A stretch of 64,000 nt of DNA from NCBI GenBank assembly GCA_963708075.1, contig OY970194.1, positions 1,792,001-1,856,000 of the forward strand. The letters are read 5' to 3'. Below, piece by piece: positions 1-64,000 of the stretch. The stretch is from Sedimentisphaerales bacterium. GTDB lineage: Bacteria; Planctomycetota; Phycisphaerae; Sedimentisphaerales; Anaerobacaceae. The position numbers and the translations under genes are program-made. Within the stretch, counting starts at the first letter, position 1; the number at the start of each line of letters is the position of its first letter. Below the pieces are notes generated by a model. That model was not told the DNA's origin, did not search any database, and was given only the letters and a program-made list of their open reading frames with translations.

Positions 1-664
1 CAGGCAGGGCCGGCTCGTGGCGGGGCTCGATATCGTCGAGGACCCGCTCAAGGATTTGGAGCAGGCGGCCAAAGAGGCCGGCTTTGAGGTCGTGACACGG
101 TGCGTCGATATCACAAAGACCGATAAACTCACCGAGGTGCTCGATTCCCTGGCAGAAAAGTATGGCGGCATCGGAATCCTCGTCAACAACGCGGGGATCA
201 CCCGTGACAAGCTGATGATCCAGATGGATGACGAGGACTTCGACAAGGTTATCAACGTGAACCTGCGTGCCGCGTTTGCAGCAACGCGGGTGGTTGCCCG
301 GTCGATGATCCGCAATAAGTTCGGCAGAATTGTCAGTATCAGCTCGGTGGCAGGCGTGATGGGACAGGCCGGCTCCGCCAACTACGCCGCCAGCAAGGCC
401 GGGCTGATCGGCATGACCAAATCCATCGCCCGCGAGATCGGCAAGAAAGGCGTCACGGCCAACTGCATCGCCCCCGGCTTTATCCAGACGGATATGACCG
501 CCAAGCTGCCTGACATGGTCAAAAACGCCGCTATGGAGGTCATCCCGGTCAAGCGATTTGGCACGGTCGAGGATGTCGCCCGGGCCGTCGCGTTCCTGGC
601 CAGCGACGAGGCCGGCTATATCACCGGGCAGGTCCTTTGTGTCGATGGCGGCATGGCCATGTAA
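1..664 (+). CDS. fabG: 3-oxoacyl-ACP reductase (5' end outside window)
   Basis: SDR motifs LVNNAGITRD, NYAASKAG, YITGQVLCVDGG; frame is open to the window edge; followed by acpP and fabF. Confidence 0.95.
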   Translation, partial: RQGRLVAGLDIVEDPLKDLEQAAKEAGFEVVTRCVDITKTDKLTEVLDSLAEKYGGIGILVNNAGITRDKLMIQMDDEDFDKVINVNLRAAFAATRVVARSMIRNKFGRIVSISSVAGVMGQAGSANYAASKAGLIGMTKSIAREIGKKGVTANCIAPGFIQTDMTAKLPDMVKNAAMEVIPVKRFGTVEDVARAVAFLASDEAGYITGQVLCVDGGMAM

Positions 665-681
665 AAAAATTCAGAAAATGG

Positions 682-711
682 TTGTCGAAGCCGGCCCGGA
701 GCCGGTATCAT
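682..711 (+). promoter_or_regulatory. putative sigma70 promoter for acpP
   Basis: TTGTCG-N18-TATCAT in the fabG-acpP intergenic region. Confidence 0.35.
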
Positions 712-809
712 ACCGCCCGATATCTGGAGGGTGGTTTTGAACACATAGATGAGGCAATTACAGCCAAGACCTTACAAGAGAATTCCGATTCTGTTAAGGA
801 GGATACCAA

Positions 810-1088
810 GTGAGTATCGACGAAGTCGATGTCCAAGCGATTGAGAATAAGGTGATCGAGATCATCAGCGAGCAGATGGGCGTTGATAAATCCGAGATCA
901 CCCGCGATACGTCCTTTATCAACGATCTGAATGCCGACTCCCTGGACACCGTGGAGCTCGTCATGGAATTCGAGGACGAGTTCGATATGAGCATTCCCGA
1001 TGAGGAGGCCGAGAAGATTCAAACCGTCGGCGCCGCCATCGAGTACATCGTGACCATCGCACAGACCAAGAAGAAGGAAAGCACGTAG
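810..1088 (+). CDS. acpP: acyl carrier protein
   Basis: [20 protein letters not shown] phosphopantetheine motif; AAGGAGG RBS upstream. Confidence 0.97.
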
Positions 1089-1093
1089 CCCCA

Positions 1094-2338
1094 ATGGACA
1101 GACGCCGAGTGGTTATAACGGGCTTGGGCTGCATTACCTCGCTGTCCGAATCTGCTGATGGTCTGTTTACTGCGCTGTGCGAAGGCACGAGCGGGGTCAC
1201 GACGATCGAGTCTTTTGACGCCAGCGCATTCACCGTCCATTTCGGAGGCGAGATCAAGCACTTCGATGTGACCAAGTACATCGACAGGCGCGAAGCCAAG
1301 CGCATGGATCGCTTCAGTGAGTTTGCGGTTGCGGCGGCGATCCAGGCGGTTCAGGACAGCGGCCTGGATTTGGCCAAAGAGGACCCCTACCGCATCGGCG
1401 CGATTGTCGGAACGGGCATCGGCGGGATCAAGGAGATCGAGGAGCAGCATATCCGGCTGCTCGAGAAGGGGCCGAGCAAGGTCTCCCCCTTCTGTGTGCC
1501 GCGACTCATGTCAAACGCCGCCAGCGGCAACATCGCCATCCAATTCGGCCTGCGGGGCCCGAGTTTCTCCGTCTCCAGCGCCTGTGCTTCCGGAAACCAC
1601 ACGATGGGCGAAGCATTCTGGAACGTCGCCAGCGGGCGCAGCGACGTTATCGTCACCGGCGGCTCGGAAGCGGCGCTGACCCCCATCGGCTTGGGCTCGT
1701 TCTGTGCCGCCCGATCCCTGAGCACCCGCAATGACAATCCGGCGGCGGCCTCCCGGCCGTTCGATCGCGACCGCGACGGATTTGTTCTCGCCGAGGGCGC
1801 CGGCATCCTGATCCTCGAAGAATACGAGCGAGCCAAGAAGCGAGGGGCTCGAATCTATGGCGAGTTGCTGGGATATGCCGCGACCGACGACGGCTATCAC
1901 ATCACGGCCCCCCTGCCCAATGGCGAGGGGGCGGCGATGGCTATGAAGCTGGCCGTGGCCGACGCGAAGATCAACCCCGAGGACGTCGACTACATCAATG
2001 CCCACGGGACCAGCACCGAGCTGAATGACATCGCCGAAAGCATGGCCATCAGGACAGTCTTTGGGGAGCACGCCTACAAGATCCCCATCAGCTCGACCAA
2101 GAGCTGCCTGGGGCACATGCTTGGCGCCACGGCCGCGGTGGAGTTGATTGCAGCCCTCAAGACCATCAACAAGGGCATTATTCCCCCTACCATCAATCTC
2201 GACAACCCGGACGAACGGTGCGACCCCAAGATGGACTACGTGCCCTGGACGGCCCGGGAGGCAAAGGTGGATATCGCCCTGAGCAACTCTTTCGGCTTCG
2301 GCGGCCACAACGCCTGTATCGTGGTCGGCAAAGTCTGA
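1094..2338 (+). CDS. fabF: beta-ketoacyl-ACP synthase II
   Basis: RRVVITGLG, SSACASG catalytic Cys, NAHGTST, KSCLGH, SNSFGFGGHN. Confidence 0.96.
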   Translation: MDRRRVVITGLGCITSLSESADGLFTALCEGTSGVTTIESFDASAFTVHFGGEIKHFDVTKYIDRREAKRMDRFSEFAVAAAIQAVQDSGLDLAKEDPYRIGAIVGTGIGGIKEIEEQHIRLLEKGPSKVSPFCVPRLMSNAASGNIAIQFGLRGPSFSVSSACASGNHTMGEAFWNVASGRSDVIVTGGSEAALTPIGLGSFCAARSLSTRNDNPAAASRPFDRDRDGFVLAEGAGILILEEYERAKKRGARIYGELLGYAATDDGYHITAPLPNGEGAAMAMKLAVADAKINPEDVDYINAHGTSTELNDIAESMAIRTVFGEHAYKIPISSTKSCLGHMLGATAAVELIAALKTINKGIIPPTINLDNPDERCDPKMDYVPWTAREAKVDIALSNSFGFGGHNACIVVGKV

Positions 2339-2536
2339 AACGCAACCCGTGATCTCCCCAGTCAAGCCTCCTTGACGTGACGGTGGTCTGCCGCAAGATC
2401 GCCTCATGCCCCATAAACCTTATTGCAGGCCGACATCTCCACCCCATACCATCGAGTTCAGTGCATGACAGGACTTGCGGGGTATAGTCCTTCCCATACA
2501 ATATATCCATAGCCGCGATGAAAAGGGGGATACGGG

Positions 2537-3502
2537 ATGCTGTGGGTACTGCTACTGCTGGCCGGCGGGCTGGTGCTGTTGTGGAAAGGCGCCGATCTCC
2601 TGTCCGAAGGGGCTGTCGGGCTGGCGGAACGGATGGGGGTCAGCCAGCTTATCATCGGATTGACCATTGTGGCGATGGGCACTTCAGCGCCGGAATTAGC
2701 AGCGGGGATCATTGCCGCTCGGGACGGTCGGGGCGATATCGTCGTTGGGAACGTCTTTGGCGCCAACATTGCCGATCTTGCCATGATTGCAGGTTTGGGC
2801 GCGATGGTTGGGCACCTGCGGATCCAGGCCACGACGTTGAAACGGGAGATACCCGCGATGCTGGTGGTTGCCCTGCTCCTGCTGCCGGTCCTGCGGAATA
2901 TGGCCATATCGAGGCTCGAAGGGGTATTCCTGGTCGCCGTGTTCGCGACACTGATGATCCTCACGATTCGCACGGCCCGCGGGTCTGCCGCGAGAGAGCT
3001 GGCCAGGGAATGGCAGGTAGTGGCGGAACCCCCTCGGACCGTCGGCAAGGACATTCTGTTCATGGTCCTCGGGTTCGTCGCTCTGGCGATCGGCGCGAAC
3101 ATGGCTGTACACAGCGCGGAGGCAATTGGCACGCGTGCCGGACTGAGCGACGCGGTGATTGGCGCGACCATTCTGGCCATCGGCACAACGCTGCCTGAAC
3201 TCATGACATCCATAGTTGCAGCCGTGAAAGGCCGTCAGGATATTTCCGTGGGCAACCTTGTTGGCTCCGTGATTTTCAACTCACTACTGGTCGTCGGCGT
3301 TGCGGCACTTGCCCGGCCGTTGCTGATCAGCCAGCGACTCGCCGGCGGCACGGACTACTGGTTCATGATGGGCACCTGCGCCGCGTTTACAGTCGTCGCC
3401 CTGCTCGGAAGAGGGACCATTCGGCGTCTCAGTGGAGCCCTTCTCCTGACCCTCTATGGGCTCTACTTGCTCTACCTGTTGAGGTCCACGGGGGCTATCT
3501 GA
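2537..3502 (+). CDS. calcium/sodium antiporter (YrbG/CaCA family)
   Basis: two alpha repeats GTSAPEL...GNVFGAN and GTTLPEL...GNLVGS; about 10 hydrophobic segments. Confidence 0.92.
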   Translation: MLWVLLLLAGGLVLLWKGADLLSEGAVGLAERMGVSQLIIGLTIVAMGTSAPELAAGIIAARDGRGDIVVGNVFGANIADLAMIAGLGAMVGHLRIQATTLKREIPAMLVVALLLLPVLRNMAISRLEGVFLVAVFATLMILTIRTARGSAARELAREWQVVAEPPRTVGKDILFMVLGFVALAIGANMAVHSAEAIGTRAGLSDAVIGATILAIGTTLPELMTSIVAAVKGRQDISVGNLVGSVIFNSLLVVGVAALARPLLISQRLAGGTDYWFMMGTCAAFTVVALLGRGTIRRLSGALLLTLYGLYLLYLLRSTGAI

Positions 3503-3521
3503 TGCTGTCAGGGGGCGAAAG

Positions 3522-5117
3522 TCACGGATTCAGAAACATCGCGTCGGCGAAGATGTCCGTGAAGTCCTTTTCATGGGCAATCTCAATGTACTGGATCTTG
3601 CGGGCGAGGCGGGCGGCCTTTTCCCGGCACTCATCGCAGAGCAGCAGCATCTGAGCTCCCGAGGCAGCAGCGTTACCGACGAAATGGATGCGGTCGAGAG
3701 GCACATTGGGCAGCAGGCCGATACGAACGGCGCTGGACGGCCGGATGTAGTTGCCGAACGCGCCGGCCAACAGGACGCTCCCAATATCCAGGTCCTGCAG
3801 GCCCAGCTTGTTGAGGAGAATTCGGCTGCCGGCCCGGATGGCGGCCTTGGCGAGTTGCACTTCCCGTATGTCCCGCTGCGTCAGAACGATTGCCGGCTGG
3901 GTGGTTTTTCGGTCGAATGCCAGGCAAAATGCAGCCTGACCATTGCTTTCGAGAATGCGGGAGTAGACGTGCCCCGGCAGATGCCCGAGCTGCTCGCGTG
4001 GGACGAAGCGGCCGGTCCCATCCACAATGCCGAGGTCGCACATTACGGCCACTGCGTCAATCAGGCCGCTGCCGCAGATCGAACGAGGGACGGAATTGCC
4101 AATAACGTCTAATGCGATATCATCCTCGTTGGCGACCACGGCCTCGATTGCCCCATTCGCCGCCCTGCTGCCATGCTGAATCCTGGCCCCCTCCAGCGCC
4201 GGCCCGGCGGCACAACTGGCGGCGTATAGCTTTCCTCCCATTCCCAGGACAAGCTCGCCGTTGGTGCCGATATCGATCACAAGGGTCGTTTCCGACGCCG
4301 ATTCGACGTCCACGGCCAGCGCCACTGCCGTCGTATCCGACCCGACAAACCCCGCGATATTCTCGACACAGTGGACGTTGCCCGCAGGGTTCATGTCCAG
4401 GCGGAGTTGGGCAGCCGGCACATCGTGAGCATCGACGGACCAAGCCCGATACGGAGCCCGGCCAAGTTGTTCCACGGGAAATCCCAGGAAGATGTGGCTC
4501 ATGGTCGTGTTGCCCACAACACAGGCCTCATAGAGGTTCGACGCTTCAGTATGGCTTTGGCGGCAGAGGCGTCGAATCAGGTCGTTGATGCAGTCCACGA
4601 TGACCGCCTGCAGTTCGGCCAAATGGTCCTGCGACTGGGCGTAATTGATGCGGCTGACCACGTCGTCGCCGAAACGGGTCTGCGGGTTCAGTGTGGATTG
4701 TGTGGCCAGACAGCGGCCATCGACCATATCGACGAGTTTGGCGACCACTGTGGTGGTCCCGATATCCACGGCAACCCCCAAAATAGGTCCCTGTCCCGCG
4801 ATATTGCGGTACTTGTTGACAGTTGTGGGCTCGATGTTGCCTGCGGTACCGATGCCGTGTTCGAGGATTTTATGCTCATAGAACCGGGACTCAGGCGGGA
4901 CCATCACTCGCAAATCGCTGTTCACGGGGTATTGGCAGGCGAGCACCGTCCGCCCGGAAGGCTGCAATTTCACGGCGCACTTGCGGCAGGTGCCTTTGCC
5001 GCCACAGGGGGTCGTCAAAATGATACCCGCCCTGCTTGCAGCCTCGACTAGCGTGGCGCCCTGATGGATCAGGACCTCCTTGTCATCGGGCTCGAAGACT
5101 ACACGGAAATGGTCCAT
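3522..5117 (-). CDS. ASKHA-ATPase with N-terminal 2Fe-2S domain (RACo/DUF4445-type reductive activator of corrinoid proteins)
   Basis: CGGKGTCRKC...LAC ferredoxin motif; VDIGTTT, DIGTNGE, AAGPALEG, ICGSGLID, LAGAFG. Confidence 0.88.
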   Translation of the reverse strand: MDHFRVVFEPDDKEVLIHQGATLVEAASRAGIILTTPCGGKGTCRKCAVKLQPSGRTVLACQYPVNSDLRVMVPPESRFYEHKILEHGIGTAGNIEPTTVNKYRNIAGQGPILGVAVDIGTTTVVAKLVDMVDGRCLATQSTLNPQTRFGDDVVSRINYAQSQDHLAELQAVIVDCINDLIRRLCRQSHTEASNLYEACVVGNTTMSHIFLGFPVEQLGRAPYRAWSVDAHDVPAAQLRLDMNPAGNVHCVENIAGFVGSDTTAVALAVDVESASETTLVIDIGTNGELVLGMGGKLYAASCAAGPALEGARIQHGSRAANGAIEAVVANEDDIALDVIGNSVPRSICGSGLIDAVAVMCDLGIVDGTGRFVPREQLGHLPGHVYSRILESNGQAAFCLAFDRKTTQPAIVLTQRDIREVQLAKAAIRAGSRILLNKLGLQDLDIGSVLLAGAFGNYIRPSSAVRIGLLPNVPLDRIHFVGNAAASGAQMLLLCDECREKAARLARKIQYIEIAHEKDFTDIFADAMFLNP

Positions 5118-5201
5118 TTACGTTCGCAGGCGTGCACCGCCGCGTCCGACCTGCCAGTGCGGGTGGACGTTCGCAGAGCCCCGAAGTGGGTATGGAATGG
5201 G

Positions 5202-5282
5202 TTAACTGATCTTATGCCGGATCTTCCAGCGGGTACGTCTCTTCTTGCTGCCGATCTTCCTTCTACGCCTTGGTTTAGCCAT
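5202..5282 (-). CDS. small basic protein, 26 aa (MAKPRRRRKIGSKKRRTRWKIRHKIS)
   Basis: read by hand, below the ORF-track cut-off; GGAGGA RBS just upstream of ATG; 14 of 26 residues K/R; TTTACA-N18-TACACT promoter-like element upstream. Confidence 0.7.
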   Translation of the reverse strand: MAKPRRRRKIGSKKRRTRWKIRHKIS

Positions 5283-5503
5283 GCATTCCTCCAAACAAAA
5301 CCTTAAAATATCTCTGTTACGGACCATGGGAAACGGTATAATAGTGTAGCACACGCCGGATGTCCGTGTAAAGGGAGAAAAACCGCAAATGTTTGAGGCA
5401 AGGCGGACCGAAGCAGAAGCGGATCGGCATGGATGCCCGGACGGCGTGGCTGTGGGAGAAACCGGGGCGGTCCTTGTGGATCGCCGCAGAATCGGGGTGG
5501 ACT

Positions 5504-5812
5504 ATGATCCAGTGTGACAAGTGCGAGTTGTGCGAAATCGGTCCGGACGGCCGCAAGATGTTCAAGTGCGATCCGTTCTCGACCGTCAAGGAAGCAGAGT
5601 GCATCGCCAAATGGCAGCTTATCCGGCTCGACATGCTCCTGGGCAGCTACCAGAGCATGCTCAAGTGGTATGGCAAGCTCGGCCCCCTGCAGGACAAGAT
5701 CTTCAAGTATGTCCAGCGCGAAATCGGCGAAATGGAAGAGTCAGAGGGCTGGAAGCTCGACGAGCCGGAAGCGGAGACGGAGGAAGATCAGAATAATGAA
5801 TGGCCGCTGTGA
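5504..5812 (+). CDS. Cys-rich hypothetical protein with acidic tail
   Basis: MIQCDKCELC...KCDPF...EC; coding-like composition from ATG 5504 within ORF 5393..5812. Confidence 0.7.
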   Translation: MIQCDKCELCEIGPDGRKMFKCDPFSTVKEAECIAKWQLIRLDMLLGSYQSMLKWYGKLGPLQDKIFKYVQREIGEMEESEGWKLDEPEAETEEDQNNEWPL

Positions 5813-5980
5813 GAGGGGCCCGCTACAGTTGGGGTACGATTCGTGGAAATGGCCGTTTGAGGCCCGCGGTATTCCCGCGATGGGGGTGAGTGCCGCCGCG
5901 TTATGCCGGCTGCTTCTTTCCCGGATTCCTGCAATAAATTCATTGTGACTACCGTCTTTCGTCTGGTAAAAACACAGCAG

Positions 5981-6520
5981 ATGGACAGCAGCGTCGAGTT
6001 AGCCCGAATCATCGCCGGCTGTAAATCGGGGGACGCTGATTGTTTTGCGCAGATCGTGGATTTGTACGCCGGCCGTTGCTACGGATACTTTTACAGACTG
6101 ACGGGTGACCGGGACCTCAGCGACGAGTTGCTCAGCGAACTTTTCATCCGCCTGGTCCGGAAGATCGGGTCATATAAGGGTGGGGCGTTCGAGAGCTGGT
6201 TGTTCCGCATCGCCCTGAACATTTTTCATGACCACCTGCGTGGCAAGCAACGGCGAAAGAAGTTGCTGGACGCTCGGCGGACCGAGTTGGAGATCGAGCC
6301 GAACGAGGCTCCCAGGTCGGACGCCAGCGATGAACAGTTGGATAAGCTTCAGGTTCAACTCAACCGGCTGGACGCCGACACCCGGGAGTTGATCATGTTG
6401 CGGTACTATTCGCAATTGAGCTTCAAGAAGATCGCCGAGATGCGCCGCGAGCCGATCGGGACGGCGCTGTCCAAACTGCACCGAGGATTGAAGAAATTGC
6501 GGGAACTCATGGAGGGGTAG
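5981..6520 (+). CDS. ECF RNA polymerase sigma factor
   Basis: region 2 (FESWLFRIALN) and region 4 (LSFKKIAEM...GTALSKLHRG); start chosen at ATG 5981. Confidence 0.92.
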   Translation: MDSSVELARIIAGCKSGDADCFAQIVDLYAGRCYGYFYRLTGDRDLSDELLSELFIRLVRKIGSYKGGAFESWLFRIALNIFHDHLRGKQRRKKLLDARRTELEIEPNEAPRSDASDEQLDKLQVQLNRLDADTRELIMLRYYSQLSFKKIAEMRREPIGTALSKLHRGLKKLRELMEG

Positions 6521-6532
6521 TTGGTGGATTCA

Positions 6533-7039
6533 ATGGAAGACCAGACACGCGAAAACCTGAACGATTTGCTGCGGCAATTCCTTGATCCGGCCCAGGCGAA
6601 GGCCGATACAGAGGACATCCGGGCCGGCGAGCGGCTCCTGGATGCCTGCCCTGCCCCGACACCAGACCCTGAGACTCTCGCACGCATCAAAAGTGAGATC
6701 GTCACGGCCCTTGCCAGACGGCACAGGATCGCTATAGTCGTGCGCCGGTCTCTTGCGGTGGCGGCCGTGATCGCCTTTGCACTGATTGGATTGCTTCACC
6801 GCAGCCCGACCGCTGACAACAGTATGTTCCAGGCTTCCATCCTGCCCGCCGCCATCTGGGACAGCATCGATGTGGCCGCGGACGATCTGGACCTTGCCCG
6901 TTTCACCGCCGAGGTCCGCCAGATTGAGACGCAATTCCAGGCTTTGGAGGCCGGCGAGGACGAACCCGCCGGCAGCGGCACCGTGGAGGAACTCGAGAGG
7001 GAACTGATACAGATCGAAACCGAGATTAGGAAAGGATAG
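6533..7039 (+). CDS. putative anti-sigma factor (single TM)
   Basis: directly follows the ECF gene; N-terminal helical part, TM SLAVAAVIAFALIGLL, acidic C-terminus. Confidence 0.6.
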   Translation: MEDQTRENLNDLLRQFLDPAQAKADTEDIRAGERLLDACPAPTPDPETLARIKSEIVTALARRHRIAIVVRRSLAVAAVIAFALIGLLHRSPTADNSMFQASILPAAIWDSIDVAADDLDLARFTAEVRQIETQFQALEAGEDEPAGSGTVEELERELIQIETEIRKG

Positions 7040-7041
7040 TA

Positions 7042-7872
7042 GTGATGCAGTCACGTCGGTTGGCCGCATTTTTCGGCGCTGTGGCATTGGTTGGGGGACT
7101 CGTGGGGATCGGCTCGGCGACGAACGAGCCCAGGCAGACACAGGGAGACATCTGGCAGGATGAGCCCGCGGAATCCCGGCAGACCTGGTGGCGCCGGGAC
7201 CTGACCGATGAGACGGCGAACAAGATCCTGGAGGGGCTTCGCAAGCGCGACCCGGCCAAGGCAAAGGAACTGGAGAAGCTCAAGTCCAGGGACCCTGAGC
7301 GGTTCAAAGCCGAGCTGCGCGAAGCCGGCCAGCCGGAACTCGACCAGATGACCCGCGACTACTTTGAGACACGCCGGCAGAGGCGAAACGCCGAGTTCGT
7401 CGAGTGGCTCAAGGCCAACTACCCCAAACAGGAGCAGGAGCTGACGGCCCTGAAGGACAAGGACCCGAAGCTCTACGTCACCAACTTCGAACACCTGATG
7501 ACTGAATATGGCGCCATCTTCGAGGCGTCACGATCCAACCCCGAACTTGGAGCTGTTCTCAAAGAGGATCACGAACTCAAGAGGAGAGTTGGTGAGTTGT
7601 GCCGGCGGCTGCGAAGCGAGAAATCCGATGCCAAGAAGCAGGAGCTCGGCGCCGAGTTGGAGGAGGTGGTCGCCCGGCGGTATGACCTGATCGTGCGGCG
7701 CAAGGAGATCGCCTACGAGCAATTCCTCAAACGGCTCGAAGAACTGCAAAAGCAAGTCATAGGGAGCAAAGACGAGATCGCCAAGTACAAGGATCAGAAG
7801 GTCAAGCAGGAAAACGTCCGCCAGCGACTCCAGACCCTCACCGACAACAAAGTCAAGTTCAAGTGGGACTGA
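7042..7872 (+). CDS. exported, highly charged helical/coiled-coil protein
   Basis: signal-peptide-like N-terminus; K/E/R-rich; coupled to the preceding gene. Confidence 0.75.
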   Translation: MMQSRRLAAFFGAVALVGGLVGIGSATNEPRQTQGDIWQDEPAESRQTWWRRDLTDETANKILEGLRKRDPAKAKELEKLKSRDPERFKAELREAGQPELDQMTRDYFETRRQRRNAEFVEWLKANYPKQEQELTALKDKDPKLYVTNFEHLMTEYGAIFEASRSNPELGAVLKEDHELKRRVGELCRRLRSEKSDAKKQELGAELEEVVARRYDLIVRRKEIAYEQFLKRLEELQKQVIGSKDEIAKYKDQKVKQENVRQRLQTLTDNKVKFKWD

Positions 7873-7895
7873 TCACATCAAATTGACCCACTCTC

Positions 7896-7924
7896 TTGCC
7901 AAGATTGCCCTGTGACGTTATTAT
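7896..7924 (+). promoter_or_regulatory. putative sigma70 promoter
   Basis: TTGCCA-N17-TATTAT upstream of the gene at 8105. Confidence 0.45.
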
Positions 7925-8104
7925 GGGGCATGTTGGCTGCGTCAGCCTCGTTGTGGATGCTCTTCACAACGTACGCGCTGCCTGCGAATGGACAGGAGGC
8001 AAGGCTTGGAGTCGAACCGTTTCTGCTTGCTTGTTCAAGTAAAGCAACTCTCAGCACCGGAGCTACCCGGAATCTCATCGAGTTCTTCTGTTGGAGGTAC
8101 AGCG

Positions 8105-10977
8105 ATGAAGACACAACTCTTGGCAACTTCTCTCGTGGTTGTTCTGCTCTCAATGTTGTTGTGCGGCGCCGCGAGGGCCGATGCGCTGGCGGGATTCTCA
8201 GATATTACCGTGGCCGGCGATGCGATCGTCAGTCTTCGCCATGCAGGGACCGAGTATGTCGTAGCCAACGGCGATCTCACGCTGGGTACAACGACCCGGT
8301 GGTATATCCCTGTTGCCACAGGGGTGCCGACTCTGTGGGCTGAAGGGGCTCCGACTCCTGCGGCGACGACGACCCCTGGGGCGCCCCCCAAACCAGAGGA
8401 TCCCGGCTCGGAGGGTGACAACTTCCTGTTCCGATTGAACGGAGCGAACAACATGTCGTCCCTCGACGCGATCAACTTTCAGGAAACGATTTTTCCACTT
8501 CTGACCAAGACGGTCTTTGTGTTCGAGCGGGGCGGCAACGACACAGGCACATTTCAGGCGATCCTTGAGGACGGTTCGCTTGGAGCGCCGGTGGCATTCA
8601 ACGGCACGAGCGTCTACAAGGACACGGGCGCCGATGTCGGTGGTCAGCACGCCTTCGGCGTGGTTTTCACCACCGATGTATGGGTCAAAGGTGTGCGAAT
8701 CACGGCGCCGGGACACGACTGCCTGAGCATTTCCGCCATACCGAAACGATTGGATCCGAGACAGAGCCGTGATCCGCAGCCGGAGGACGAGGCGACGGAT
8801 GTACCGTCAGACGTGGTCCTGAGCTGGACGCCGGGAGAAGGTACGGCGGCAGCCAACGGGCACATTGTGTACTTGAGTGAGAACTTCGACGACGTCAACG
8901 ACGGCATCAACGGTGTCACGCTGAGTGCCAACAGCTATGATCCTCGACGGCTTGATTTCGGAACGACTTACTACTGGCGGGTCGATGAGGTCGGTGTGTC
9001 GCCCGGATCCACTGTTTTCAAGGGCGACGTGTGGTCGTTCACGGTCGAGCCGTCTTCTTACCCGCTGAAGAACGTGAAGGCCACAGCCTCCGGCGGCTGG
9101 CCGGCATGGGGCCCGAGAACACCGTCAATGGGTCCGGCCTCAGCGTCAGCGATGGGCACTCGACGGATGGCAAGCAGATGTGGCTGAGCACCGATGTACA
9201 ACCCAACTGGATCCAGTTCGAATTTGACGACATCTATAAGCTGGATGAACTGTGGGTCTGGAACTCCAATCAACTGGTGGAGAAGATTGTTGGATTCGGA
9301 GCGAAGGACGTTACGATTGAGTATTCCATCGACGCCAGTGCCTGGACCGAACTGGCTGGCGTGCCGCCCTTCGAGCAGGCCGACGGGGCGGACGATTACA
9401 CCCCTGATACACCGATCGATCTTGGCGGCGCTATTGCCAAGTACGTCAGGCTGACCATCAACAGCACGTGGGGCGGCGTCGCGCAGTGTGGTCTGAGCGA
9501 GGTGCGGTTCTTCTACATCCCTGTTCGAGCGAGAGAGCCTGTGCCGGCGAACGATGCAACCGCCCAGGAGTTGAACCTTGCGCTGAATTGGCGACCGGGG
9601 CGTGAGGCGGTCTCGCACCAGGTCTATGTCGGCGGCGACCGGGACGCCGTAGCTAGTGGCACGGTCCCCGTGGAAAACGTGAGCCAGCACAGTCTGAACC
9701 TGACCGGCTTGACTTTCGGAACGGCCTATTACTGGAAGGTCAACGAGGTCAACAGCGTGGCCAGCCCAAGCGCGTGGGAAGGCGATGTGTGGGCGTTCAC
9801 CACAAAGGAGTATCAGGTCGTCGACGACTTCGAGCTCTACACGAACGAATCGCCCAATCGGGTCTTTCAGACGTGGATCGACGGCTGGGGTTTCTCCGCA
9901 GACGAGTTCTATCCGCAGGGCAATCCGGGCAACGGCTCCACTGCTACGATCGGCTATGACCCGCTGGCCGGGGACATCATGGAGAAGACCATTGTCCATG
10001 GCGGTACGCAGTCGATGCCCTTCGACTACAACAATGCCCTCCAGCCGAATTATGCGGAGACCGAGCGGACCTGGGATACGCCACAGAACTGGGCTGTTGG
10101 CGGGGCGGACACCCTGCTGCTGTACGTTCGAGGACGGGCGCCCGCCTTTGCGGTGCAAGCATCCGGCAGCATCCTCATGGGCGCCGGCGGCGCAGACATC
10201 TGGAACAGCGCCGATGAGTTCCGCTTCGCCTGGAAGCGGCTCACCGGCAACGGGACAATCATAGCACGGGTGGACAGCATTGAGCGCAGCAGCGATTGGG
10301 TCAAGGCGGGCGTCATGATTCGCGAGAGTCTGGATGCGGGTTCGCAGTTTGCGGCGGTGTACATCACGCCGGACTATGGGTGCCGGTTCCAGGCCCGATC
10401 CATGACGAGCACGGCCGCCACAAGCGATAGCGCCGTGGTGACGCCCGAGCAGACCGCGATCAAGGCGCCGTACTGGGTGAAACTGGAGCGTACGGGCAAT
10501 GACTTCAAGGCGTACTACTCCGCGAACGGAACGACCTGGACCCCGATGGTTTGGAATCCGCAGACGATCACGATGACCGGCGACGTGTACGTTGGCCTGG
10601 CGTTGACAAGCCACAGTGCCACCGCTCAGACAGCCGCCGAGTTCTCAGGCGTTGCTACATCCGGCGGTGTGGCGGCCGCCCAGTGGGAGGTGGCGACGAT
10701 CGGTGTCGCGCAGCCGAACAACGATGCGGGGCAGTTGTACGTGAAGCTTCTGGACAGCGCCAACCACAGCAAGATAGTAAACCACCCGGACCCATTGGCC
10801 ACAGTGGCAGTGAGCTGGCAGCCCTGGGCGATCCCACTGAGTGAGTTTACCGGCGTGGACCTGACCAAGGTGAAGAAGATGATCATCGGCGTGAGCGACG
10901 CGGACAAGCGTGCGGCCGGCAGGCTCTACATCGATGACATCGGGTTCGGCCGACCGCTGCCCGTACCGGCTCCGTGA
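8105..10977 (+). CDS. large secreted multidomain protein (Ig-like YYWRVDE repeats, F5/8-type/discoidin and lectin-like domains); one frameshift near 9095
   Basis: GGAGG RBS and signal peptide; ORFs 7988..9187 and 9031..10977 join at ATAS.../...AGMGPENTVNGSGL; the YYW(R/K)V(D/N)E...GDVW(S/A)FT motif occurs in both halves. Confidence 0.8.
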
Positions 10978-10994
10978 GGCGGAGAAAGATCGCT

Positions 10995-11987
10995 ATGCAG
11001 AGAATGAGTATGTGTCTGTGCTGGGCGGTGGGTCTATCGCTCTGTCTCAGCGGTTCCAGCCTGGCCGGGGGCTATGCGTTCACGGTTCGCGGGGACAAGA
11101 CCTGTCTCAATGGGCGGGAGTTCCTTGTGAAGGGGCTGCGCTGCTCCAATGCCCTCGTCTCGGACGACACCACGAAGGAATTGATCGATCAGCTTGACAC
11201 GTTTGCCGGGTATGGCGTCAACACGATCGGCGTGTACTTCATGGGATCGCGGTTTGGCGATGTGAAGGGGTACAAAGAGGACGGCAGCCTGGATCCGGTG
11301 TACGCCGGACGGACGGGGCGGATCATTGAGGCGGCGGACCGGCGAGGGATGGTCGTGCTCGTCGGATGCCTGTACTGGAGCACCTCCAAGGCGAAATGGG
11401 ACAGTTGGACGCAGGCCGAGGCGGATAGAGCCGTAGCGAATACCGTGGCGTGGCTGAAGGAGAACCACTACCGGAATGTATTCGTTGACGTGGATAACGA
11501 GGGGATGGCCCGGCAGGCGAAGGGTTTCGATAACCGCCGGATGGTCCTGGCCGGCAAGGCCGTGGACCCGTGTTGCGTTATCGCCACGAACTTCCGGGGC
11601 GAGCCACCTGCCGAGGCGGACCTTGCGATTCATCATTCCAAGCGGGTGACCGGCAAGCCGTACATCGAGAGCGAGGCGACGCCCGGCAACGCCCCCGGCG
11701 GCTATTGGGGGACCTACAGCAAGAAGGACGGTTACTACAACTATATCAATATCGGCGTGTACACCGACGCGATGAAGGCCGAGCAAATCAGGCAGACCGT
11801 CGCCCATCTATCCAGGGGAGAGGGCTACATGCTCGCCTCAACGTGGCTGCAGTGTGTCGCACCCTATGGGCCGAACCAGCGCCCCGGCGGCGACGGCAGT
11901 CAGGACAACCCCGGAGTCAAGTGGTGGCTGGAATTCCTGCGGGACAAGTACGGGCCGTACACGCCGGAGCCTCTCCGGAAGGATTGA
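10995..11987 (+). CDS. secreted glycoside hydrolase-like (TIM-barrel) protein
   Basis: signal peptide; LNGREFLVKG, GVNTI, RGMVVLV, VDNE and YIESE resemble clan GH-A acid/base and nucleophile positions. Confidence 0.6.
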   Translation: MQRMSMCLCWAVGLSLCLSGSSLAGGYAFTVRGDKTCLNGREFLVKGLRCSNALVSDDTTKELIDQLDTFAGYGVNTIGVYFMGSRFGDVKGYKEDGSLDPVYAGRTGRIIEAADRRGMVVLVGCLYWSTSKAKWDSWTQAEADRAVANTVAWLKENHYRNVFVDVDNEGMARQAKGFDNRRMVLAGKAVDPCCVIATNFRGEPPAEADLAIHHSKRVTGKPYIESEATPGNAPGGYWGTYSKKDGYYNYINIGVYTDAMKAEQIRQTVAHLSRGEGYMLASTWLQCVAPYGPNQRPGGDGSQDNPGVKWWLEFLRDKYGPYTPEPLRKD

Positions 11988-12003
11988 ACGGGTCCTGTCC
12001 GCC

Positions 12004-12852
12004 CTATAGCTGCTGTCGTCGGATCTCTTCCTGCGTGGCCTTCTTGAGGATCCGCTTCTCGCGGGTGGTCAGGCTGTGCAGACCGAAACGATGGACCTTT
12101 GCGAGGATGCGATCCACTTCGAATCGCAGCTTCCGGCCCTCTTCCATTCGCTTTTCCCACGACTGGGCGTGCATCCTGAGTTTGAATCGCTCCAGCTTGG
12201 GCAGCAGGAGGATGTAGGCTGCTCCGGCCGCCATGCCGCCAAGGTGTGCGGCATCGCCCCCGGCGTTCGGGCCCCCGACAATGATGTTCATCACATACAC
12301 AAGCGTCATCACGACTGCGAGCACGCGAATCGGCACCGGAATGATGAAGAGGAATACGATGAACTGTGGGAACAGGATGGCGCACGCCGCCAGTACGCCG
12401 AGGATGGCGCCGGAGGCCCCCAGCAAAGGTGCAGCACCCACTACCCCGATGGCCATGAGCAGCAGGAAGGACAGGCCCGCCACAACGCCGCAGCCGAGAT
12501 AGAACAGCATGAACCGCCGGCTGCCCCAATGCTTCTCCAGGGTCGGCCCGAAGAAGAACAGGCCTATCATGTTCAGGGCGATGTGCAGCAGGTCGCCATG
12601 CAGGAACTGATAGGAGACGAGTCTCCACGGCTGGATGGCGGTAAGCCACGACCGCGGATCAACGGAGAACCAGCGAAGGAGGAACGATCCCACCTGCGGG
12701 ACGAGCGCCCGAAGAAGGAAAACGGCCGTGTTGATGATCAAAAGCCATTTGACGACCGGCGTGATCCGCGGCAGATTGAAACGCATCTGCGACGAACCGA
12801 AATACTGACGCCGAGAATCAGCCTGTGTATAGTCCCTGTCGTGTAACCCCAT
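12004..12852 (-). CDS. rhomboid family intramembrane serine protease
   Basis: QPWRLVSYQFLH, HIALNM, GASGA catalytic Ser, AHLGG; short helical C-terminal domain. Confidence 0.93.
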   Translation of the reverse strand: MGLHDRDYTQADSRRQYFGSSQMRFNLPRITPVVKWLLIINTAVFLLRALVPQVGSFLLRWFSVDPRSWLTAIQPWRLVSYQFLHGDLLHIALNMIGLFFFGPTLEKHWGSRRFMLFYLGCGVVAGLSFLLLMAIGVVGAAPLLGASGAILGVLAACAILFPQFIVFLFIIPVPIRVLAVVMTLVYVMNIIVGGPNAGGDAAHLGGMAAGAAYILLLPKLERFKLRMHAQSWEKRMEEGRKLRFEVDRILAKVHRFGLHSLTTREKRILKKATQEEIRRQQL

Positions 12853-13023
12853 ATGTATCTTCTCAAAACCCCGAGTCAACGTGCAAAACTATGTCAGCTA
12901 TATTATCATATCCTAGGCAAAAAGTTCAAGAGAAATTACCGCACTTCGAAGGAAGAAGTTGTATTTTCGGACGTTGCGGCGATTGTCCGCCTATGACACC
13001 GCCTCAGATGGCAGGCCAGGTTC

Positions 13024-14049
13024 TCATGCCCGGCTTCTGGTTCTCTGTGGCGGGACCGCCACGGCCCTCTTGATGGCCGGCAGCCTCTCCGGCTCTGCCT
13101 TGGCGAACCAGGCCATCATAACGATGCCCAGGACGACCAGGCCGAGGGACAGGAGTTGCGAGACCGTCAGCGAGGCAACCTCAAAAGGATTGTCGTCGCG
13201 AACGAACTCCATGAGAAACCGCCCGATGCCGTAGAGGATGAACATCAGGCTGAACGTCGTGCCGGGCCGGGCCAGGAATGGATACTCGCCGGATTCCTCG
13301 CCCCGCTGCGAACGCCGCAGGAACAGCAGCAGAATGAAACCGAGCAACACCGCCCCCACTGATGAGTACAACTGCGTTGGATGGATCGGCAGGCCTCGAT
13401 ACTCACCGTGCGTGACGAGGGTTCGCTGTTCCGGGGTAAGTTCGCTCATCGGCTTGAGGCCGGGAATGTACTGGCCCTGTGCGTCTCTGTAGCCGAAGTA
13501 GCTGTCGGGCAGATCGACGTAAGGCACGGACCGGTTGCGCTCGGGGTCCGCCTGGACCTGACTTCGATACGCAAACGAGCCATAAGGAAAGTGCACACCC
13601 CAGGCCAGATCGGTGGGCTTGCCATAGCAGCAGCCGTTGAGGAAACAGCCGATCCGGCCGAACACCAGAGCCGCCACCAGACCAATCGCCAGCGCGTCGA
13701 GATAGTGACGCATCGGCAGCCTGTGATAGTGGATATAGCGCCAGATCACCGCAATCGCCAGCAGCACGCCGCCGAGAAGCTCCAGGCCCCCGTTCCAGAT
13801 CTCGAAGACCCCTAGCGGATTAGCCCTGAATTCGTCGATGTAGTGAATGACAAAGAACGTGCGGGCGCCAACAACCCCGGCGATCAGCGAGTACAGAGCC
13901 GCGTTGGTGATGTGCTGCGGGTTTGACGTGAAATGCCGGCTCAGATAACGAATAACGGTCACCCCCGCAATGAAACCGATGACCATCATCACGCCGTAGC
14001 TTCGAATCATCAGGTGGACGATAGGTACTTCGAACAACTCAGGGTGCAT
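13024..14049 (-). CDS. lgt: prolipoprotein diacylglyceryl transferase
   Basis: SYG, VGAR, GRIGCFLNGCCYG, HPTQLY, RFLMEFVRDD. Confidence 0.93.
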   Translation of the reverse strand: MHPELFEVPIVHLMIRSYGVMMVIGFIAGVTVIRYLSRHFTSNPQHITNAALYSLIAGVVGARTFFVIHYIDEFRANPLGVFEIWNGGLELLGGVLLAIAVIWRYIHYHRLPMRHYLDALAIGLVAALVFGRIGCFLNGCCYGKPTDLAWGVHFPYGSFAYRSQVQADPERNRSVPYVDLPDSYFGYRDAQGQYIPGLKPMSELTPEQRTLVTHGEYRGLPIHPTQLYSSVGAVLLGFILLLFLRRSQRGEESGEYPFLARPGTTFSLMFILYGIGRFLMEFVRDDNPFEVASLTVSQLLSLGLVVLGIVMMAWFAKAEPERLPAIKRAVAVPPQRTRSRA

Positions 14050-14130
14050 CAGACTATTGTTATCTCCACAGGAGGCGGACGATGCGACTACACCGCGCTC
14101 TCCAGACCGGGCAGAACCATGAGCGTCAAC

Positions 14131-14488
14131 TTAACGCTGCTTGACAATCCTGTTCTTCTCATCCACGACAGCGACCTTCGGAGCCAGCTCGGCGGCTTCC
14201 CCGGGCGTGCAATAAGCAAACGCCATGATGATAATGATATCCCCGGGGCTGGCCAACTGCGCCGCCGCGCCGAGGATCACAACGTCGCCCGAATCCGCCT
14301 CGCCCCGGACCACGTAGGTTCTCGAAGCGCTTGCCATTGTTCAAATTCGCGATCAGCACGGACTCATAAGGCAGAATGCCCGCCGCCTGCATCAGGCTCC
14401 CATCGATCTCGATACTACCCGGGTAGTGGAGCTTCGTGTCCGTGACTCGTGCCCGGTGCAGCTTACTCTTTAATACCTTTAACAACAT
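14131..14488 (-). CDS. panD: aspartate 1-decarboxylase (one extra base near 14319)
   Basis: [18 protein letters not shown] (G-S cleavage site); removing one base gives NGKRFETYVV and GAAA; 358 nt = 3n+1. Confidence 0.92.
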
Positions 14489-14533
14489 GGTTTCGTTCGT
14501 CCCCTGCCTTGCGTCAAAAAGCGTGATTGTAGC

Positions 14534-15394
14534 CTACTTTGCGGGCGTGTCCACCAGGATATTGTCAATCAGTCTGGCTGATTTCACACGTACCGCCACG
14601 GCTACGAGAACCCGGCCTCGAACCTGCCCAAGCTCTTCGAGCGTTTCTGCGTCGGAGACGCTGACGTACTCGATCTTCGTGGCCGGCATCTGCCGCAGGA
14701 TGTCGCGCATCTGGCCGCGGATAGCATCCGCATCCCTCTCACCGGCCTCAATCAACGCCCTGCATCGCTCCAGGGACTGGTAGATACGCGTCGCGTCCTT
14801 CCTTTCCCCGGGCGAAAGATACTGATTCCTACTACTCATGGCCAGTCCATCTGGTTCGCGCACGGTCGGGCACACAACGATCTCCAACGGCATATTGAGG
14901 TCGGCCACCATCCGCCGGATCACCAAAGCCTGCTGGGCATCCTTTTGGCCGAAGAATGCCACGTCGGGGCAGACGATGTTGAAGAGCTTCGCACAGACCG
15001 TTGCTACGCCGCGAAAATGCCCGGGCCGGAACTCGCCGCACAACCGGTCCGTCAGCTTCTCGACATTGACCCAGGTGAGATTTTCACGAGGATACATTTC
15101 CCCCGCCTCCGGGGCAAAGACCGCGTCCACGCCATGTCTTTCACAGATGGCCCGGTCCTTCTCAAACGGCCGCGGGTACTTGTTGAGGTCCTCGCCCGGC
15201 CCGAACTGCGTCGGGTTTACAAAGATGCTGACGACCACATAATCGCACCGTTTGCCGGCCGCCTGAATCAAGGAAACATGGCCATCGTGCAGCGCCCCCA
15301 TCGTCGGCACAAAACCCACCGTCTTTCCTCCTTTGTGGGCCTGCGCCACGCACGCTCTGATCTCAGCTATTGTCTTCACTACCTGCATTAACAT
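14534..15394 (-). CDS. panC: pantoate--beta-alanine ligase
   Basis: FVPTMGALHDGH, SIFVNPTQF, RPGHF, FGQKD, GLAMSSRN, RLIDN. Confidence 0.97.
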   Translation of the reverse strand: MLMQVVKTIAEIRACVAQAHKGGKTVGFVPTMGALHDGHVSLIQAAGKRCDYVVVSIFVNPTQFGPGEDLNKYPRPFEKDRAICERHGVDAVFAPEAGEMYPRENLTWVNVEKLTDRLCGEFRPGHFRGVATVCAKLFNIVCPDVAFFGQKDAQQALVIRRMVADLNMPLEIVVCPTVREPDGLAMSSRNQYLSPGERKDATRIYQSLERCRALIEAGERDADAIRGQMRDILRQMPATKIEYVSVSDAETLEELGQVRGRVLVAVAVRVKSARLIDNILVDTPAK

Positions 15395-15437
15395 CACACG
15401 CCTCTATACGTCGCTGCGATGGGGGCAGCGAAAGGCG

Positions 15438-15518
15438 CGGGTGCCATGCTTACGCTCGCGTAAGCATGCTTTGCCCATCGAATAGAGCATGTCTACGCAA
15501 GCGTAGACGTGGCACCCG
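15438..15518. repeat. composite palindromic (REP/REPIN-like) element
   Basis: outer IR CGGGTGCCA/TGGCACCCG enclosing hairpins CATGCTTACGC-TC-GCGTAAGCATG and CATGTCTACGC-AA-GCGTAGACGTG. Confidence 0.8.
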
Positions 15519-15527
15519 GCATTTGGA

Positions 15528-16623
15528 TCACCCACCTGCCGCTATGTACGCACGGACCTGGAGGGCGATGTGTTCAACCACCGCCTCACTGTAGCCGGTG
15601 AGACACGAGGCCGGGATACGAATCACCGGGCTCACCTTCCAGCCGGCGAAGAGCCTTCTGTAGTCCCCATCCAACGCTTGCAGGAATTCGAGTGAGATCC
15701 TCTGCTCGTACGGCCGGTTACGGCTGTGAATCCGCTCCAGGCACGCCTGCGGCGAATCCTGCAAATAGATCACCAGCACCGGCGTCGCCACCCGCACGGC
15801 GAACGGCTGGAAGATCGTTTCATAAAGCCTCAGTTGCTCCGGGTTGAGCAGACGCCTCGCGTAGATCAGCTCCTTGTCAAACACGTAATCCGTCACGAAA
15901 ACTCTATGCCTCGGCAGACGATTCCGGTCGAGCTGCTCCGCCCGGTTCACCAGGAAATACAGTTGTGAATCCAGAGCAAGCTCGCATTTGCCCGCGTAGA
16001 CTTGGGGCAGGAACGGGTTCGTTCCGTATGGTTCGTACAGGACCTGGCCCTGCAGGACCTCGGCCAGCTTCTTGGCAAGCGTGGTCTTGCCGACCCCGAT
16101 AATGCCCGCAACACTGACAAGCTGAGGAGCTTCCGGATCGACCATGAAGTTGCCGCCGCCGAGCCGCCCTGCCAATTCGCTCACCGGCTCCTTCAGTAAT
16201 GGATGCTCCAGCTTCGGATTCAACTGGCACAGCCCGTCGAGCACGAAGGATCGCAGATGCATCTCCGGGTGCGGTATGACCAGCCCGGAGGTTTTGAGCG
16301 TCTGTTGTCCGAACAGCAGCAGATCGAGATCGATCGGGCGGGATTGCCACTTGCCGTCCGGCTGGCGTCCGAGAGCAGCCTCCGTCGCCTTGAGTTTTTG
16401 CAGCAGTTTCTGCGGCTCCAGCGCCGTCCTGATCTCGGCCACACCGTTCAGATAGTTCGGTTGGTCCATCTGCCCCAGCGGAGTGGTCTCCTTGATGTCG
16501 CTGACCCGCGAGAACCTCAACGCCTCCGTTGCCATTGAGCAGATCGAGAGCCTGCCGAATCATCTGCTCCCGATCCCCCAGATTGCTGCCCAATCCGATG
16601 TATGCTGTTGTCGGTTCCGACAT
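15528..16623 (-). CDS. folK: HPPK (FolK) fused to deoxynucleoside kinase (one extra base near 16513)
   Basis: AYIGLGSNLGDR in one frame; QPNYLNGV, RPIDLDLL, IPHPEMHLRSFVL, then GIIGVGKTT P-loop and dNK motifs in the next. Confidence 0.9.
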
Positions 16624-16675
16624 TAGCTTGGCACCTTGACTTCCATACTGTTCATCCATGACTCCTGCGAGGCGG

Positions 16676-18685
16676 CTATGGAGAGGCCGCGCCATCGGCC
16701 GCGTGCGATGGCCCGATGACGATCCGGGCCGCACGTGGCGGCAGAGAAAGTGCGATTCGCCCCTGCTGATCTGCTTTCACGGGTTCTATTGTCCCAGCGG
16801 CCGGGTCGCCCACAATCCATTTGGCCGCGTCCCGAGCGGTCATAGCGCCGTTGTAGTCCGCGCGGCCGACATTGACGACCACAACGATTTCTCTGCCGGC
16901 CCGTGTGAACCGGCCCACCACGATTCGGTCCGCCGCTGGACTCACGAGGCCGCTGGCGCAGGTGGTAGCCACAGACGCCAGATCCACTTTTGCCGAAGGC
17001 GTCGCACGAAACACACGACCGCCCCCAGCCTCGAACCGCTTGACCTGCTGCTCGGCAGGCGACGGCAGCTCGACACCGGCAGGAAGAACGATTGCCCGGA
17101 AACGCCCCTTCCCGATGTCGATTGCATCGCCTTGAACGCGGCCGGTCGCCAATGTCTCGTGGTCCGCGATGGCAAATGAAATCTGCCCCCTGGTCATGCG
17201 CTGCCCGAGACCCATGAACGAGTTGATGATATCGCGCAGCCGTTGTGATTGCGAGTCCACGGTCAACTTGGCTGCGACAGGCCTGTATTCGGACCAGATG
17301 TCCCAGATCGGATAGTACAGCAGCACGCACGGCGAAGGCTGTGCCTCTCGCAGCAGGGCATTGAGCCGGCCGACAAACGTACAGTACGATTGATACTCTT
17401 CGGGCGTCCGCCGCTCACGGCCGTAGTACAAGGTGAACTCGGTGACACCGAGCGCGGCTTGCCACGCGGCCGTGGCGCACATGTCGGGGACCGGCGCGGG
17501 CCCTGTCTTCGCCATAGTCTCGGCGAAATCGCTCACTTCCGTCATGACGAGCCGCCGGCCGTTCAGCAGGGCCGCCGAAGCGGGAAGCACAGCCGTCATC
17601 CAACCCGTGTGAATCACCGCCTCAGGGTCCGAGGACAACACGTCCAGGCCCGGGATATCCATCCGGCTGAGCATCTTGAGCGAGTTGCCCTCCAGCGCGG
17701 CGTGGTGCAGGAGTTCCTCCTCCCAGAGGATATGGCCCGACGACGCGACGGAGTGGGCCTTGGCCCAGCGCTCGATTTGGCCAAAGTAGCGTTCCGCCAG
17801 CAGGTCCGTAACCAGGGCCCAGTATTGCCGGCGGACTTGCCGGTCGGCATCCGTGTCCCCCTCGAAGAGGCTCTTCCGCTCGGCGACAAGGTCCTGCCCA
17901 TAGCGCTGACGATACAGGTCGGGCAAGTCCGCGACCCAGGGCACGGAAGGCAAGGGCTGTACGTTCGGATCGAGCGGGTCGGCCACCCGGACCTGCTTAC
18001 GGACGTCGTCGGGCAAAGGGCCGGTGTTCACGGCCATCAGCGAAGGCTCGTCGGTAAAGAACGCCTCGATTGTCCGGCCGAAGAAGGGCTCCAGGCGCTG
18101 GTGATAGGCATCGTGCGTCACCCTTATGAAGCTCGCGGCCGCCGCCTTGTCGATGAGATTAGGATAGCGCCGCGCCGCATAGAAATTGTTGGAAGCATGA
18201 GTGTGCTCGTAAGAGGCCCGGACGATAAATGGGTCCGCACGCGACGGATCATAGGCCAGGGCAAGTGCTTCGAAGCCGGGGTTTTCCTTGAGGACAAGGC
18301 CCCCCGCCGCTCCGCTGGGGTAGCCATCTTCATCGTATATCCAGACTCGCAGACCGACTTCCGCGCAAGCCTTGATTGCTTCGACCAATATCTGCCAGTT
18401 CGTGTCGCTGCGGAGATAACTATCGAACGCCACGTTGCATACGATACCGCCAAGTCCGACGTCCTTGAGGCGTTTCATCACTTCGGGAGTCGCTTGCTGC
18501 TCGCGCACGCCGTGAACAATTTGCAGGGGGCGAAACTCGACACCTGGACTGCGCCAAGCCTGGAGCCATTCGGCAGGCAGGTCCAACGCCGCCGGTTCCG
18601 CGCCCGCAGCATGGATAGCGGAGCAGGCCGCGACGACAAGAACAACAACAAACCTTCCGTAAGAACTCACGTCCACCCTCTGCAT
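16676..18685 (-). CDS. secreted glycoside hydrolase, GH106 alpha-L-rhamnosidase-like
   Basis: signal peptide; VWIYDEDGYPSGAAGG, AFFTDEP, MDIPGLD, VMTE motifs. Confidence 0.7.
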   Translation of the reverse strand: MQRVDVSSYGRFVVVLVVAACSAIHAAGAEPAALDLPAEWLQAWRSPGVEFRPLQIVHGVREQQATPEVMKRLKDVGLGGIVCNVAFDSYLRSDTNWQILVEAIKACAEVGLRVWIYDEDGYPSGAAGGLVLKENPGFEALALAYDPSRADPFIVRASYEHTHASNNFYAARRYPNLIDKAAAASFIRVTHDAYHQRLEPFFGRTIEAFFTDEPSLMAVNTGPLPDDVRKQVRVADPLDPNVQPLPSVPWVADLPDLYRQRYGQDLVAERKSLFEGDTDADRQVRRQYWALVTDLLAERYFGQIERWAKAHSVASSGHILWEEELLHHAALEGNSLKMLSRMDIPGLDVLSSDPEAVIHTGWMTAVLPASAALLNGRRLVMTEVSDFAETMAKTGPAPVPDMCATAAWQAALGVTEFTLYYGRERRTPEEYQSYCTFVGRLNALLREAQPSPCVLLYYPIWDIWSEYRPVAAKLTVDSQSQRLRDIINSFMGLGQRMTRGQISFAIADHETLATGRVQGDAIDIGKGRFRAIVLPAGVELPSPAEQQVKRFEAGGGRVFRATPSAKVDLASVATTCASGLVSPAADRIVVGRFTRAGREIVVVVNVGRADYNGAMTARDAAKWIVGDPAAGTIEPVKADQQGRIALSLPPRAARIVIGPSHAADGAASP

Positions 18686-18710
18686 CGCGTGTGCGCTGTG
18701 TGGCGTATCC

Positions 18711-19940
18711 CTACAGCTTTGCGAGCCTTTTCATCGCCTCGTTGACATTGTCCGGCGTGGCGAATGCCGTCAGGCGTACGTATCCCTCGCCCGCCGGTCC
18801 GAATCCCGCGCCCGGGGTGCAGACCACGTTGGCCTTGTTCAACAGCAGATCGAAGAACTCCCATGAGCCGATGCCCTTGGGCGTCTGCACCCAGATGTAA
18901 GGGGCGTTCGTGCCGCCGTAAACCTCGTAGCCCAGCTTCGTAAGCTTCCGGCAGATCAGACTCGCGCTGCCCATATAGATGTCGATCGTTTGCTGAATCT
19001 GCTTCTTGCCCTGGGGCGTGTAGATTGCCGCCGCCCCCACCTGCGTGATATAGGAGACGCCGTTGAATTTCGTCGTGTGCCGGCGCCGCCAGATCGGATT
19101 GACCTCGACCGCCCTGCCGTTTTTCGTGTATGCTTTGAGCTGTTTCGGCACGACACTGTAGGCGCATCGCACGCCCGTAAACCCCGCCGTCTTCGAGCAG
19201 CTACGGAACTCGATGGCGACCTCCTTCGCCCCCTCGATCTCATAGATCGAATGCGGGATCGTCGGGTCCTTGATGTAGGCCTCGTAGGCCGCGTCGAAGA
19301 ACAGGACGGCCTTGTGTGCGCGGGCATAATCCACCCATTTCGCCAGCGCCTCCTTCGTCGCGACGGCCCCTGTCGGATTATTCGGGAAGCACAGGTAGAT
19401 CATGCCGACGGGCCTGTCCGGCGGCTCGGGCACAAAGCCGTTCTCCGCGGTTGCGGGCATATAGACGATCCCCGCGTACTGGCCCCCGTCCGCAGCCGGA
19501 CCCGTCCGCCCCGCCATCACGTTCGTATCCACGTATACCGGGTAGACCGGGTCGGCCACCGCCACGACGTTGCCGATGCCGAAGATCTCCTGCATATTGC
19601 CCGTGTCGGACTTGGTCCCGTCGCTGACGAAGACCTCATCGAGCTCGATGTCCACGCCGCGGGCCTTGAAATCGTTGTCGATGATCGCCTGCCGCAGGAA
19701 CTCGTATCCGACGCCCGTGTCATCGTATCCCCGGAACGTCTCCTGCCGGCCCATCTCATCGACCGCGAGGTGCATCGCCTCGATCACCGCCGGCGCGAGC
19801 GGCTGCGTGACGTCCCCGATGCCCATGCTGATGACCTTGGCCTGCGGATGCTGCTGCTTGAACGTCCGCACCCGCCGGCCGATCTCCGGGAACAAATACC
19901 CGGCCTTGAGCTTCAGAAAATTCTCATTGATCTCAATCAT
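18711..19940 (-). CDS. dapL: LL-diaminopimelate aminotransferase
   Basis: [49 protein letters not shown]. Confidence 0.96.
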
Positions 19941-20022
19941 GATTCCAGAATCCTTGCTATCGCCGTCCGGCCAGCCGTGCGAGACATGCCGCCGCGTGAT
20001 TTCAATTCGAATCAGGGTGAGC

Positions 20023-20051
20023 ATTCTATGGCCCGTCCCCAGCCCCGTCAA
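20023..20051 (-). promoter_or_regulatory. sigma70 promoter for dapL
   Basis: TTGACG-N17-TAGAAT on the minus strand. Confidence 0.6.
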
Positions 20052-20283
20052 GGCACAAACCGGGGCGATCCACGTCAGCAGGAGCCGTCCCCGTGTTTGC
20101 CTGCCGCAGAATCCGTCTTTTGCCCATGGATCGGCCCCCCGGCGGTCCTCTACCATCGTCACAGGGATGACGCGAAGCGATTCGCTGTCATCGAGTTTCG
20201 CATGTCAACGTCAAGGACGGCGGCTCACCTCCTGGGGGAGAAAGATGTCCTCAGCGGTGAAGTGAGCAGAAAGGAGTGTTCCC

Positions 20284-21111
20284 ATGAGAACAGCGTATCA
20301 TTGGATTGGCTGTGTTCTGTTGGCGGTGGTTCTAAGTGCATTGCCTATGGCGTCCGGCGCCCCGATTCTTCCCGACTTTGACGCGGCGACGTTCGCGGCG
20401 GACTCCTCCATCAGCGACAACCTGTACTTCCCGTTAATGCCGGGGACGGTCTACACCTATGTGGGACAGGAGGTCGGAAATGGCGTGACCGAGCTCAACC
20501 GCATTTTCGTGACGTTCGGCACGAAGGAGATTCTCGGTGTCCAGGCCCGCGTGGTCCGAGACACCGCGTGGGTCGATGGTGTGCTGGCGGAAGACACGGA
20601 CGACTGGTTCGCCCGGGACACGGCGGGCAATGTCTGGTACATGGGCGAGGACACGACGACCTTTGAATACGACGATGAGGGCAACCTGATCGGGACCAGC
20701 AAGGAAGGGTCGTGGCAGGCCGGCGTGGACGAGGCGCTGCCCGGTTTTATCATGGAGGCCAACCCCATCGTGGGCGACAACTACTTTCAGGAGTCCGCCC
20801 CCAATAACGGCGCCCTGGATCAGGCCACGATCATCAGTCTCGATGAGACTATTTCCATCGACCTCGGCACCTTCACGGACGTTCTGCAGACCCTGGAGAC
20901 GACGGAGCTCGACCCCGATGCCCGCGAGTTCAAATACTATGCCCCGGGCGTTGGACTGATCTTCGTCGAGGAGGGCCTGGACGAGAACTTCGCGAATCCC
21001 GGATTCCTGGTGGACCTCGTCTCTGTCGAGGTGATCCCAGCCCCGGCCGCCTTGTCCCTGGTCGTAGTCGGCCTCGGCGTCGCAGGGTGGTTCCGACGCC
21101 GGTTCAGATAG
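20284..21111 (+). CDS. acidic surface protein with PEP-CTERM-like sorting signal
   Basis: AAGGAG RBS; signal peptide; C-terminal VIPAPAALSLVVVGLGVAGWFRRRFR. Confidence 0.85.
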   Translation: MRTAYHWIGCVLLAVVLSALPMASGAPILPDFDAATFAADSSISDNLYFPLMPGTVYTYVGQEVGNGVTELNRIFVTFGTKEILGVQARVVRDTAWVDGVLAEDTDDWFARDTAGNVWYMGEDTTTFEYDDEGNLIGTSKEGSWQAGVDEALPGFIMEANPIVGDNYFQESAPNNGALDQATIISLDETISIDLGTFTDVLQTLETTELDPDAREFKYYAPGVGLIFVEEGLDENFANPGFLVDLVSVEVIPAPAALSLVVVGLGVAGWFRRRFR

Positions 21112-21127
21112 CCGCGCTGGAGCCTTC

Positions 21128-21153
21128 GTAGGGGCGGGTTTCAAACCCGCCCT
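21128..21153 (+). repeat. GTAG-type REP
   Basis: GTAG + GGGCGGG-TTTCAAA-CCCGCCC hairpin; identical inverted copy at 21441..21466. Confidence 0.9.
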
Positions 21154-21157
21154 CGTC

Positions 21158-21755
21158 TCATCGTATTTGCCACGCATCCGGCGCTTCAGGTGTGATCGCC
21201 GCCGGGTTGTCACGGTCGTGGGCCCAGCGCAAGGGATTCTCGATGATGTATTGCCGAATGTGATTCAAGGCCCGTTCATTACGGATGACGTGCTCGTAAT
21301 AGTTGCGCTGCCAGAGCGGCGTGCCTTGCATCCCTCGGCACTTGTTGATCTGCCGAGCAGAAAATGTTTTGAATGCACGAATGACTTCGCCCAATCCGTG
21401 GCGTTTGGGGGTATCGGGTGGTGTTTGCGACACATGGGGAAGGGCGGGTTTGAAACCCGCCCCTACGAGGTCCTGACCCTCGGTCAATGTGATTACCATG
21501 TGGACGTGGTTGGGCATCACCGTGAACGCATCCAATTCCACGCGTGGGTAATGAATCGGCAAGTCCTGCCACGTCTCCTGGACGGCTTGGCCCAACGCAT
21601 TCACCCGCATGCTTCCATCCGCGATCTCCCCGAACAGGCACGCGTGGCCCTGGGTGCAAACAGTCACGAAATACGCCCCCGTCTCCGCGTAATCATACCC
21701 CTCCAGTCGGATTGATCGCCGATGACCATGCTCTGAATCACGATCCGCCGTACAT
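21158..21755 (-). mobile_element. REP-associated tyrosine transposase (RAYT, IS200/IS605-like Y1 HuH)
   Basis: RRSIRLEGYDY...GAYFVTVCT, HuH motif MPNHVH, WQRNYYEHVIR, YIIENP; ATG 21755 is one base out of frame, so a probable indel. Confidence 0.88.
21441..21466 (-). repeat. GTAG-type REP inside the RAYT coding sequence
   Basis: identical to 21128..21153 in opposite orientation; translated as VGAGFKPAL. Confidence 0.9.
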
Positions 21756-22662
21756 GCCCCCTATGGCTGCTCCTCGTTGTCACGCCTGTCGCTCGGTTGG
21801 CAATGAATCGTGCGCGCAGGTCGCATCCTGCACGACCGGCTATTCCTTCAGAGTGCCGCTGACCGGCGACACGATCCAATCATAAGTCGGGACGGTGGTC
21901 CCGTCTTTCAGAACAATGCCGTTCGCGTTCATGAGCATGCCGTGATCCGAGCCGGTCGGTCGTGTGCGTATCGCCTGCACGCCAAAGTCGGCAACCGGCT
22001 GGACCTCGCCCGGCTCCGAGCGGCCGTTGGCGTTCCTGTCGAACCAGACGCCGATGCCCTTCAGTTCGCGGCCGGATAGGGAGCCGTCACGGTTATCATC
22101 GAGCGTATCGAGTGCGAAGTAGCCGTTGGTGAACAGGAGCCACCACGTGGCCGTGCCGAACAACTGCCGGCCGGAGGTGATCTCTCCTTTGTTGAGCGGG
22201 TCCCAGACCAGCAGGCCCGTGGTCGGCTTGATCCAGGGCCATCGTGCATTTCGGCCGGTTCCGTCCAGGTCGAAAGTCACACAGGTGTCCGGCGCAAGCA
22301 ATTTGAGCACGGACCCATGCTCATGGACGGAGAAGATGACGGGAGTAATCGGTCCCCTTACCGTCGGCAGGCTCTCCAGCTTCGCAAGGTCGGCTTTGAT
22401 CTGAGCGACGGAATTGGTGTCGGCAATCGACGGTTCCTTGGCAGCCAGTCGCACATAAGCGCTGCCCGCCTCGTGGCTCACGATTCCCTGAAGATTAGCC
22501 CACACCGGTTGAGCCGTCAGCTTACGATCGTTCTCAATGGAGAATCGATAAGCGAGGTAATAGGTCATGCGAATCTTTGGTATGGTGACGCAGGCCAATT
22601 GTCGCGGATGCTCGGTGATGTTTGCATCGGCCGTATAGGACAAGTACTCATCGTACAGGCTA

Positions 22663-23808
22663 AGTAGGTAGCCAAAAGTTTTCACAGGAACGATTCTCTT
22701 CGCGTGTATGATGGGGTACATGCGAAGAACGAAGAGCGCCTCAGAACGTGGTTTCGATCGATATGATAAACATCGTCTTACGCGGGCCTTACAGGGGGTC
22801 GCTGACATTCGCACCTACCGGCGTATCGAAGCGATCCTGTTGGTGGCCCAGGGTCGGACGGTTCCGGAAGCAGCGCAGATCACCGGGACCCGGCCGTGGA
22901 GCGTCTATCGCTGGGTGCGGGCCTATCTGCACACCCATTGTCCAGACCGCCTGCAGGACGCACCGCGTTCCGGACGGCCTCCGGTCGCCACGCCGATCAC
23001 GGACGCCCGTCTGGTACGCGAGTTCCGCCGGGACCCGATGCGTTTGGGCTATCGCGCCACGGGTTGGACGGTGTCCTTGCTGGCAGATCACCTCCAGCAA
23101 AGGTACGGGTGTGCAATCTCGCCTCGTACCCTGCGGCGGCGGATGCGGGACTTGGATCTGCGGTGGAAACGTCCCCGGTATGTCTATGCGACCAAGGACC
23201 CGAACCGAGCCCAGAAAAAGGGGGCCTGGTTCGCCGCCTGAAACGGATGCCGGCGCTGGCGGTGCTGTTGTTTTCGGATGCGACCATCCTCCGCTGGTTT
23301 CCGCCCTTGCGCTATGTGTGGGCGTTTCGCGGCGAACAGGCGCAGGTCAAGATCACGGGCCAAAACGACAAACGGGTTCTGTTCGGCACGATCAATCCAC
23401 GAACCGGACACCGGGTGGTCCTGCGTCGGCCCCGCCAGCGGCAAGAGGACTTTCAAGCCTTCCTGCGGGAGTTGCGGCGACGGTATCCCGGACGCCCGAT
23501 TTGGCTGTTGCTGGACAAGGCCTCTTTTCATCAGGCGATCAAAAGCCAACGACTGGCCACCCACTTGGAGGTGACCCTCTTGTGGTTGCCGAAGCAGTGC
23601 CCGGAACTGAACTCTCAGGATCATCTCTGGAAGGAGTTGAAACGGTTGATTGCGGCCAATCGCCAGTTCCAAACGATTGATGATGAGGCGGCCTACGCGG
23701 AACAGTGGCTCTTGGGACTAACTGCGACCCAGGGCCTCCGCAAAGCCGGTGTCTTGTCGGCGGATTTCTGGCTCAAGGCTTTTGTGTGAAGACTTTTGGC
23801 TACCTACT
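22663..23808 (+). mobile_element. IS630-family insertion sequence, 1146 bp
   Basis: 24-bp terminal IRs AGTAGGTAGCCAAAAGT(T/C)TTCACA (23/24 identical); TA duplication at 22661-62 and 23809-10; empty site CTAG. Confidence 0.95.
22720..23789 (+). CDS. IS630 transposase (two ORFs joined by probable -1 frameshift)
   Basis: HTH ORF 22708..23241 (DAPRSGRPP, WT, LRWKRPR); catalytic ORF to 23789 (FSDAT, LLDKASFH, PELN); slippery AAAAAGGGGG at 23215..23224. Confidence 0.9.
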
Positions 23809-24577
23809 TAGCCAGACTCAGGTAATAAAGGCCATTCTCCGGGTCCAGATCCAAAGCTCTCTCGAAACTGTCCACCGCCGCGCCGGCATGGGCAAGGACC
23901 TTGTCGGTATCGAGGTACTCCGGCTTCCATCCCTCCCTCTGCAACTCCTGCCATTTGCGCCAAACCTCGTTATCGAATTCCAGCAACATCGACGAGGGCA
24001 CATCCGCCCGCGTCGGATAACCCCACGCATCCAAGACAAGTCGGTGGGCCTCCTCGTCACGCAAAGTCGACAGCAGACTGTCAGCGCCCGGCCATTGCTC
24101 AACAGTCTGCCAGTCTGCCGCGACATTGTCAGGGGGAAAGGCGTCAGGCTTCCGGGTTGGGACAAACGGGACCCGATTCAGAAAGGTGAAGTAATGCATT
24201 CGGCCCAAGGTATAGTACCCTTGCGGATCGCTGGGGTGCTCCCTGATGAAGGCCTCTGTGTTGGCGATGAGCCGATCGAATGGGACGTACCAAGCGTATG
24301 GAAAAAGCGAGCCGCCCCGCCCCAGGCAAACCACCGGCAATAACGTGACAACAGCAGCAGGCAGAATTCGCCACTTCATGACCTCGACCTCCTTCTCATT
24401 GGACGCTCGTACCGCCGAGCCTGTGTTATCCAGCCTTTGATGTTCATTATACACAGTCATAGGGGCGGGGACAAGACCGTGCTGCCGATGCCTTTTTGCC
24501 TTGTGCTCTGCATGGCGTCAGGGTATATTCCCGAAGTACTGACGTCACATTCTCGAATCTATTGTAGGGGACGACAC

Positions 24578-26157
24578 ATGACGAATGAGCATTCCGAGGA
24601 ACACCCAGTTCGAACGACCTGCTGTCCGTGCGGCTGCGGACAGGGACAGTCCACATCGGGGATCAGCCGCAGAGGCTTCCTGCAGGGTGTCAGCGGCGCG
24701 GGGCGCTGGGCATGGCCCTGACCGGCCTGACGTGGTCGAGCGTGGCGATGGCCGCCGGCTCGGGCGACCGGGCAGGCCCGCAGCGCCGGGCCCTCGTCGT
24801 CAGGCCTATCCTGGTCTACGAGATCCCGACGCGACGACCGCAGACGAGTTGGCGGTCCTGGGGCGGCATCGCGAGCCAGGAGCAGGCGGAGCAGGAACTG
24901 GGCCGCATTCAGGGCGAGTTGAGCAAGATGAAGGAGCGGGCGGACTTCCCGGTGGACTTCCTCAAGCCTGTGAGAATCCGTTCGGCGGAGGATGCGGCGA
25001 AGATTGAAGGCCTCGAGCAGGCCGATGTCGCTATCATCTATGCGGCCGGTGGACCGATGAACGCATTTGATGTGATCGGTAAGCGCGCCAAGAACACGAT
25101 CATCTTCTGCCGCCACAAGTCCGGGCCGGTCTATCTCTGGTATGAGATTATCAGCCCCCGGTACCTGCGCCAGCACACCGACACGCTCAAGGTCAAAGGT
25201 GTCGATGACGGCGACGTGATCGTGGACAATCAGGATGAAATCCTCTGGCGGTTGCGGGCCCTGGCCGGTCTGCAGAACACGCTGGGCACCCGAATTCTCT
25301 GCATCGGCGGCCCCGCTGCATGGGCCCAGCCCGAAGGTGTCGTACCCAACCTCGTCCGTGAGATCTGGAAATTCGACATGCAGACGGTGTCCTACGACGA
25401 CCTCGGCAAGCTCATCAAGGAGGCCCGGGCCGACAGTGCCGCTGTCACGCGGGCGAAAGAGCGCGCCGAAAAATACCTGAAGGGTCGAGGCGTCAAGTTG
25501 GAGACGAAGCCTGGATTCGTCGAGAACGCCTTCCTTCTGGAAGAGGTCTTTATCGGTCTGATGAAGAAGGCCGACTGCCGGGCGATCACGATCAACGGCT
25601 GCATGGGCACGATCATGCCGCTGGCGGAGACCTCGGCGTGCCTGACCCTCTCGCTCCTGAACGACGCCGGCTACATGGCATTTTGCGAGTCGGACTTCGT
25701 GGTGATCCCCTCGGGCGTCCTCATGGTGAACATCTCGGGCAAGCCCATGTTTCTGAATGACCCGACCTACCCGCACGACGGCGTCATTACGCTCGCTCAT
25801 TGCACAGGCCCGCGCAAGATGAACGGCAAGGACCTCGAGCCGGTCCGTATCCTGACGCACTTCGAGTCGGACTATGGCGCCTCCCCGAAGGTCGAGATGC
25901 GCAAGGGCCAGGTCGTGACGAATATCGCGCCCGACTTCCTGATCAAGCGCTGGGTGGGCCTCAAGGGCGAGATCATCGACGCCCCCTTCATGGACATCTG
26001 CCGCAGCCAGATCGACATCCGCTTCACCTGCGACAGCCTGAAGCTGGCCGAGCGGATGCCCGGCTTCCACTGGATGACCTGCTACGGCGATTACATGAAG
26101 GAGATCGGCTATGCCTGCAAGAAGCTCGGAATTCAGTGGGAAGACCTGACGGCGTAG
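24578..26157 (+). CDS. Tat-exported L-fucose/arabinose-isomerase-like protein (one base missing near 24702)
   Basis: ISRRGFLQG Tat motif in one frame continues as ALGMALTG in the next; AITINGC, ACLTLSLLND, FCESD, LAHCT, THFES, CRSQ motifs. Confidence 0.75.
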
Positions 26158-26177
26158 ATCCGGCATGGAGCGCAAGC

Positions 26178-26213
26178 ATAGGTCCTATCGGTCCTATGTG
26201 TCCTATAGGTCCA
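26178..26213. repeat. 9-bp tandem repeat (x4)
   Basis: ATAGGTCCT ATCGGTCCT ATGTGTCCT ATAGGTCCA. Confidence 0.7.
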
Positions 26214-26313
26214 GACTTCATGTACGGCGATAAAAGCGCTATCCCGGAGCCGGACCGGCAGCACGTCCGGCTCTGGGCTTCTTATGCACCACACAACAAC
26301 AGGAGAAGACGGA

Positions 26314-28422
26314 ATGAGGGAATCGCACTGCACCATCGCATCGTTTGGACTGTTCCTGGCATGCGTATTGGCATCCTCGGCATGCGCCGCCGACCTGACA
26401 CTCTACGTGTCGCCCGACGGCAAGGACACATGGTCCGGCGGGCTCGCGCGGCCGAATGCCGACGGCACTGATGGCCCCGTCCCCACGCTCGAACGCGCGC
26501 GGGACATCCTCCGGCAGAAGAGGTCCTCCACAGCCGGGGAAGCGCGTGTTGTCGTGGGCGATGGACGGTATTCATTGACACAGCCGTTCACCCTTGATGC
26601 CAGAGACAGCGGCGTCATCTACGAGGCGGCGCCGGGCGCCCGGCCGGTCTTTTCCGGAGGCAGGACAATCCCTGGGTTCGAGCAGGCCGAGAACGGCCTG
26701 TGGCGAGCGCGCGTCCCGGAGGCGGTGAACGGCAAGTGGCGATTTGAGCAGTTGTTCGTCAACGGCAAACGGGCCGTGCGGGCGCGAACGCCCAACAAGT
26801 TCTATCTCTACGTGGGCGAGAGCAAAGAGGTGCCGGTCGAGGGCAAGCCAGGCCAGTTCACGCGAACGACGAACATGCCGCCCGAGGCCCTGGCCCCACT
26901 GAAAGGACTCAGCGAAGCCGAGATTCACGACGTGGTCCTTGTGGCGTATCACAAATGGTGCATCACGCAGCGATACCTTAAGAGTGTGGATTTCGAGAAG
27001 AGCCAGGTCATCACCACGGGCGAGCAGTTGAAAAACTACTCCGGCTGGCCCGCCGGCACGCGATTCCACGTGGAGAACTTCAAAGCCGCAATCGATGAGC
27101 CCGGGGAATGGTTCCTCGCTCGTGACGGCATGCTATACTACAAGCCTCGCCCCGGCGAGGATATGGCCAGGGCCGAGGTCGTCGCACCCGTTGCGAAAAA
27201 ACTGGTGATTCTCGGTGGCCGGCCCGAAGCCGGGAAATTGGTCGAGCGAGTGACGTTCAAGGGCCTGACATTCCATCACCAGGACTATACACTGCCCACT
27301 GCGGGCTATGAGCCCTACCAGGCGGCCTTTGCCACCGAGGCGGCGATCATGATTGACGGAGCCCATAACGTCACGATCCGGGACTGCGAAGTTGGCCATA
27401 TCGGGGAATACGCTGTCTGGTTCCGCCAAGGCTGCCAGAATTGCGGCGTCGAACGCTCCTTCCTGCACGACCTCGGCGCCGGCGGCGTCCGGATCGGCGA
27501 GGGTCAGATCAGGCCGGATGAACCGTCCCGCACGCATCACATCACTGTGGACAACAACATCATTCGCGCCGGCGGCAGGATTCATGCGGAGGCCGTCGGC
27601 GTCTGGATCGGCCACAGCGGCGACAACGCCGTCACGCACAATGAGATTGCCGACTTGTTCTATACCGGCATCTCCGCCGGCTGGCGATGGGGCTACGCGG
27701 AAAGCCCCGCTAAACGCAATAACATCAGCTTCAACCGGGTGCATCATCTCGGCTGGGCCGTCCTCAGCGATATGGGTGGCATCTACACGCTCGGGCCATC
27801 GGAGGGAACAGTCGTCGGCAACAACGTCTTCCACGATATCTACGCCTACTCCTATGGCGGATGGGGTCTCTACACCGATGAGGGCAGCACGGGAATCGTT
27901 CTGGAAAACAACCTCGTCTACAACACCAAGACCGGCAGCTTCCACCAGCACTACGGCAAGGAGAACATCATCCGCAACAACATCCTGGTCAACAGCATGC
28001 TCCACCAGATCCAGGCGACTCGCATCGAGGAGCACCTGTCCTTCACGTTCGAGAAGAACATCGTGTACTGGGAGACGGGCCCTCTGCTCGCCGGTCCATG
28101 GACTAAGGTCCGCATCAATATGGACAACAATTGCTACTGGAATGCCGCCGGGCAGGAGGTGACATTCGCAGGCTTGTCGCTCGACCAGTGGCGCCAGCAG
28201 CAGAACCATGACCAGCACTCCATTATCGCCGACCCCGGTTTCGCCGATGTGAAGAACCTCGATTTCCACCTGAAGCCGGACTCCCCCGCCCTTAAGACCG
28301 GCTTCACGCCATTCGACTACGGCAAAGCGGGCGTGTACGGCGATCCGGCCTGGGTCAAGAAGGCAAACGAGGTAACGTATCCCGCACTGGAGTGGCCGCC
28401 GACTGTAGCCGGCGCTGATTAG
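26314..28422 (+). CDS. secreted right-handed beta-helix (pectin-lyase fold, GH141-like) protein
   Basis: signal peptide; [35 protein letters not shown], parallel beta-helix repeats. Confidence 0.85.
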
Positions 28423-28452
28423 GCCGACCTGTACCTTCGAAGGGGATTGTGC

Positions 28453-31152
28453 ATGAAAGCGCCACGCCTGGTCCTTGCATCTCTGGTCGTTGTGCTGATG
28501 GGCACACTCGGATTGCCAACATGTGCGAGGGCAGCGACAATATATGTGTCCCCCGATGGCAGCGATACATGGTCCGGGCGGACCGCACAGCCGAATGCTG
28601 CTGGGACCGACGGCCCCGTAGCCACCCTCGAACGCGCCCGCGATATCCTTCGCAACGCCGGAAAGGACACTACGGACCAGTCGCACGTCATTATTGCCGA
28701 TGGCCGATACCCGTTGACTAAGCCGTTTTTGCTCAGTGAAAGGGATGGCGGCGTCACTTATGAGGCAGCGCCGGGGGCCAAGCCGGTGTTCTCCGGGGGC
28801 AAGGTCATTCAGGGATTCGAACTTGGCGACGATGGCGTCTGGCGTGTGCGAATCCCGGAAGCGGCGGACGGCTCGTGGTACTTCGAGCAGTTATTCGTCA
28901 ATGGACACCGGGCGACGCGGGCGCGCACGCCAAACAAGTTCTATCACTACATCGTGGACATCCACGAGGAGTCGCTCCAGGCAGGTTCCGGCGACAGGCC
29001 GGCCAGAGCCAGGCAGACCGTGACCTCACGGCCGGAGGATGTCAAGCCGCTGCTCGCATTGAGTGAGCAGGAACTGCATGACGTGCAGATGGTCGTTTAC
29101 CACAACTGGGACAATACGACCCGCTTCATTGAAGGTGTCAGCCGGGAGAAATCCGCGATTCTCACAACCGGCGGAGGCATGAAGCCGTGGAACCCCTGGA
29201 GAAAGGGTGACCGATTCCACCTGGAGAATTTCCGGGCCGCGCTCGATGCGCCGGGCGAGTGGTTTCTGTCCCGCGACGGTTGGCTCTATTACATGCCTCG
29301 CGAGGGCGAAGACGTGCAAACCGCCGAGGTCGTCGCTCCTATCGTCGAGAAGTTCCTTGTTCTCGCGGGCGATGTCCAGAACGAGAAGTACCTGGAGAAC
29401 GTCACGATCAAGGGCCTGACGTTTCTTCACGCCGAGTACCCCATGCCGCCGGGCGGGTTCGAGGCGAGTCAGGCCGCGGCTCCAATTGACGCGGTAGTCA
29501 TGGCCGATGGCACGCGCAACGTGACGATCCAGGACTGCGAGTTCGGCCACTTCGGGCGGTACGGCGTGTGGTTTCGGAAGGGCTGCCAGAACTGCACCTT
29601 GCAGAAGTGCTACGTGCACGATTTCGGTGCCGGCGGCGTCCGTATCGGCGAGTCGAGCGTGCCCAAACAGCCGCGAGAGCAGACCAGCCACATCACCGTG
29701 GATAATAACATCATCCGTGCGGGCGGGCGGATCTTCCCCTGCGCCGTCGGCATCTGGATCGGGCACAGCGGCGACAACGCCGTGACGCACAACGAGATTG
29801 CCGATATGTACTACACCGGGATCTCGGCCGGCTGGGTCTGGGGCTACTCCGGCAGCATCGCCAAACGCAACAACATCAGCTTCAACCACGTGCATCATCT
29901 CGGCTGGGCGGTCCTCAGCGACATGGGCGGCATCTACACGCTCGGAGCCTCCGAAGGCACAGTCGTCGGCAACAACGTCCTCCACGATATCTACGCCTAT
30001 TCCTACGGCGGATGGGGCATGTATACCGACGAGGGCAGCACCGGCATTGTCATGGAGAACAACCTGGTCTATAACACCAAGACCGGGAGCTTCCATCAGC
30101 ACTACGGCAAGGAAAACACCATCCGCAATAACATCCTGGTCAACAGCATGCTCCACCAGATCCAGGCGACTCGTGTCGAGGAACATCTGTCCTTCACGTT
30201 CGAGAAGAACATCGTGTACTGGGAGACCGGCCCCCTGCTCTCCGGGCCATGGACCCAGGTCAACGTGAGCATGGATGACAACTGCTACTGGAACGCCGCC
30301 GGGCAGGAAGTGACGTTCGCGGGACTGTCGCGCGACGAGTGGCGTCAGCAGAAGGGACACGACCAGCATTCCATCATCGCGGACCCTGGCTTCGTCGACG
30401 TGAAGAACCTCGACTTCCGGTTGAAGCCCGACTCCCCCGCCCTCAAGATCGGCTTCACGCCCTTCGACTACACCAAAGCAGGTGTGTACGGCGATCCCAT
30501 CTGGATCGAGAAGGCAAATGAAGTAACGTACCTCGCACTGGAGTGGCCTCCGGGCCCGCCGCCCGTGGCGATCAAGGACGATTTCGAGACAACACCTGTT
30601 GGTCAAAAGCCTCAGGACGCCTCCGCCAACATGGAGAACAAGGGCGATTCCATCGCTGTGACTGATGAGACGGCCGCAAGCGGCACGCACAGCCTGAAGA
30701 TCGCGGACGCCCCCGGCCTGCAAAACGCATGGAATCCGCACTTGGTGTACTCCCCGAACCATAGCTGGGGAACGACCCGCTGCGCATTCGACCTGCGCAT
30801 CGGGCCGGGAGTCTCCATCAGCCATGAATGGCGCGACTGGCGAGCCTCGCCCTACAGCGTCGGTCCCAGCCTCTCCATCAACGGCGATAATCTCCAGGTC
30901 GCCGGCAGGACTCTGCTCCGTCTGCCTCTGAACCAATGGGTCCACTTCGAGATCACCGCCGACCTCGGCAAGAACAACAGCGGCACATGGAGCCTGGCCG
31001 TCGCCCTCCCCGGCCAGCCCCCGAAAGCATTCGCGAACCTGAAAACCGCCGGCAACGCCTTCGAACAACTCACCTGGCTCGGCTTCAGCAGCAACGCCAC
31101 AACCGCCACCGTCTTCTACCTCGACAACATCGAGATCGCAAATCAGTCCTGA
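28453..31152 (+). CDS. paralogous secreted beta-helix protein with extra C-terminal beta domain
   Basis: same motifs as 26314..28422 plus about 195 aa from DDFE to FYLDNI (CBM/lectin-like). Confidence 0.85.
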
Positions 31153-31162
31153 CGCGGAACGT

Positions 31163-32281
31163 TTACCGACCCTGTGGCACGAGCAACTCGGCGTTCGCGA
31201 CCCACAGGGCAAAGTACGGCACCTTCGCATCCGTCCGCTGAATCATGACCAGGAAAGGCTTGTTGAAAACCATCCCGGGATGGCCGTTCTTGGTGGTAAA
31301 CGCCTCGGATTTGAGGACCGCACCTGTCTCATCCAGCTTGAAACGTACCTGCTGAACGGTGATCAGACGACGCAACTCGCTGTAGCGGCGTACCACATCG
31401 AAATCGATGACCGGAATGACCAAATGAGTCATATCTCGCATGCGCTGCGGTGCACCAATCCGCATGCGCTGCTGTACATCCCGCACGGTCTCCGACAGAG
31501 TCGCGGATGGCTGGACCTTCGCCAGAATCAGACGATCCGTCTGAGACCGGGTCTTCAATTCGATAATGAAGTCGTTGGGACCTCCGTCGTAGCAGATGGC
31601 CACCTGGCTGGCGGCCTTGACTTCCTCTTCGTCCGAGCGGTGAAGTTGGTGTATGCCGAACACCTCAACCGCATGACCGGCAAAGGTCAGGCTCCACTCC
31701 GGCAGCCGCTTGAAGGACCATTCGAACGGGAGTTCCTTGAGCAGAAACGCGTAAGCAACCCAAGTGCCACGTCCGAGCGAGCGGCGTTTAGGGAGGAACT
31801 CCGGCTTGACGCCTTGTCCGAACTTCTCATTCATTGCAGCGGCGATCCGGTTGAGGATATCGTCCGACCCGCCGGTCGGGTATCCGGCCATGGCCACACA
31901 ACTCGTCTCATCGAGGTCCGCCCGCGTCACAGCCTTGCGGTTCAAGGCCTCCACCATCTCCTGCGGACCCCGGGACTTGATCGGCCCGCCCAGGAGGTCG
32001 CACAACTCGTTCCACGCCACCTGGAACGTCGCACACCACAGGACGTTCTTATCGCCCCTGATCGCGCACTCCAGGTGAGGTGTCACGATGGTACCTTTCA
32101 ACGACTCAGCATCGAGCCTTCGCAAAGGCGACCCGCCGGCGGGTGCATACGTTGCCGGCTTCGTGTTTCGAGGCGAACCACCTCGCCACATACGGAGCGT
32201 CCGCGGGAGGTAGATCGCCCACAAAACGGCGGTGGCCGCCAACAGGGCCACACCCAACGCGTACTTCGCTCGAATAGACAT
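31163..32281 (-). CDS. membrane-anchored protein with serpin-like C-terminus
   Basis: N-terminal TM; QQVRFKLDETGAVLKSEA...FNKPFLVMI...PYFALWV resembles serpin hinge and signature. Confidence 0.6.
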   Translation of the reverse strand: MSIRAKYALGVALLAATAVLWAIYLPRTLRMWRGGSPRNTKPATYAPAGGSPLRRLDAESLKGTIVTPHLECAIRGDKNVLWCATFQVAWNELCDLLGGPIKSRGPQEMVEALNRKAVTRADLDETSCVAMAGYPTGGSDDILNRIAAAMNEKFGQGVKPEFLPKRRSLGRGTWVAYAFLLKELPFEWSFKRLPEWSLTFAGHAVEVFGIHQLHRSDEEEVKAASQVAICYDGGPNDFIIELKTRSQTDRLILAKVQPSATLSETVRDVQQRMRIGAPQRMRDMTHLVIPVIDFDVVRRYSELRRLITVQQVRFKLDETGAVLKSEAFTTKNGHPGMVFNKPFLVMIQRTDAKVPYFALWVANAELLVPQGR

Positions 32282-32339
32282 TCCAGCGATCTCCCACAAT
32301 AGTCAGACCAAGTTTCGTCCCGGGCGCAACCGAATACTC

Positions 32340-35108
32340 CTACTTGTCCGCGAGCCAGGAGGGGCCGCAGGTGGTGTCCACTTTGATGGGGACGTCGAAC
32401 TGGATGGCCGCGGACATGGCCTCGGAGATCCATTTGGCGTGGTCCCCGGCCTCGGCGGCGGGCAGCTCGAAGACCAGTTCATCGTGAACCTGCAGGATCA
32501 TCTGTATCGGAAGGTGCTCCGCCTCGATCCGCCGGTGGATGGTGAGCATGGCAAGCTTGATCATGTCCGCGGCGGAGCCCTGGATGACGGTATTGACGGC
32601 GAGACGCTCTGCCTGGGCCCGGCGGCCGGGGTTCTTGCTCTTGATGTCCAGGATTTGGCGCTTACGGCCGAGGATCGTCTCCGCGTAACCTGTTCGGCGG
32701 GCCTTCGCGATGCACTCGTCGATGAACGCCCGGATCGAGCCGTAGCGGGCGAAGTATTGCTCGATAAACTGCTTCGCCTCCGCGGGGCTGATGTGGATCG
32801 TGCGGGCCAGGCCCTGGGCCCCTTGCCCGTAGATGATGCCGAAATTGACGGTCTTGCACCGCGAGCGCATCTCGCTGGTCACCTTGTCCAGCGCCACATT
32901 GTAGATTTGCGACGCCACGAAGCGGTGAATATCCTGATCCGCGGCAAATGCCGCCCGCATCGCTTCATCTTTCGAGAAATGGGCGAGTAGCCGCAGCTCG
33001 ATCTGGCTGTAATCGGCGCTCAGGATGCAGTCGCCCTTCTTCGCCGGCACGAAGGCGGCCCGGATCTTGCGGCCGAGCTCCGTGCGGGCGGGGATGTTCT
33101 GCAGATTCGGATTGCTGGAGGACAGCCGGCCCGTCGCCGTGATCGTCTGATTGAACGAAGCGTGCAGCCGGTGCGTCCTTGGATCGATCAGCGAAGGAAG
33201 CTTGTCCACATACGTGTTCTTCAGTTTCGCCAGCGTGCGATATTCCAGGACCATCTCCGCGATCGGATGCTGGTCTGTAAGCTGTTCGAGAATCTCTGCG
33301 TCTGTGCTGCGGCCGCCCTTGCCGAACTGCCTCGACATAAGCTTGAGCCGGTCGAACAGCACTTCCGCGAGCTGCTTGGGCGAGTCGATGTTGAAGACTG
33401 TCCCCGCCTGTTCATAGATCCGCTCGGCGACATGATTCAGCGCCTCATCCAGTTCGCCGGACATTTGCCGCAGCATGCTGGTGTCGATGGAGACGCCGTT
33501 GTATTCCATCTCCGCCAGCACCTCGACCAGCGGCATCTCGACCTCGTGGAACAGCTTGCTGAGCTGCGGCTCGCGCTCCAACTTCTCCTTGAGACACAGG
33601 TAAAGCTGGTACGTAATATCGGCATCCTCCGCCGAGTATTCGCAGGCAGCAGCCAGATCGACCAGGTCGAACGTCAACTGGTTCTTCCCCTTGCCGATCA
33701 GGGCAACGATAGGCACACATTCGTATGCCAGAAAGTCCATCGCCAGGTTGTCCATCGAATGCGACATGCGCTCGGGATCGAGGCAATAGGAGGCCACCAT
33801 CGTATCGAAATAGACGCCCCGGACGGGCATCTGGGCATTTCGCAGCACGATCAAGTCGTACTTCAGGTTCTGGCCTATCTTCTGGACGCGCTCATCGGCC
33901 AGGATCGGGGCTAATTCCCGGCGGACCGTCGCAACATCCAGATGCGACGAGCCCAGCGGGCCTTTGACGGGCACATAGAACGCCCGATGTGGCTGCCAGC
34001 ACAGACTTACTCCGACCAGCTCCGCCCGTACCGCATTGACCGAGGTCGTCTCTGTATCGACGGAAATGAGCTTCTGCTTTCGCAGCTCCGCCATCATGGC
34101 CGCCAGCTTCTCGGCCGTATCGACCAGCGTGTACTGATGCGCCGTGGTCCCTGCGGAGGCCGGTTTCATGGAGTCGCGAGGGAGCAGCGGCGGCGGAAGT
34201 GGCGGCGCCTCGACTGCCGGCGCAGGATTGCCCGGGCTCTCTGCGGGGCTTTCCTGCGGATTGAGCTTGCTCAGAAGCCGATGGAATCCGAGCTCGCTGA
34301 AGACCGCCGTGAGTTTCTCCTTGTCCGGCTCCTTCACCGCAAACGCCTCGTAGTCCATCTCCAGCGGAACCTCGCAATCGAGTGTGACGAGGCCCCGACT
34401 GACGTATGCCTGTTCCCTGGAGCTACGAAGGTTCTCGCCCCGCTTGCCTTTGATCTCGTCGATATGGGTGTAAAGGTTATCGAGGTCGCCGTAGGTGCGG
34501 ATCAGCTCCCGGGCGGTCTTCTCCCCGATCAGAGGCACGCCGGGCACGTTGTCCACGGCGTCGCCCTCCAGGGCCAGGCAATCAACGATCTGCCCCGGCG
34601 TGATCCCCATCTCCGCCTTCATCACTTGACTGTCGATCACCTTGCCCGTCTTGACATCGAACACCCGTATATGACCGTCGAGCAGTTGCAGAATGTCCTT
34701 ATCCTTCGAGCAGATGAACACCTCGACTCCGTCGGCGGCGGCCTTCCTCGCCAGCGTCCCGATGATGTCGTCCGCCTCGAAGCCGTCCATCCGCAAGACC
34801 GGGATCCGCATCGCCTCCAGGACCTGCTCGATCCGCTTGACCTGCACGGGCATATCATCCGGCATCGGCGGCCGGTGGGCCTTGTACTCCGCAAAGACGG
34901 TGCTCCGGTGCGTCGGGGCGGCACTATCCAGGGCCACGACGAGCATGTCCGGCTTCTGCTTCTCCAGGAGCCCAACCATGGCCGTCGTGAAGATATACGT
35001 CGCCTTGGTCGGCTCGCCGCTCGGGCTGGTCAGCCGCTGCTTCATCGGAGCGTAGTAAGCCGCGTAGATGTGAGCGTGGCCATCGATGATATAGAGTGTC
35101 TTCGCCAT
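32340..35108 (-). CDS. polA: DNA polymerase I
   Basis: LYIIDG, FEADDIIG, DTETT, TGRLSSSNPNLQNIP, ADYSQIELR, NFGIIYG, QGSAAD, QVHDEL. Confidence 0.98.
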   Translation of the reverse strand: MAKTLYIIDGHAHIYAAYYAPMKQRLTSPSGEPTKATYIFTTAMVGLLEKQKPDMLVVALDSAAPTHRSTVFAEYKAHRPPMPDDMPVQVKRIEQVLEAMRIPVLRMDGFEADDIIGTLARKAAADGVEVFICSKDKDILQLLDGHIRVFDVKTGKVIDSQVMKAEMGITPGQIVDCLALEGDAVDNVPGVPLIGEKTARELIRTYGDLDNLYTHIDEIKGKRGENLRSSREQAYVSRGLVTLDCEVPLEMDYEAFAVKEPDKEKLTAVFSELGFHRLLSKLNPQESPAESPGNPAPAVEAPPLPPPLLPRDSMKPASAGTTAHQYTLVDTAEKLAAMMAELRKQKLISVDTETTSVNAVRAELVGVSLCWQPHRAFYVPVKGPLGSSHLDVATVRRELAPILADERVQKIGQNLKYDLIVLRNAQMPVRGVYFDTMVASYCLDPERMSHSMDNLAMDFLAYECVPIVALIGKGKNQLTFDLVDLAAACEYSAEDADITYQLYLCLKEKLEREPQLSKLFHEVEMPLVEVLAEMEYNGVSIDTSMLRQMSGELDEALNHVAERIYEQAGTVFNIDSPKQLAEVLFDRLKLMSRQFGKGGRSTDAEILEQLTDQHPIAEMVLEYRTLAKLKNTYVDKLPSLIDPRTHRLHASFNQTITATGRLSSSNPNLQNIPARTELGRKIRAAFVPAKKGDCILSADYSQIELRLLAHFSKDEAMRAAFAADQDIHRFVASQIYNVALDKVTSEMRSRCKTVNFGIIYGQGAQGLARTIHISPAEAKQFIEQYFARYGSIRAFIDECIAKARRTGYAETILGRKRQILDIKSKNPGRRAQAERLAVNTVIQGSAADMIKLAMLTIHRRIEAEHLPIQMILQVHDELVFELPAAEAGDHAKWISEAMSAAIQFDVPIKVDTTCGPSWLADK

Positions 35109-35115
35109 CCATAGT

Positions 35116-35144
35116 ATTCTACGAATCCGGGTTCGCCCCGTCAA
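35116..35144 (-). promoter_or_regulatory. sigma70 promoter of polA (leaderless geometry)
   Basis: TTGACG-N17-TAGAAT ending 7 nt before ATG 35108; no SD. Confidence 0.6.
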
Positions 35145-35265
35145 GGCACCCGCCGTTCAGCAATCGCCCTGTTGACAACGCACGCCTGCCGTCGTATCAT
35201 CACCGCCCGTAGTGCCGGAGCGTTCCGGCATTATAGAGTTTGGAGGTCCTTGTTTGGAGAAAAGT

Positions 35266-36012
35266 ATGAGCATGTCTGTCAAGTCTTGTGGTATTGTCCT
35301 GGGGTTGGTTTCTGCGCTGCTTGTGCCCGCGGCAGCCAATGAAGCCGTATCCACGACCAATTTCATGGTCGATGGCTTCTACGGGAACATCGATGGCGAA
35401 ACGGGCAAAGGCGTCGGTGGTCTGGCGGCGGTTCCCCTCGGCGACAGTTACGGCCTGCAGGTCGATGGCCTGTACGGCGAGGTCAACCCGGACGATATCA
35501 AGGGGGCCGGCCTGCATACCTTCTGGCGCAAGTCCACGCTGGGACTTGTCGGGCTGACCGCCAGTCTGGCGGAATGGGAGAATAGCGAGGCCATCCGGGT
35601 CGGGGCAGAGGGCGAGTACTACTGGGATCAGTTTACATTCGGCGGCTTCGGGGGGCATCAGAGTGGCGACGTCGACGACTCATGGTACGGCGGGCTCGTA
35701 GGCCGCTTCTATCCGCTCGAGGATCTGATGTTGTCGGCGGCAGCCACGACAACGGACGATTTCGAAGTATACATCTTCGGGGTCGAATACCAGACCCCCG
35801 TTCCCGGCCTGTGCGTTTTCGCGACCGTGGCAGCGGGCGAAGATGATTACGACCACACCCTTTTCGGCGTGCAGTACTACTTCGGCGGCTCTCAGAAGAC
35901 GCTCATTCGGCGGCACCGCGAGGACAACGTCGCCGTCAATCTCTTTGGCAATCTGCTCGGGGCGGTGGCAGGCGTGAGCGAACCGCCGGTGCCGGAGCCA
36001 GAGCCGGACTGA
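35266..36012 (+). CDS. putative outer-membrane beta-barrel protein
   Basis: signal peptide; alternating G/aromatic beta strands (VGAEGEYYW, GVEYQ, FGVQYYFG). Confidence 0.7.
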   Translation: MSMSVKSCGIVLGLVSALLVPAAANEAVSTTNFMVDGFYGNIDGETGKGVGGLAAVPLGDSYGLQVDGLYGEVNPDDIKGAGLHTFWRKSTLGLVGLTASLAEWENSEAIRVGAEGEYYWDQFTFGGFGGHQSGDVDDSWYGGLVGRFYPLEDLMLSAAATTTDDFEVYIFGVEYQTPVPGLCVFATVAAGEDDYDHTLFGVQYYFGGSQKTLIRRHREDNVAVNLFGNLLGAVAGVSEPPVPEPEPD

Positions 36013-36062
36013 TCAAGTCTGTGAACGGCCAGACACGGCGCGTGAATTCGCTAAACTCGCGA

Positions 36063-36091
36063 TTGACAGCAGCCGAGAATTCTGGTAGAAA
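36063..36091 (+). promoter_or_regulatory. sigma70 promoter P1 of the ileS leader
   Basis: TTGACA-N17-TAGAAA with extended -10 TG. Confidence 0.65.
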
Positions 36092-36124
36092 CGTGATGAG
36101 ATGTACGTTCGTAGAAAGATTCAC

Positions 36125-36226
36125 ATGCGAACAGTGATGGGTAGACAATTCAGGGCGGTGATCGGGACCGAGCGGATCGCTATCGGTCTGATCATAATTA
36201 TTGGCGGGAGAAGAAAGCTGCCCTGA
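36125..36226 (+). CDS. Ile-rich attenuator leader peptide MRTVMGRQFRAVIGTERIAIGLIIIIGGRRKLP (alternative start 36137)
   Basis: 7 Ile codons including tandem ATC ATA ATT ATT (36191..36202); lies between promoter and terminator upstream of ileS. Confidence 0.85.
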   Translation: MRTVMGRQFRAVIGTERIAIGLIIIIGGRRKLP

Positions 36227-36250
36227 GAATGCTTATATCGAGTTGACGTG

Positions 36251-36290
36251 AAGCCTTCCAGAGCAGCAGACTCCGGAAGGCTTTTTTATT
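36251..36290 (+). terminator. intrinsic terminator (attenuator 3:4 hairpin)
   Basis: AAGCCTTCC-A-GAG/CTC-C-GGAAGGCTT stem followed by TTTTATT. Confidence 0.9.
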
Positions 36291-36302
36291 GGAGCAGAGA
36301 CG

Positions 36303-36407
36303 ATGCAGACGCAGGCAGTGATCCGCAAGGCGACGCGGCGGGATCTGGATGCGATCGTCGCGCTGGCACAGGAGTTGATGGACTTCCACAAGGCCCTCGA
36401 CCTGTAG
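36303..36407 (+). pseudogene. truncated GNAT acetyltransferase N-terminus (34 aa)
   Basis: GGAG RBS; MQTQAVIRKATRRDLDAIVALAQELMDFHKALDL matches the GNAT IRxAxxxD...L start, then stops. Confidence 0.55.
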
Positions 36408-36436
36408 TTGACATAGGCGTCGTGCAGACTTATGAT
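36408..36436 (+). promoter_or_regulatory. sigma70 promoter P2 directly upstream of ileS
   Basis: TTGACA-N17-TATGAT. Confidence 0.7.
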
Positions 36437-36474
36437 GCGTCATTTACTCTTGGGAGCCTTTGAGGACGTTGATA

Positions 36475-39340
36475 ATGTCGGATGACCAGAAGCATAATTA
36501 TCGCGATACATTGAATCTGCCTCAGACGAGCTTTGCGATGAAGGCGAACCTGGTGCAGCGCGAGCCGCAGATGCGCAAGCGCTGGGCTGAGCAGAAGATT
36601 TACGCCCGGATTCGCGAGGCCCGCAAGGGCGCTCCGCTCTATATCCTGCACGACGGCCCGCCGTACGCCAACGGCGACATCCACATGGGCCACGTGATCA
36701 ACAAGGTCCTCAAGGATTTCGTGGTCAAGTACCGGACGATGATGGGCTTCGACGCGCCGTACATCCCCGGCTGGGACTGCCACGGGCTGCCCATCGAGTC
36801 GAAGGTGATGACCGATCTCGGCGAGAAGGCCAAATCCATGCCCAAGCAGGAAATCCGCCGGGACTGCATGAAGTACGCGGGCAAGTACGTGAAGATCCAG
36901 AGCCGGCAGTTCCAGGACCTCGGCGTGTTCGGAGACTTCGACAACCCGTACCTGACGTTCAAGCCGAGCTACGAGGCGGGAATCCTCGAAGTCTTCGCCG
37001 AGATGGTCGGCAAGGGTCTCGTCTATAAGCAGCTCAAGCCGATCCACTGGTGCATCGGGTGCGAGACGGCCCTGGCGGAGGCGGAACTGGAGTACAAGGA
37101 TGTTGCCTCGCCGAGCATCTTCGTCAATTTCCCCACCACGGATGAGACGACAAAGCGACTGGTCGAAATGGGCTTGGTGACAAGCGAGCAGGCGCAGCAG
37201 GCCCAGGTCTGTCTCATGATCTGGACGACGACGCCGTGGACGCTGGCGGCAAACCTGGCGGTCGCCGTGCACCCATTCCTCGATTACACGGCTATCAGCT
37301 ACCAGAAAGACGGCCGCAAATTCGTGTCCGTCGTCGCCACCGAGCGTGTCAATGCCGTGGTGCGGGCCGGCGGGCTAAAGGAAGGTGAGTATCACGTCGC
37401 CGAAGCGAAGGTACGTGGCAGCGATTTGGAGGGCTTGCGATACAAGCACCCATTCGTCGACTGGAATCCGACCGACAAAGACGCCTATATGGTGGTCCTG
37501 GCCGACTACGTCACTATCGAGGACGGCACCGGCCTCGTGCACACGGCGCCCGGGCACGGCCTGGAAGACTACATGTCGGGCCAGAAATATGGCTTGGCGG
37601 TGTATTCGCCGGTCATGGACGACGGCCGGTACGACGATACGGTACCGCCATGGCTTCGCGGCCGGTGCGTGCTCGACGTGGAAAAAGACGTGAACAACTA
37701 CCTGCGCGAGCACGGCTGGCTGTTCGCCCAGGGCGAGATCCAGCACAGCTATCCGCACTGCTGGCGAAGCCGGGACCCCGTGATCTTTCGCGCGACGGAG
37801 CAGTGGTTTGTCGGCGTGGACAAGCCCCTGCCCGATGTCGGCAAGACCCTTCGCCAGATGGCGATGGAGAGCGTCGAGCAAGTCCAGTGGATTCCCGCGT
37901 GGGGCCAGAAGCGAATCGCGGGCATGCTCGAATCGCGCCCGGACTGGTGCATCAGCCGCCAGCGAAGCTGGGGCCTGCCGATCCCGGTCTTTGTCATGCC
38001 GGATGGCCGGCCGCTGCTGACAAAGGAATCGGTCCTGGCCGTCGCCCGCCATACCGAGAAGCACGGCTCCGATAGCTGGTTCACGCACTCGCCTCGACAA
38101 ATCCTTGGCGACGATTTCCCGCTGCCGGCGGGCTTCAACCTCGACGAACTCCAAAAGGAAGAGAACATCTTCGATGTGTGGTTCGAGTCCGGCTGCAGTT
38201 GGTACAGCGTCTGCCAGCGACGCGAGCACTGGCCCGTGCCGGTGGATATGTACCTTGAAGGCTCGGACCAGCACCGCGGCTGGTTCCAGCTCTCCCTGCT
38301 GCCTGCACTCGGGGCCATCGAGAAGCCTCCGTTTAGGAGCGTCCTGACTCACGGCTTCACCGTCGATGAGAAGGGAATGAAGCAATCGAAATCGCTCGGC
38401 AATTACGTGAATGCGCAAGATGAGATCACCAAGTACGGCTCTGATATCCTGCGACTGTGGGTTCTCGAGCGTAAACTACCAGGAGGATGTTCGCTGCACG
38501 GACGAGTTGATCGGCAGGACGCAGGACGCGTATCGCAAAATTCGCAACACGCTGCGATACCTCTTCGGCAACATCGACGACTTCGATCCGGGCAAAGACG
38601 CCGTGCCCTACGAGCAGATGCTCGAGATCGACCAGTGGGCCATGCAGCGGCTTCAAAAGCTTATCGCCGAGGTCACCGAGGCGTACGACAGCTTCACGTT
38701 CCATCGCGTCTTCTCGCTGGCGTACAACTTCTGCTCCGTCGAGATGAGCAGCATCTACATGGACGTGCTGAAGGACCGCATGTATTGCGACCCGGCGGGC
38801 AGCCCCTCCCGCCGCAGCGGCCAAACGGCCATGTATCATGTCCTCAGCACAGTTGTGCGAATGTTCGCGCCGGTCCTCGTGCACACGGCGGAAGAGGCCT
38901 GGGAGGCGATGAAGGTCAAGCCCGAGGCCTGCGACAGCGTTCACCTGGCCCACATGCCCAAGGTCGATCCTTCCATCGACTACGCCGGTCAGGAACCGAA
39001 GTGGGAAAAGTTGATGGGCTTGCGTGATGAAGTCCTGCGGGTCCTCGAAGGCCTGCGCCGCGACAAGATCATCGCGAGCAATCAGGAGGCCTCCATCACG
39101 ATGCATTGCACGCCGGAAGACGCCGAGGCGTTGAAGCAGTTCGGCATCCCGCAATTCGCTGCCCTGTGCATCGTCAGCGAGGTCAAGCTCGAAGAAGGCG
39201 CTGTGCAAACGACCGTCACCGCCGGCAAGAGCCCCCATCCCAAGTGCCAGCGTTGCTGGAACTACTGGCCGAGCGTGGGTACGAGCGCCGAGCACCCCGA
39301 CATCTGCGACCGCTGCGCCAGCGTGGTTCGCGGGCGGTAG
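36475..39340 (+). CDS. ileS: isoleucine--tRNA ligase, type 1 (one extra base near 38462)
   Basis: LHDGPPYANGDIHMGH, WTTTPWT, GTGLVH, DWCISRQR, EGSDQHRGWF, KQSKS, C-terminal CQRC...CDRC zinc site; 2866 nt = 3n+1. Confidence 0.96.
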
Positions 39341-39381
39341 GCCGGAGCCAAAGGACTGACTGCCATGACCAGATGCAGTTG

Positions 39382-39762
39382 CTACACCATGAAGAGCCGA
39401 TCCACATGCTTTCTGGTCAGCCGGTAGTCGCTGAGCCTGGCGCAGCCTCTTGGGGCTGTGCTGACCATGCTCTTCGGGATAAGAAATACCTGGGAGCTGT
39501 TAAGGCAAACCTCCCCGTTGCTAGCACAGAGCTTTACGACCGCCAAGATGTGATATCGTTCAGGAAGATCCCTGGCACTGTACGAGTTCCCTGTCGTGGT
39601 CTTGACCTGGATTGCCTTGAACACTCCCTTGCGAACCGCGATGAGGTCATTACCCGAGTCTTTCAGTGGTGGGGCAGCCTGAACCCCGAATTGGAGCAGG
39701 CGAATCTGGACAAGTAATTCCCCAAGTGCACCTGTGTTCATTTTATCCGGAAGGTCATTCAT
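39382..39762 (-). CDS. small PD-(D/E)XK-type nuclease-like protein (start uncertain)
   Basis: GALGE...GNDLIA...AIQVKT fits the E...D...QxK signature. Confidence 0.6.
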   Translation of the reverse strand: MNDLPDKMNTGALGELLVQIRLLQFGVQAAPPLKDSGNDLIAVRKGVFKAIQVKTTTGNSYSARDLPERYHILAVVKLCASNGEVCLNSSQVFLIPKSMVSTAPRGCARLSDYRLTRKHVDRLFMV

Positions 39763-39815
39763 CTTTGCTGTTCCCGACATCTGACATAGTAAGAAAGACG
39801 TTAGGATGCTCATCT

Positions 39816-40394
39816 TCAAATCTGACTGGTCTGCGATGACGGTTGCTTCGCGCGATCCAGAAGAGATTGCACAAATTCAATGGTCCCTTCATAATCTGGG
39901 GAATTGGCGCCGACTGTCAAGCCATCAATCAGTGTCTGCACATCGTCGAGAGAAGGCGACAGGACATAACCGAGGACCTTCTCTTCCACCATGTTCAGGG
40001 TGTGATCGATGATTTTCTGGCTGACTCCAAGACTCCTAAGGAGACTCACAACAGGCTCTCGATTGCCACCCACAAACATGCGTTTCTCGAATATAACGAA
40101 GTGGCCTTTTCTTAGCTCCCAGTCACCTGGCTCTATCCAGAATCTCCAGCCGCAGAAACCTGGAATGTTGCTGAGGAAAGAGCCCAATGTATCCAGACCA
40201 TCATAATCGTCTCCTTCTGCAACTTGCACTTGTGCAGATGCATCCTGGCTGGCAAACAGCCCAAGGTGTACCATTTTCTCCGTGCCTTCATATGGGACCG
40301 CTTCATACCAAGGGTCGGCATGTATACCGCTCTCGCTCATACATCTGAAGAACTCCCTGCATTGCTCTAAGGTCAGTTCGTTTCTGATGTCCAT
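39816..40394 (-). CDS. hypothetical protein
   Basis: GGGAGG RBS; open ORF in a visibly AT-richer segment. Confidence 0.6.
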   Translation of the reverse strand: MDIRNELTLEQCREFFRCMSESGIHADPWYEAVPYEGTEKMVHLGLFASQDASAQVQVAEGDDYDGLDTLGSFLSNIPGFCGWRFWIEPGDWELRKGHFVIFEKRMFVGGNREPVVSLLRSLGVSQKIIDHTLNMVEEKVLGYVLSPSLDDVQTLIDGLTVGANSPDYEGTIEFVQSLLDRAKQPSSQTSQI

Positions 40395-40558
40395 CATCAT
40401 GCCTCCCAACACAAACGCACTTCCGTAGGCAGTCTTCGCGCAATCACACTATATCGGACCGATTCCGTGGCGACTTGAGGATCGCCCGAGAGCTGTCAGA
40501 GAATTGGGCCGTAGAAAGGCTGCACCGCGAGGTCAATGAGGCGGCAGATTTGCAGATA

Positions 40559-41626
40559 TTACCTGCGATCTCCGGTGTCCAAGTTCCTACCCGAGAGTTG
40601 CTCGACGACTCTGGTGTAGACCTCTTCGAGGGTGACGTGCTGGATGGCGTGCCGGGGGTTGGGGCTTTTGATGGCCAGGCCTCTGCTGGATATGTCACGG
40701 GCGACGATGCATTCCGGCCGGTGGTAAGGACCGACCCGCAGAGGGTTGGACCAACTGAACATCATGACCAACGGTCTGCCGAGCGCAGCGGCGATATGAC
40801 CGGGGCCGGTGTCATTGCTCACCACGAGCCTGGCCACCCGAAGCACCTCCGTCAACTCGGGAAGTGACGTGCGGCCGGCGAGGTTGGCGATGGGGTGCTT
40901 TGCCAGAGCCTGGATTTGTTCGATCATCCCGCCCTCGGATTTGCTGCCCGTGGCAGCGACGGTCAAGCCATGATCCGACGCGAGCCTGTCGACCAGGGCG
41001 GCGAATCGCTCGGCGGGCCAGCATTTACTGACTTGAGCCGAGCCAGGAATAATCACCGCATAGCGGTCGAGGTTCACGCCGTGACGCGAGAGCAGATCGC
41101 GTGCGGCTGCGGCTGCGTCCGGTTTCTGGGGCAGCACGAATTCCACGCGCAGGTCGGCGCCGCCCATTGCTTCGATGAGCTTAAGGTAATAGTCAACCAC
41201 ATGGACCCATTCGAGCCGAGGTGGGATGGCCGTGGTGTAGAAATAGTGGGCCAGCTCCTTGCGCCAAATCGGGCCGAAACGCTGTTTGCAGCCGGAGAGC
41301 CAGGCCAGGGATGCGGATCGGAAAAGCCCCTGGAGGTCGAGCACGGCGTCAAAATGGCTGCGACGAAGCCTGGAAACCAGAGAGGTCAACTCCCGCAGGG
41401 CTGTCGGATGTCGCCACGCCCTACCTAGCGACTTGCGGTCGAATGGGATGATCTCATCGAGGTGCGGGTGTCCCTCAATCAGCGGGGCAAACTCCGGGCG
41501 AACCAGCCAGCTTATCCGCGCCTGTGGGAGACTTCTGCGCAGCGCCGACAGCGCCGGCAGGGCCATCACGACATCGCCCAGCGAACTGGGCTTGATCAAC
41601 AAGATATTCTTGTATGATGCGGTCAT
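40559..41626 (-). CDS. LPS heptosyltransferase (GT9, WaaC/WaaF-like)
   Basis: ILLIKPSSLGDVV, FDAVLDLQGLFRS, KCWPAERF, VSNDTGPGHIAAALG. Confidence 0.92.
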   Translation of the reverse strand: MTASYKNILLIKPSSLGDVVMALPALSALRRSLPQARISWLVRPEFAPLIEGHPHLDEIIPFDRKSLGRAWRHPTALRELTSLVSRLRRSHFDAVLDLQGLFRSASLAWLSGCKQRFGPIWRKELAHYFYTTAIPPRLEWVHVVDYYLKLIEAMGGADLRVEFVLPQKPDAAAAARDLLSRHGVNLDRYAVIIPGSAQVSKCWPAERFAALVDRLASDHGLTVAATGSKSEGGMIEQIQALAKHPIANLAGRTSLPELTEVLRVARLVVSNDTGPGHIAAALGRPLVMMFSWSNPLRVGPYHRPECIVARDISSRGLAIKSPNPRHAIQHVTLEEVYTRVVEQLSGRNLDTGDRR

Positions 41627-41635
41627 AAGTTGTGA

Positions 41636-41664
41636 ATTGTACGCGATGGCGGAGCCCAAGGCAA
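41636..41664 (-). promoter_or_regulatory. sigma70 promoter of the GT9 gene (very short leader)
   Basis: TTGCCT-N17-TACAAT ending 9 nt before ATG 41626. Confidence 0.55.
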
Positions 41665-41765
41665 TCGTTGCCGGAACTCGATACTTGCGGTCTCTAATTT
41701 CGGGCATAGAATGGTGTTTGGACATCTGTACATTCGCGCACGCTGATCTGAAGGAGTCAACGGGC

Positions 41766-42242
41766 ATGGCGGAGCAAGGTAAATACGTCTACGATTGGCC
41801 ACGGCCAATGGTTACGGCGGATGCGGCGGTCTTTGCATTTTTCGACGGCAAGCCCCGGCTGCTGCTAATCCAGCGGAAACGTGAACCCTTCCAAGATCGC
41901 TGGGCGTTGCCGGGCGGATTCGTCGAGATCGAGGAAGACCTGCCCGAGGCGGTAGCCCGCGAGCTTGCGGAGGAGACGGGGCTGACGGGTGTCCCCCTGG
42001 AGCAGCTTCGCACGTTTGGCAAGCCCGGCCGCGACCCGCGAGGACGCACGATCACAGTCGCCTACTTCGGCATCGCCGGAAAAAACCCGGAACAAGTCAA
42101 AGCCGCCGATGATGCCGCCAATGTCCAGTGGTTCGATATCGAGCACCTGCCCGCCCTGGCCTTCGACCACAATGAAATCGCCCGCTATGCCATCGAGAGA
42201 CTGAAGCAGACGCCGGAGTACCGAAAGCATGTGCGCCGGTAA
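41766..42242 (+). CDS. NUDIX hydrolase (ADP-ribose pyrophosphatase-like)
   Basis: AAGGAG RBS; WALPGGFVE...ARELAEETG Nudix box; RDPRGR, LAFDH. Confidence 0.93.
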   Translation: MAEQGKYVYDWPRPMVTADAAVFAFFDGKPRLLLIQRKREPFQDRWALPGGFVEIEEDLPEAVARELAEETGLTGVPLEQLRTFGKPGRDPRGRTITVAYFGIAGKNPEQVKAADDAANVQWFDIEHLPALAFDHNEIARYAIERLKQTPEYRKHVRR

Positions 42243-42280
42243 ACAGCCTGGGCCTGTACGACTCGCAGCACAAATGCGCG

Positions 42281-44206
42281 TTAGGGCTTGGGCTCGTTCA
42301 ACTGCTGATTGAAGTGCGCCAACTGGGCTTCGATGGAGCTGAGGGCCCAGTCGATGTAGTGGAGGTTGTGGGCCGGGCGGCGGTGACGCTCGTGCATAAG
42401 TCCCTGGCGGACGACATCGAGAAATCGGCTGATGGTCTGCCGGCCGATTTCCGTGGGCCGGGCCGCCCATTCCTTCAGTTCCTGGTAGTCGCGGGCCAGT
42501 CGCGGATCGGCCTGCATCTGCTCGGGCCGCAGGTAATCGCCCGGATTGAAACCCAACTGCAGCCCCTTGAGGCACAGGATCAGGGGCTCATAGTTCGTGC
42601 TCTTCTCCAGCCGAATGAACTTGTACTGCTGAATGTGTGTGGTGGCCTGGGCGGGTGGCCTGTCGCCGATGTCATCGCCGCCGAGATACCAGTTGCGCCG
42701 GCTGGTCCGGGCAAAGACCAACTCCTCATCGGTGGTGACCTGCGTGATCTCCCCCTGGCACAGGCGCGAGATCCAGATCCCATGCGGCCCGGGCGCTGGG
42801 CCTCCGCCGAGCGCCAGCAGGCATTTGACGAAGCCCAGAGGCAGCACCCGCTGTTCGTCGATCTGGTTTCTGCGCAACTGGAATGACAAGTGCAGGCTAT
42901 GGGGACGGACCTGGAAGAACGCGACCAACTGATTGATCAATTGGCTCAGGAGCCACGGGTCGGCAGTGGCCGGCCGCGACAGCTCGCCCGCCACGCTGAG
43001 CCGGCCCGGAGCGATCTCGAAGAACCCGCGCCGGCGGGGACGGTCCGTGTACCCGCTGTGGTCGTCAATGTAGCCGCCCAATTTCCAGCACAGCACGTCC
43101 AGGTGAAAATCATAGAAGTACCGGAAGCCGTCATAGACCGGATCCACGGCCTTCGTCGCGCTTCGCAGAGGCTCGACGGCGCCGGCGCCGACGTTGCTCA
43201 GCTCCAGCTCGCAGCCCAGCGGAACCAGTCCGGGTTGCAGGTTGGATCGAATCCGGTTCAAATGATCCTCGATCACCCGGCGTTCGAAGATGCTCTTCGA
43301 TGCCCGGACCGCGTATTTCACATAATCGATCAGATCGTGCTTTTCAAACGGCATGGCGTCGAGACCTTTCTGGATAATAGGCTCGACAATAGCGCGATTC
43401 GTGTTGATCATCTGCAGGGCCGCCAGCAGGCTGATCGTGCGGGCGAAGTACCGCTGACTGACCCGCATATGCTCCAGCTCGAACCGGTAGCGGCCCTGGA
43501 TCTGCTCGTCGAACTGATTGAGCAGCACCTGCGCGACGACCATGGCCAGGTAGTTGCGAACGTAGGGCGGGGCCTCGGGCTCCTCGTACAGGTGCTTGAT
43601 GCTGGGCCGGGGCCGATCCAGCTCGTGCTCGAGGCAGTAATCGCTGATGGCATCGCGACGATAATGGGTCATGACGAGATCTCGCTCGGTGGTCGCGAGC
43701 AGCTCGCGATCCGCCTGGCGCTCGATCTCGGCGTCGGGCGTGCGCTCGCCCGGACGGGTGCGCTTCTTCAGGAACCTGTTGATTCGCTTGCGAAGCCACA
43801 GCTCGTGAATGAGATTGACGTGGAAGCGATCGCCGAAGTGCTTTCGCATCGACTCCGCCGTGACCAGGTACGCTTGCGCTTCCACGAGCCCATGCGAGGT
43901 GTGGACTCGAACCGTGTCTCTGTCGTAGCGTTTGCCCTCGTAGCGATCGATCTCGGCCATGGCGGCCGACGAAACATCGTGGATGACGAGTCCCTCGATC
44001 CTCGACGCCGGGGCCTCTACAGCGTAGAAATAGACGTTGTCCGGACTGACCCTGCGGTAATGCGGCAGAAACGCCGGCTCGGCGAAGAGCGTCCTGCTGT
44101 CGAGCCGTGACGGCCTGCGGGTGAACGCGAAGCCGCTGACCGACTGAAAAATCCGACTGTCGCGAAGCGAGCCGTAGACGAACAGATTGACCCTCTGGTT
44201 CAGCAT
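42281..44206 (-). CDS. gamma-glutamylcyclotransferase-domain protein with large C-terminal amidoligase-like region
   Basis: LFVYGSL...IDRYEG..Y.R GGCT motif; later LGCELELSN, FFEI, HSLHLSF; start at ATG 44206 right after the GT2 stop. Confidence 0.75.
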   Translation of the reverse strand: MLNQRVNLFVYGSLRDSRIFQSVSGFAFTRRPSRLDSRTLFAEPAFLPHYRRVSPDNVYFYAVEAPASRIEGLVIHDVSSAAMAEIDRYEGKRYDRDTVRVHTSHGLVEAQAYLVTAESMRKHFGDRFHVNLIHELWLRKRINRFLKKRTRPGERTPDAEIERQADRELLATTERDLVMTHYRRDAISDYCLEHELDRPRPSIKHLYEEPEAPPYVRNYLAMVVAQVLLNQFDEQIQGRYRFELEHMRVSQRYFARTISLLAALQMINTNRAIVEPIIQKGLDAMPFEKHDLIDYVKYAVRASKSIFERRVIEDHLNRIRSNLQPGLVPLGCELELSNVGAGAVEPLRSATKAVDPVYDGFRYFYDFHLDVLCWKLGGYIDDHSGYTDRPRRRGFFEIAPGRLSVAGELSRPATADPWLLSQLINQLVAFFQVRPHSLHLSFQLRRNQIDEQRVLPLGFVKCLLALGGGPAPGPHGIWISRLCQGEITQVTTDEELVFARTSRRNWYLGGDDIGDRPPAQATTHIQQYKFIRLEKSTNYEPLILCLKGLQLGFNPGDYLRPEQMQADPRLARDYQELKEWAARPTEIGRQTISRFLDVVRQGLMHERHRRPAHNLHYIDWALSSIEAQLAHFNQQLNEPKP

Positions 44207-44208
44207 GG

Positions 44209-44940
44209 CTACTGCCCGGCCAGGATACGTTTTCGCAGTTTCAAGAGCTCGCGGAAGGCACGGACGATGACCCTGGGATTGGCGCCGGTCTGCCTCCCGG
44301 CCGTTCGCGGGTAGTGGTGCACACCCCTCTGCGTCACCTTGTAGCCCTTTCGCACGGCACGCGCCAGGATCTCCGTGGAGATCAGCGCCCCTGTGCTGTC
44401 CATCCGGATATCGTCGAAAATCGCCCGCCTGTAGAGCTTGAAAGCGCAATCCACGTCGCGGACCTTCAGTGAGAAGGCGAACCGGACCAGCGTTGTCCAG
44501 GCCCAGCCGTTGAACTTGCGGATCAGATTGTCCTGCCGATTCATCCGATAGCAACTGACGATGTCGTACTGGTTCATCAGGGGCAGCAAGGGCGGCATCT
44601 CGGCGAGGTCGAACTGGCCGTCGCCATCCGTGTAGAAGACAAACTCCTTGGCGGCCGCGCGGAACCCGGACTGCAGGGCCGCGCCGTACCCAAGGTTGTG
44701 AGGATGATGGATCGCCCGCACCCGGCCATGGCCGGCCGCGACTTCGTCCGCGATCTGCCCCGTGGCGTCGGAGCTGCCATCGTCCACAACGAGAATCTCG
44801 TAATCGGCCCTGAGCTTCTCCAAGACGTCGATCGCCTGCTCCACAACGCGGCGGACATTGCCCTGCTCGTTGTAACAAGGGAAGAAAACGGTGATCGAAA
44901 TGGGATGCGCCGGATCGGCCGGCCCGTGCTTTTCAGCCAT
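44209..44940 (-). CDS. GT2 glycosyltransferase (polyprenol-phosphate sugar synthase-like)
   Basis: FPCYNE, VDDGSSDATG, NLGYGAAL, YTDGDGQFD, DVDCAFKL. Confidence 0.92.
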   Translation of the reverse strand: MAEKHGPADPAHPISITVFFPCYNEQGNVRRVVEQAIDVLEKLRADYEILVVDDGSSDATGQIADEVAAGHGRVRAIHHPHNLGYGAALQSGFRAAAKEFVFYTDGDGQFDLAEMPPLLPLMNQYDIVSCYRMNRQDNLIRKFNGWAWTTLVRFAFSLKVRDVDCAFKLYRRAIFDDIRMDSTGALISTEILARAVRKGYKVTQRGVHHYPRTAGRQTGANPRVIVRAFRELLKLRKRILAGQ

Positions 44941-44943
44941 GCA

Positions 44944-47600
44944 TCACCACCTCTTCTTTGTCGAAAGCCTGTCCCTCTCTCGCTCGTACATCTGGCACGT
45001 GTTCCTGTGCGCCTGGGCCGCGTGGGCATCACCCCGGGCCCTCGCCACCTGCTCCAGCCGCAACAGCACCAGCCGGCCTGCTTCCAGCCGAAGATTGTAG
45101 CCATTCTGCTGCGCGTAGGTCTTCTGATTCTTCGCAAAATCCTCCGCGTACTGCGTGCATACCTGATCGATGCGTGCCACGAGCTCCGGATATCGCCCCG
45201 CGATCAGGAGCATCTCAATCACGGCGGCCGGCGAAGGCGTCTCGTTGAACGCTTTGACAATCAGTTCGAGGCCCTTTTTCCGCTGCGCGGGGTCCGCCAG
45301 CAACAAGAGATTGTGCCCCAGGGCCATGTCGCCCGAGTACGGATCCGGATACGCGGTCTGCCCGGTGAATATGCCCTCGTAGAGTCTCCTGCCCTGCGGT
45401 GTCTCGATATCGACGAAGAGCTTCTGCTTGTCGTCGAGGTAGACGACGGGCCACTCCGTATTCTTATGTTCCAGGCCCCTGACGAATGGCTTGTCAAACT
45501 GATTAGCGGGCATCAGGACGACCCAGACATTCTCTGCGCGGAGCTGCTCGCTGATCCAGTTGCCGATCTCGATGTAATCCTTTGTGGTCAGTTCCTGGCC
45601 AGTGGTGACCGCCCGTCGGACGGTGGGCCCGCCGGACATGATCTGGGTCCACAGGTCGAACGCCTTTACGTTATACGCCGCCTGCGCTCGGCCATCCATG
45701 AACAACTGCAGCGGAGTGCGCCCGGTGTTGGGGTCGGGTTCTTCGCCCCAGGCGATGAAGCCGCCCTCGGTCCAGTAGTTGAACATCTTGCCGCGCAATT
45801 GATTCATGCAGATAAACTGGGAAGCGGCGAACGGTTTGGCATCCGACGCCGTCATCCGCATGAACACCGATGCCAGCGTGGGATCGGCCGGCCAGGGATC
45901 GACGTACACATATTTGAATTGGAGACCCCACCACAGGCCAATGAACGCGACGAGCCCCGTCCCGAGGAAGGTAAGGAATGCACGTGCCCAGTCAGCCATG
46001 CGTGGGACTTCGAGCCGTTTCGACGGATCGGACACGACGACCGCGGCGATACCTCGGATCATCTGATCGGCCAACCAGGCCAGGATGGGACAGGCGGCAA
46101 ACGCGGCAATCGGGATGAACCGCCGTGACCGGATGGCCATGTAGATCGTCATCGCGGCGAGGACCAGCATAGCCAAGTCCACTTTCGGCCATGCATAGGG
46201 CTCCTCCTGGACCTTGACTCGCTTCCTGGCGGACTGATCCTTTCTGCGGGATATCCACACGAAAAGGACCACCCAGCCAACAAGGAGCAGCCAACCGAGG
46301 AGATACATCACCAGGAACGGTACCGCCGTGCCGACGGGGTTTTCCCAATCGAAGGCCCGGTGCCACTCGTGCACGTCCCGCCATCGCTCCGCATGTTTGC
46401 TGACGGAGATCTCGAACGTGTGGGTCAGGTTCGTCAGGTGGAACGGGTTGAAGATAACCATCGCCACAAAGGCGACGGCGCTGCGCCAATCGTGTGGAGG
46501 ATCGCCCGCGGCGGCATCACGTGCACGATCTTCTCCCGCAGGGGAACGACAACCGCACCGAGGAGCATGGCAAACGTGAAGACGCCCAGGTAGGAAAGCC
46601 GTGCCAGCCCGAAATCGACCAGCAGAACATCTTTCTCGCGGCTATTGAGATTGATCGGCATCGGCGGGAAGAATCGCGTCAGAAACAGCAAGAACAGGAT
46701 GCACGCCACGGCCGCGTGGAAACCAATGAGTCCGCCGTCGCTGATCTGCCTGCTTCGCGTCAGTGCAAGACTGCCTGCGACGGCCAGCAACAGCAGGTAA
46801 AAGGCCCAGTCGTGTGAGACGGCGACGGGCTTGAGGTACTCGTGGTGGAGGAATCGATTGGCCATGCCGAAGAGGGCCAGCCACATCAGGATGCTGTAAG
46901 CGGCGATCGTCCATCGCTTCGGCAGGTTCATGATCGCGTGCCAGACCACGAACGGCACGAGCATGAGAAACGCATAGATGTAACCGCCGTGGACGTTGGA
47001 CCAGAAAACCACCAGGGGCACGAGGAGCCAGATATACAGCTTGTTCCTGTAGCTGGCCAGCGCGAGCACCAGCGTGAAGACAGCAACCAGTAGATTTGAG
47101 AATCCGGCCGGACGGACGTCGTAGAACGATCTGCCGATGAACAACGCGAAACACACGAAGACCACCGCCACCGACCGGTTCACGCCATAGATTCGCGTCG
47201 TGAAGTACAGGCATACGGCGGCCAGAATGTAGATGGCGAACTTCCACAGGACAAGGGCATCGAAATACGGCTGTTGCTCGGAGCCCAGCGTGGTCGTGAG
47301 CCAGTAGAACATGACGTGCGTCAGCCAGTTTTGGTTGACCCAGCCGGTCGGATGCCAATAGCGGACGGTATCCAAGCCCACCGTATTCGTGATTGCCTGC
47401 GCCCATTTCGGCCAGGTTTTCACTTCTTCGGCCGTCGGCCCGGCCTTGTGCGAGTTGGCGCTGAATGGCTCGACGGTATCGACGCCGTGGTTGACGAAAT
47501 GCCGCCCGCAGGCCATCGCCACCCATGTATCACCGGCGGCGACCATATGCGTACAAGAGTGCAGCGCAAAAATCACCATCGCCGTCCAGCCGATAATCAT
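44944..47600 (-). CDS. large polytopic membrane protein, putative GT-C glycosyltransferase (frameshift near 46480)
   Basis: ORFs 46434..47600 and 44944..46467 join at TIGAA/AVAFVAMVIFNPF; motifs DTW...GR, RP, WSNVHGG, NP, EW, GGFIAW, FMDGRA; frame stays open upstream to about 47685. Confidence 0.7.
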
Positions 47601-47911
47601 CGGCCAGCCGGCGAATGCCCCCCGGCTCTCAGGTCCGAGAAGAAGTCCCTCAGCATTATCTGCCTGTTTCAGCTCGATGCGAAAACCTCAGGTTATCCAG
47701 CAACAAAGGATGCGACAAAAATACGCCTTTCCTCCTATATCGTCAAGAATATCCTTTTTGTTCAGCAGTACCCGCGATTGAAGGCAGATTGCCGCTACTG
47801 TTCCCTACTATGACGTTCAGGAAGCCCATCTGTATCGCTGGGTGCCAGCGGACCAACGGTTTCTTCCCGATACTGGCCGCGGAGCAGGCCGACGAATTGG
47901 AATGACGGAGA

Positions 47912-49351
47912 TCAGGATTCAGGCTCCGTCGTTTCCGAGGGCAAATCGCCGCCCCCGCCTAACGCAGCGTAAAGCCTCACCTGATTGGCGAGTCTGGCCA
48001 GACGCAGGGAAACGAGCCCCTGCTGGGCTGCATACAGAGAGCGTTGCGCGTCGAGAACGCTCAGGTAGCTGTCAATCCCCCTATCGTAACGGATAGTAGA
48101 CAGGCGGTAGGTTTCCGCAACCGCGTGGACCAGGGACTCCTGTGCCGATACCTGCTGGTCCACGGTCCCATGCACGGCCAAGGCGTCGGCCACTTCCCGG
48201 AAGGCATTTTGAATCGCGCCCTCGTATTGGGTCAGGGCAATTTCCCTCTGCACTTTCGTGACCTTAAGCGCGAGCCATGCGCGAGTATCGAAGATCGGCA
48301 TCGCCGCCTGCGGCGCATAGCTCCAGGTGCCCGAGCCGGATTCGAAGAGTCCCGACAGTTCACTGCTTGCGGTGCCGACTGCGGCGGTCAGGGAAATGCG
48401 GGGGAACAACGTTGCACGGGCGGCGCCGATGTCGGCATAGGCGGCTCTGAGCAGACTCTCGGCCGCGAGAACATCGGGCCGGCGCAGGAGCACCTCGGAC
48501 GATACGCCCGGAGAGATTTCTTCGGGAGAGGCAACGTCGTTCAACCCGGTTGGCAGTAACTCGCCCGGTGCCGAAGCGCCAAGCAGAAGGTTCAGTGCGT
48601 TCTCATCCTGCGCCACCAGTTGTACAAACCTGGCGACATCTCCGCGGGCGGTGTCCACCTGCGTCTGGGCGCGATAGAGATCCAGTTCGGGCGCCAGTCC
48701 GAGGTCATAGCTCCGCTTGACCAGATTGTAGGCGCCCTGCTGGTTCACCAGAGTGGTTTCGGCCAGGGACAGGCCCTCGTGATCGGCAGCAAGGACTAGA
48801 TACGCATTGGCGACGGAAGAGACAAGCAGAATCTGCGCACTGCGTCGCCCCTCCTCCGTGGCCAGATACTCCTCCAGAGCTCGCCGTTCCAAGTTGCGGA
48901 TGCGTCCGAAGAAGTCGAGTTCCCAGGAGAAGACGCCAAGATTGACACTGTATTGTTCCACGGTCGCGCGTTTTCCCGTGGCCGAGAGATCGGCGGGCAC
49001 GCGCTGCCTGATCCCGCCGGCAGTGGCATCGACCGTGGGCAACAGCTCGGCTCGCTGGATGCCGTACAGTGCCCGGGCCCGCTCCACATTCAGGGCGGCC
49101 AGCCGCAGGTCACGATTATTCGTCAACGCCAGCTCGATGAGCCCCTGAAGCTTCTCGTCGGAGAAGAACTCCTGCCATGCCAGTTCCGGGGCTTGCGTAG
49201 CATCCGTCGCGGTCTGGGGCTCGCGGTAAGCCTCACCGCGTGGCCATTCGGCCGGCACCGGAGCCTCGGGCTGAGCGTACCTCGGAGCCAGATTACAGCC
49301 GGCCAGGAGGATGGCAATTCCAGGCACTAAGAGAGAGATGCTCTTGTTCAT
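47912..49351 (-). CDS. RND efflux outer-membrane lipoprotein (OprM/NodT family)
   Basis: lipobox LLAGC; NNRDLR, WELDFFGR, LLRRPDV, LYAALGGG. Confidence 0.95.
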   Translation of the reverse strand: MNKSISLLVPGIAILLAGCNLAPRYAQPEAPVPAEWPRGEAYREPQTATDATQAPELAWQEFFSDEKLQGLIELALTNNRDLRLAALNVERARALYGIQRAELLPTVDATAGGIRQRVPADLSATGKRATVEQYSVNLGVFSWELDFFGRIRNLERRALEEYLATEEGRRSAQILLVSSVANAYLVLAADHEGLSLAETTLVNQQGAYNLVKRSYDLGLAPELDLYRAQTQVDTARGDVARFVQLVAQDENALNLLLGASAPGELLPTGLNDVASPEEISPGVSSEVLLRRPDVLAAESLLRAAYADIGAARATLFPRISLTAAVGTASSELSGLFESGSGTWSYAPQAAMPIFDTRAWLALKVTKVQREIALTQYEGAIQNAFREVADALAVHGTVDQQVSAQESLVHAVAETYRLSTIRYDRGIDSYLSVLDAQRSLYAAQQGLVSLRLARLANQVRLYAALGGGGDLPSETTEPES

Positions 49352-49352
49352 G

Positions 49353-52300
49353 TTATGGATTCCCAGATGGATTTGGCTCGGCGATCTCAGCCGCTTGTTG
49401 GCGGTTGCGCTTGCCAAGGGTCTTTTGGATCAACACATAGAACAGTGGTGCAAATAGGGTCACCAGGAACGTTGAGGTGATCACGCCGCCCAACACCGCA
49501 GTGCCGATGGCCTTTTGCGCGCCTGCGCCCGCCCCGTTGGCAAAGGCCAGCGGCAGAACGCCGAATCCGAAGGCCAGTGAGGTCATGACGATGGGACGCA
49601 GTCGCAGCTTTGCCCCTTCCAGAGTCGCCTCGATCAGACCCATTCCCTGCTCCACCCGCGCCTTGGCGAACTGGACGATCAGGATGGCGTTCTTGGTCGT
49701 CAAGCCCAGAGTCGTCAGCAGTCCGATCTGGAAGTAGACATCGTTGGGCAATCCGCGGAGAGTTGAGCCGATCACGCCGCCAATGGCTCCCAAAGGCAGG
49801 GCCAGAAGGATGGAGATCGGGATGGGCCAGCTCTCATAGAGAGCGGCCAGGCACAGGAAGATCACCAGGATGGAAAAGGCGTACAGCGGAGCTGCCTGAG
49901 CGCCGGCTTGCCGCTCCTGGTAGGATAGTCCTGTCCAGTCAAAGCCGACTCCCTGCGGCAGGTTCTTCACGAATCCTTCCATGGCCTGCATGGCTTCACC
50001 GGAACTTCGGCCCGGGGCCGACTCGCCCAGGACGTTGATCGAAGGAAATCCGTTGTACCGCTCCAGCTTGGGAGAGCCGGAACTCCAGTGACCGGAGGCA
50101 AAGGAAGAAAAAGGAGCCATCTTGCCCGCATTGTTGCGCACGTAGAGCTTTTCCAGATCGTTGGGCAGCATGCGATACGGTGCATCTGCCTGGACGTACA
50201 CCCTCTTGACCCGTCCGCCCTGAATGAAGTCATTGACGTACGCGCTGCCGAAGGCCGCTGAGATAGTGTTGTGAATCGAGGTGATCGGCAGGCCCAGGGC
50301 CCCGGCCTTCTCCCAGTCCACGTCAATGCGATACTGCGGCACGTCTTCCAGACCGTTGGGACGGACCTTGGCCAGTACGCGGTCCTGCATCGCCATGCCG
50401 AGGAGCTGGTTACGGGCTGCCATGAGATCAGCGTGGCCCAAGCCCCCGCGGTCCAGCAGTTGAAAATCAAATCCCTTGGCGGTACCGAGTTCAAGGACAG
50501 CCGGCGGCGCGAAGGCAAACACCATGGCGTTACGGATCTGGGAGAACGCCCCCATAGCCCTTGCGGCGACCGCGCCGACCTTCAGGTCCGGCCGTTCGCG
50601 AAGCTTCCAGTCCTTGAGCTTGACAAACGACATGCCCGCGTTCTGTCCCCGTCCGGAGAAATTGAAGCCGGAGACGGTCATGCACGATGCCACCGCATCC
50701 TTCTCTCCCTCCAGAAAATGGTTCTTCACCTGCTCCATGATCTTCTCAGTCTGCTCCAGCGTCGAGTTCGGCGGAAGCAGAACCTGCACCATGAGGATTC
50801 CCTGGTCTTCATCCGGAAGGTAAGCGGTAGGCATCTGCCGGAAGAGGTAGACCATTGCCCCCACGATCAGAACAAAGGCCAGCACGTAGCGGATTCTGTG
50901 GGCGAGCGACCGGCCGACCAATTTCAGATACTGATCTCTGGACCAGAAGAACAGGCGATCAAACCATCGAAAGAATGGCCGCAGGAGCCAAAAGCCCCCC
51001 TCGGCGGGCTCATGTCCCTTGGGTACCGGCTTAAGAAGCGATGCGCACAGCACCGGCGTCAGGATCAACGCCACCAGCACCGAAAGGAGCATCGAGGCGA
51101 TGATGGTCACGGAGAACTGGCGGTAGATGACGCCCGTGGACCCCTTGAAAAACGCCATCGGGCCGAAGACCGCCGACAGCACCAGCCCAATGCCGATCAG
51201 GGCGCTGGTGATCTGGTCCATGCTCTTACGCGTGGCCTCTTTGGGCGAGATGCCTTCCTCGCTCATGATCCGCTCGACGTTCTCCACCACGACGATGGCA
51301 TCGTCCACCAGAAGGCCGATAGCCAGCACCATGGCGAACATGGTCAGCATATTGATGGAGAAGCCGAGAATCCCCAGCACCGCAAAGGTTCCCAGGATCA
51401 CCACGGGCACCGCAATCGTCGGGATCAACGTGGCCCGCATGTTCCCCAGGAACAGATACATCACCAGGAACACCAGCAGGATCGCTTCCAGCAGAGTCTT
51501 GACGACCTCTTCGATGGCCACCTCGACAAAGGGCGTGGTGTCATAGGGATACACGATCCGCATGCCGGCGGGGAAGAACTCGCTCATCTCGTTCATCTTG
51601 GCCCGGATGGCATCGGCCGTATCCAGAGCATTGGCCCCGGCTGCCTGTCGGACCGCCAGGATGGCAGAGGGCTTGCCGTTATAGTAGGCCTGCATGTCAT
51701 AGAACTCGGTGCCCAATTCCGCCCGTCCCACGTCTTTGACCCGCACGATGGAGCCATTCGGATTGCTGCGGAGCGGGATTGAGGCGAATTCCTCGGGCGT
51801 CTTGAGCAGGCTTTGGACGATGATGGCCGCGTTGAGACGCTGGCCCGGCGCCGCAGGCATTCCGCCGAACTGGCCCGCGGATACCTCCACGTTGTAGGCC
51901 CTCATGGCCAAGATGACGTCTGCGACCGTCATCTGGTACTCGGTCAGCTTGTCGGGGTTTAGCCAGATGCGCATGGCGTACTGGCTGCCGAAAACCTCCA
52001 CCTCGCCTACCCCTGGCACTCGCGAAAGCACCTTCTCGATGTTGGATTGGGCATAGTCCCGCAAATCGTCGCCATTGAGGCTGGCGTCTTCCGAGATCAG
52101 GCCCACCATGAGCAGGTAGTTCCGGGTGGATTTGGACACCCTGATGCCTGATCGCTGCACCACCTCCGGCAGGCTGGCCATCGCGAGCTGGAGTTTGTTC
52201 TGCACCTGAGCCCACGCCAGGTCCGGATCGGTCCCCGGAGCAAAGGTCAACTCGACGCGTGCCGAGCCCGACGAATCGCTGTTCGCGGACAGGTACAGCA

Positions 52301-52526
52301 TCTTGTCAAAGCCGGTCATCTTCTGCTCGATGATCTGCGTGACGCTGTTTTCCACCGTCTCGGCCGAGGCCCCTGGATAGAAAGCGGTGATGGCGATGGA
52401 CGGCGGAGCGATAGGAGGATACTGCGATATGGGCAGCGTGAGGATTGCCAAGCCACCTGCAACCATCAGAATAATGGCGATGACCCAGGCGAAGACCGGA
52501 CGCTCCAGAAAGAATCTCGATAACAT
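49353..52526 (-). CDS. acrB: RND efflux permease (AcrB/MexB family)
   Basis: RPVFAWV, GLLVDDAIVVVENVER, KNAILIV, RLRPIVMTS. Confidence 0.95.
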   Translation of the reverse strand: MLSRFFLERPVFAWVIAIILMVAGGLAILTLPISQYPPIAPPSIAITAFYPGASAETVENSVTQIIEQKMTGFDKMLYLSANSDSSGSARVELTFAPGTDPDLAWAQVQNKLQLAMASLPEVVQRSGIRVSKSTRNYLLMVGLISEDASLNGDDLRDYAQSNIEKVLSRVPGVGEVEVFGSQYAMRIWLNPDKLTEYQMTVADVILAMRAYNVEVSAGQFGGMPAAPGQRLNAAIIVQSLLKTPEEFASIPLRSNPNGSIVRVKDVGRAELGTEFYDMQAYYNGKPSAILAVRQAAGANALDTADAIRAKMNEMSEFFPAGMRIVYPYDTTPFVEVAIEEVVKTLLEAILLVFLVMYLFLGNMRATLIPTIAVPVVILGTFAVLGILGFSINMLTMFAMVLAIGLLVDDAIVVVENVERIMSEEGISPKEATRKSMDQITSALIGIGLVLSAVFGPMAFFKGSTGVIYRQFSVTIIASMLLSVLVALILTPVLCASLLKPVPKGHEPAEGGFWLLRPFFRWFDRLFFWSRDQYLKLVGRSLAHRIRYVLAFVLIVGAMVYLFRQMPTAYLPDEDQGILMVQVLLPPNSTLEQTEKIMEQVKNHFLEGEKDAVASCMTVSGFNFSGRGQNAGMSFVKLKDWKLRERPDLKVGAVAARAMGAFSQIRNAMVFAFAPPAVLELGTAKGFDFQLLDRGGLGHADLMAARNQLLGMAMQDRVLAKVRPNGLEDVPQYRIDVDWEKAGALGLPITSIHNTISAAFGSAYVNDFIQGGRVKRVYVQADAPYRMLPNDLEKLYVRNNAGKMAPFSSFASGHWSSGSPKLERYNGFPSINVLGESAPGRSSGEAMQAMEGFVKNLPQGVGFDWTGLSYQERQAGAQAAPLYAFSILVIFLCLAALYESWPIPISILLALPLGAIGGVIGSTLRGLPNDVYFQIGLLTTLGLTTKNAILIVQFAKARVEQGMGLIEATLEGAKLRLRPIVMTSLAFGFGVLPLAFANGAGAGAQKAIGTAVLGGVITSTFLVTLFAPLFYVLIQKTLGKRNRQQAAEIAEPNPSGNP

Positions 52527-52538
52527 GGTGAGCCTCCG

Positions 52539-53747
52539 TTACTTCGATGTGGGGGCCGGCTGGGCCGCTTTGCCTGGTTCCGTCCCCTGCTTTGTGCCGC
52601 TCTCAAAGGGGACTTCTTTGACGGCAGCACCAGGACGCACTTTCTGCATACCCTCTACGACCACCCGGTCGCCGGGCATCAGACCCGTCGAGACGAGCCA
52701 CTGGTCGCCGATGGCTCGGTCAAGGCTGAGCATCCGTTGTTCAACCTTGCCCTCGCCACCTACGACCAGGGCCATCGGATTGCCTCTCGGATCGCGCGAC
52801 ACCGCTTGTTGGGGAATCAGGATGGCCTGTTCATTGACGCCTTCCTTCGCGACCCCACGGACGAACATGCCCGGCAGGAGGATGCCGTCCGGATTCGGGA
52901 ACACCGCCCGGAGAATCACGGAACCCGTCATCGGATCCACAGAAATATCCCGGAACTGGAGCGTACCGTCCAAAGGATAAAGAGTACCGTCTTCCAGTTT
53001 GAGCTGCACCTTGTTCTGGTCGGTCCCGTCGCGGTTGAGGCTTTTCTCCTTCAGGCGCTGCTGTAAACGCAGCAACTCGGCCGTGGATTGAGGTACATCG
53101 ACGTAGATGGGGTCCAATTGCTGAATCGTGGCCAAAGGCACGGGCTGATAGGCTGTCACGATGGCACCGTCCGTCACGGTGGATCTGCCAATGCGCCCGG
53201 AGATCGGCGAAACGACCCGTGCATAGGCAAGGTTGATGCTTGCCGTCTCTACCGTGGCGCGCCAGAACAGGACATCGGCCTCCGCCTGTTTCAGGGCGGC
53301 ATTCGCATCGTCGAGGGCCTGCTGACTGACCGCTCTGTCGACCACGGCCTCCTTGAAGCGGTCGGCCTTCAACTGAATGGCGGGCAGAGTGGCCTCGGCC
53401 CGACCCAGGGCGGCCTTGGCATTGTTGAGTACCGCCTGGAAGGGGGCGGGATCGATCTGGTAGAGTTCCTGGCCGGCCTGAACATCGGAACCTTCCGTGA
53501 ACAGACGTTTCTGTATGAGGCCGTTGACCTGAGGCCGGATCTCCGCAACGCGATACGCAGATGTGCGCCCCGGCAATTCCGTGGTCAGCACGACCTGTCG
53601 CGGCTGAACTGTCATGACAGCAACTTCGGGGACAGGGGGCGGGGGCGCAGCTTGCTGCCGGCGGTCGCAGCTACTCGGCAAGAGACCGCCAACCAGGAAC
53701 GTCGAAACGAGCATCGCTCTAACCACCAACCTTGCACGGAATTCCAT
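52539..53747 (-). CDS. acrA: RND membrane fusion protein (AcrA/MexA family)
   Basis: ELPGRT, EIRPQVNG, LYQIDP, SPISGRIG, LLPGMFV. Confidence 0.93.
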   Translation of the reverse strand: MEFRARLVVRAMLVSTFLVGGLLPSSCDRRQQAAPPPPVPEVAVMTVQPRQVVLTTELPGRTSAYRVAEIRPQVNGLIQKRLFTEGSDVQAGQELYQIDPAPFQAVLNNAKAALGRAEATLPAIQLKADRFKEAVVDRAVSQQALDDANAALKQAEADVLFWRATVETASINLAYARVVSPISGRIGRSTVTDGAIVTAYQPVPLATIQQLDPIYVDVPQSTAELLRLQQRLKEKSLNRDGTDQNKVQLKLEDGTLYPLDGTLQFRDISVDPMTGSVILRAVFPNPDGILLPGMFVRGVAKEGVNEQAILIPQQAVSRDPRGNPMALVVGGEGKVEQRMLSLDRAIGDQWLVSTGLMPGDRVVVEGMQKVRPGAAVKEVPFESGTKQGTEPGKAAQPAPTSK

Positions 53748-53862
53748 CAGGAACCTCCAAGAATCTCCACGAAGTCAACTGCCTTCAACAACTGAGGGGC
53801 TAATCATAGTCTCAGTCAAAAGCAGAATCACCAGAAATGCTATCGGGGGCATCGACAGGGTG

Positions 53863-54495
53863 TTATACGTCACGGCTGTCTCCCGACGATTTCGAAATCC
53901 CCCTGAAGAACACGGCCTCGACCTTATTGAGGTCCTCCCGTAAATCTATCCCCTGTGGATCGGCGAGGATCATCGATTCCAGCGTGGCCTGCAAGCATTT
54001 CGCCGCGATGAGCGGATCGATGTTGTTGAACAACCCCTTGCGAACACCCGCCGCAATCACGTCCGAGAGCCGGGAGATCACCTGCTCGTCGATCTCCTTC
54101 TTCTTGGCCTCGACTTTCGGTCCGGGCAGATACCGTCCGCGGCTCTCCAGCAGGTACAATTGGATAGCCACCGCCTGCTCCACGGCGATCCGCTCGTGAA
54201 CCCGGATGAATCGAGCCAGCTTCTCTCCCTCGTCGCCGGGACCGTCCAGCGCGTCCAGAACCAAAGCGATGCTCTCCTCAGCACAGGACACCAGCACCTC
54301 GAAGAACAGGTCCTCCTTGCTCGGAAAGAAGTTGTACAGGGTCCCCGTGGCGAACTCCGCCGCTTTCGCGATTTCCTGCATGGAGACGTTGTAGAATCCC
54401 CGCTCCGCGAACAGGCGCAGCGCCGCCGAGAGAATCTCCTCACGGTGCCGCAAGCGCTCACGCTCTTTTCGCGGTGGTTTTGCCGCAGGCATCAT
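53863..54495 (-). CDS. TetR/AcrR family regulator
   Basis: ILSAALRLFAERGF...IAKAAEFATGTLYNFFPSKEDLF HTH; upstream of the efflux operon. Confidence 0.93.
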   Translation of the reverse strand: MMPAAKPPRKERERLRHREEILSAALRLFAERGFYNVSMQEIAKAAEFATGTLYNFFPSKEDLFFEVLVSCAEESIALVLDALDGPGDEGEKLARFIRVHERIAVEQAVAIQLYLLESRGRYLPGPKVEAKKKEIDEQVISRLSDVIAAGVRKGLFNNIDPLIAAKCLQATLESMILADPQGIDLREDLNKVEAVFFRGISKSSGDSRDV

Positions 54496-54562
54496 ACATA
54501 GGTCTCCACATCGCAACACACAGTAGCCGAACCTGTGTTCTTTCCTTTGACGATGGGTTCGG

Positions 54563-54591
54563 ATTATGAATAGCAGTTCATCCGATTGCAA
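54563..54591 (-). promoter_or_regulatory. tetR promoter with overlapping palindromic operator candidate
   Basis: TTGCAA-N17-CATAAT; palindrome ATGAA-N6-TTCAT at 54566..54581. Confidence 0.55.
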
Positions 54592-54764
54592 GACCTTTCT
54601 GCTCACATCCCACAAATTCTCCGCATGCCTGGTGCTACGGTTTGGCTACTTCGACGAAAAGTCTGTGTCACACAAGGCGACAGTTGCCTTGCCTCAAATT
54701 GCCGGGTAAGATTGGGGTGAACCGAAGGTACACATCGGCTGACCTGCTAGTTTTTGGGCATTAT

Positions 54765-55886
54765 ATGGTGCGTTCTTCGCTGACCGTCTGGGCACTACTG
54801 CTGCTTCTGCTCGGCATGAGCGGTTGCCAGAGTACGAGCACCCTGGTGGGAGCGGTGGCGTGCCAAGGGCTCAGCCGGCCTGCGAAATCCGGCTCGCCGG
54901 AAGAATGGACCTTCCGGGGCCTCGATGCCAGGATCGCGCCGCGAATCCGGCCGGGGTCCTATCCCACCGCGAGCCATGCCGTGCGATTCATAGGGCTCGA
55001 AGACTTGGGATCGCACCGGTACTGGCTCGATGGGGCAGAGGGCAACGGCATCCTATACACCTGTCATGCCGGGCACATTGACATTGCCCATGTGCGCAAA
55101 GCGGCCGATTGGACTGGCTTTCTCGCGGCCCTGACATTCGAGCACCTTCGCCGGCAGCAGACAACGTTCCTATTCAAGTCGAGAGAGCCTTCACGCTACT
55201 TCGTGGAACTGACGTACCCGCGAGACTGGGATTCTCGGCCCATCGCCGAGAAGGAGCGTGTGGCACGCGACGTCTCACGGCAACTCGGACAGTATCTCGC
55301 CTTCACGGCGATGACCTGGCATGAGATGCTCACCTGGTTTGACTTCAGGCCCAAGGCATACGAGTCGGACTTCCAGTCGGCCTTCTCCTGGGAGGACAGC
55401 TACTCGAACCTGCTCGGAACGTGTGTCGGGGTGGCGGCCCTGCAGGACCAGGAGCGCACGTTCAGTGACGCCGTGACGCTGGTTCTGCGAGAGCAGCTTG
55501 AATTGCTCGGCCCGCAGCCGGCGGCCGTATCCAGACAGGCCTCCGAGTCAGTTCGGGGCGATTGGTACTCTACGCGGTGGTTTAGCCAGGTGATCCGCAA
55601 AAGGAACTTCGACATCGGTCTGGATGATGGCCAGGTCACGCCCTGCCTCTTGCGTTCCGTGTCTGCCTGTGAAGACGCTGAGACTCGCCCCTTGACGGTT
55701 CCCACGCTCGATGGGCTGACGCAATATGGCTTCTCGGCACGCGTGACGATCGAGCCGCGAGTGTGGGAAGCGGGCAAGATTTTCAAGACCCTGTACGGCG
55801 ACCGCAGGCCCGCGACAAGAAGGCTGGACCCGAGCGTCCACTTCGCCCTGCTCATCGATCGCATGAAACAAGCCAGTTCCTACTGA
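54765..55886 (+). CDS. DUF4056-like lipoprotein
   Basis: lipobox GMSGC; GILYTCHAGHIDIAHVR, WHE, SAFSWEDSYSNLLG. Confidence 0.75.
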   Translation: MVRSSLTVWALLLLLLGMSGCQSTSTLVGAVACQGLSRPAKSGSPEEWTFRGLDARIAPRIRPGSYPTASHAVRFIGLEDLGSHRYWLDGAEGNGILYTCHAGHIDIAHVRKAADWTGFLAALTFEHLRRQQTTFLFKSREPSRYFVELTYPRDWDSRPIAEKERVARDVSRQLGQYLAFTAMTWHEMLTWFDFRPKAYESDFQSAFSWEDSYSNLLGTCVGVAALQDQERTFSDAVTLVLREQLELLGPQPAAVSRQASESVRGDWYSTRWFSQVIRKRNFDIGLDDGQVTPCLLRSVSACEDAETRPLTVPTLDGLTQYGFSARVTIEPRVWEAGKIFKTLYGDRRPATRRLDPSVHFALLIDRMKQASSY

Positions 55887-57070
55887 CTCAGCCACTTCTC
55901 CATCCGGTCGAGACCTTTGGTAATCTGCTCCATGGAGCAGGCAAAGCTCAGACGGACATTCGCATCACAGCCGAAAGGCAAACCAGGCACGACGCCGACA
56001 TTGGCCTGTTCCAGCAAAGCCTTGGCAAAGCTATCGCTGCCGGTGATCTTGAGCCCGCCTATGGTCCGGCCGTAGTGAGCCGACACGTCAGGGAAGCAGT
56101 AGAACGCACCCGTCGGCTCGGTGCATTCGACGTCCTTCATGGCCCGCAGGCGGTCGGTCATGTACCGGGCACGCTTTTCAAACTCGACCCGCATCTTCTC
56201 GATAGTACCCGCCGACTGGGGCCCCATCGCCGCGATAGCAGCGTACTGGGCGAACGTCACCGGATTCGACGTCATATGGTCCTGCAGCCGACTCATCGCC
56301 TTGATGACCTCCACAGGTCCTGCCGTGTAGCCGAGACGCCAGCCTGTCATCGAGTACGTCTTGCTCAAGCCATTCAGTGTCAGCGTTCGCTTATACGCAT
56401 CCTCGCTCAACGCCGCGAAGCTGATGAACTTCGTGTCGCCATAGATGAGCTTCTCGTAGATCTCATCCGACATTACGCAGACATTCGTGCCTTCGAGGGC
56501 CTTGGCCAGTGCCCGCAGCTCATCGGGAGTATAGCTGAAGCCGCCGGGATTGTTCGGCGAGTTCAGCACGAGCATGGCCGTCTTGCCCGTGATCGCCTTC
56601 TTCAACTGCTCGGGCGTGATCTTGTAGCTGTTCTTCTTGTTCGTCTCCATGATCTTGACGGTGGCGCCGGCCAGTTTGGCCGCCTCGGGATACGTCACCC
56701 AGAAAGGCGCAGGCAGGAGCACCTCATCGCCCGGGTCGAGCACGGCTTGCATCGCCTCGTACACGGAGTGCTTGCCGCCGATGTTGACGACGATCTGCTC
56801 GGGGGCATACTTCAGGCCGTTCTCCGTCTCAAGCTTCTTCGCGATGGCCGCCTTCAACTCCGGGATGCCGGACGCAGGCGTGTACTTCGTCTTGCCCTCT
56901 TTCAGGGCCTTGATCGCAGCTTCCTTGATGTAGTCCGGCGTATCGAAATCCGGCTCGCCGGCCCCGAAACCCACGACATCCTTGCCCTGGGCCTTGAGTT
57001 CTTTGGCCCTGTTGGTTACGGCCAATGTCGCCGACGGTGGAACACTCTGTGCCCTGTGACTGACCTTCAT
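55880..57070 (-). CDS. class I PLP-dependent (aspartate) aminotransferase
   Basis: GAGEPDF, LNSPNNPGG, SDEIY, SKTYSMTGWRLG, GAFY. Confidence 0.95.
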   Translation of the reverse strand: MKVSHRAQSVPPSATLAVTNRAKELKAQGKDVVGFGAGEPDFDTPDYIKEAAIKALKEGKTKYTPASGIPELKAAIAKKLETENGLKYAPEQIVVNIGGKHSVYEAMQAVLDPGDEVLLPAPFWVTYPEAAKLAGATVKIMETNKKNSYKITPEQLKKAITGKTAMLVLNSPNNPGGFSYTPDELRALAKALEGTNVCVMSDEIYEKLIYGDTKFISFAALSEDAYKRTLTLNGLSKTYSMTGWRLGYTAGPVEVIKAMSRLQDHMTSNPVTFAQYAAIAAMGPQSAGTIEKMRVEFEKRARYMTDRLRAMKDVECTEPTGAFYCFPDVSAHYGRTIGGLKITGSDSFAKALLEQANVGVVPGLPFGCDANVRLSFACSMEQITKGLDRMEKWLSQ

Positions 57071-57311
57071 TGTGCGCAGCCCTTTCCAATGCATAGCCCG
57101 TAGTCTGGAGTCTTCGGTCTGCCGTTGGCGGCCCGTGGGCGAGTTCCCGCAGGCTCCGGCCTTTTACCGTCAGACCAAATCTGCGGCATATGTATGCGAA
57201 ACGGCTGCCCTCGTCAAGGGAAATCAACACATCAGGAAGAAGTGCGGAGTATAGAGTTCCCGGATTGAGTTCCGGGTCGCAGCAACCTCGGGGGAATCCT
57301 CGGCATTAAGA

Positions 57312-60245
57312 CTACTGCCAGAGAACTACGACATAAACGCGATCCACGAACGTCGCTTTCTGGCCGTTGTTCTTGACCTGCACCTGAATGCTATTGATAC
57401 GTTCCGGCGTGCTGGCCAGACCATTCAGATCCCATGCGACAGTCCCTTTGTTGCGCTGCCCGTCGTACACGGAAGGAGTGAGGGACACCCAGGAAGACGG
57501 ACTGGCCGGCCAGCCTGTGCCCACCTTCCATTCCAGCTTGCCGGACCCGAATTGCGATTCCTCGAAGTGCCTGACGTACAGGACGACCGATGAGATCTTG
57601 GCGCCCTCCGGAATGGACACTTTCGAGAAATCGAACACCGTGAAAGCCCCTCCCGGGATCTGGCACGCCTCGTCGTCCGCAGCCTGGATCCGTTGCAGGT
57701 CGCCGGCGGAGAGCTTCTTCTGGCTGCTCTGATCGTAGCCGCCCGATACAGTCAGGATCGTCTTCTCAGGCGTACGGGGCCCCACTGTGACATCGAAGGA
57801 CTGCCTGCCTGAGGCCGGTGTCGCGCTGTTATCCACGACTTCCACCACGACGTTGTGGGTTCCCATCTGGGCCTCGGTCGGAACCCACTGGATCGACCCG
57901 CTGGCGGGATCCAGAGACATCCCCTGCGGCTTTTCGATCAAGGCGTAGGTCAGTGCATCTCCCTCATCGGGATCCGTCGCATCGACATCGTAGGTGTACT
58001 GCCGGCCCGCTACCGCGGAAGTCACCGGCTCAGAGCCGATCAGAGGCGCATCATTGGCCCGGCCGACCTGAACGGTCAGCGTGGCGCTGACGGTTCCGCC
58101 TTTGCCGTCACGGACTTCATAGGTGAACGCATCGGTGCCGTTGAAATTCGCTTTGGGGACGTATCGCAGGTTGGGCGCGGCCCCTTCCAGAGTCCCATTT
58201 GCCGGACCCTTCGTGACAACGTACGTGAGCTTATCCTTGTCCGCATCGGTCGCCGCCAGCGTGATGGCCACCGGCGCATCTTCCTGCGTCGTCATGGTCC
58301 CTTCCCCGGCCACCGGCGGTCTGTTCAGGTGAACGACCTCCATCGCCACGGCGGCGGGGCTGGAGTCTATCGTGCCGTCATTCACTTTGAACGTGAGACT
58401 GTCCGGACCGACGAAACCACTTTGAGGCGTGTAGACGAGTTTCCCATCGCTGGCAAACTGAGGGCCGGGCGCGAGCGTGCCGTGCTTCGGCTGATTGACG
58501 ATGCTGAACCTCAGCCGGTCGTCGTCAGCATCGCTGGCTTTCAACGTGATGGCCATCGACTTGCTGTCTTCCACCTGAACGGACTGGACGGTGGCGACAG
58601 GGACGTCGTTCTTGGCGGTGACCGTAATGGAAACCGTGGCCGGCTCGCTATCCACCCTGCCGTCATTGGCAATGAAGGTGAAGCTGTCGGGGCCACTGTA
58701 ATTCGCTGCGGGACGATAGACCACCTCGGGCAGGGTCCCGCTCAATTGGCCATGCGACGGATCCTGCACGACGTGGTAAGTCAGATGGTCGCGGTTCCGA
58801 TCTCTTGCCGCCAGGGTGGCCGTCAGCGGCGTGTCTTCCTGCGTGACCAGTCTGGCCGGGGTGGCGATCGGCGCTCCGTTTATCAAACCCAGGCCGGCGA
58901 TCACGCCCACCGTTACCAGGACGAGAACAACCGCCACCGTCAAACCGAGAAGGATTCGTCTGCCCTTTCCCTGCCAGCGACCCACGGGTTCAGAAGATGG
59001 CACAAGGAATCCGGCACCGCGTGCTGCCATTGTGGCCACGCGCGGCTCAGGAGCCTTCGGTCCCTCCTGATCAGATCGCGGCTGTCCGACGGGGGTAGAC
59101 GGCAAGGGAGATGCCGCATGTGAAGGAGCATTCGCCCATTGAGGCTCAACCGTCTTGCCTGTCGTTTGCTCAGCCGGTCGCTTAGCCCCGGCAAGAGATC
59201 GCTTGCGGGGTTTGGCCGGCACGCGGGCCTTTGGCAGCTTGTGACTGCGAGGTTTCGACGCCGCGGACCTTGATCGCTGCGCCGAGGCATCGCCAAGGGC
59301 CCTGCGCCTTGCGGCGGCAGGTCTCTCAGGAGCAGGAGCCTGTGAGTCTTCAAAAACATCAGGATGTACGACGTCAGGTGCAGCGGCAGCGGACAACTGG
59401 ACAGACTCCGCCTGTCCCAAGCCCAGGGCATTCCGGGCCATCGCAGCCACTTCCAGGAGCGCCTCCTCCTCCATCGGCTCTCCCTCCTGGCCGATCAATT
59501 CTTCGGCCAGTTTCCGGTACTCGGCGGCGGCGACGCAGGAAGGCGCATACGTGAGAGCCGCCTGGCCTGCCGCCAGCGACTCCGCCAAGACAACCGTACG
59601 GTGAATGACTGTCTTGAGAACCAGGTCCCCGAACAGCTCATGCATCTGCCGCCGGGTCCGCTTGCTCAACGCGCCCTTGTCCTCTACATAGGTCATCACA
59701 AGCCGAAGATTTCCCGCGCAGTAGCGATGGAACCGCTGCCGGATGATCAGGACGGTCTCGAGCAGCCGCTGCGCGCACGTCAGTGCGTAGGAATCCGCCT
59801 GGATCGGAACGATCACATCCGTGCTGGCGACCAGCGCGTTGAGCGTCAGCACGCCCAGAGAAGGCGGACAATCGATTACACATACCTCGTAATTGTCGCG
59901 TACCGTCCTGAACGCCCGCGCTATACGCAGTTCCCTGCCGGGCTTGCCGAGCAAATTCATCTCTGCCGCCGCAAGCGAGACATTGCTTGGCACCAGGTCA
60001 AGCTGCTCTATATGCGTTTGCACAACGACGGCGGACAGGGGGATCTCGGTGCTCATCAGCGGATGATATACGGTTGCAGCGGCAGCGTCCGGCTCGCCAT
60101 AGAGAGCCTGAGTCGCGCACGCCTGCGGATCAAGATCGACAAGCAGTGCCTTGTAGCCCATTTGAACCAGGGCCGCCGCGAGGTTGACGGCAGTCGTCGT
60201 CTTGCCACAGCCGCCCTTTTGGTTCGCTATTGCTATTGTTCTCAT
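57312..60245 (-). CDS. ParA/Soj-family ATPase fused to TM helix and tandem Ig/cadherin-like repeats
   Basis: ANQKGGCGKTTT, DLDPQ, IDCPPSLG; disordered linker; TM ILLGLTVAVVLVLVTVGVIAGLGLI; four xxP(V/I)A...D.D.D.LTY repeats. Confidence 0.88.
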   Translation of the reverse strand: MRTIAIANQKGGCGKTTTAVNLAAALVQMGYKALLVDLDPQACATQALYGEPDAAAATVYHPLMSTEIPLSAVVVQTHIEQLDLVPSNVSLAAAEMNLLGKPGRELRIARAFRTVRDNYEVCVIDCPPSLGVLTLNALVASTDVIVPIQADSYALTCAQRLLETVLIIRQRFHRYCAGNLRLVMTYVEDKGALSKRTRRQMHELFGDLVLKTVIHRTVVLAESLAAGQAALTYAPSCVAAAEYRKLAEELIGQEGEPMEEEALLEVAAMARNALGLGQAESVQLSAAAAPDVVHPDVFEDSQAPAPERPAAARRRALGDASAQRSRSAASKPRSHKLPKARVPAKPRKRSLAGAKRPAEQTTGKTVEPQWANAPSHAASPLPSTPVGQPRSDQEGPKAPEPRVATMAARGAGFLVPSSEPVGRWQGKGRRILLGLTVAVVLVLVTVGVIAGLGLINGAPIATPARLVTQEDTPLTATLAARDRNRDHLTYHVVQDPSHGQLSGTLPEVVYRPAANYSGPDSFTFIANDGRVDSEPATVSITVTAKNDVPVATVQSVQVEDSKSMAITLKASDADDDRLRFSIVNQPKHGTLAPGPQFASDGKLVYTPQSGFVGPDSLTFKVNDGTIDSSPAAVAMEVVHLNRPPVAGEGTMTTQEDAPVAITLAATDADKDKLTYVVTKGPANGTLEGAAPNLRYVPKANFNGTDAFTYEVRDGKGGTVSATLTVQVGRANDAPLIGSEPVTSAVAGRQYTYDVDATDPDEGDALTYALIEKPQGMSLDPASGSIQWVPTEAQMGTHNVVVEVVDNSATPASGRQSFDVTVGPRTPEKTILTVSGGYDQSSQKKLSAGDLQRIQAADDEACQIPGGAFTVFDFSKVSIPEGAKISSVVLYVRHFEESQFGSGKLEWKVGTGWPASPSSWVSLTPSVYDGQRNKGTVAWDLNGLASTPERINSIQVQVKNNGQKATFVDRVYVVVLWQ

Positions 60246-60666
60246 TTTTTGACCGAACCAGCACCAGCAACCGACACCTGCACAGGGCGCCGATCTCTGC
60301 TTTCGGACGTTTTCAGGCCTGCCTTAACTACTTTCCGTGACATCTGCGAGAACCGGCAGGAAACCACCTGAACGCAATAATAGTACGTCCGCTTTGTCCC
60401 ATCATTGTCGATCTATCACATCGCCAGGCTTGGGGCGGGCTCTTCTGAGAGCCCATGCCGGTCAGGATGCCGGGAGTGTCTCCTCACGGATGTCCTGATC
60501 CTGGGGCTCCCTGCCCGCCGCGCATGAACCCAGCGCAAGTACCGTTTGGCAGTCCCTCCATACCTCAGGGAACCCGGCCTCCATCCGTGCCGCTTGAAGT
60601 CGTGCACACAAGATGATCGAATTCATCACCCTTGGCAGTCAATCCATGTCCACGCTTGCGAGAGTC

Positions 60667-60834
60667 TCAGCCGACCAGAGGGTTCGACCAATTGCTCACA
60701 TTCGTCTCACGGATTCTCTCTGCTACGTCACGGAGCGCCCGGATGAGCGACGGCTCAACCCTGAGCCCCTCAGCCAATGCCAATTCCTGCTCCGTGTACG
60801 GCGTATGGTTCGTTCGGGGCACCATATCCTCCAT
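60667..60834 (-). CDS. possible small protein (55 aa)
   Basis: GAAAGG upstream of ATG 60834; lies downstream of the minus-strand promoter at 60919..60947. Confidence 0.35.
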   Translation of the reverse strand: MEDMVPRTNHTPYTEQELALAEGLRVEPSLIRALRDVAERIRETNVSNWSNPLVG

Positions 60835-60918
60835 GACATGCGCCTTTCGCATTATGGTCAGGCACGGGCGGCACCTCCTGTACCGAACGTGCTCAACCTT
60901 ATACTCAATATATGCCTT

Positions 60919-60947
60919 ACCATAGCAGATTTCCCCCCTGCTGTCAA
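60919..60947 (-). promoter_or_regulatory. sigma70 promoter facing the small ORF and ParA fusion
   Basis: TTGACA-N17-TATGGT with extended TG. Confidence 0.55.
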
Positions 60948-61123
60948 GAGCATTTCGGGACATTTCCAGGTCTTTCACCGCTCCAGAGGCCAATTTCCGG
61001 CTTGACAGGCAGGCTTGCCGGCGTTTTTACTTCATTCCCGTTTGTCACGGGTGCCGCAGGCAGGGTGTGGATCGTGTGGGATCCGCCACTCCCGGCACCC
61101 GATGAGTGGGGGGCATCTGCACG

Positions 61124-62351
61124 ATGGGCAACCCATGTGGCTATGACGTGGCCGTGGTCGGCGGCGGGATCGTCGGCCTGGCCGTCGCATACAGGATCGT
61201 CAATCGCCATCCTGGACTGCATCTGTGCGTCCTGGAGAAGGAAAGCTCGCTGGCCTCCCACCAGACGGGCCACAACTCGGGCGTCATCCATTCGGGGCTC
61301 TACTATAAACCGGGGTCGGCCAAGGCCAGGATGTGCACGCAGGGACGCCGGGAGCTGATCGAGTTTGCCCGCGACCATGGCGTGCCGTTCAGGATCTGCG
61401 GCAAGATCGTCGTGGCGACCGAGGAACGCGAGATGCCCCACATGCGCAGGATTCTCGACTACGCCCGGGCCAACGGCGTTGAGGCCATCGAGGAGATCGG
61501 CCCGGAGCGAATCCGGGAAACCGAGCCGGCCTGCCGGGGAATACGCGGGCTCCACGTGCCGGGTACCGGAATTATCGACTTCACACAGGTGGCCGGAGGC
61601 TCTCTCTCAGCTTATCGGACGGGCGGGCGGGGATAACCGGATTCTGCTGAATCACGAGGTCGTGGGCTTTCAACGTAACGGCTCGGGGGCCATCGCGGTG
61701 ACCCGCCAGGGCGAGATCAGAGCGAGACTCGTGATCAACTGTGCCGGGCTCAACTGCGACCGTGTGGCTAGACTGGATGGCGTCCATCCCGGCATCCGGA
61801 TCATCCCGTTTCGCGGTGACTACTACGACCTGGCCCCGCAGGCAGCCGAGAAGGTCCGGGCTCTGATCTACCCCGTGCCGGACCCGAGATTTCCGTTCCT
61901 CGGGATTCACTATACACGCAAGATCAGCGGCACCGTCGATTGCGGCCCCAACGCGGTCTTCGCGTTCAAGCGAGAGGGATATACGAAGACATCGTTCAGC
62001 CTGAGGGACACCGCGGCCTCATTAAGCTACCCGGGGACATGGGTCCTCTTCGCCAGGAATGCTCGCTACGGCCTGCATGAGTACGCGCGAGCGATCTCCA
62101 GGCGGCTTTTCCTGCGGACGCTGCGGCGATTCATCCCCACCATCGAGCCACAGGATATTCGCCCGGGCAAGATCGGCGTCCGTGCCCAGGCCGTCGGTCC
62201 CTGGGGCCAGACCCTCGACGACTTCAAGATCGAGATCAGCGACCACGCGATCCACGTCCTCAACGCACCCTCCCCCGCCGCCACCGCGTGCCTGGCCATC
62301 GGCGACCACGTCCGCGATCTGGCCGCCAAGCACCTGGGACTACCCTCCTGA
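61124..62351 (+). CDS. lhgO: L-2-hydroxyglutarate oxidase family FAD oxidoreductase (one extra base near 61596)
   Basis: VVGGGIVG, HQTGHNSGVIHSGLYY, PFRGDYY, YPVPDPRFPFLGIH, NAPSPAATACLAIG; 1228 nt = 3n+1. Confidence 0.88.
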
Positions 62352-62379
62352 GAACGCACCCCCGCCGAGGTGAGAAATG

Positions 62380-62537
62380 TGGGTGGCAGCGGCAAGCGGA
62401 GCCTTCGAAGCTTGCCGATGGTGTTGACGCATATTCCACGAGCCATCGGCAAGCTGCGCTTGCCGCTGCCACCCATCATGAGTTTTGAATCCGGAACAGC
62501 CGCGGAACTCGCTTACACACGCGTAAGCATGCCACCC
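62380..62537. repeat. composite palindromic repeats between convergent genes
   Basis: 19-bp perfect IR (62380-98/62457-75), nested 13-bp IR (62409-21/62443-55), plus unit 62511-37 that is 23/27 identical to 15439-65 in reverse orientation. Confidence 0.8.
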
Positions 62538-62581
62538 TGTCTATGACGAGCCGCCCAGAAAGGCTGCCTCCCTGACCCGTG

Positions 62582-63709
62582 TCAACCCGCTCTGTGCTGC
62601 GACAGGATCTCACAAATCCGAGTAGCGGCATCGCCATTTCCGTACACGCCGCCGCCGGACACGGCTTGAGGCGCAGGCGCGTTCACCGCCGCCGCAATCG
62701 CGTCCTTATCCGATCCGACCAGGGTGTTCCAGCCGACCTCAACCGTCTCCACCCACTCCGTCTCCTCGCGCAGGGTCACGCAGGGCACGCCGAGGAAGTA
62801 TGCCTCCTTCTGGACACCGCCGGAGTCGGTGAGGACTTTCAGCGCGTTCTTCTCAAGAACGACCATCTCCAGGTACGAGGCGGGGTCGATGATCCTCACG
62901 GCACGGCTGATCTGAAGACCGTACTGATGAATGTACTTGACCGTCCGCGGGTGCAGCGGGACGACGACCGGACAGACCTGCGTGGCGATTTCATCAAAGG
63001 CGGCGAATATGCCGGTCAGCCGTTCCCGATTATCCGTGTTCTCCGCTCTGTGCACGGTCGCCAGATAGAACGACTTCGGGGCGATCCCCAACCGCCGCAG
63101 CATGTTCTCGTCGAGCGATGTCACCTTCCGGGCATAGAAGAGCGTGCTGTCATACATCACATCGCCCACTTGATGGACACCCCTGTCGATTCCCTCATGA
63201 GCCAGATTCGTCACGGCCGTTGGCGTCGGACAGAACAGCAGATCGGAAACGTGATCGGTGAGAACGCGATTGATCTCCTCCGGCATCGCTCGGACGAAGG
63301 AGCGCAGGCCGGCCTCGACGTGGGCGACGGGGATGTGCAGCTTGGCCGCCGCCAACGCGCCGGCGAGCGTTGAGTTCGTGTCGCCGTACACGAGCGTCAG
63401 ATCGGGCTTTTCGCTGAGCAAGACATGCTCGATAAGCCCGAGCATGCGGCCGGTTTGCTCGCCGTGCGAGCCGCTGCCAACGCCCAGGTTGTACGCCGGC
63501 TGAGGGATTTCCAGCTCCTCGAAAAAGACCGCCGACATGTTGTCATCGTAGTGCTGGCCGGTGTGGACCAGCTTCTCTTGGAGCGCTGGGCTCGGCCCGG
63601 TTTCGTTATGTGCGGCGATGGCTCGACTGACGGTCGCTGCCTTTATGAACTGCGGCCTCGCCCCGACAATCGACACGATCCGCACAGGCTTATCCGTGGG
63701 AACTCGCAT
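62582..63709 (-). CDS. wecB: UDP-N-acetylglucosamine 2-epimerase (non-hydrolysing)
   Basis: VGARPQFIK, HTGQHYD, GDTNST, HVEAGLRS, PEEINR, TDSGGVQKEA. Confidence 0.93.
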   Translation of the reverse strand: MRVPTDKPVRIVSIVGARPQFIKAATVSRAIAAHNETGPSPALQEKLVHTGQHYDDNMSAVFFEELEIPQPAYNLGVGSGSHGEQTGRMLGLIEHVLLSEKPDLTLVYGDTNSTLAGALAAAKLHIPVAHVEAGLRSFVRAMPEEINRVLTDHVSDLLFCPTPTAVTNLAHEGIDRGVHQVGDVMYDSTLFYARKVTSLDENMLRRLGIAPKSFYLATVHRAENTDNRERLTGIFAAFDEIATQVCPVVVPLHPRTVKYIHQYGLQISRAVRIIDPASYLEMVVLEKNALKVLTDSGGVQKEAYFLGVPCVTLREETEWVETVEVGWNTLVGSDKDAIAAAVNAPAPQAVSGGGVYGNGDAATRICEILSQHRAG

Positions 63710-64000
63710 TACGATGTCGCCTTCTTGAGATCACGATAGAGCACCTTGCCGACCGCCATCTCCGGCGGCAGCGGCGTTTCCTCATTCAGATCCAGACACC
63801 GCACTATCCCCGGCGAGACTTCCCGGTATCGAAAGCCGCTCTCCGGGCAGACCATCACGCCCTTCGCATCGGGCTTGGGCAACGGGATGCCATGCCGGCT
63901 GATCCAGCCGGTCCGCCGAGCCGGCACGCCCATCATCAGGGCGTAATCCGGCACGCTTTTGGTGACCACCGCCCCGGCCGACACGAAACAATATCGCCCA
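63709..64000 (-). CDS. hexapeptide N-acetyltransferase (WbpD/WlbB-like), 3' end only
   Basis: GRYCFVSAGAVVTKSVPDYALMMGVPARRTGW...CPESG; start outside window. Confidence 0.8.
   Translation of the reverse strand, partial: GRYCFVSAGAVVTKSVPDYALMMGVPARRTGWISRHGIPLPKPDAKGVMVCPESGFRYREVSPGIVRCLDLNEETPLPPEMAVGKVLYRDLKKATS

Follow-up and report, generated by a model that had tools for sequence, protein, structure and literature searches.

The gene for isoleucyl-tRNA synthetase (ileS) of a Sedimentisphaerales bacterium is very probably preceded by a ribosome-mediated Ile attenuator that resembles the pheM system, a reading that draws on sequence comparison and on RNA folding models. The window, i.e. 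the whole stretch of DNA that was analysed, comprises 64,000 nucleotides (contig OY970194.1, positions 1,792,001 to 1,856,000). Ile-keyed attenuation is supported by a conserved leader reading frame, a conserved distance between the Ile codons and the stop codon, covarying terminator and antiterminator helices, and the lack of a T-box. The switch would likely sense charged tRNA-Ile, adding to the transcription of ileS and, where a cargo gene lies in front of ileS, to that of the cargo gene as well. The locus consists of the following features (positions of the window):

36063..36091, + strand: P1, predicted sigma70-type promoter TTGACA-17-TAGAAA, with a GCCGA-like spacer motif and a predicted start at about 36098
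36125..36226, + strand: leader ORF, 33 aa from ATG 36125, ending ...IIIIGGRRKLP-stop, with TGA at 36224-26
36150..36195, + strand: segment 1 (36150-58) and inner helix (36158-95) of the predicted 1:2 anti-antiterminator, lineage-specific
36191..36202, + strand: Ile control codons ATC ATA ATT ATT, the last Ile 7 codons before the stop
36217..36234, + strand: predicted antiterminator 5' strand, covering the last leader codons and the stop
36251..36267, + strand: shared strand, antiterminator 3' arm and terminator 5' arm plus loop
36251..36290, + strand: intrinsic terminator hairpin (36251-83) and U tract, predicted from folding and covariation
36303..36407, + strand: GNAT acetyltransferase stub, 34 aa, first ORF past the terminator; full-length (about 160 aa) in genus relatives
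36408..36436, + strand: P2, predicted sigma70-type promoter TTGACA-17-TATGAT, 11/12 consensus match, 3' of the terminator and directly before ileS
36475..39340, + strand: ileS, encoding IleRS with a C-terminal FPG/IleRS zinc finger (Pfam PF00133, PF08264, PF06827)

An earlier note on this DNA had described the leader ORF with 7 Ile codons and the tandem ATC ATA ATT ATT, and this description was confirmed for the start at ATG 36125; from the in-frame ATG 36101 the count is 8, and ATG 36137 is a further alternative. The leaders of genus relatives start with MRT... at the position matching ATG 36125, and a Pfam scan of the leader peptide yielded zero families. In a genome-wide chance test, 917 terminator-like hairpins included 9 with an upstream short residue-run ORF, only 2 of which look like amino-acid leaders, namely the IIII leader and one WWW leader. 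The Ile-leader arrangement before ileS is not a product of chance, and its core also recurs in relatives. The WWW leader (19 codons, G000:C1 near 231032, minus strand) is followed by a strong terminator and, 60 nt on, by a long ORF which presumably resembles anthranilate synthase; this locus is a candidate trp attenuator. Two further ideas about the leader were given up. A membrane-peptide role is at odds with a hydrophobic run of only about 5-8 residues and, as we argue, with a conserved tail that is fixed at the nucleotide level. At least one rare ATA codon occurs in 54/75 leaders, where coding usage in ileS would predict 34.7; since these leaders come from related genomes and are not independent, selection for rare ATA was dropped as a claim.

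The predicted terminator hairpin (36251-83, -17.4 kcal/mol) is followed by TTTTTTATT, in agreement with the U-tailed terminator at 36251-90 proposed earlier. A simple terminator scan of the region listed 0 terminators, since the long, bulged loop falls outside the scan pattern. Pairing of 36217-34 with 36251-67 gives an antiterminator of 15 bp and -18.5 kcal/mol, matching the approximately 15 bp that had been suggested, and the two structures are mutually exclusive via the shared strand 36251-67. The 1:2 hairpin of the earlier note is likewise present here: 36150-58 pairs with 36218-26 around the inner helix within the minimum-energy fold (z = -2.83), and the helix isolated reaches -33.0 kcal/mol.

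Searches for relatives of the element were carried out at several levels. A blastn query with 36050-36300 matched 97/200 family genomes at E<=0.01, a few of them weakly. An exact pattern made of hairpin bases only matched 82 stretches among 185,579 species genomes; 80 were examined as loci, and all but one are assigned to Sedimentisphaerales, Phycisphaerae/Phycisphaerales, 'Pirellulales' or Planctomycetota MAGs. The exception (L105) is a pattern match on a 3.4-kb contig labelled Ca. Aegiribacteria, which is possibly mis-binned. With a first covariance model, the element was also found in families f5 and f7 of the order. A second model found it in 13/151 class genomes, outside the order only in 3/4 of one family, and in 3/151 phylum genomes, the window's genome included. 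Within the genus, strong matches are present in 15/23 other genomes and none in 8/23; in four genus genomes without a strong match, the element finder came back empty over about 7.5 kb upstream of ileS. The window copy scores 107.6 bits in the covariance model, of which it is itself a part.

Copies from the blastn and exact-pattern searches and from the ileS comparison in relatives were pooled into a close set of 88 distinct ones, 86 of them, from Sedimentisphaerales relatives, with enough upstream sequence; kin are not independent in any of the counts over copies given here. The leader is usually 20 codons long (e.g. MNKNINIAIIIIIAEKLKLP), and the distance from the last Ile to the stop is 7 codons in 78 of the 86 copies, 8 in 7 and 3 in 1. 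The check proposed in the earlier note, conservation of an Ile-rich upstream ORF before ileS in relatives, hence turned out positive, with the last Ile 7-8 codons before the stop in 85/86 copies. In the pattern-only set, the Ile run of which was unused in the search, this distance is 7 codons in 72/78 and 8 in 5/78 copies, and at least 3 Ile are found in codons -14..-7 in 76/78 scorable hairpin-pattern matches. Because the search pattern contained hairpin bases only, the Ile run is no search product. The reading from an ATG is open to the Ile run in 77/78 copies with the P1 motif, whereas the two other frames give 1 and 5, and the last 19 codons are free of stops in 86/86 copies, against 7 and 40 in shifted frames.

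Covariation was assessed in the close set and in a divergent set of 46 rows, with the reservation that relatedness of kin inflates all counts and that the hairpin search pattern had fixed some positions. Terminator pairing is kept in 98% of 1118 cells in the close set and in 96% in the divergent set, where 68 two-sided changes were counted (0/500 shuffles as high). The antiterminator shows two-sided changes in 7/9 pairs, 30 cells, of the divergent set (0/500 shuffles as high); in the close set, where 2/16 named pairs are mostly unpaired, it has no covariation excess (376/500 shuffles as high). The covarying stems that the earlier note had asked for were thus found for both helices in divergent copies, and were missed for the antiterminator in close ones. 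An Rfam scan of 35500-36800 gave 3 chance matches, all well under gathering scores, and no family fits. Searching with the T-box covariance model (RF00230) gave 0 matches in the genome and was positive in 5/14 control genomes.

The leader ends with Pro-stop (36221-36226 in the window) in 80/86 copies, and a C-A mismatch in the antiterminator is retained in 77/86 copies although Leu (CTC) would mend it. Translation termination at Pro-stop is slow, and it could in this way prolong masking of the antiterminator strand.

Comparison of the copies also shows where the earlier picture was too complete. A strong segment-1 duplex is found mainly in copies with long leaders, and most copies have no 1:2 helix. 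The antiterminator is the default fold of the free RNA, i.e. with no ribosome, in 66/86 copies, and in the window the Ile run sits 33 nt past segment 1 and not inside it. The 'complete' four-segment design claimed for this locus is not supported in that form. Attenuation of a trpL/pheM type, as had been proposed, survives as a pheM-like, Ile-keyed arrangement (frame, spacing and covariation) and fails with respect to the four-segment trpL anatomy. Calling the mechanism 'established' was too strong, as leader translation, termination and the response to Ile stand as predictions.

The effect of ribosome position was modelled with a footprint whose 3' edge is assumed 13 nt past the start of the A site, and the RNA ahead was folded before the terminator 3' arm is complete. 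With the A site at codons -12, -10 and -8, the antiterminator is predicted with P>0.5 in 82, 86 and 86 of 86 copies, respectively; at -6 it is predicted in 84/86, and at -4 or at the stop in 0/86. A ribosome on the control codons would hence free the antiterminator, and one at the stop would mask it. The Ile run of family f5 reaches to within 4 codons of the stop, and in the model the antiterminator switches off one codon past the last Ile in 5/5 copies tested. At full-length equilibrium with a ribosome on the Ile codons, the terminator wins in 77-82/86 copies, which suggests that read-through needs co-transcriptional kinetic trapping. The comparison of folds with and without a footprint, recommended in the earlier note, therefore came out in favour of the antiterminator on the Ile codons (82-86/86 copies) and against it at full-length equilibrium.

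For the window itself the spacing is only partly suitable when segment 1 is allowed to pair around the ribosome, in a model that disregards ribosome bulk: the antiterminator stays blocked when the stall is at 36191 or 36194 (P 0-0.11) and is freed only by stalls at 36197 and 36200 (P 0.15-0.92). In the models, the claim that a stall at 36191-36202 frees the antiterminator holds for the latter two codons, and for the former two only if segment 1 does not pair in this manner. This is a counterweight to the attenuator reading, since in this genome a ribosome at the first or second Ile codon might not keep the 1:2 helix from forming around it.

Both promoters of the locus are predictions. The promoter TTGACA-N17-TAGAAA named earlier is present (TTGACA at 36063-68, a 17-nt spacer, TAGAAA at 36086-91), and its -10 hexamer lacks the final T, which is why a consensus promoter scan does not list P1. 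A motif of the TTGAC..GCCGA type stands upstream of 78/86 close copies. GCCGA follows TTGACA (36063-36076) after 2-3 nt, within the P1 spacer in 78/86 copies and often as the palindrome TCGGCCGA; the TTGACA/GCCGA motif has 16 occurrences in this genome and possibly represents a regulator site or a promoter class. P2, which ends 38 nt ahead of the ileS ATG, fits the consensus better than P1 in the same scan. Its pattern was found in 74/82 element loci against 0/220 control windows inside ileS, and in 12/14 ileS loci without any element within 1.5 kb; several genus genomes have P2 without the element. The P2 pattern is absent in five genus relatives that carry GNAT cargo, and in two of these five the GNAT stop overlaps the ileS start, so that ileS there would depend on read-through. 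As the predicted P2 lies 3' of the terminator in most loci, the attenuator probably only tops up basal ileS transcription. The placement of the element upstream of ileS is well borne out, since ileS lies 3' of the switch in 82/82 copies with enough sequence (the contig ends in the other 6/88); outright control of ileS by the attenuator is not, given the P2 pattern in 74/82 loci.

Three features of the window went unmentioned in the earlier note, namely the GNAT stub (36303-36407), P2 (36408-36436) and a frameshift in ileS. A single strong tblastn match identifies ileS as the sole copy found in the genome, and an extra base near 38461-65 breaks its frame in two. Most relatives have intact ileS frames of 946-1049 aa, hence the frameshift is likely an assembly error. 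The stub matches, by eye, the N-termini of GNATs in five genus relatives (L013, L022, L023, L026, L048); those of L022 and L048 belong to Pfam PF00583, and the stub itself gave a weak AstA match only (E 0.11). Cargo between terminator and ileS is present in 35/82 loci and absent from 47/82. At least 20 of these genes encode SAM methyltransferases, 13 encode GNATs and 2 esterases, with the first two kinds together at one locus, and the median number of Ile is 5 in cargo-free loci against 4 in loci with cargo. The 19 cargo representatives scanned carry GNAT and SAM-MTase folds, and none reaches a curated resistance-family cut-off (best ArsN1a, 147.7 vs 170). The flanking ORFs at 35212-36012 (+), 39382-39819 (-) and 39816-40412 (-), of 266, 145 and 198 aa, have no Pfam match over the cut-off; the 145-aa ORF shows a weak match to PD-(D/E)XK (E 0.011).

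Based on this dataset, we propose the following sequence of events. RNA polymerase would initiate at P1 near 36098, and a ribosome would translate the leader, as conservation of its frame suggests. With ample Ile-tRNA, this ribosome would reach Lys-Leu-Pro-stop, which overlaps the antiterminator 5' strand; the strand would be masked, the terminator would form, and folding predicts that the transcript ends near 36285-90. With scarce Ile-tRNA, it would presumably stall on the Ile run, located 8-12 codons before the stop, with its leading edge short of 36217. The antiterminator would then precede the terminator 3' arm, and read-through is predicted, provided that kinetic trapping occurs. The P2 pattern close to ileS, if active as predicted, would probably provide basal transcription in most genomes, which the attenuator would supplement in an inducible manner; in the five genus relatives without this pattern, the attenuated P1 would be the sole promoter found. 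The extra 1:2 helix of the window would favour termination when the leader is untranslated, and most relatives are without such a helix.

Elements of the same type also stand at sites other than ileS. This genome itself has a second copy (G000:C1:5999983-6000111, minus strand), the Met/Ile/Val-mixed leader of which lacks an Ile run. This copy heads a cassette (L221, G000:C1:5990000-6000111, minus strand) with a methyltransferase, a GNAT, a PhzF-like protein, two ORFs, dapF and another GNAT, where PhzF and dapF are named from homologues. Cassettes similar to it are present in two genus relatives (L198, L199). Codons -14..-5 contain 0-3 Ile in the 11 copies that are away from ileS, and at least 4 in 23/26 divergent copies within 4.5 kb of ileS; for 9/11 of the away copies ileS was found elsewhere, though in fragmented assemblies. 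A few leaders linked to ileS have just 2-3 Ile (L163, L183, L200). The Ile counts of L185, L190 and L191 are 2, 2 and 1. In L189 (G263:C1:1287891), ileS follows on the same strand after 9.8 kb; the leader is Met-rich with zero Ile and precedes a SAM methyltransferase. Copies in a sister family have aromatic-rich or mixed leaders. Two copies of family f17 of the same class (L229, L237) show the same terminator chassis with leaders rich in Phe/Tyr/Trp. Families f2, f3 and f17 possess longer IleRS (open frames of 1055-1113 aa) on contigs other than those of their attenuator copies, which have no Ile run, and the IleRS of f2 and f3 is unmatched by the window's IleRS type at 1e-60. The Ile run thus tracks closeness to ileS, and this is the best evidence for ileS as the selected target despite P2. 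In a short-alignment tree the f5 Ile leaders are placed among cassette-type copies, which suggests two origins of the Ile leader; a single clade is kept open by p-AU 0.06.

As a more far-reaching and tentative idea, which as a whole we hold with more doubt than confidence, Sedimentisphaerales and their kin may possess a portable, re-programmable attenuator chassis, composed of a short ORF that mostly ends with Pro-stop inside the antiterminator, and of a conserved terminator. Leader codons might be rewritten to fit the genes behind, with the poly-Ile run at ileS possibly acquired twice from two chassis sub-lineages, and with Met/Val/Ile-mixed or aromatic-rich leaders before GNAT/methyltransferase cassettes away from ileS. 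When IleRS delivers less, as it might under natural inhibitors of synthetases, the copy at ileS would switch on the synthetase together with the small modifying enzymes. It might then serve as an inducible defence module whose input code can be read.

Other explanations place the selected function elsewhere. The element could be a general ribosome-stalling sensor for its GNAT and methyltransferase cargo, in the sense of a stress or detoxification cassette, with the Ile run as a convenient stall site and ileS as a chance neighbour run by P2. The P2 pattern in 74/82 loci would fit this, as would the cargo in 35/82 loci, most of it SAM methyltransferases and GNATs, and the homologous switches that lead the same gene families away from ileS. 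We nevertheless consider it improbable, as 47/82 copies keep the switch without cargo and with a median of 5 Ile against 4, copies with ileS at a distance or at another site have lost the Ile run, and all tested cargo proteins stay below curated resistance-family cut-offs. It is also quite improbable that a true attenuator of the lineage has become a relic in this genome, with cargo shrunk to a stub, ileS driven by P2 and a terminator that merely insulates. All parts are intact here (107.6 bits, own copy in the model) and intact cargo-less copies are the majority among relatives, even though the GNAT stub ends at P2, P2 is closer to consensus than P1, and several genus genomes retain P2 without the element.

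A more radical view dispenses with translation: ATT-ATC-ATA-ATT-ATT would bind a protein as an operator, or act as an RNA motif that is not translated, and an ordinary terminator would follow. The stretch is near-palindromic, we take it to resemble a Fur-box-like AT repeat, and synonymous variation is scant at some positions, with ATT in 81/81 Ile codons at -9. Against this, an in-frame ATG and stop are kept over leaders of 16 to >40 codons. ATG makes up only 30/393 of the ATN codons in the run, the order of Ile codons differs in divergent copies, and the antiterminator covaries. We regard this view as very improbable indeed, and the Ile attenuator ahead of ileS as the preferred reading.

Several known systems are comparable. 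In the E. coli pheM-pheST attenuator, a leader peptide with cognate codons, an antiterminator and a terminator precede the synthetase gene. Attenuators of the trpL type have a four-segment anatomy, with a 1:2 hairpin and the control codons in segment 1. Leader-peptide riboregulators of antibiotic-resistance genes combine a short ORF and a conditional terminator before small modifying enzymes; the likeness to these is best for the paralogous copies described here, whereas the cargo stays under resistance-family cut-offs and the ileS copies have a strict single-amino-acid run. Those features of a classical attenuator that can be tested in sequence were found, i.e. a leader with tandem cognate codons, a terminator, an exclusive antiterminator and the spacing. 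A leader with cognate codons, an antiterminator and an intrinsic terminator ahead of an aminoacyl-tRNA synthetase gene are shared with pheM-pheST and with the classical attenuators predicted ahead of the Streptomyces genes trpS and leuS (excerpts of PMC1262725). On the other hand, the target here is ileS and the lineage Sedimentisphaerales (Planctomycetota), a second promoter lies past the terminator, cargo of the GNAT or methyltransferase type is variable, and there is mostly no 1:2 helix. With trpL, ilvL, ivbL, leuL, thrL, hisL and pheL, listed as leader attenuators in excerpts of PMC1183508, the element shares a predicted antiterminator-terminator switch set by the position of a ribosome on control codons. 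It differs from the trpL type in control codons outside segment 1 and in an antiterminator strand formed by the last leader codons and the stop, and from this set in that the codons are Ile alone, not Ile/Leu/Val, and that the target is a synthetase rather than a biosynthetic operon. T-box riboswitches of ileS are described for Firmicutes and Actinobacteria (excerpts of PMC1262725 and PMC2494555). They have the same target gene and the same presumed signal, tRNA-Ile charging, whereas sensing here would use the translating ribosome and not direct tRNA binding, in a genome in which no T-box was found. The excerpts of PMC2494555 give 0 T-boxes for the one planctomycete included. A keyword search of titles and abstracts in mostly open-access literature, along with excerpts of PMC1262725, PMC4833913, PMC1183508 and PMC2494555, gave neither a leader-peptide attenuator of ileS nor one in any planctomycete.

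The core mechanism is a textbook one; the variant features are the two promoters, the interchangeable cargo and the reuse of the chassis with other leaders. If the proposed reading is true, ileS would join the known targets of leader-peptide attenuation, and the element would show how a phylum in which no T-boxes were found, neither in the one planctomycete of PMC2494555 nor in this genome, controls an aminoacyl-tRNA synthetase. The relatives represent a natural experiment, in which the same RNA switch keeps poly-Ile beside ileS and loses it when moved, and in which one family has its Ile run nearer the stop and still ends it at the predicted switch point. They would make the retargeting of an attenuator directly testable, and may hint at the signals to which the GNAT and methyltransferase genes of the uncharacterised cargo respond.
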